Below are positions 1-11,586 of a stretch of DNA of 11,586 bases, in pieces. Within the stretch, counting starts at the first letter, position 1, and every line of letters begins with the position of its first letter. This DNA comes from Phycisphaerae bacterium (lineage in GTDB: Bacteria; Planctomycetota; Phycisphaerae; UBA1845). The position numbers and the translations under genes were made by a program. The stretch is taken from assembly GCA_029260255.1 (NCBI GenBank), contig JAJDDR010000512.1, positions 1 to 11,586 of the forward strand, read 5' to 3'. A model generated the notes under the pieces. That model did no database searches. It saw nothing but the letters and a program-made list of their open reading frames with translations, and was not told where the DNA came from.

Positions 1-96
1 GTTGGGCGTGCGGGCGGCTTGCAGCGGCGTTCTGCCGTCCAACTCGGGGACGGGGTCGTCGGCCGCGCCGTCGGGCAGGATGATGGCATACTTCAT
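1..96 (-). CDS. N-terminal 32 codons of a cofactor-independent phosphoglycerate mutase family metalloenzyme (archaeal-type ApgM-like). The gene continues past the window start.
   Basis: The reverse complement of 96..1 reads ATG AAG TAT GCC ATC ATC CTG CCC GAC GGC ..., giving MKYAIILPDGAADDPVPELDGRTPLQAARTPN with no stop. This is the characteristic N-terminus (MKY-IL-PDG-AD-P---L-G-TPL--A-TPN) of the archaeal-type 2,3-bisphosphoglycerate-independent PGM / proposed homoserine-kinase family. A GAGGAGG Shine-Dalgarno lies 8 nt upstream of the ATG (complement of 105..111). The six-frame track missed it because it is truncated by the window edge. Confidence 0.6.
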   Translation of the reverse strand, partial: MKYAIILPDGAADDPVPELDGRTPLQAARTPN

Positions 97-200
97 GCGG
101 TGCGCCTCCTCTTCGCTCGCTCTGACGCAGGCAGCATACGCGCGGCGTGGGATCAGGTAAACGGTCTCGCAGCCGACGTCGTGCGTGGCAGTTCGGGTGG

Positions 201-224
201 CATGGCCACGCTTGCGTGGCCATG
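201..224. promoter_or_regulatory. 24-bp inverted repeat CATGGCCACGC-tt-GCGTGGCCATG (perfect 11-bp arms). Candidate operator or hairpin in the divergent apgM-like/metB-like promoter region.
   Basis: Read directly from the sequence: the arms are exact reverse complements. It lies in the 315-bp divergent intergenic region 97..411. An extra GCGTGGC half-site is at 183..189. Confidence 0.4.
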
Positions 225-243
225 TGCCTGGAACCTGTCGCCC

Positions 244-267
244 CATGCCCACGCAAGCGTGGGCATG
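244..267. promoter_or_regulatory. Second 24-bp inverted repeat CATGCCCACGC-aa-GCGTGGGCATG (perfect 11-bp arms). It is a near-copy, in reverse-complement orientation, of the element at 201..224.
   Basis: Read directly from the sequence. It differs from the reverse complement of element 1 only at the symmetric G/C position 5. The centre-to-centre spacing to element 1 is 43 bp, about four helical turns. Confidence 0.4.
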
Positions 268-411
268 CCACCCAACGCCGGTTGCCCGGGACAATCGCCT
301 CTGCTACCGTACCGGCGAAATCGCCCATGCGAACCGGGGACTTTGCTCGGCGGGCGCATTCCGGCGCGCGGTCGTCGCCGCGCTCGAAGTGTTCTGACGC
401 ATTAGACAACG

Positions 412-1569
412 ATGAAGGAGCTTGCGGTGAAGTTTGACACAAGAGTCGTGCGAGCGGGAATGACGCCGGATCCAACCACGGGTGCAGTTGTGCCGCCTAT
501 TTACCAGACCGCGACGTACGTTCTGGAAGAGGTGGGCCGGGACAAAGGCTTCGACTACACGCGATCGACGAACCCGACGCGCCAGACGATGGAGGAGCAA
601 CTCGCGGCCATCGAAGGCGGCAAGCACGCCGTTGCGTTCTCGAGCGGGATGGCGTCGGTGGACAGTTGCCTGAAGCTTCTTAAGTCGGGCGACCACGTGG
701 TGTGCTCCGACGACGTTTACGGCGGCGTGTCGCGACTGTTCAACACGGTGCTCACCAACTACGGTCTGAGTTTCACGTATGTCGATTCCTCGAACCCGGA
801 CAAGGTGCGCGAGGCGATTCAGCCGACGACCAAGATGCTCTGGGTGGAGACGCCGACCAACCCGTTGCTCAAGGTGACCGACCTGGCCGCGATGTCGGAG
901 ATCGCGAAGAAGCACGACCTGATCTTCGGCGTGGATTCGACGTTCGCCACGCCCGTGTTTCTCCGGCCGTTGGAGTACGGCGCCGACATTGCCATGCACA
1001 GCACGACGAAGTATCTCAGCGGGCACAATCAGTTGATCGGCGGAGTCGTCATCACCAATCGGCAGGACATCTTCGATCACATGAAGTACGTGCAGAAGAC
1101 GATCGGCGCCGTTCCCAGCCCGTTCGACTGCTGGCTCACGATGCTCGGCGTCAAGACGCTTCACCTTCGGATGAAGAGGCACGCCTCGAACGCACAGGTG
1201 GTGGCGGAGTTCCTCGAAGCACATCCGAAGGTCGAGCGAGTGTCGTACCCCGGGCTCGCCTCTCACCCGCAGCATGAAATCGCCAAGGCACAGATGAGCG
1301 GGTTCAGCGGCATGATCTCGTTCGAGCTGGTCGGCGGAATCGCAGCGGGCAAAACAGTGATGAACAACGTCAAGCTATGCGCGCTCGCCGAGAGCCTCGG
1401 CGCCGTGGAGACCATGATCACCCACCCGGCGACCATGACGCACGTGGACGTCCCGCGCGAGGAGCGCTGCGCCAGAGGACTGACCGACGGGCTGGTGCGC
1501 ATCTCGGTGGGCATCGAGGATCCCGACGACATCGTGGCCGACCTCGCCGCGGCACTCGAAAGGGCTTGA
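412..1569 (+). CDS. PLP-dependent Cys/Met-metabolism enzyme of the trans-sulfuration family (cystathionine gamma-synthase, cystathionine beta/gamma-lyase or methionine gamma-lyase type).
   Basis: 385-aa ORF with the full family signature. It has an N-terminal RAG...VPPIYQTATY segment, a glycine-rich PLP-phosphate loop (SSGMAS), and DSTFATPVFLRPLEYGADIAMHSTTKYLSGH carrying the PLP-lysine (TTKY). Length and motif order match MetB, MetC and MegL. The start is ambiguous: ATG 412 has no Shine-Dalgarno, whereas the in-frame GTG 427 is preceded by AAGGAG at a 6-nt spacing. The subfamily (synthase or lyase) cannot be decided by eye. Confidence 0.9.
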   Translation: MKELAVKFDTRVVRAGMTPDPTTGAVVPPIYQTATYVLEEVGRDKGFDYTRSTNPTRQTMEEQLAAIEGGKHAVAFSSGMASVDSCLKLLKSGDHVVCSDDVYGGVSRLFNTVLTNYGLSFTYVDSSNPDKVREAIQPTTKMLWVETPTNPLLKVTDLAAMSEIAKKHDLIFGVDSTFATPVFLRPLEYGADIAMHSTTKYLSGHNQLIGGVVITNRQDIFDHMKYVQKTIGAVPSPFDCWLTMLGVKTLHLRMKRHASNAQVVAEFLEAHPKVERVSYPGLASHPQHEIAKAQMSGFSGMISFELVGGIAAGKTVMNNVKLCALAESLGAVETMITHPATMTHVDVPREERCARGLTDGLVRISVGIEDPDDIVADLAAALERA

Positions 1570-1616
1570 CCCCTTCTCTCAGCCTGCGACCAGCGATCTT
1601 GGCATGCCAAGCGTAG

Positions 1617-1640
1617 GGCGGGTTCCACCCGCCTTAATGC
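1617..1640 (+). terminator. Possible intrinsic terminator of the trans-sulfuration gene: GGGCGGG-ttcca-CCCGCC stem-loop followed by TTAATGC.
   Basis: A 6-7 bp GC stem with a 5-nt loop lies 48 nt after the stop. The downstream tract is only weakly U-rich. It is preceded by a perfect 14-bp palindrome, CTTGGCATGCCAAG, at 1598..1611. Confidence 0.3.
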
Positions 1641-2012
1641 TCCGTTCACAAACTCTGAACCGACAACGTGCGCGCCCGATTTCCGAACGCGGCACAACCC
1701 GGCCGAGCACAGACCGCACACACGAACTGACCGGTCACGGTCGAAGTGTGCGGCACGTTCGCGCGATTAGCCGTACAGTGCAAAGTGGTCAGAACCGCGC
1801 CCGTCAGGAAGCGGCCTCGCGCGCATGAGGCGTTTGCGAGGGTTCGGCGCCGCTCCTTAACAGTCGCGGTTCTGCCACTGTGTCGACCTTGCGCTGTACT
1901 GTTAGGGTCCGGGCGCATCGCTGCACACGTCCAGCACCCCGCGACCCTGTGCATCCACCTCCGGCGTGGTATGATTCTTCCCGCGAACAACTCACAACGA
2001 CGGAGTGCCCGA

Positions 2013-2141
2013 ATGCAGGATCAGATCAAAGACCTCACGGACCGTGTCGCCCGCCTCGAAAAGCAAGTTCGGGCCGTCGCGCTCATGTGTGTTGTGGTCG
2101 CATTTGTCGCCGCGACCGCGTTCTGGATGCCGCTGTTGTGA
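2013..2141 (+). CDS. Hypothetical 42-aa small membrane protein with an N-terminal coiled-coil-like segment and one C-terminal transmembrane helix.
   Basis: ATG 2013 with GGAG 7 nt upstream. It encodes MQDQIKDLTDRVARLEKQVRAVALMCVVVAFVAATAFWMPLL, an amphipathic heptad-like N-terminus followed by a 20-residue hydrophobic stretch. The longer six-frame ORF 1746..2141 is Arg-rich nonsense upstream of this ATG. Confidence 0.3.
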   Translation: MQDQIKDLTDRVARLEKQVRAVALMCVVVAFVAATAFWMPLL

Positions 2142-2584
2142 AGACCGCGCCGCGTGCCCCTTATCAAGGTGCGTCGCTGCAGCATTCGCGATTCCGCAAG
2201 TGGCGCGAGTGGGTGGGGTTGGTCGGGTGTGTGGTGATTGTGGCGCCGGCCGATGCAATGCGACGCGGTGCCCGTCGCGCTGACCACACCTCGACCGGGG
2301 ACGCAGAGCCGGCCCCGCGCGGGATACGCCGCCGCCCGAAGCCGCTCGACGACAGACCCGACGTGACACCGGAAGCCGACCGCCCTCGTCCCGAACGGCG
2401 CCAAAAATCGCCCATATTGACCCGGAACACGGGCGCGCCGAAATCGAGCAGAAATCTGCGCACCGCCGCGCCCTTATATAGGTAGGGAGACAGCCGCCCC
2501 GGCGTTCCGAACACGCCGCCAGCCGATCGGAAGCGTCCGGCGAGAACACAAACGAGAGTGCCTTGTGCGAAGCGTCGATATGCC

Positions 2585-2710
2585 TAGGACATGTGAAAAA
2601 ATGGACCCAAAACACCGTTTCCAGACTGCAAACGCCGATTTTGCAGCGAAACGAAAAGCCGCAATGACGAAACGAACCCATTTGCAAGTCTCACTGCAAT
2701 TTCGCAGATG
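2585..2710. promoter_or_regulatory. AT-richer island packed with short inverted and direct repeats inside an otherwise GC-rich non-coding stretch of about 890 bp. Candidate regulatory region or small RNA.
   Basis: It contains an inverted repeat CTGCAAA-N7-TTTGCAG at 2626..2646. It contains the direct repeat CGAAACGAA twice, at 2647..2655 and 2668..2676, 21 bp apart. It contains an inverted repeat TTGCA-N7-TGCAA at 2682..2698. TTGCA/TGCAA half-sites occur four times in all, and there is an A6 tract at 2595..2600. No credible ORF covers it on either strand. Confidence 0.3.
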
Positions 2711-3083
2711 GGGCGTGAGGCTCCGAAACAGCCCGTCCGAAGCAGCCTCGATGGCGGACGCGTCCGCAACCACGCGTCGCGAAGAGCCCCCGGGCGCGGC
2801 GCCTGCAGGCGTAGGACCGCTGCACGACCCGCCGGGCGGATACCGTCCGTTCCGTGGGAAGTGCCAGCTCAATGGCACTACGCGACCGACCGGGTCGGGC
2901 GACGCGGAATCGACTTGCCGGCCCCCCGGGACGTGCTCAGGCAGGCATCGGTCGAATCTTGCGTGATCCGTTCGGAAACGGTTCGGCGTTTGTAATGGGC
3001 AGTTCGCGTCGCCTGATGTAAACTGTAGGGAGATGGTCGCCCCGTCTATTGCGACCTGGATCTCGCAACGCGGAGCAGGAGTC

Positions 3084-3803
3084 ATGATCTTACTGGCAGC
3101 ATCGATTCTGGAGTTTTCACCGTTGGCGGCGCTGACGACGGCGGGCATGCTTTACCTGATCTGCCTGATCGTCGGTGGCGGGCTTCTGCTGGTGTCGACT
3201 TTTCTCGGCGGTGACGCCGACGTTGACGTCGACGGCGGCGCCGATTTTGATTTCGACGCGGACCCGGATATCGACTTCGACGGCGACGTGGACCTGGACG
3301 CTGATGTCGCAGCGGATGCACCCGGGCTCTCGATCACCGACTGGTTCTCGACGCGATTCCTGGTGTACTTCGCGGCCGCGTTCGGGCTGGTCGGCACCGT
3401 GCTGACGTACACGTCAGCCATGGGATCGACGGCGATCCTGGTGAGCGCATTGGTGGGCGGCGTGATCGTGGGACAACTCGTCCATCAGGTGTTTCGAGCG
3501 CTGCGCAAGACCAGCGGCAACACACAAACCACGCGGCGAGACTACGTCAATCGCCGCGCCCGCGTGACGATCGCCATCGAGCCGCCGCGGCGCGGTGAAG
3601 TCGCGTTGCGCGTGCGCGGGCGCGAGCGTTTCGTGCCGTCGACGTCACAGCGGTCCGATGACCGATTCGTGGTCGGCGACAGCGTGGCCATCGTGGCGTT
3701 TGACAACGGAACGGCGGAGGTCGTTTCGCTGAGGGAATACGAGTTTCTGGCTGAATCCAAGGCAGGAGGCAACGATGAACACGACACTGATGGCACAGCT
3801 TAA
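3084..3803 (+). CDS. NfeD-like membrane protein (YuaF/COG1585 type; membrane anchor plus C-terminal OB-fold), the partner of the downstream flotillin.
   Basis: Two N-terminal hydrophobic helices (MILLAASILEFSPLAAL..LICLIVGGGLLLVSTFLGG) are followed by an acidic D-x-D repeat linker and two more helices. A C-terminal beta-rich segment (RARVTIAIEPP..GEVALRVRG..FVVGDSVAIVAFDNGTAEVVSL) is typical of the NfeD OB-fold. It sits immediately upstream of, and overlaps, an SPFH/flotillin gene, which is the classic nfeD-flotillin operon. ATG 3084 has GGAG 8 nt upstream. The longest ORF begins at ATG 3033, but that ATG directly abuts GGGAG. Confidence 0.8.
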   Translation: MILLAASILEFSPLAALTTAGMLYLICLIVGGGLLLVSTFLGGDADVDVDGGADFDFDADPDIDFDGDVDLDADVAADAPGLSITDWFSTRFLVYFAAAFGLVGTVLTYTSAMGSTAILVSALVGGVIVGQLVHQVFRALRKTSGNTQTTRRDYVNRRARVTIAIEPPRRGEVALRVRGRERFVPSTSQRSDDRFVVGDSVAIVAFDNGTAEVVSLREYEFLAESKAGGNDEHDTDGTA

Positions 3804-5121
3804 TTCCGAGACCGTTGTTCTGATCGGCGGCGGCATTCTGTTCATGATCGTCGCGGCGGCGGTCCTGGTCGCCAAGATCATGGTGGTCGGGAACCCCAGC
3901 GAGTTGCTGGTGATCAGCGGGAAGCAGACGCGTGGCGGGGACGGTTATCGCACGCTGATCGGCGGGCGCACGATGGTGATCCCGATCATCGAAAAGGTCG
4001 CCCGCGTCAGCCTGCGAAACATGCAGGTCGGGCTCGAGGTGAAGGCCCAGTCCGGCGGCGGGAGGATGATCCCGGTCACCGTGACCGGAGTGGCCAACGT
4101 GAAGGTATCGTCTGAACCGGACGTGCGTGGCAACGCCATCGAACGATTCCTGGGTCAACCGCAGACGGAATTGCAGCGCGTCGCGCGCGAAACGCTCGAG
4201 GGCGGCTTGCGCGCGGTGATCGGCAAGATGACGCCGGAGGAGATCGTCGAGGATCGCGATAAGTTCGTGGCGACGGTGATGAACGAAGTCACCGACGACT
4301 TCTGCAAACTCGGGATGGTGATCGACAGCGTCAATATCCAGAACGTACACGACGAGGACCAGTACCTCGAATCGATCGCCCGCAAGGCGTCGGCGCAGGT
4401 CCGTGCGGACGCTCGCCAATACGAAGCCCAGCGCAAATCGGAGGCCGACATCAAGGAAGCGGAGGCGGACGCTCTGGCGCGCGGAGCGCGTGCCGAACGA
4501 GACGCCGAGGCAAAAGAGACGGAGGCGCGCGGACGGCAGCGCGCCGAGCAGGCGCGACTCAGCGCGGAAACCGCCATCGCAGAATCCGACAACGCCCTGC
4601 GCATAAGGCGCGCGGAACTGGCCCGCGAGGCCGAACTCCGTGAAGCGGAAACGCAACAGGCTGCGGCGCAGGCCGAGGAGGCCCGCCTGTTCGCCACCAC
4701 GGTCAAACTGGCCGACGCCAATCGGGACGCGGCCAAGGCGAAGGCCGAGGGTGACGCCGCGTCCATCGTGGAAGAGGGAAAGGCACGCGCTTCCGCGATC
4801 GAGCAGATCGGCAAGGCGATCCACGCGCATCCGGATGCGCTGAAGGTCATTCTCGCCGAGATGCTGCCCGGCGTCGTGCAGGAACTCAGCAAGACCATCC
4901 AGGGCGTCGAGTTGGGCGACATCACGGTATTCGATGGCGGCAGCGGCAGCGCCATTGCCGGCGCGGCCATGAGCCGGGCGCGGATGCTGTCGGAATCGAT
5001 GGGGACGCTCGAGTCGGTGCTCGGCATCGACCTGCGCGATCTCACAAAGACGATCGCGGGCAACGTGACGAGTAATTCCAAGGGCGACGGCGCCCCCCGA
5101 ATCGCCGACGCAACGGCGTAG
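3775..5121 (+). CDS. Flotillin-like SPFH/Band-7 protein (FloT/YuaG type).
   Basis: 448 aa. It has an N-terminal membrane anchor (VVLIGGGILFMIVAAAVLVAKIMVV) and an SPFH/PHB core (ELLVISGKQTRGGDGYRTLIGGRTMVIPIIEKV...). A long E/A/R-rich coiled-coil 'flotillin' region follows (AQRKSEADIKEAEADALARGARAERDAEAKETEARGRQRAEQARL...). A strong GGAGG Shine-Dalgarno lies 5 nt upstream of ATG 3775. The gene overlaps the NfeD-like gene by 29 nt. Confidence 0.9.
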   Translation: MNTTLMAQLNSETVVLIGGGILFMIVAAAVLVAKIMVVGNPSELLVISGKQTRGGDGYRTLIGGRTMVIPIIEKVARVSLRNMQVGLEVKAQSGGGRMIPVTVTGVANVKVSSEPDVRGNAIERFLGQPQTELQRVARETLEGGLRAVIGKMTPEEIVEDRDKFVATVMNEVTDDFCKLGMVIDSVNIQNVHDEDQYLESIARKASAQVRADARQYEAQRKSEADIKEAEADALARGARAERDAEAKETEARGRQRAEQARLSAETAIAESDNALRIRRAELAREAELREAETQQAAAQAEEARLFATTVKLADANRDAAKAKAEGDAASIVEEGKARASAIEQIGKAIHAHPDALKVILAEMLPGVVQELSKTIQGVELGDITVFDGGSGSAIAGAAMSRARMLSESMGTLESVLGIDLRDLTKTIAGNVTSNSKGDGAPRIADATA

Positions 5122-5162
5122 CGCGTTTGGCGCGGCGTGTTGGCTGGGACGAAGCGTTGGAG

Positions 5163-5735
5163 TCAATCGGCGTTCTTGACCGCCTTCAGCGCGTAGCTCC
5201 AGTGCATGTGGTCTTCGAGGGTCAGGTAGATCATCTCCCAGTCGTACTCGGCACAGAATTCGTGGACGGCTTGGACGACGCCGTACGCGATGCTCTGCGC
5301 AATGCTGCCCTGGCAGTAGTCATGACCGGCGATGATGCCGCCTGACTTGACCTTGCTCCGGCATAGCTCGAGTTCCTTGACGGTCTGCTCGTAGGCATGA
5401 CTCGTGTCGATGTACACCCAGTCGAAGTAGTCGTCTTCGAACTCGGCCAGCCGGGCCAGCGAATCGCCTTTGTGAATTGTGACGCGATCGGAGGCAACCT
5501 CATCGGCGAACCGTTCCCTGACGGACTTCTCTTTGGCGTCGCCGAATCGTTCGCTTCCCCACATGTCAATGAGGTGCAGTTTCGCAGGCTGTGTGAGCTT
5601 CAGTATCCTGGCGGAGAAGCCACCCTCGTCCACGCCCAGCTCCGCAATGACCCCGTTCTTGGGAAGCATCTGGAGCATCTTCGATCGTCGGGGCAGCGCG
5701 TTGAGGTTTCGCAGGTGTCTTCTGTGAATGGACAT
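5163..5735 (-). CDS. Class I SAM-dependent methyltransferase (small stand-alone O-/C-methyltransferase-like protein). The substrate is unknown.
   Basis: Motif I is VIAELGVDEGGFS (E/D-x-G-x-G-x-G-like). An acidic residue ends beta-2 (HLIDMW). The post-motif-II segment is DWVYIDTSHAYEQT...SGGIIAGHDY. The ORF extends to 5777, but the first ATG (5735) has GGGGA 5 nt upstream. It is convergent with the flotillin gene. Confidence 0.8.
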   Translation of the reverse strand: MSIHRRHLRNLNALPRRSKMLQMLPKNGVIAELGVDEGGFSARILKLTQPAKLHLIDMWGSERFGDAKEKSVRERFADEVASDRVTIHKGDSLARLAEFEDDYFDWVYIDTSHAYEQTVKELELCRSKVKSGGIIAGHDYCQGSIAQSIAYGVVQAVHEFCAEYDWEMIYLTLEDHMHWSYALKAVKNAD

Positions 5736-6027
5736 ATCGATCCCCGGGTTTCGTCGGATTCCAGCGGCCGGCAGCATGCCGCGTGCGTCATAGCGGCGTC
5801 GCGTCTACTGCCCGAGGGCCCATCGTGCGCCCGGTGACCCGCATTGTCTCCGAGTGACGTCAGCGTATGCTATGATACACCGTGCCTGCCGACAAGTCCT
5901 CGGACGTCGGCCGTGCTTGTTGCAAGCCGGGGTTCCCGGCGGAATCGAACCGAGGATCGGGGCGTCGGCGCGCGTTGCGCGCGGGCGGCTTCATCGTCGG
6001 GCTAACTTCAAACCGTGGAGACCGTGG

Positions 6028-7401
6028 ATGCGTCGAGTCCTTCTTTCCGCCGTCGCTGTGATGTGGACGCTCCCCGCGCATGGTCAACAGAGCGACGACG
6101 ATCGTACCCGCGCGCCCCGCGTCCAGACGGTGACACCCGCGACGGGCGCAGAGGGAGTCGCACCCGGATCGGCCGAGATTCACGTGCGCTTCGACATGCC
6201 TATGAGCCGAGAAGGCTACTCGTTCGTCGGCAGCGGTCCACACTTTCCACAGCCGACGGGCGCGGCCCGCTGGATCGACGCGTACGAGTGTGTTCTGCCG
6301 GTGAAACTCAAACCGAGCTGGGTATACCGATTCGGCATCAACAGCCCTCGGCACAAGAACTTCCGGAGCGTGTGGCTTGTGCCGGTCGTGCCCGTCGCGT
6401 GCCAGTTCGAGACGGCCGGCGTGAGTGCCGTCAAGCATACGCCGGACGAGCAACGCAGGCTGAATATCACGTCCTACGATGCGCTCTGTGAGGCGATGCG
6501 CACGCGGTACTCCTATCTCGAGCGTCTCGGTCTCGACTGGGAAGCGGTTTTTGCCGCGCACCGGAAGGAAGTCGTCGACGCGCCCGATGTGCAAGAGTGG
6601 ACTCGGCGTGCGGCGCGGATGCTGTCAAGCGCGGAGGATCTTCATCTGCTGCTCGAACTCGATGGCGACAAACACGCCACTGCGGTTCGCTCGGTGACGC
6701 CGAATTGGAACCGGGCGTCGACCAATGAGGCGTTTCCGGACATGCGGGACCTCGGGAGCGGGGTGGCCGTCGCCCGGGCGAGTGACGGCATCGGTTACGT
6801 GCTGATCGGCACGTGGTCGAACGACGCGGGAGCCGCGGTCGAACGCCTCCACACCGTGTTCGCGGAGATGGTGGACGCGCCGGGGATCGTTATCGACGTG
6901 CGACCCAACGCCGGCGGTAGTGAGACGCTCGCGCGGAAGGTGGCCGCGTGGTTTGTGGACAAGCCGCGCGTCTATGCAAGACACGCGTTTCGCCGGGGAC
7001 CGAACTCGGACGACTTCACGCCGGAACGGGAGCGCACTGTCAAGCCTAATGATGCTGACCGGCGATATCGCGGCCCCGTCGTCGTGCTCATGGGCAGAGC
7101 GAACATGAGCAGTTGCGAGGCGTTCCTGCTGATGATGAAGCAGGCGCCGAATGCGACGCTGGTCGGCGAAACGTCTTATGGCAGCTCGGGCAATCCGAAG
7201 CCTGCTTTCCTGCCCAATGGAGTGATCGCCCACATCCCGTCGTGGAAGGCGATGTTGCCGGACGGATCGACGTTCGAAGGACGCGGCATCCCCCCGGACG
7301 TTGAAATCCCGTCCAAGGGCGTCGACTTTGCCAAGCGCGACCCCGTGCTGGACGCGGGCCTCCGGCTACTGCGCGAACGGGCAGCGAACAAGGAACGGTA
7401 G
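6028..7401 (+). CDS. Secreted S41-family serine peptidase (C-terminal-processing/tail-specific protease-like) with an N-terminal signal peptide and an N-terminal beta-rich (Ig-like) domain.
   Basis: ATG 6028 with GGAG 7 nt upstream gives the signal peptide MRRVLLSAVAVMWTLPAHG|QQ. The S41 core motifs are present: GIVIDVRPNAGGSE, GPVVVLMGRANMSSCEAFLLMMK (candidate catalytic Ser in SSCE and Lys in MMK) and TLVGETSYGSSGNP. The upstream 58 codons of the long ORF 5854.. are Arg-rich and do not look coding. Confidence 0.85.
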   Translation: MRRVLLSAVAVMWTLPAHGQQSDDDRTRAPRVQTVTPATGAEGVAPGSAEIHVRFDMPMSREGYSFVGSGPHFPQPTGAARWIDAYECVLPVKLKPSWVYRFGINSPRHKNFRSVWLVPVVPVACQFETAGVSAVKHTPDEQRRLNITSYDALCEAMRTRYSYLERLGLDWEAVFAAHRKEVVDAPDVQEWTRRAARMLSSAEDLHLLLELDGDKHATAVRSVTPNWNRASTNEAFPDMRDLGSGVAVARASDGIGYVLIGTWSNDAGAAVERLHTVFAEMVDAPGIVIDVRPNAGGSETLARKVAAWFVDKPRVYARHAFRRGPNSDDFTPERERTVKPNDADRRYRGPVVVLMGRANMSSCEAFLLMMKQAPNATLVGETSYGSSGNPKPAFLPNGVIAHIPSWKAMLPDGSTFEGRGIPPDVEIPSKGVDFAKRDPVLDAGLRLLRERAANKER

Positions 7402-7468
7402 GGGCGACTGTGACCGGATGATCGCAAGACGGCCAGCGCCGACCGCCGACAGGGCGATCCCACGGGAG

Positions 7469-7486
7469 TTCGCCTCGCCAGGCGAA
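7469..7486. terminator. Stem-loop TTCGCCT-cgcc-AGGCGAA between the convergent peptidase and vsr genes. Possible bidirectional terminator with no U-tract.
   Basis: Read directly from the sequence: a 7-bp perfect stem with a 4-nt loop. No T-run follows on either strand, so the assignment is weak. Confidence 0.2.
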
Positions 7487-7534
7487 GGAAGAACCCCACC
7501 CTGGCCGATCACTTGATCGCGCCCGGAACAGCCT

Positions 7535-7939
7535 TCAACCCCGCAAGGAATCCCGCAGGCGCTTCGCCAGCCAATCGGGACGGCGAGTCCAACATTCCCA
7601 TACGACCATTGCCTGCCATCCCTGTCGTCGGAGGTCACGCAGGTTTCGACGATCCCTCGTCTTGTTCTGTTCGAACTTCGTGAGCCAGAATTGCCGCCGA
7701 GTCGCCGGTGTCGTCGCTCGCTTGCATCGATGCCGATGCCAGAAGCACCCATGAACGAAGATGATCTTGCGGAGCCTCGGAAGGACGATATCTGGTGAGC
7801 CGGGGAGATCTCGGACGTAGAGACGGTAGCGATACCCCATCCCGTGGATGAGTCTTCTGACGATCAGTTCGGGCTTCGAGTCCCGCTGCGGGACAGCGGC
7901 CATCATTCGCGATCGCTGCTCTGGCGAAACGATGTCCAT
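7535..7939 (-). CDS. vsr: Very-short-patch repair endonuclease Vsr (T:G mismatch endonuclease that accompanies C5-cytosine methyltransferases).
   Basis: 134 aa from MDIVSPEQRSRMMAAVPQRDSKPELIVRRLIHGMGYRYRLYV..DIVLPRLRKIIFVHGCFWHRHRC...FW..K...N..RD......L...GW...VVWEC. It aligns along its whole length with E. coli Vsr, including the FxHGCFWHxHxC signature. The six-frame ORF extends to 8077, but that part overlaps the upstream gene. ATG 7939 lies 17 nt after the upstream stop. Confidence 0.9.
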   Translation of the reverse strand: MDIVSPEQRSRMMAAVPQRDSKPELIVRRLIHGMGYRYRLYVRDLPGSPDIVLPRLRKIIFVHGCFWHRHRCKRATTPATRRQFWLTKFEQNKTRDRRNLRDLRRQGWQAMVVWECWTRRPDWLAKRLRDSLRG

Positions 7940-7956
7940 CCGCTGCAGTTGCCCCT

Positions 7957-8655
7957 CTACACAACGTACGCTTTCTCCGCGATGTACTTCTGGATGTTCT
8001 CCAAAATGCCTCTCACGAAGACGACAGCCTGCTCCTTTGTCTCGCGCAACTGGTCCACCGTGAATGCCCTGCCGCACTCACGAAACGACAAAACACCATG
8101 GGCAAGGTGGTTCCGCTGTGCAACCACCGTAGCGAGGTCGGCACCACCCAGAGCGTCTGGCGGTGTTTCCACCGGGATTCCGAGGCGATGGCAGATTACT
8201 CGTACCTTCTCTGCATCTAGATTGCCTGCTGTTGGAAGATGCTGGGAGTCCATTGCGACCACGACTTGATTCACTACGTGGGAGACGAGCTCCTTCGCTG
8301 TGTCCTGATACGTCCTCAGCGACGCTGAATGTCGGTCAATGCCCCGAAACTGCTGATCAATCCAGACTGACCGAACCTCCTCCCGAAGGTCCTCGCACTT
8401 GCATCCTTCACTCTTCATTGTCTCATAGAGCGAGCCGAGCGCACTCCGAATAGCAGCTTCGACGAGGTTGTAGATCAACAAGAACGACGTGGCCTTCAGG
8501 GTCTTCACCCACTCTCTGTCGATTTCCTTCTCGAGATCGTGGTTATCGCCCTCGAACACGAGCCTTGCATTGGGCTGTTCAAGGTCGCCAAGGGACTCAA
8601 AGTACGTGTTGATCTCCGCTACACGCTCGTCAAAATCGTCAAGCACACCCTTCAT
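7957..8655 (-). CDS. 232-aa predicted all-helical protein with a C-terminal R-x4-H motif (AQRNHLAHG). Putative HEPN-like RNase effector partnered with the DUF262 protein.
   Basis: Clean ORF with codon usage like its upstream neighbour. The start ATG overlaps the DUF262 stop as ATGA (8652..8655). A GAGGAGG Shine-Dalgarno lies 7 nt upstream. The only recognisable catalytic-looking motif is R-N-H-L-A-H near the C-terminus, followed by a predicted helix, which is the HEPN arrangement. No PD-(D/E)xK, HNH or DUF1524 signature was seen. The functional call is inference. Confidence 0.55.
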   Translation of the reverse strand: MKGVLDDFDERVAEINTYFESLGDLEQPNARLVFEGDNHDLEKEIDREWVKTLKATSFLLIYNLVEAAIRSALGSLYETMKSEGCKCEDLREEVRSVWIDQQFRGIDRHSASLRTYQDTAKELVSHVVNQVVVAMDSQHLPTAGNLDAEKVRVICHRLGIPVETPPDALGGADLATVVAQRNHLAHGVLSFRECGRAFTVDQLRETKEQAVVFVRGILENIQKYIAEKAYVV

Positions 8656-9710
8656 TCCCTCGCCTCCTCGAGCAGTCGGTCGCGGACGTACTCGATCCTG
8701 CCTTTCAGGCGGGGAAGCGAGTTGCTGGCGTGCGTGGTTGTATGGGTTTTGAAGTCTGGTGAATCAAGCCACGCCATCGGACCCGGGATTAGGTCAGGGT
8801 GCTCGCGGAGTGCGAGGTTGACGCCCACGGAAATCGCCTCGAAGCGTACCCGTGGCGCCGATCGCATTTGGGGCCCTTTGGCGAATCCGTGGGGGAAATG
8901 CTGCTCTACGAATCGAAGCATACGAGCGAATTCTCGTGCCATGCTCTCCTCATCAAAACCCTTCTGCTGGTCGCAAGCGAACTTGTCCAAGAATTTATGC
9001 ACAGAATGACGGAATTTCTTGTAGCGATCGGAGTAGGCAAAGAAACGTAGAACCAATTCCGTGGGTTCACGCCGTAGACGCATGATCTCACTGATAGGGC
9101 AGAGCTTGCCAAAGAGCGGATCCTGTGAGACGCGCTTGAGGAAGTCCATGAAGGGACCCGGATAAGCACCCCTTCGGACTTCGCTCGGTCTGGCTTTTTC
9201 GCCTCGTGTGTTGATTCTCTTGAACAACTCGTATCGCAAATCGCGAGTCGTTCTCTCCTCCAACACGACTATCCGAAGTGGGCGACTCGCGAACTTGCGC
9301 TGCTGCGATGTCGGAAGGTCTGAATGATAGAAGTCGTTGAGGCTGTGGAGTTTCTCCAAGCCCGTTAGCCTGAGTCCATCCTCCATGAAACTCTCGAGCG
9401 TGTACATGCGCTGGGCGCCGTCGACGATCTCAAACCGCCCATCGTCCATCTCCGCGAAGAACATCATCGGAATTGGCAGACCGAGGATGACGGATTCTAT
9501 GAAGGCACACTTGTTGCTCATGCGCCACACGTATTCGCGCTGGTAGTCTGGGATGTAGTACAGATCTTCCCGGAATTTGCCCACAAGGTAGTCGATGGGA
9601 AGGTCGCGAATATTGAAGTCGACGTCCCGCTGAGTCTGTCGTATCTGTTGCTCGGCGCGCCTCTGCTCTTCGGGGGTCACTTTGAACAGCTCGACTGAGG
9701 CCTTGGACAT
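8652..9710 (-). CDS. Stand-alone DUF262 protein: ParB-like/'DGQHR' NTPase domain, the N-terminal domain of GmrSD/SspE/BrxU-type modification-sensing enzymes. It has no fused DUF1524 nuclease.
   Basis: 352 aa. The hallmark motifs are IPDYQREYVW (IPxYQRxYxW), LGLPIP, EIVDGAQRMYTL (DGxQR) and LFKRINTRGEKARPSEV. The C-terminal 170 aa are helical without His-Me or HNH motifs. A GAGGT Shine-Dalgarno lies 6 nt upstream of ATG 9710. It starts 10 nt after the MTase stop. Confidence 0.9.
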   Translation of the reverse strand: MSKASVELFKVTPEEQRRAEQQIRQTQRDVDFNIRDLPIDYLVGKFREDLYYIPDYQREYVWRMSNKCAFIESVILGLPIPMMFFAEMDDGRFEIVDGAQRMYTLESFMEDGLRLTGLEKLHSLNDFYHSDLPTSQQRKFASRPLRIVVLEERTTRDLRYELFKRINTRGEKARPSEVRRGAYPGPFMDFLKRVSQDPLFGKLCPISEIMRLRREPTELVLRFFAYSDRYKKFRHSVHKFLDKFACDQQKGFDEESMAREFARMLRFVEQHFPHGFAKGPQMRSAPRVRFEAISVGVNLALREHPDLIPGPMAWLDSPDFKTHTTTHASNSLPRLKGRIEYVRDRLLEEARE

Positions 9711-9720
9711 GTTTGTACCT

Positions 9721-10863
9721 CTACCCGATATGGTCCATTATGTTACTGATGACGTATGCGGACATCACCGGAGGGACGGCATTCCCAATCAAATCCTGGA
9801 GGGACCTCCGTGTTTTGGCCGCTGAGAAATCGAAGAAATCCGGGAAGCCCTGGATTCTCGCGGCTTCGTGCGGCGTGATGACGCGCGGGCGCGTCGGGTG
9901 GACGAATCGACCTTGGCCCATGCAGCCGAAGCCGGTGGTGATCGTCTGGGCGGGCTGATCCCATTTCAGGCGGCCGTACATGGAGATGTAGCTGTGGCCG
10001 TTCTCATGGCACGGCGGGCGCTGCTCGTTCGGCAGATCGTACACATCGTGCTTGAAGAGGTATTCGACGCGTTTGCGGTTGCGCAGCGTCATGCGAGATG
10101 GCGTGCGGAACATCTCGGTTCGGTGTTCCGACTCGTCCTGAATGTCGGCGAGATAGTCCGAGACGGCGACCGGCTGCTGACAATCGGTCGGGAAGGCGTC
10201 GGCGACGTCGAATTCGGCATCTCGCACGGCGAGGAGGATGTGTCGTTTGCGGCGCTGGGGCAGACCGAGCGTCGAGGCCCTGACGATGCGGGCCGCGACG
10301 GAGTATCCGAGAGACTTCAGTGTCTTGAGGCTGCGCGCCACGACGTTCGAGTGATCGTGAATGACCGGACCCACGTTTTCGATGAGCACGATTCGGGGCT
10401 TCAGCAATTCGACCGTGCGGACCACCCGCAGGTAGAGCGCGTTTCTCGGGTCCTTCCGCCGTGTGTGGTTGTTCAGGTCCGAATGCCCCTGACAGGGAGG
10501 GCCTGCCACGAGGATGTCGACCTTGCCGGCCTTCCGAACTGCCGTTAGTTCGACAGCTTGCGGTGGTGATCCCAGCTTTCCCGGGAACACTTCGCGGATA
10601 TCGATCTCCCGAGCGGTTGTCTTCGAGACGGCGAAGTTCGCTCGGTACACGGCCAGTGCATCACCACAGGTGTCGATCGCGAGTTTGACCTTCAGTGTCT
10701 TGTTGTTGACGCGCGCCGCCTCCCAGGCGCCGAGCGTGAGCCCCCCGCAACCGCAGAACAGGTCGACGATCGAGACCGTCCCGCGGGATGTCTGTGGAGG
10801 CGTCGGCCACGTTTTCCAGCGAATCCACGTGGCGGCACAGATGCTGGCCGGTGACGACGGCAT
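9721..10863 (-). CDS. DNA (cytosine-5)-methyltransferase (Dcm-like C5-MTase).
   Basis: All C5-MTase motifs are present in order: I IVDLFCGCGG, IV ILVAGPPCQGHS (catalytic Cys), VI LIENV, VIII QRRKRHILL, TRD element RLKWDQPAQTITTG, and IX/X GNAVPPVMSAYV. The ORF in the track starts at an in-frame TTG (10899). The first ATG is 10863, and neither has a good Shine-Dalgarno. About 30 aa precede motif I. Confidence 0.9.
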   Translation of the reverse strand: MPSSPASICAATWIRWKTWPTPPQTSRGTVSIVDLFCGCGGLTLGAWEAARVNNKTLKVKLAIDTCGDALAVYRANFAVSKTTAREIDIREVFPGKLGSPPQAVELTAVRKAGKVDILVAGPPCQGHSDLNNHTRRKDPRNALYLRVVRTVELLKPRIVLIENVGPVIHDHSNVVARSLKTLKSLGYSVAARIVRASTLGLPQRRKRHILLAVRDAEFDVADAFPTDCQQPVAVSDYLADIQDESEHRTEMFRTPSRMTLRNRKRVEYLFKHDVYDLPNEQRPPCHENGHSYISMYGRLKWDQPAQTITTGFGCMGQGRFVHPTRPRVITPHEAARIQGFPDFFDFSAAKTRRSLQDLIGNAVPPVMSAYVISNIMDHIG

Positions 10864-10998
10864 GGGCGGCACTATACCCGCGAGGGCAGGCGACGCCAAC
10901 TCACGCTACGTGTCCAATACCCAAGGACGCCGGAAGTGCCATTGCGCGCGCCGGGTGTCCCGGAAGAGTCACACGCCGATCGCCGCGGGCCGCGATCA

Positions 10999-11586
10999 CT
11001 ATCGCCTGCTGTAGAGTCGATCGTCTGCGCTGAGGAATCCGTTCTTGGGGAAGTCCATCAGCATCTCGGCTGTGGCGGACGCGCCGGGCTTGCGGAAGCG
11101 CGCGGTGGTGGACTCGCCGTGGCCGTCGACGAAGGTGATGTTCGTTGCGTTCGCGTGGCGGTATGCCTGGGTGCCGGCGTGAACGAGCGCTTCGGGCACG
11201 CCGGTGTCACGCGGTGCGCGCATGAACTTGTTCGCGCCGGAAGCGTAGCCGCCGTCTCCGGTGATGGCCGTCGCTGACGGGCGGCGCATCTCCGTATCCA
11301 GGGCGGGCGATTCGCCCATTCCGAGAAACGAGCCCTCGCCTTGGCCTCTGCCGATGTAGGAGGTGTTGTAGTTGTAACCCGTGAAGGGGTCAGCGGCGGT
11401 CATGCTCGGGCCCTTGTACGACGGGCACTGCTGGGTTTCATGACCCTGAATATACCGCCAGATGAGTCCGGGCTCGGTACTGCCCGAGGCCGTGGGCCGA
11501 CTCGTCGTATCCCACGCGACCCACGCGCCGTTGCTGTGGTCGAAATACTGCGCGATGGGAAACCGATCCGCGTTGTCGTTGGTGTA
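10999..11586 (-). CDS. C-terminal part of a DUF1559 protein with a prepilin-type H-X9-DG motif (planctomycete-type pseudopilin-like secreted protein). The gene start lies beyond the window end.
   Basis: The reading frame is open from the window end through to stop TAG at 10999..11001 (...YTNDNADRFPIAQYFDHSNGAWVAWDTTSRPTASGSTEPGLIWRYIQGHETQQCPSYKGPSMTAAD...). The terminal H-ANATNITFV-DG is an exact H-X9-DG. The M at 11403 in the six-frame track is internal. Confidence 0.8.
   Translation of the reverse strand, partial: YTNDNADRFPIAQYFDHSNGAWVAWDTTSRPTASGSTEPGLIWRYIQGHETQQCPSYKGPSMTAADPFTGYNYNTSYIGRGQGEGSFLGMGESPALDTEMRRPSATAITGDGGYASGANKFMRAPRDTGVPEALVHAGTQAYRHANATNITFVDGHGESTTARFRKPGASATAEMLMDFPKNGFLSADDRLYSRR

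Follow-up and report, generated by a model that had tools for sequence, protein, structure and literature searches.

What role can a DUF262 gene play in a compact operon with a C5 cytosine methyltransferase, a HEPN-type protein and a Vsr endonuclease, when in GmrSD, BrxU and SspE the DUF262 domain serves as an NTPase that senses DNA modification (PMC10952713; PMC12065111)? The question arises from an 11,586-nt contig of a Phycisphaerae bacterium (assembly GCA_029260255.1, contig JAJDDR010000512.1; hereafter the window), in which a sequence-only reading had recognised a candidate undescribed four-gene module. The combination can no longer be called undescribed: operons of MAE_28990-family HEPN genes with a ParB-like gene and a DNA methylase were predicted computationally (Anantharaman et al., 2013, Biol Direct 8:15), the 'DUF262, HEPN' system PD-T4-2 of Escherichia coli ECOR65 has been validated against phage T4, both native and cloned (Vassallo et al., 2022; PMC9519451), and NCBI annotation already names the family. 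The ten T4-selected systems in general protected against T2 and T6 too (PMC9519451).

Organisation and extent of the cassette

ORF analysis placed all four genes co-directionally on the minus strand (Table 1), and reading of the junctions bore out the spacing noted earlier. The methyltransferase stop codon is followed after 10 nt by the DUF262 ATG, the DUF262 and HEPN genes share a 4-nt ATGA in which the HEPN start overlaps the DUF262 stop, and 17 nt separate the HEPN stop from the vsr ATG, which is internal to a longer ORF (7535-8077). The methyltransferase start is uncertain, TTG being the mechanical ORF start and the downstream ATG, which comes after a promoter-like match, at least as likely.

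Table 1. Coordinates of the cassette and its features in the window.
Feature	Position	Strand	Description
C5-MTase	9721..10899	-	C5 cytosine DNA methyltransferase, putative self-marking component; start TTG 10899 or ATG 10863
DUF262 protein	8652..9710	-	ParB-like NTPase (GmrSD_N) with a helical domain at its C-terminus; predicted sensor/transducer
HEPN protein	7957..8655	-	232 aa, MAE_28990 family; predicted RNase effector
Vsr	7535..7939	-	Very-short-patch T:G mismatch endonuclease
Sigma-70-like promoter match	10871..10899	-	TTGGCG-17-TATAGT, just upstream of ATG 10863; possible operon promoter
Transferable cassette extent	7703..10910	.	Block common to L001, and G+C dip

The four genes constitute a horizontally mobile cassette, here in compact form in a G+C-rich genome of likely planctomycete origin. 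A Phycisphaerae metagenome-assembled genome (L001) carries a copy in unrelated genomic surroundings, with blastn identity of 83.7% limited to positions 7709-10910 of the window and tblastx similarity limited to 7703-10903. The cassette also coincides with a dip in G+C content, which is 0.54-0.58 over 7500-9750 against approximately 0.64 in the flanks. The promoter-like match, the sole one within 7300-11200, is weak evidence for an operon promoter because shuffled sequence is expected to give 1.2 such matches, against the 1 observed.

Domain composition of the four proteins

Profile searches agreed with the domain calls made from sequence alone, namely a C5-MTase, a DUF262 protein without DUF1524, a HEPN-type protein with an R-x4-H motif, and Vsr. 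The methyltransferase matched PF00145 (1.8e-52), TIGR00675 (2.5e-42) and the PADLOC model MTase_II/DruM (1e-100), and comparison with the PDB returned related C5-MTases. The segments FCGCGG, PPCQ, ENV, QRRKR and GNAVPP were read in its translation, and the enzyme looks active, with motifs I, IV, VI, VIII, IX and X present. Vsr matched PF03852 (3.4e-28) and TIGR00632 (3.2e-40), as well as E. coli Vsr (1cw0; 4.9e-31), with which the PD(I/F)V and FxHGCFWHxH segments align. DNA restriction endonuclease folds (PD-(D/E)XK, HNH, GIY-YIG, PLD, half-pipe) were sought in the cassette and none was detected.

The DUF262 protein matched PF03235 well above the cut-off (3.8e-25; 89.6 bits versus 33.2) and carries the three motifs of the family, QRxxxW (YQREYVW), DGxQR (DGAQR) and FxxxN (FKRIN), the first two of which were present in 78/78 relatives scanned and the third in 73/78. 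Its top PADLOC match was NsnA (2.1e-57; residues 20-280, covering ParB-DUF262 and part of the C-terminal domain), and it also matched PD-T4-2_A (2.8e-31; residues 49-301). The C-terminal domain is helical and putatively ParBDB-like and DNA-binding; profile and domain searches of the protein found neither DUF1524 nor any other nuclease domain. The absence of a nuclease domain bears on the scheme of Anantharaman et al. (2013), who named this partner 'ParB nuclease' and set out a PrrC-like rationale for R-M-linked HEPN domains: the DUF262 protein would itself be the endonuclease for unmethylated DNA, and the HEPN RNase would be kept silent by the R-M proteins until a phage inhibits these (PMC3710099). 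A PADLOC 'Type II REase' match to the N-terminal domain (8e-16) and the convergent M/R orientation typical of R-M systems speak for such a scheme, yet it appears quite unlikely here, given that DUF262 is an NTPase in BrxU, SspE and GmrSD, that its conserved motifs are the NTP-binding set, and that DNA cleavage in those enzymes is carried out by DUF1524, which the cassette lacks.

The 232-aa protein consists of a single HEPN domain without an ATPase, adopts the alpha-helical HEPN bundle fold, and matched PF18737 (HEPN_MAE_28990) over residues 5-230 (1e-22; 81.8 bits versus a cut-off of 26.8). Its R-x4-H motif, R181-N-H-L-A-H186-G, is invariant in 13/13 aligned close homologues, and R-x4-H is retained in 88 of 89 wider relatives; the protein would presumably work as a metal-independent RNase dimer on tRNA, mRNA or rRNA. 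Against PF18735 only a sub-threshold match was obtained (4.6e-4; 20.6 bits versus a cut-off of 28.4), and the window protein and four relatives had no PADLOC matches, PD-T4-2_B included (E <= 1 or 0.01), so that homology to PD-T4-2 is supported by the DUF262 partner and by similarity at the level of the Pfam clan. In the literature searched, the 2013 analysis alone names the MAE_28990 family, and no family member with an experiment was found.

Conservation of the gene pair and its methylase context

The HEPN profile search yielded 1,785 clusters at 50% identity, with relatives in 217 species-representative genomes and also in temperate phages and plasmids. Gene neighbourhoods were surveyed in 80 species-representative genomes, a sample rich in cyanobacteria. 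The DUF262 gene lay immediately upstream of the HEPN gene at every one of the 80 loci, and metagenome loci showed the same order, the stop codon of the first gene frequently overlapping the start of the second; the pairing is obligate. A DNA methyltransferase adjoined the pair at no fewer than 51 of the 80 loci (at least 64%), in four different orders and orientations, being of C5 type in 49 and of N6_N4 type in 2. Approximately 29 of the 80 pairs had no adjacent methyltransferase, some of these on truncated contigs.

The methylase context of the pair is clade-specific, being C5, N4/N6 or none: cyanobacterial DUF262-HEPN clades corresponded to it exactly (C5 in 31/31, none in 10/10, N6_N4 in 2/2, none in 3/3). 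Pairwise distances of the methyltransferase, DUF262 and HEPN proteins were correlated (r = 0.84-0.95), although shared phylogeny confounds part of this correlation, given the many cyanobacteria in the sample. A single methyltransferase lineage accompanies the pair in Cyanobacteria, Bacteroidota, Firmicutes, a Moraxella phage and a Klebsiella plasmid. The DUF262 protein is 55-60% identical across phyla, whereas methyltransferase lineages differ; a conserved DUF262 protein alongside differing methyltransferases is a poor fit to a strict site-specific reading of each target.

Vsr was present at a minority of the surveyed loci, and its place in the cassette differed between them (M-D-H-V, M-V-D-H, V-M-D-H, D-H-M...V and divergent arrangements, the letters denoting methyltransferase, DUF262, HEPN and Vsr genes). 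The weight that the sequence-only reading gave to genes inserted between dcm and vsr is for this reason not justified; Vsr is an optional accessory that offsets the 5mC deamination caused by the methyltransferase. The earlier proposal of a DUF262 sensor and HEPN RNase tied to methylation fits the survey, except that the methyltransferase is not obligatory. Since about a third of the pairs, like PD-T4-2, lack an adjacent one and PD-T4-2 works without a cloned one, a methyltransferase is not universally required, and the trigger may be something other than missing methylation.

The same loci, and the selection of PD-T4-2 on T4 as a fragment without a methyltransferase, would suit a type IV-like system in which DUF262 senses foreign, hyper- or differently modified DNA (hmC, glucosyl-hmC) and activates HEPN, the methyltransferase and Vsr forming a separate module that travels along on the island without gating the pair; each of the characterised DUF262 enzymes (GmrSD, BrxU, SspE) reacts to modified DNA (PMC10952713; PMC12065111). 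We nevertheless regard this as unlikely, because the methyltransferase remains immediately adjacent through several rearrangements in most loci, its context follows the clades of the pair, distances are correlated, and the three genes are carried jointly by phages and plasmids, patterns not expected from mere co-localisation on islands.

The methyltransferase-DUF262-HEPN triad was found on a P2-like phage (in a phage hotspot), on Moraxella prophages, where it adjoins a CI-like repressor gene, and on a Klebsiella plasmid; it also occurs downstream of DISARM-like genes. Carriage of the pair on plasmids and prophages, together with translational coupling of its genes, could also indicate an addiction module, with a HEPN toxin and a DUF262 NTPase antitoxin (cf. 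HEPN-MNT and MAE_18760-ParA) and no primary anti-phage role, in line with known HEPN toxins that are neutralised by a neighbouring nucleotide-using enzyme (PMC3710099); the methyltransferase/Vsr and toxin-antitoxin pairs would then simply stabilise their host mobile element. Such a module seems improbable: the DUF262 partner is large, highly conserved and of sensor-family architecture, unlike an antitoxin, which would be small and labile; a defence phenotype has been demonstrated for the relative PD-T4-2, also in its native strain (PMC9519451); and in Nostocales the pair is stably passed on by vertical descent next to acnB, which speaks against pure addiction.

Proposed mechanism

Gene content, catalytic motifs, folds, obligate pairing, clade-specific methyltransferase linkage and phage/plasmid carriage are established here. 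We give even chances to the reading that the cassette is a mobile, methylation-linked type of defence or abortive-infection system, in which a DUF262 sensor reads the modification state of DNA and licenses a HEPN RNase. In its self-marking half, the C5-MTase would methylate host DNA and Vsr would mend the T:G mismatches arising from deamination of 5-methylcytosine. The translationally coupled DUF262-HEPN pair would form the effector half, the DUF262 protein, whose NTPase domain is ParB/sulfiredoxin-like, acting, by analogy with GmrSD, BrxU and SspE, as a DNA-modification sensor and NTP-driven switch. This sensor would tolerate DNA bearing the cognate methyl mark, while unmarked DNA, whether of an incoming phage or plasmid or of the host after loss or inhibition of the methyltransferase, would lead it to license the HEPN RNase; translation arrest would follow, and the infection would be aborted or segregants killed. 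We infer that the DUF262 and HEPN proteins form a complex, that the latter is an active RNase with the targets named above, that the signal has the polarity proposed here, with unmethylated DNA setting it off, and that the cassette confers defence.

More tentatively, the cassette may be an R-M system with an RNA-cutting 'restriction' arm, whose NTPase senses the absence of cognate 5-methylcytosine and switches on the HEPN RNase. As in R-M, self would be told from non-self epigenetically, while the output would be abortive infection; in sister clades the sensor would have been keyed anew to an N4/N6 methylase or to no methylase. This idea was outlined as a hypothesis in 2013.

If methylation state does gate the RNase, epigenetic self-marking would be linked to abortive infection, which would explain a 'type IV-like' sensor beside a methylase. 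The window offers no new principle, being another case of an already predicted gene combination with a tested relative, PD-T4-2; the survey turns a one-line table entry of 2013 into testable statements, namely an obligate pair, a clade-specific methylase context and an optional Vsr.

Comparison with known systems

The closest description is that of the MAE_28990 operons of 2013, with which the window shares the HEPN family (PF18737), the R-x4-H motif and the ParB-like (DUF262) and methylase genes. That description was computational, gave no survey numbers, did not name Vsr in the operon, and took the ParB-like partner for a DNase, whereas it is read here as an NTPase sensor. PD-T4-2 has the two-gene DUF262-HEPN core in common with the window, and its HEPN protein (reported as PF18735) belongs to the same Pfam clan; it is smaller, however, comprising two ORFs in 1,540 bp, and the cloned fragment carried no methyltransferase or Vsr.

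GmrSD, BrxU and SspE resemble the window protein in their N-terminal DUF262 NTPase with QRxxxW, DGxQR and FxxxN, followed by a helical middle domain. They carry a DUF1524 His-Me nuclease, whereas the effector of the window is a separate HEPN protein, and the linkage of its sensor to a modifying methyltransferase is the opposite of their classical type IV arrangement. NsnA of Menshen shares the DUF262 and ParBDB architecture, but is accompanied by the NsnB ATPase and the NsnC inPIN-nuclease; the window instead has HEPN and Vsr downstream, plus a methyltransferase, and ORF and profile searches found no ATPase gene in the cassette.

The window follows the same logic as PrrC and RloC, with a presumed latent HEPN-type RNase lodged among DNA modification genes, although no sequence relationship between those proteins and the window proteins was detected: PrrC/RloC combine an ABC-ATPase N-domain with type I (EcoprrI-like) R-M, whereas the window has a DUF262 NTPase regulator and a stand-alone C5 methyltransferase. 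Finally, m5C type II R-M cassettes with Vsr (M-R-V type; dcm-vsr and many REBASE 'V.' genes) are familiar, and convergent M/R orientations are common among them. As in these cassettes, a C5-MTase and Vsr occur together in the window, and a 'restriction-side' function lies between the two or next to them, but the restriction endonuclease is replaced by the DUF262-HEPN pair.

Gene layout and protein content

ORF calling recovered four genes on the minus strand, all in the same direction and at the positions assigned by the sequence-only reading, and direct reading of the sequence returned its junctions as well: 10 nt separate the methylase stop from the ATG of the next gene, the second and third genes overlap by 4 nt (ATGA), and 17 nt precede the vsr ATG at 7939, which confirms the four-gene arrangement described there. 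A mechanical call starts the vsr ORF at 8077, with conserved Vsr sequence from ATG 7939 onward. The methylase start is ambiguous (TTG 10899 or ATG 10863); a sigma-70-like match, itself at chance level, would suggest a transcript with a short leader and a methylase of 380 aa, not the 392-aa TTG ORF. The promoter and terminator scan yielded no match above shuffle expectation.

Features of the window, with strand and supporting matches
Feature	Coordinates	Strand	Support
C5 DNA methyltransferase	9721-10899	-	PF00145, 1.8e-52; canonical motifs all visible in the translation
DUF262/GmrSD_N protein	8652-9710	-	PF03235, 3.8e-25
HEPN protein, MAE_28990 family	7957-8655	-	PF18737, 1e-22
Vsr	7535-7939	-	TIGR00632, 3.2e-40; E. 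coli Vsr 1cw0, 4.9e-31, catalytic segments aligned
T-T-H-A-S-N-S stretch of the DUF262 protein	8718-8738	-	residues 325-331, near-invariant
Sigma-70-like match, TTGGCG-17-TATAGT	10871-10899	-	7 nt upstream of ATG 10863; not above shuffle expectation
256-aa predicted membrane protein with the overlapping SPFH/Band 7 gene	3033-5121	+	membrane protein with an acidic D-rich stretch and without Pfam match

Profile searches place the domain assignments of the four proteins beyond doubt and bear out what had been read from the raw sequence, namely a C5 methyltransferase, a DUF262 protein without DUF1524, a HEPN protein and Vsr. The DUF262 protein retains the three motifs of its family (YQREYVW, DGAQR and FKRIN), and its best matches in the defence library were Menshen NsnA (2.1e-57) and PD-T4-2 component A (2.8e-31). 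Neither DUF1524 nor any other nuclease domain was detected in it, and its C-terminal half is helical, with no nuclease fold seen. That helical domain carries a near-invariant T-T-H-A-S-N-S stretch, in a part of lower model confidence, which could be a DNA- or partner-contact site. The PADLOC 'Type II restriction enzyme' model PDLC03418 (372 positions) matched residues 28-194 (8e-16), which correspond to the ParB-like N-domain, and it also matched the relatives from plasmids and phages; among the sequences behind the restriction-modification (R-M) models there seems to be a DUF262 protein classed as a restriction enzyme.

In the HEPN protein, the motif R181-N-x-L-A-H186-G is invariant across 13 homologues, and R-x4-H is kept in 88 of 89 wider relatives. 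The sole relative lacking the histidine is encoded in a Prochloron sp. locus (L059, HEPN gene 6001-6660), where the motif reads RNNLADG, the catalytic His being replaced by Asp; this HEPN may be an inactivated copy. Sequence searches of PDB chains gave a marginal BrxU match for the DUF262 protein (E = 0.014) and zero matches for the HEPN protein, so neither has a close relative with a solved structure.

Genomic context and the place of Vsr

The G+C content dips to 0.54-0.58 over the cassette, against approximately 0.64 in the flanks. The closest relative of the cassette, on a contig from another Phycisphaerae MAG (L001), shares 83.7% DNA identity with window positions 7709-10910 and zero homology beyond this block, its flanking genes differing from those of the window; the four genes thus form a discrete transferable unit. 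Flanking repeats, tRNA genes and an integrase were sought at the cassette as signs of integration, and none was found. Its neighbours in the window are ordinary: a Cys/Met PLP enzyme, an SPFH/Band 7 protein, a class I methyltransferase and an S41 peptidase. Unrelated to the cassette, the gene of the 256-aa membrane protein overlaps the start of the SPFH/Band 7 (flotillin-like) gene by 29 nt, and the two look like an NfeD-SPFH-type pair.

Vsr was carried only by the window and by related loci L001/L008, L002, L015, L016, L019 and L068. Its placement varies, as it lies after HEPN, between the methylase and DUF262, before the methylase, approximately 0.8 kb downstream of the methylase, or on the opposite strand together with the methylase; the dcm/vsr 'insertion' stressed by the sequence-only reading is therefore one permutation of several and not a defining trait. 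In L001 (4818-5047) vsr is truncated or frameshifted, being called as a gene of 58 aa and recovered by tblastn in two overlapping pieces, and the DNA homology with the window stops inside vsr, so Vsr looks dispensable from the sequence comparison. Vsr is an optional accessory of the cassette.

Distribution of the pair and its methylase context

The HEPN profile retrieved 1,785 clusters at 50% identity, nearly all of them stand-alone proteins of approximately 230 aa. Scanning one genome per GTDB species gave 217 loci, 80 of which were fetched, and in all 80 a DUF262 gene lies immediately upstream of the HEPN gene on the same strand. The pair is obligate and often translationally coupled, with NTP-binding and RNase motifs intact.

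The pair also recurs beside methylases. A C5 methylase adjoins it in 49 of the 80 loci, most often downstream and convergent (34), otherwise upstream co-directional (9, one with Vsr between), downstream co-directional (5) or upstream divergent (1), and an N6_N4 methylase replaces the C5 enzyme in two further loci. Approximately 29 loci lack an adjacent methylase; some of these lie on truncated contigs, and in others the pair has housekeeping genes at its flanks, aconitase B and ClpB among them. Recurrent upstream neighbours of methylase-less cyanobacterial pairs (~890 aa and 871 aa) were considered as large methylases and rejected, being aconitase B and ClpB. The catalytic motifs are intact with or without an adjacent methylase. 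Searches with either protein reached the same triad of pair and methylase in metagenome and isolate loci from Planctomycetota, Bacteroidota (Marinifilum, Aquimarina) and others.

The three core proteins show correlated pairwise distances (r = 0.84-0.95, inflated by the cyanobacteria-rich sample). Four methylase lineages were distinguished, and one of them travels with the pair across phyla and mobile elements. When cyanobacterial loci L020-L085 were grouped by concatenated DUF262 and HEPN sequence (identity ≥67%), the clades predicted methylase context with zero exceptions: a convergent C5 methylase in 31/31 informative members, none in 10/10 (adjoining acnB), an N6_N4 methylase in 2/2 and none in 3/3. 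The linkage to a DNA methylase is stable and clade-specific, and one sensor-effector pair seems to have switched from one methylase to another, or to having none.

Mobile elements and defence neighbourhoods

Mobile elements carry the pair at defence hotspots. In the P2-like coliphage Peduovirus P2_4B2 (29078-31979 of the record), the triad follows replication gene A, at a variable hotspot, its C5 methylase being annotated as a 234-aa fragment that is possibly frameshifted. In nine Moraxella phages, Mcat24 (L095) among them, the triad adjoins a CI-like S24/HTH repressor. A Klebsiella plasmid carries the triad, and E. coli and Salmonella plasmids carry the pair alone, the E. coli record examined being an IncF plasmid. 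In two further loci (L091, 1-8684, and L092), helicase (Helicase_C), MZB/DUF1998 and PLD nuclease genes directly precede the DUF262-HEPN-C5 methylase triad in a DISARM-like arrangement, and the triad may lie within another defence system or be attached to one.

Proposed mechanism

We consider it probable that the cassette is a defence or abortive-infection system in which sensor and effector are split. By analogy with the same domain in GmrSD, BrxU and SspE, the DUF262 protein would sense the modification state of DNA and, through an NTP-dependent switch, license the HEPN RNase; the methylase would provide the self mark, and Vsr would curb the C-to-T mutational cost of 5mC. In the lineage of the window, it is an even call that the methylase acts as a functional gate on the pair, and DNA without the mark is a tentative, rather doubtful candidate for the specific trigger. 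Three observations count against plain R-M logic: some clades lack a methylase, sequence conservation of the DUF262 partner is high from one methylase lineage to the next, and PD-T4-2, a DUF262-HEPN system, is active when cloned without a methylase. In a rival reading, the DUF262 protein detects foreign modification in the manner of a type IV enzyme and the methylase is a passenger; the clade-specific linkage described above speaks against this reading. The 2013 model instead makes the ParB-like domain the DNase and HEPN a PrrC-like back-up; the cassette has no DNase domain. A further rival reading gives it a toxin-antitoxin or addiction role.

Comparison with known systems

Several established classes do not accommodate the cassette: Menshen, as NsnB and NsnC are absent; GmrSD-type IV systems, as DUF1524 is absent; PrrC/RloC, for want of an ABC ATPase; and classical type II R-M, for want of a DNA endonuclease fold. 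PD-T4-2 ('DUF262, HEPN') has been shown by experiment to act against T4, in its native strain ECOR65 as well as in K-12 (PMC9519451). The system is smaller than the cassette and has no methylase, and at the HMM level its B component could not be recognised as belonging to the family of the window HEPN; a PADLOC search with the HEPN proteins of the window and four relatives matched zero models, so membership in PD-T4-2 proper was rejected.

The functional interpretation offered by the sequence-only reading was right in substance, its emphasis on an insertion and the label 'undescribed' being wrong. NCBI already names the genes on these mobile elements 'MAE_28990/MAE_18760 family HEPN-like nuclease' and 'DUF262 domain-containing protein', and PD-T4-2 had been validated. 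In the literature searched, MAE_28990/MAE_18760 (PF18737, HEPN_MAE) is named only by the analysis of Anantharaman et al. (2013; PMC3710099), which argued for a PrrC-like action of R-M-associated HEPN domains and whose Table 1 holds, in its MAE_28990 row, the closest description of the cassette. Makarova et al. (2013) noted COG1479/DUF262 proteins fused to HEPN and saw in them a likely module for programmed cell death, attached to systems of DNA modification. This kind of cassette is thus already known computationally, and its gene content is unsurprising to a specialist; against these precedents, the survey sharpens the question of how a DUF262 sensor adjoining a methylase controls an RNase.

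Follow-up and report, generated by a model that had tools for sequence, protein, structure and literature searches.

A DUF262-HEPN gene pair as the probable effector module in the exchangeable slot of a mobile dcm-vsr operon from a Phycisphaerae bacterium

The association of HEPN proteins with ParB-like proteins and DNA methylases was described in 2013 (Anantharaman et al. 2013; PMC3710099), where it forms a one-line entry in a comparative-genomics table, without Vsr, an M-X-V layout or exchange with GHKL genes. DUF262 acts as a modification sensor in GmrSD, BrxU and SspE. A system with both DUF262 and HEPN domains, PD-T4-2, protects against T4, and the parts of its description drawn on here report no adjacent methylase (Vassallo et al. 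2022; PMC9519451). A DUF262 protein of related build, NsnA, occurs in the Menshen system NsnABC (Li et al. 2025; PMC12065111). DCM and Vsr have also been described together with restriction genes of the GHKL (MORC/paraMORC) type (Iyer et al. 2008; PMC2292703), and defence genes are known to nest within other defence systems (bioRxiv 10.1101/2024.01.29.577857).

The stretch of DNA analysed here, referred to as the window, comprises 11,586 nucleotides from a Phycisphaerae bacterium (GenBank assembly GCA_029260255.1, contig JAJDDR010000512.1). Its reverse strand carries four genes in the order dcm, DUF262, HEPN and vsr. Their identities and operon-style spacing had been assigned correctly in an earlier sequence-only reading: 10 nt separate dcm from DUF262, the DUF262 stop overlaps the HEPN start (ATGA), and 17 nt lie ahead of vsr. 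The first gene (9721..10863) encodes a C5 cytosine DNA methyltransferase of 380 aa (Pfam DNA_methylase, 1.8e-52; TIGR00675; PADLOC MTase_II, 6.4e-96), in which motifs I, IV, VI and X are readable as DLFCGCGG, GPPCQ, ENV and GNAVPP. Judged by conservation, its true start is the ATG at 10863 and not the TTG at 10899, the N-terminus MPSSPASICAATWIRWKTW being kept in a related locus (L001). Just upstream of this ATG and within the conserved block lies a promoter-like TTGGCG-17-TATAGT on the same strand (10871..10899); it is the single consensus match against a chance expectation of 0.9, so that its position alone is suggestive. At the other end, vsr (7535..7939) encodes a very-short-patch-repair endonuclease of 134 aa (Pfam Vsr, 3.4e-28; TIGR00632, 137 bits, cut-off 97.85).

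The DUF262 gene (8652..9710) encodes a ParB-like NTPase of 352 aa with a helical, ParBDB-like C-terminal domain (Pfam GmrSD_N, PF03235, 3.8e-25) and carries QREYVW, DGAQR and FKRIN motifs. An AF2 model (pLDDT 88) shows a ParB fold followed by an all-helical C-terminal half, and its Foldseek matches are BrxU, ParB, SspE and sulfiredoxin; no nuclease domain was found in the protein, and no Pfam match extends past residue 182. Among PADLOC models it matches NsnA at 2.1e-57 (residues 20-280), PD-T4-2_A (PDLC04027) at 2.8e-31 and, weakly and through its ParB domain, REase_II PDLC03418 (8e-16). The adjoining gene (7957..8655) encodes a MAE_28990-family HEPN protein of 232 aa, a predicted RNase with an invariant, intact Rx4H motif. 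It scores above the Pfam cut-off for PF18737 and below that for PF18735 (20.6 bits against 28.4), and no PADLOC model matches it at E <= 10. A recognised DNase domain is absent from both middle proteins by Pfam, PADLOC and structure matches, the HEPN being of RNase fold. A PDB sequence search returned a marginal BrxU match for DUF262 (E = 0.014), nothing for the HEPN profile, and no solved structure of a close homologue of either.

The locus resembles each of these systems in part. It shares with the 2013 association the same HEPN family (PF18737), the intact Rx4H, a DUF262/ParB gene immediately upstream of HEPN and an adjacent C5 methylase. It shares with PD-T4-2 a match to the PD-T4-2_A model, but its DUF262 protein scores higher on NsnA, its HEPN falls under PF18737 rather than the PF18735 listed for PD-T4-2 and does not match PD-T4-2_B, and a methylase lies beside the pair. 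The likeness to Menshen lies in the DUF262 protein, which like NsnA joins ParB-DUF262 to a helical ParBDB-like domain; the window lacks the NsnB ATPase and the inPIN-nuclease NsnC, and only HEPN and vsr stand downstream of DUF262. As in GmrSD, BrxU and SspE, the DUF262 NTPase domain has a ParB/Srx fold and carries the DGxQR motif, but DUF1524 HNH is missing, the protein has 352 aa against about 580 in BrxU, and the effector is a separate HEPN protein. The C5 methyltransferase with its catalytic motifs and the linked Vsr recall a Type II restriction-modification (M-R-V) operon, except that no cognate DNA endonuclease was found in the window. Where the GHKL operons of Iyer et al. (2008) have their restriction gene, the window has an NTPase and a predicted RNase; in the related locus L093, the dcm...vsr frame does hold such a gene (HATPase_c_3/REase_II), in precisely the slot of the pair, as it does in L097.

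The middle of the operon had drawn attention by its low GC, and here the sequence-only reading was borne out: all six of its 60-nt hand counts are correct within 2 points, and positions 7957-9710 have 55.4% GC against 64.0% in the left flank (1-7534) and 65.7% in the right. The lowest value for any 1754-nt stretch of 1-7534 is 62.1%. A two-change-point likelihood fit recovers one low-GC segment at 7591-9841 (55.7% inside, 64.0% outside; 2*dLL = 53.5, where 100 block shuffles gave at most 28.4), whose left edge is ill-defined (support interval 7506-8196) and may take in vsr. GC3 is 0.665 in HEPN and 0.686 in DUF262, compared with 0.798 in six host genes pooled (Fisher p = 1e-5 and 5e-6, respectively). 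For dcm it is 0.783, host-like (p = 0.57) and distinct from the pair (p = 0.002-0.004), whereas vsr, at 0.681, is as low as the pair and differs from host genes (p = 0.002). The proposal that the pair sits in a frame of host GC therefore holds for dcm and fails for vsr. A claimed excess of AAA, GAA and TTT codons proved weak. Together these number 3.9 per 100 codons in host genes, 4.3 in HEPN, 6.5 in DUF262 and 3.7 in dcm, but synonymous choice departs solely for AAA in DUF262 (9 of 18 Lys codons), the GAA and TTT fractions of that gene being no higher than in host genes.

The low GC was first read as the trace of horizontal acquisition; taken literally, the two genes would recently have been inserted exactly between a dcm and a vsr resident in the host, and the GC and GC3 of the pair, below those of dcm and host genes, accord with that reading. 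The dip could also be taken to mean that the pair has no separate history at all, the four genes always having been inherited together and the dip being intrinsic to proteins rich in Lys, Glu and Phe. The pair does have low GC2 (0.35-0.385, against 0.43-0.51 in most host genes), and amino-acid composition accounts for roughly half of the total GC gap, the remainder being synonymous. Among 54 other loci, total GC is higher in dcm than in the pair in all but one, with a mean GC3 difference of about zero (-0.016). Against an intrinsic dip, the GC3 of the pair in the window differs both from dcm (p = 0.002-0.004) and from the host (p about 1e-5).

Comparison with relatives places the boundary of the mobile unit outside dcm and vsr. 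Homology to L001, L093 and L094 starts at 10903-10919 and stops at 7531-7535, delimiting a reverse-strand block of about 3.4 kb (7531..10919) that holds all four genes and occupies a different site in each of three related Phycisphaerae genomes, with unrelated flanks. In the window it lies between the S41 peptidase gene and the gene at 10999. One of the related genomes (L089) has an orthologous flotillin-S41 locus from which the island is absent. The block in L001 is 84% identical to that of the window and gapless, with its four genes at 74-92% identity. Composition unlike the host and a location that varies among relatives are both as for an island, and the notion of pre-existing, resident dcm and vsr genes is not supported: they move together with the pair. 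An integrase or transposase is absent at the island in the window, flanking direct or inverted repeats do not exceed chance, and a search for terminators at its ends gave nothing above chance; IS elements adjoin the relatives L007, L095 and L174. Synteny identifies island-free loci, though none with an exact empty junction, the nearest S41 peptidase homologues being just 59-61% identical.

For the pair to have entered recently between host genes, dcm and vsr should not travel with it, yet the gapless L001 block shows that they do. Between window and L001, moreover, dS is similar for dcm (0.61) and DUF262 (0.56), and the GC3 of vsr matches the low value of the pair. The same four-gene layout recurs at 46-75% protein identity in L002 and L096, so that the conserved arrangement named beforehand as evidence against a cassette is present in some relatives, L001 included. 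From the collinearity of L001 and L002 and the similar dS, the four genes were at one stage considered a single co-inherited unit; this was dropped once a dcm-anchored metagenome scan brought up the same frame with other cargo.

That scan is the basis for treating the middle of the operon as a slot. In L093, dcm and vsr are 87% and 83% identical to those of the window, and a single gene for a 650-aa GHKL-ATPase stands between them, assigned by PADLOC REase_II (5e-94) and Pfam HATPase_c_3. In L094, dcm (86%) and vsr (84%) are equally close, but the DUF262-HEPN pair is just 45% and 29% identical. The GHKL gene is also the cargo of L095 and L097, and a divergent pair is that of L099. Because dcm and vsr genes 83-87% identical to those of the window hold other modules elsewhere, the DUF262-HEPN pair is an exchangeable cassette. 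In five independent contigs (L093, L094, L095, L097 and L099), homology to the window breaks off at 9770, after the dcm motif GNAVPP, and resumes at 7909, before the vsr motif RSRMM. The portion of dcm that belongs to the conserved frame thus ends with motif X (GNAVPP) and spans 9770..10863 (blastn 87-88% to L093 and L094, 76% to L095; 62.8% GC), and the exchangeable effector segment, also on the reverse strand, is 7910..9769 (55.2% GC). The latter begins with the last 16 codons of dcm, continues through DUF262 and HEPN and ends ~10 codons into vsr; the C-terminal tail of dcm and the N-terminus of vsr travel, and co-vary, with the type of cargo. Precise insertion between genes is therefore close to the mark in position, 9770 and 7909 lying near 7957-9710, but wrong in kind, since the junctions fall inside dcm and vsr.

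Phylogenies separate frame from cargo in the same way. L093 and L094 are sisters in the dcm tree (bootstrap 100%) and the vsr tree (89.5%), as are L096 and L099 in the dcm tree (97%), while the cargo tree groups L094 with L099 (98.5%), L002 with L096 (100%) and the window with L001 (100%), a conflict with bootstrap values of 89-100%. In the dcm tree some inner support values may be misplaced by re-rooting, and the terminal sister pairs are relied on. This conflict, the sharp and recurrent breakpoints and the presence of unrelated cargo in frames 82-92% identical to each other speak against constant co-inheritance, which L093, L094 and L097 contradict unless these contigs are assembly chimeras. 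In its favour, window-type pair and frame are congruent with each other in clades A, B and C (identities of 68-70% for DUF262, 63-67% for dcm and 72-75% for vsr), and GC3 is equal in dcm and pair in L001. Altogether we regard a history shared throughout by all four genes as highly improbable. By these identities the window-type pair nevertheless seems to have diverged in step with the frame in the three clades, and in the window's own lineage it may be the original cargo rather than a newcomer.

The GC dip is then explained by the contents of the slot, which are consistently AT-richer than the dcm/vsr frame. Cargo GC3 lies below dcm GC3 in nine of nine frames, by less than 0.03 for the DUF262 gene of L001 and the GHKL gene of L097. 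That the dcm of the window had risen to a GC3 of 0.78 was considered and rejected: four of five clade-A dcm genes stand at 0.75-0.78, so that it is the dcm of L001 that dropped, and synonymous changes between the two genes run 57 to 24 towards GC in the window.

The slot also bears on a recent insertion. Among more distant relatives of dcm (46-52% identity), dcm and vsr are mostly immediate neighbours, ~100 nt apart, which makes a bare dcm-vsr pair a plausible deep ancestor and lends that scenario some sense. All close frames, however, already hold some cargo, and the junctions lie within dcm and vsr. The literal model is largely refuted and is given very little probability; the DUF262-HEPN pair did not recently insert into native host genes. 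What stands of the original claim is a middle with a history separate from dcm and vsr, evident from L093, L094, L095, L097 and the trees, and for this history replacement of the effector module by a different one is a better description than insertion between a dcm and a vsr with nothing between them.

Whether the pair depends on its methylase was approached through its neighbourhoods elsewhere. Each of the 87 loci anchored on HEPN, a set that includes a few duplicate contigs, has DUF262 next to the HEPN gene, and a C5-MTase adjoins the pair in 59 of 83, spread over many phyla and at least three dcm lineages; the three MTase-pair layouts correspond to clades in the tree of the pair. For at least 18 pairs, which make up what is essentially a single cyanobacterial clade, the neighbours are housekeeping genes and no methylase is near; a homologous pair at one end of the genome of a P2-like phage of E. 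coli likewise has no C5-MTase. Ten sampled methylase-less neighbourhoods contained no MTase of another class, the neighbours being aconitase B, ClpB, ArgRS and similar. A single search retrieved more than 2,700 DUF262 relatives of the same build, and copies occur on plasmids and in a P2-like phage.

Given the stand-alone clade and the phage copy, a linked Dcm is not always needed by the pair. It could accordingly be an autonomous defence system, like PD-T4-2 or Type IV systems, that responds to modification of phage DNA or to some other cue from the phage, with dcm...vsr only a carrier and Dcm dispensable. Characterised DUF262 proteins do sense modified rather than unmodified DNA, the consulted parts of the PD-T4-2 report describe no neighbouring methylase, and nesting of defence genes within other systems has precedent. 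The specific adjacency of C5-MTases, in three layouts and from at least three dcm lineages, is harder to reconcile with a mere carrier, as are the lack of substitute MTases in the ten sampled neighbourhoods, the exact occupation by the pair of the slot of an REase-like gene in sister operons, and the co-variation of the dcm tail with cargo type. Full autonomy is therefore considered unlikely, though a good deal less so than either recent insertion or unbroken co-inheritance.

The likely explanation, held with some confidence, assigns the pair to a small R-M-like operon (dcm -> DUF262 -> HEPN -> vsr), based on m5C and horizontally mobile, in whose exchangeable middle slot it serves as effector module. 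The conserved frame of this operon is formed by dcm and vsr at either end, and the slot, which in sister operons holds the GHKL-ATPase "Type II REase"-like gene or the very different DUF262-HEPN allele, would change its contents by recombination in the most conserved coding stretches, just after GNAVPP of dcm and just before RSRMM of vsr. Dcm would mark host DNA with 5-methylcytosine. The DUF262 protein, with its ParB-type NTPase and helical DNA-binding domain, would read DNA, probably its methylation state, and through an NTP-driven switch would control the translationally coupled HEPN RNase, such that RNA is cleaved and the cell halted when foreign DNA is sensed; Vsr would repair the T:G mismatches left by deamination of 5mC. 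The variable (TRD) region of dcm is conserved as well as the remainder of the gene across the frame clades, which is compatible with one common methylation specificity and would let cargo swap freely. Several observations sit less easily with an R-M-like effector: the pairs without a linked methylase in at least 18 loci and in the P2-like phage, the apparent congruence of pair and frame in clades A, B and C, the equal GC3 of dcm and pair in L001, and the nature of HEPN domains as RNases, which leaves no classical DNA-cleaving restriction arm. More tentatively, and with less than even confidence, dcm and vsr may be a portable recombination scaffold, with the stretches coding for GNAVPP and RSRMM as homology arms, between which a population exchanges alternative immune effectors that all answer to one m5C mark, be it a GHKL-ATPase REase or various DUF262-HEPN alleles; the pair would then be the true "restriction" arm, taking Dcm methylation as the self mark and cleaving RNA, not DNA.

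DUF262-HEPN pairs are widespread, and this operon family amounts to a natural experiment in which much the same methylase and Vsr are found with either an REase-like GHKL protein or a DUF262-HEPN pair. Since much the same frame carries either one, the comparison of these sequences points to the pair as a functional substitute for a restriction enzyme. The GC dip at the locus is real, but it marks the exchangeable slot within a mobile element rather than a border between host and foreign DNA, and the dcm-vsr slot thereby illustrates the caution that arguments from composition require.

The operon consists of four head-to-tail genes on the minus strand: dcm (9721-10863; Pfam DNA_methylase, 1.8e-52), a DUF262 gene (8652-9710; 352 aa; Pfam GmrSD_N/DUF262, 3.8e-25), a HEPN gene (7957-8655; 232 aa; Pfam HEPN_MAE_28990, 1e-22 and 81.8 bits, with the cut-off at 26.8) and vsr (7535-7939; Pfam Vsr, 3.4e-28). 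The dcm reading frame itself opens at TTG 10899, and its start is placed at ATG 10863 from the N-terminus conserved with L001, a contig of a Phycisphaerae MAG. The DUF262 stop and HEPN start codons overlap as ATGA. One flank of the operon carries ordinary chromosomal genes encoding an S41 peptidase, flotillin and cystathionine gamma-synthase. The right end of the window holds a gene fragment (10999-11586, minus strand) without a Pfam or NCBIfam match; some 80 nt separate its end from where the conserved block of the island, as the whole four-gene operon is termed here, begins. Between flotillin and the S41 peptidase lies a Methyltransf_24-family methyltransferase gene (5163-5777, minus strand; GC 58.9%, GC2 0.385), which is missing from L089, an otherwise syntenic locus of a related genome where the flotillin-S41 gap is only 177 nt; this gene may represent another small insertion.

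A sequence-only reading had reported a dip in base composition over the DUF262-HEPN pair from six hand-counted GC values, all of them right to within 2 points. The dip is real, significant and far beyond chance. The GC content of 7957-9710 is 55.4%; that of the flanks is 64.0% and 65.7%, and the minimum for any window of equal length in 1-7534 is 62.1%. A two-change-point fit returns a single low-GC segment, 7591-9841 (2*dLL of 53.5; block shuffles reached 28.4 at most), with a well-defined right edge (9751-9886) and a poorly defined left edge (7506-8196). Amino-acid composition explains roughly half of the overall GC gap (pair GC2 0.35-0.385), and the GC3 values of the pair, 0.665 and 0.686, are below the 0.798 of host genes (p = 1e-5 and 5e-6). 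The same reading had set the pair within a frame of host GC, which holds for dcm (GC3 0.783; p = 0.57) but not for vsr, whose GC3 of 0.681 is as low as that of the pair (p = 0.002). The claimed richness in AAA, GAA and TTT codons is weak, at 4.3 and 6.5 per 100 codons vs. 3.9 in host genes, with AAA in DUF262 the only real synonymous shift among the three. What stands of the observation as a whole is the GC dip, and not its claims on vsr and codon usage.

The segment 7910-9769, with limits very near those first read for the cassette, is an effector slot with a history separate from that of the dcm-vsr frame, as argued by shared breakpoints, conflict between trees and the GC3 of the cargo. A metagenome scan anchored on dcm returned frames with other cargo. 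In one contig, L093, dcm and vsr are 87% and 83% identical to those of the window and enclose one 650-aa gene, which matches PADLOC REase_II (4.7e-94) and carries a GHKL ATPase domain (HATPase_c_3) at its N-terminus; the cargo of contigs L097 and L095 is of the same kind. In L094, dcm (86%) and vsr (84%) enclose a DUF262-HEPN pair that is only 45% and 29% identical to that of the window, both proteins remaining clear Pfam members. Nucleotide homology to the window breaks at 9770 in L093, L094, L095, L097 and L099, and restarts at 7909 in the four of these five contigs that include vsr. Protein conservation extends in dcm up to ...LIGNAVPP and in vsr from RSRMMAAVPQRDS on, and the intervening dcm tail (15-25 residues) and initial ~8 residues of vsr vary together with the type of cargo. 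Over the dcm tail and first vsr codons (9721-9769 and 7910-7939) the window agrees with L001, and L093 with L095; these cargo-typed ends could be a recombination footprint or could reflect physical contact with the cargo proteins.

Neighbour-joining trees with bootstrap conflict between frame (dcm, vsr) and cargo. L093, with its GHKL gene, and L094, with its pair, are sisters in the dcm (100%) and vsr (89.5%) trees; the dcm tree also pairs L096 with L099 as sisters (97%), and the vsr tree L002, a related Phycisphaerae locus, with the GHKL-bearing L097 (98.5%). In the cargo tree, by contrast, L094 groups with L099 (98.5%), L002 with L096 (100%) and the window with L001 (100%). GC3 is lower in the cargo than in dcm for each of the nine frames examined, irrespective of cargo type, the gap being less than 0.03 for the L001 DUF262 gene and the L097 GHKL gene. 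GHKL/paraMORC genes with DCM and Vsr were described previously (Iyer et al. 2008; PMC2292703); the literature searched contains no earlier description of a pair and a GHKL REase replacing each other within a single frame at breakpoints located in conserved motifs. An IS-like remnant (L095, 1400-2140; reverse-strand ORFs with no Pfam match) lies between dcm, 75% identical to that of the window, and the GHKL-type gene, and thus the slot also takes insertion sequences.

The frame is itself mobile. L001 is 83.7% identical to the window over 7709-10910, with no gaps from the start of dcm into vsr, and the flanking sequences of the two are unrelated. Given this gapless alignment and the dS values between the two copies (dcm 0.61, DUF262 0.56, HEPN 0.33), the four genes were already joined in their common ancestor. 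The HEPN value (7957-8655 vs. L001 4102-4800) is much below the other two, which could be gene conversion, nucleotide-level constraint or noise. The L001 vsr (4818-5090) is truncated or degenerate beyond about 58 codons, its identity to the window passing from ~85% to 63% to none. L002 has the gene order of the window at protein identities of 46-75%, including a vsr missed in gene calling. In the genomes of L001 and L002 the S41 peptidase orthologue (59-61% identical) lies on a separate contig without an adjoining cassette, and L089 keeps the orf3033-flotillin(83%)-S41 synteny with the island missing; therefore, in three related genomes the operon occupies three different sites. The island spans ~7531-10919, and neither an integrase nor flanking repeats were found for it in the window.

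Between frame clades, identity is 68-70% for window-type DUF262 and 63% for the GHKL gene, compared with 63-67% for dcm and 72-75% for vsr; each cargo type has diverged about as much as the frame. Owing to this near equality, the pair of the window type may have resided in this frame for long, perhaps even from the outset. The deep ancestor could plausibly have been a bare dcm-vsr pair, since in more remote relatives of dcm (46-52% identity) the gene mostly lies directly beside vsr, with a GHKL gene nearby. Of the proposal that the pair was inserted horizontally and precisely between a pre-existing dcm and vsr, the exchangeable cassette is retained, but the frame is mobile, the arrangement is old in the lineage and the junctions are intragenic.

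The DUF262 protein carries all three ParB-DUF262 motifs (QREYVW, DGAQR and FKRIN; definitions from PMC12065111). Among the PADLOC defence models it matches NsnA of Menshen best (2.1e-57) and PD-T4-2_A next (2.8e-31), and its AlphaFold model (pLDDT 88) resembles BrxU, ParB CTPases, SspE and sulfiredoxin. The C-terminal half, all-helical in this model, contains no nuclease domain. The R-N-x3-H motif of the HEPN protein is invariant across 13 homologues, and the protein matches none of the PADLOC models, among them PD-T4-2_B. Neither protein has a close homologue of solved structure, the sole PDB sequence match being a marginal one to BrxU. Every feature of the neighbourhood of MAE_28990 HEPN, ParB/DUF262 and DNA methylase (Anantharaman et al. 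2013; PMC3710099) is present in the window system, and COG1479/DUF262 with nucleases or HEPN has been proposed as a cell-death module linked to DNA modification systems (Makarova et al. 2013). The window system differs from PD-T4-2, a validated anti-T4 system with DUF262 and HEPN domains (Vassallo et al. 2022; PMC9519451), in component B; from Menshen in having no NsnB/NsnC; from GmrSD in having no DUF1524; and from a classical Type II system in lacking a DNase. It belongs to a kind already predicted, and uncharacterised so far.

Among 83 pair-bearing loci surveyed from many phyla, DUF262 is immediately upstream of HEPN in every one, and a C5-MTase adjoins the pair in 59; the three layouts seen in these correspond to clades of the pair tree. 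At least 18 pairs lie on their own among housekeeping genes, essentially as one cyanobacterial clade, and the existence of this clade is the main argument for doubting an obligate dependence on Dcm. The pair is found without a methylase at ~1800-6700 in L024, L025, L055, L071, L079 and similar loci of the clade; that of L024 has an aconitase B gene upstream, at a position where sister loci have an ORF of equal size (~890 aa), which suggests that the clade's pair occupies one conserved chromosomal site. A full-length homologous pair (140-2015; 41% and 30% identical for DUF262 and HEPN, E = 9e-101 and 3e-32), annotated only as hypothetical proteins, is situated at the genome end of the E. coli P2-like phage P2_4B2 (L173, NC_049387.1), with no C5-MTase beside it in the phage. 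Like the window pair, it matches NsnA and PD-T4-2_A, and not PD-T4-2_B. The Roseomonas plasmid pOT10-1 (L174, 2913-6660) has overlapping DUF262, HEPN and dcm genes, in this order, followed by an IS5 transposase, its HEPN being named by PGAP a "MAE_28990/MAE_18760 family HEPN-like nuclease". Across frame clades the variable (TRD) region of dcm is no less conserved than the remainder of the gene, a pattern compatible with one methylation specificity common to the frames.

In the mechanism proposed, Dcm would mark self DNA, and the DUF262 ParB-type NTPase, with its DNA-binding domain, would read DNA, by analogy with GmrSD, BrxU and SspE, where DUF262 senses modification and NTP hydrolysis switches a nuclease on. 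The DUF262 protein would control the translationally coupled HEPN protein, a predicted RNase, and Vsr would limit 5mC-driven mutation. The pair would then constitute the restriction-equivalent arm of the operon, principally because it fills the exact slot of a REase-like gene in sister operons.
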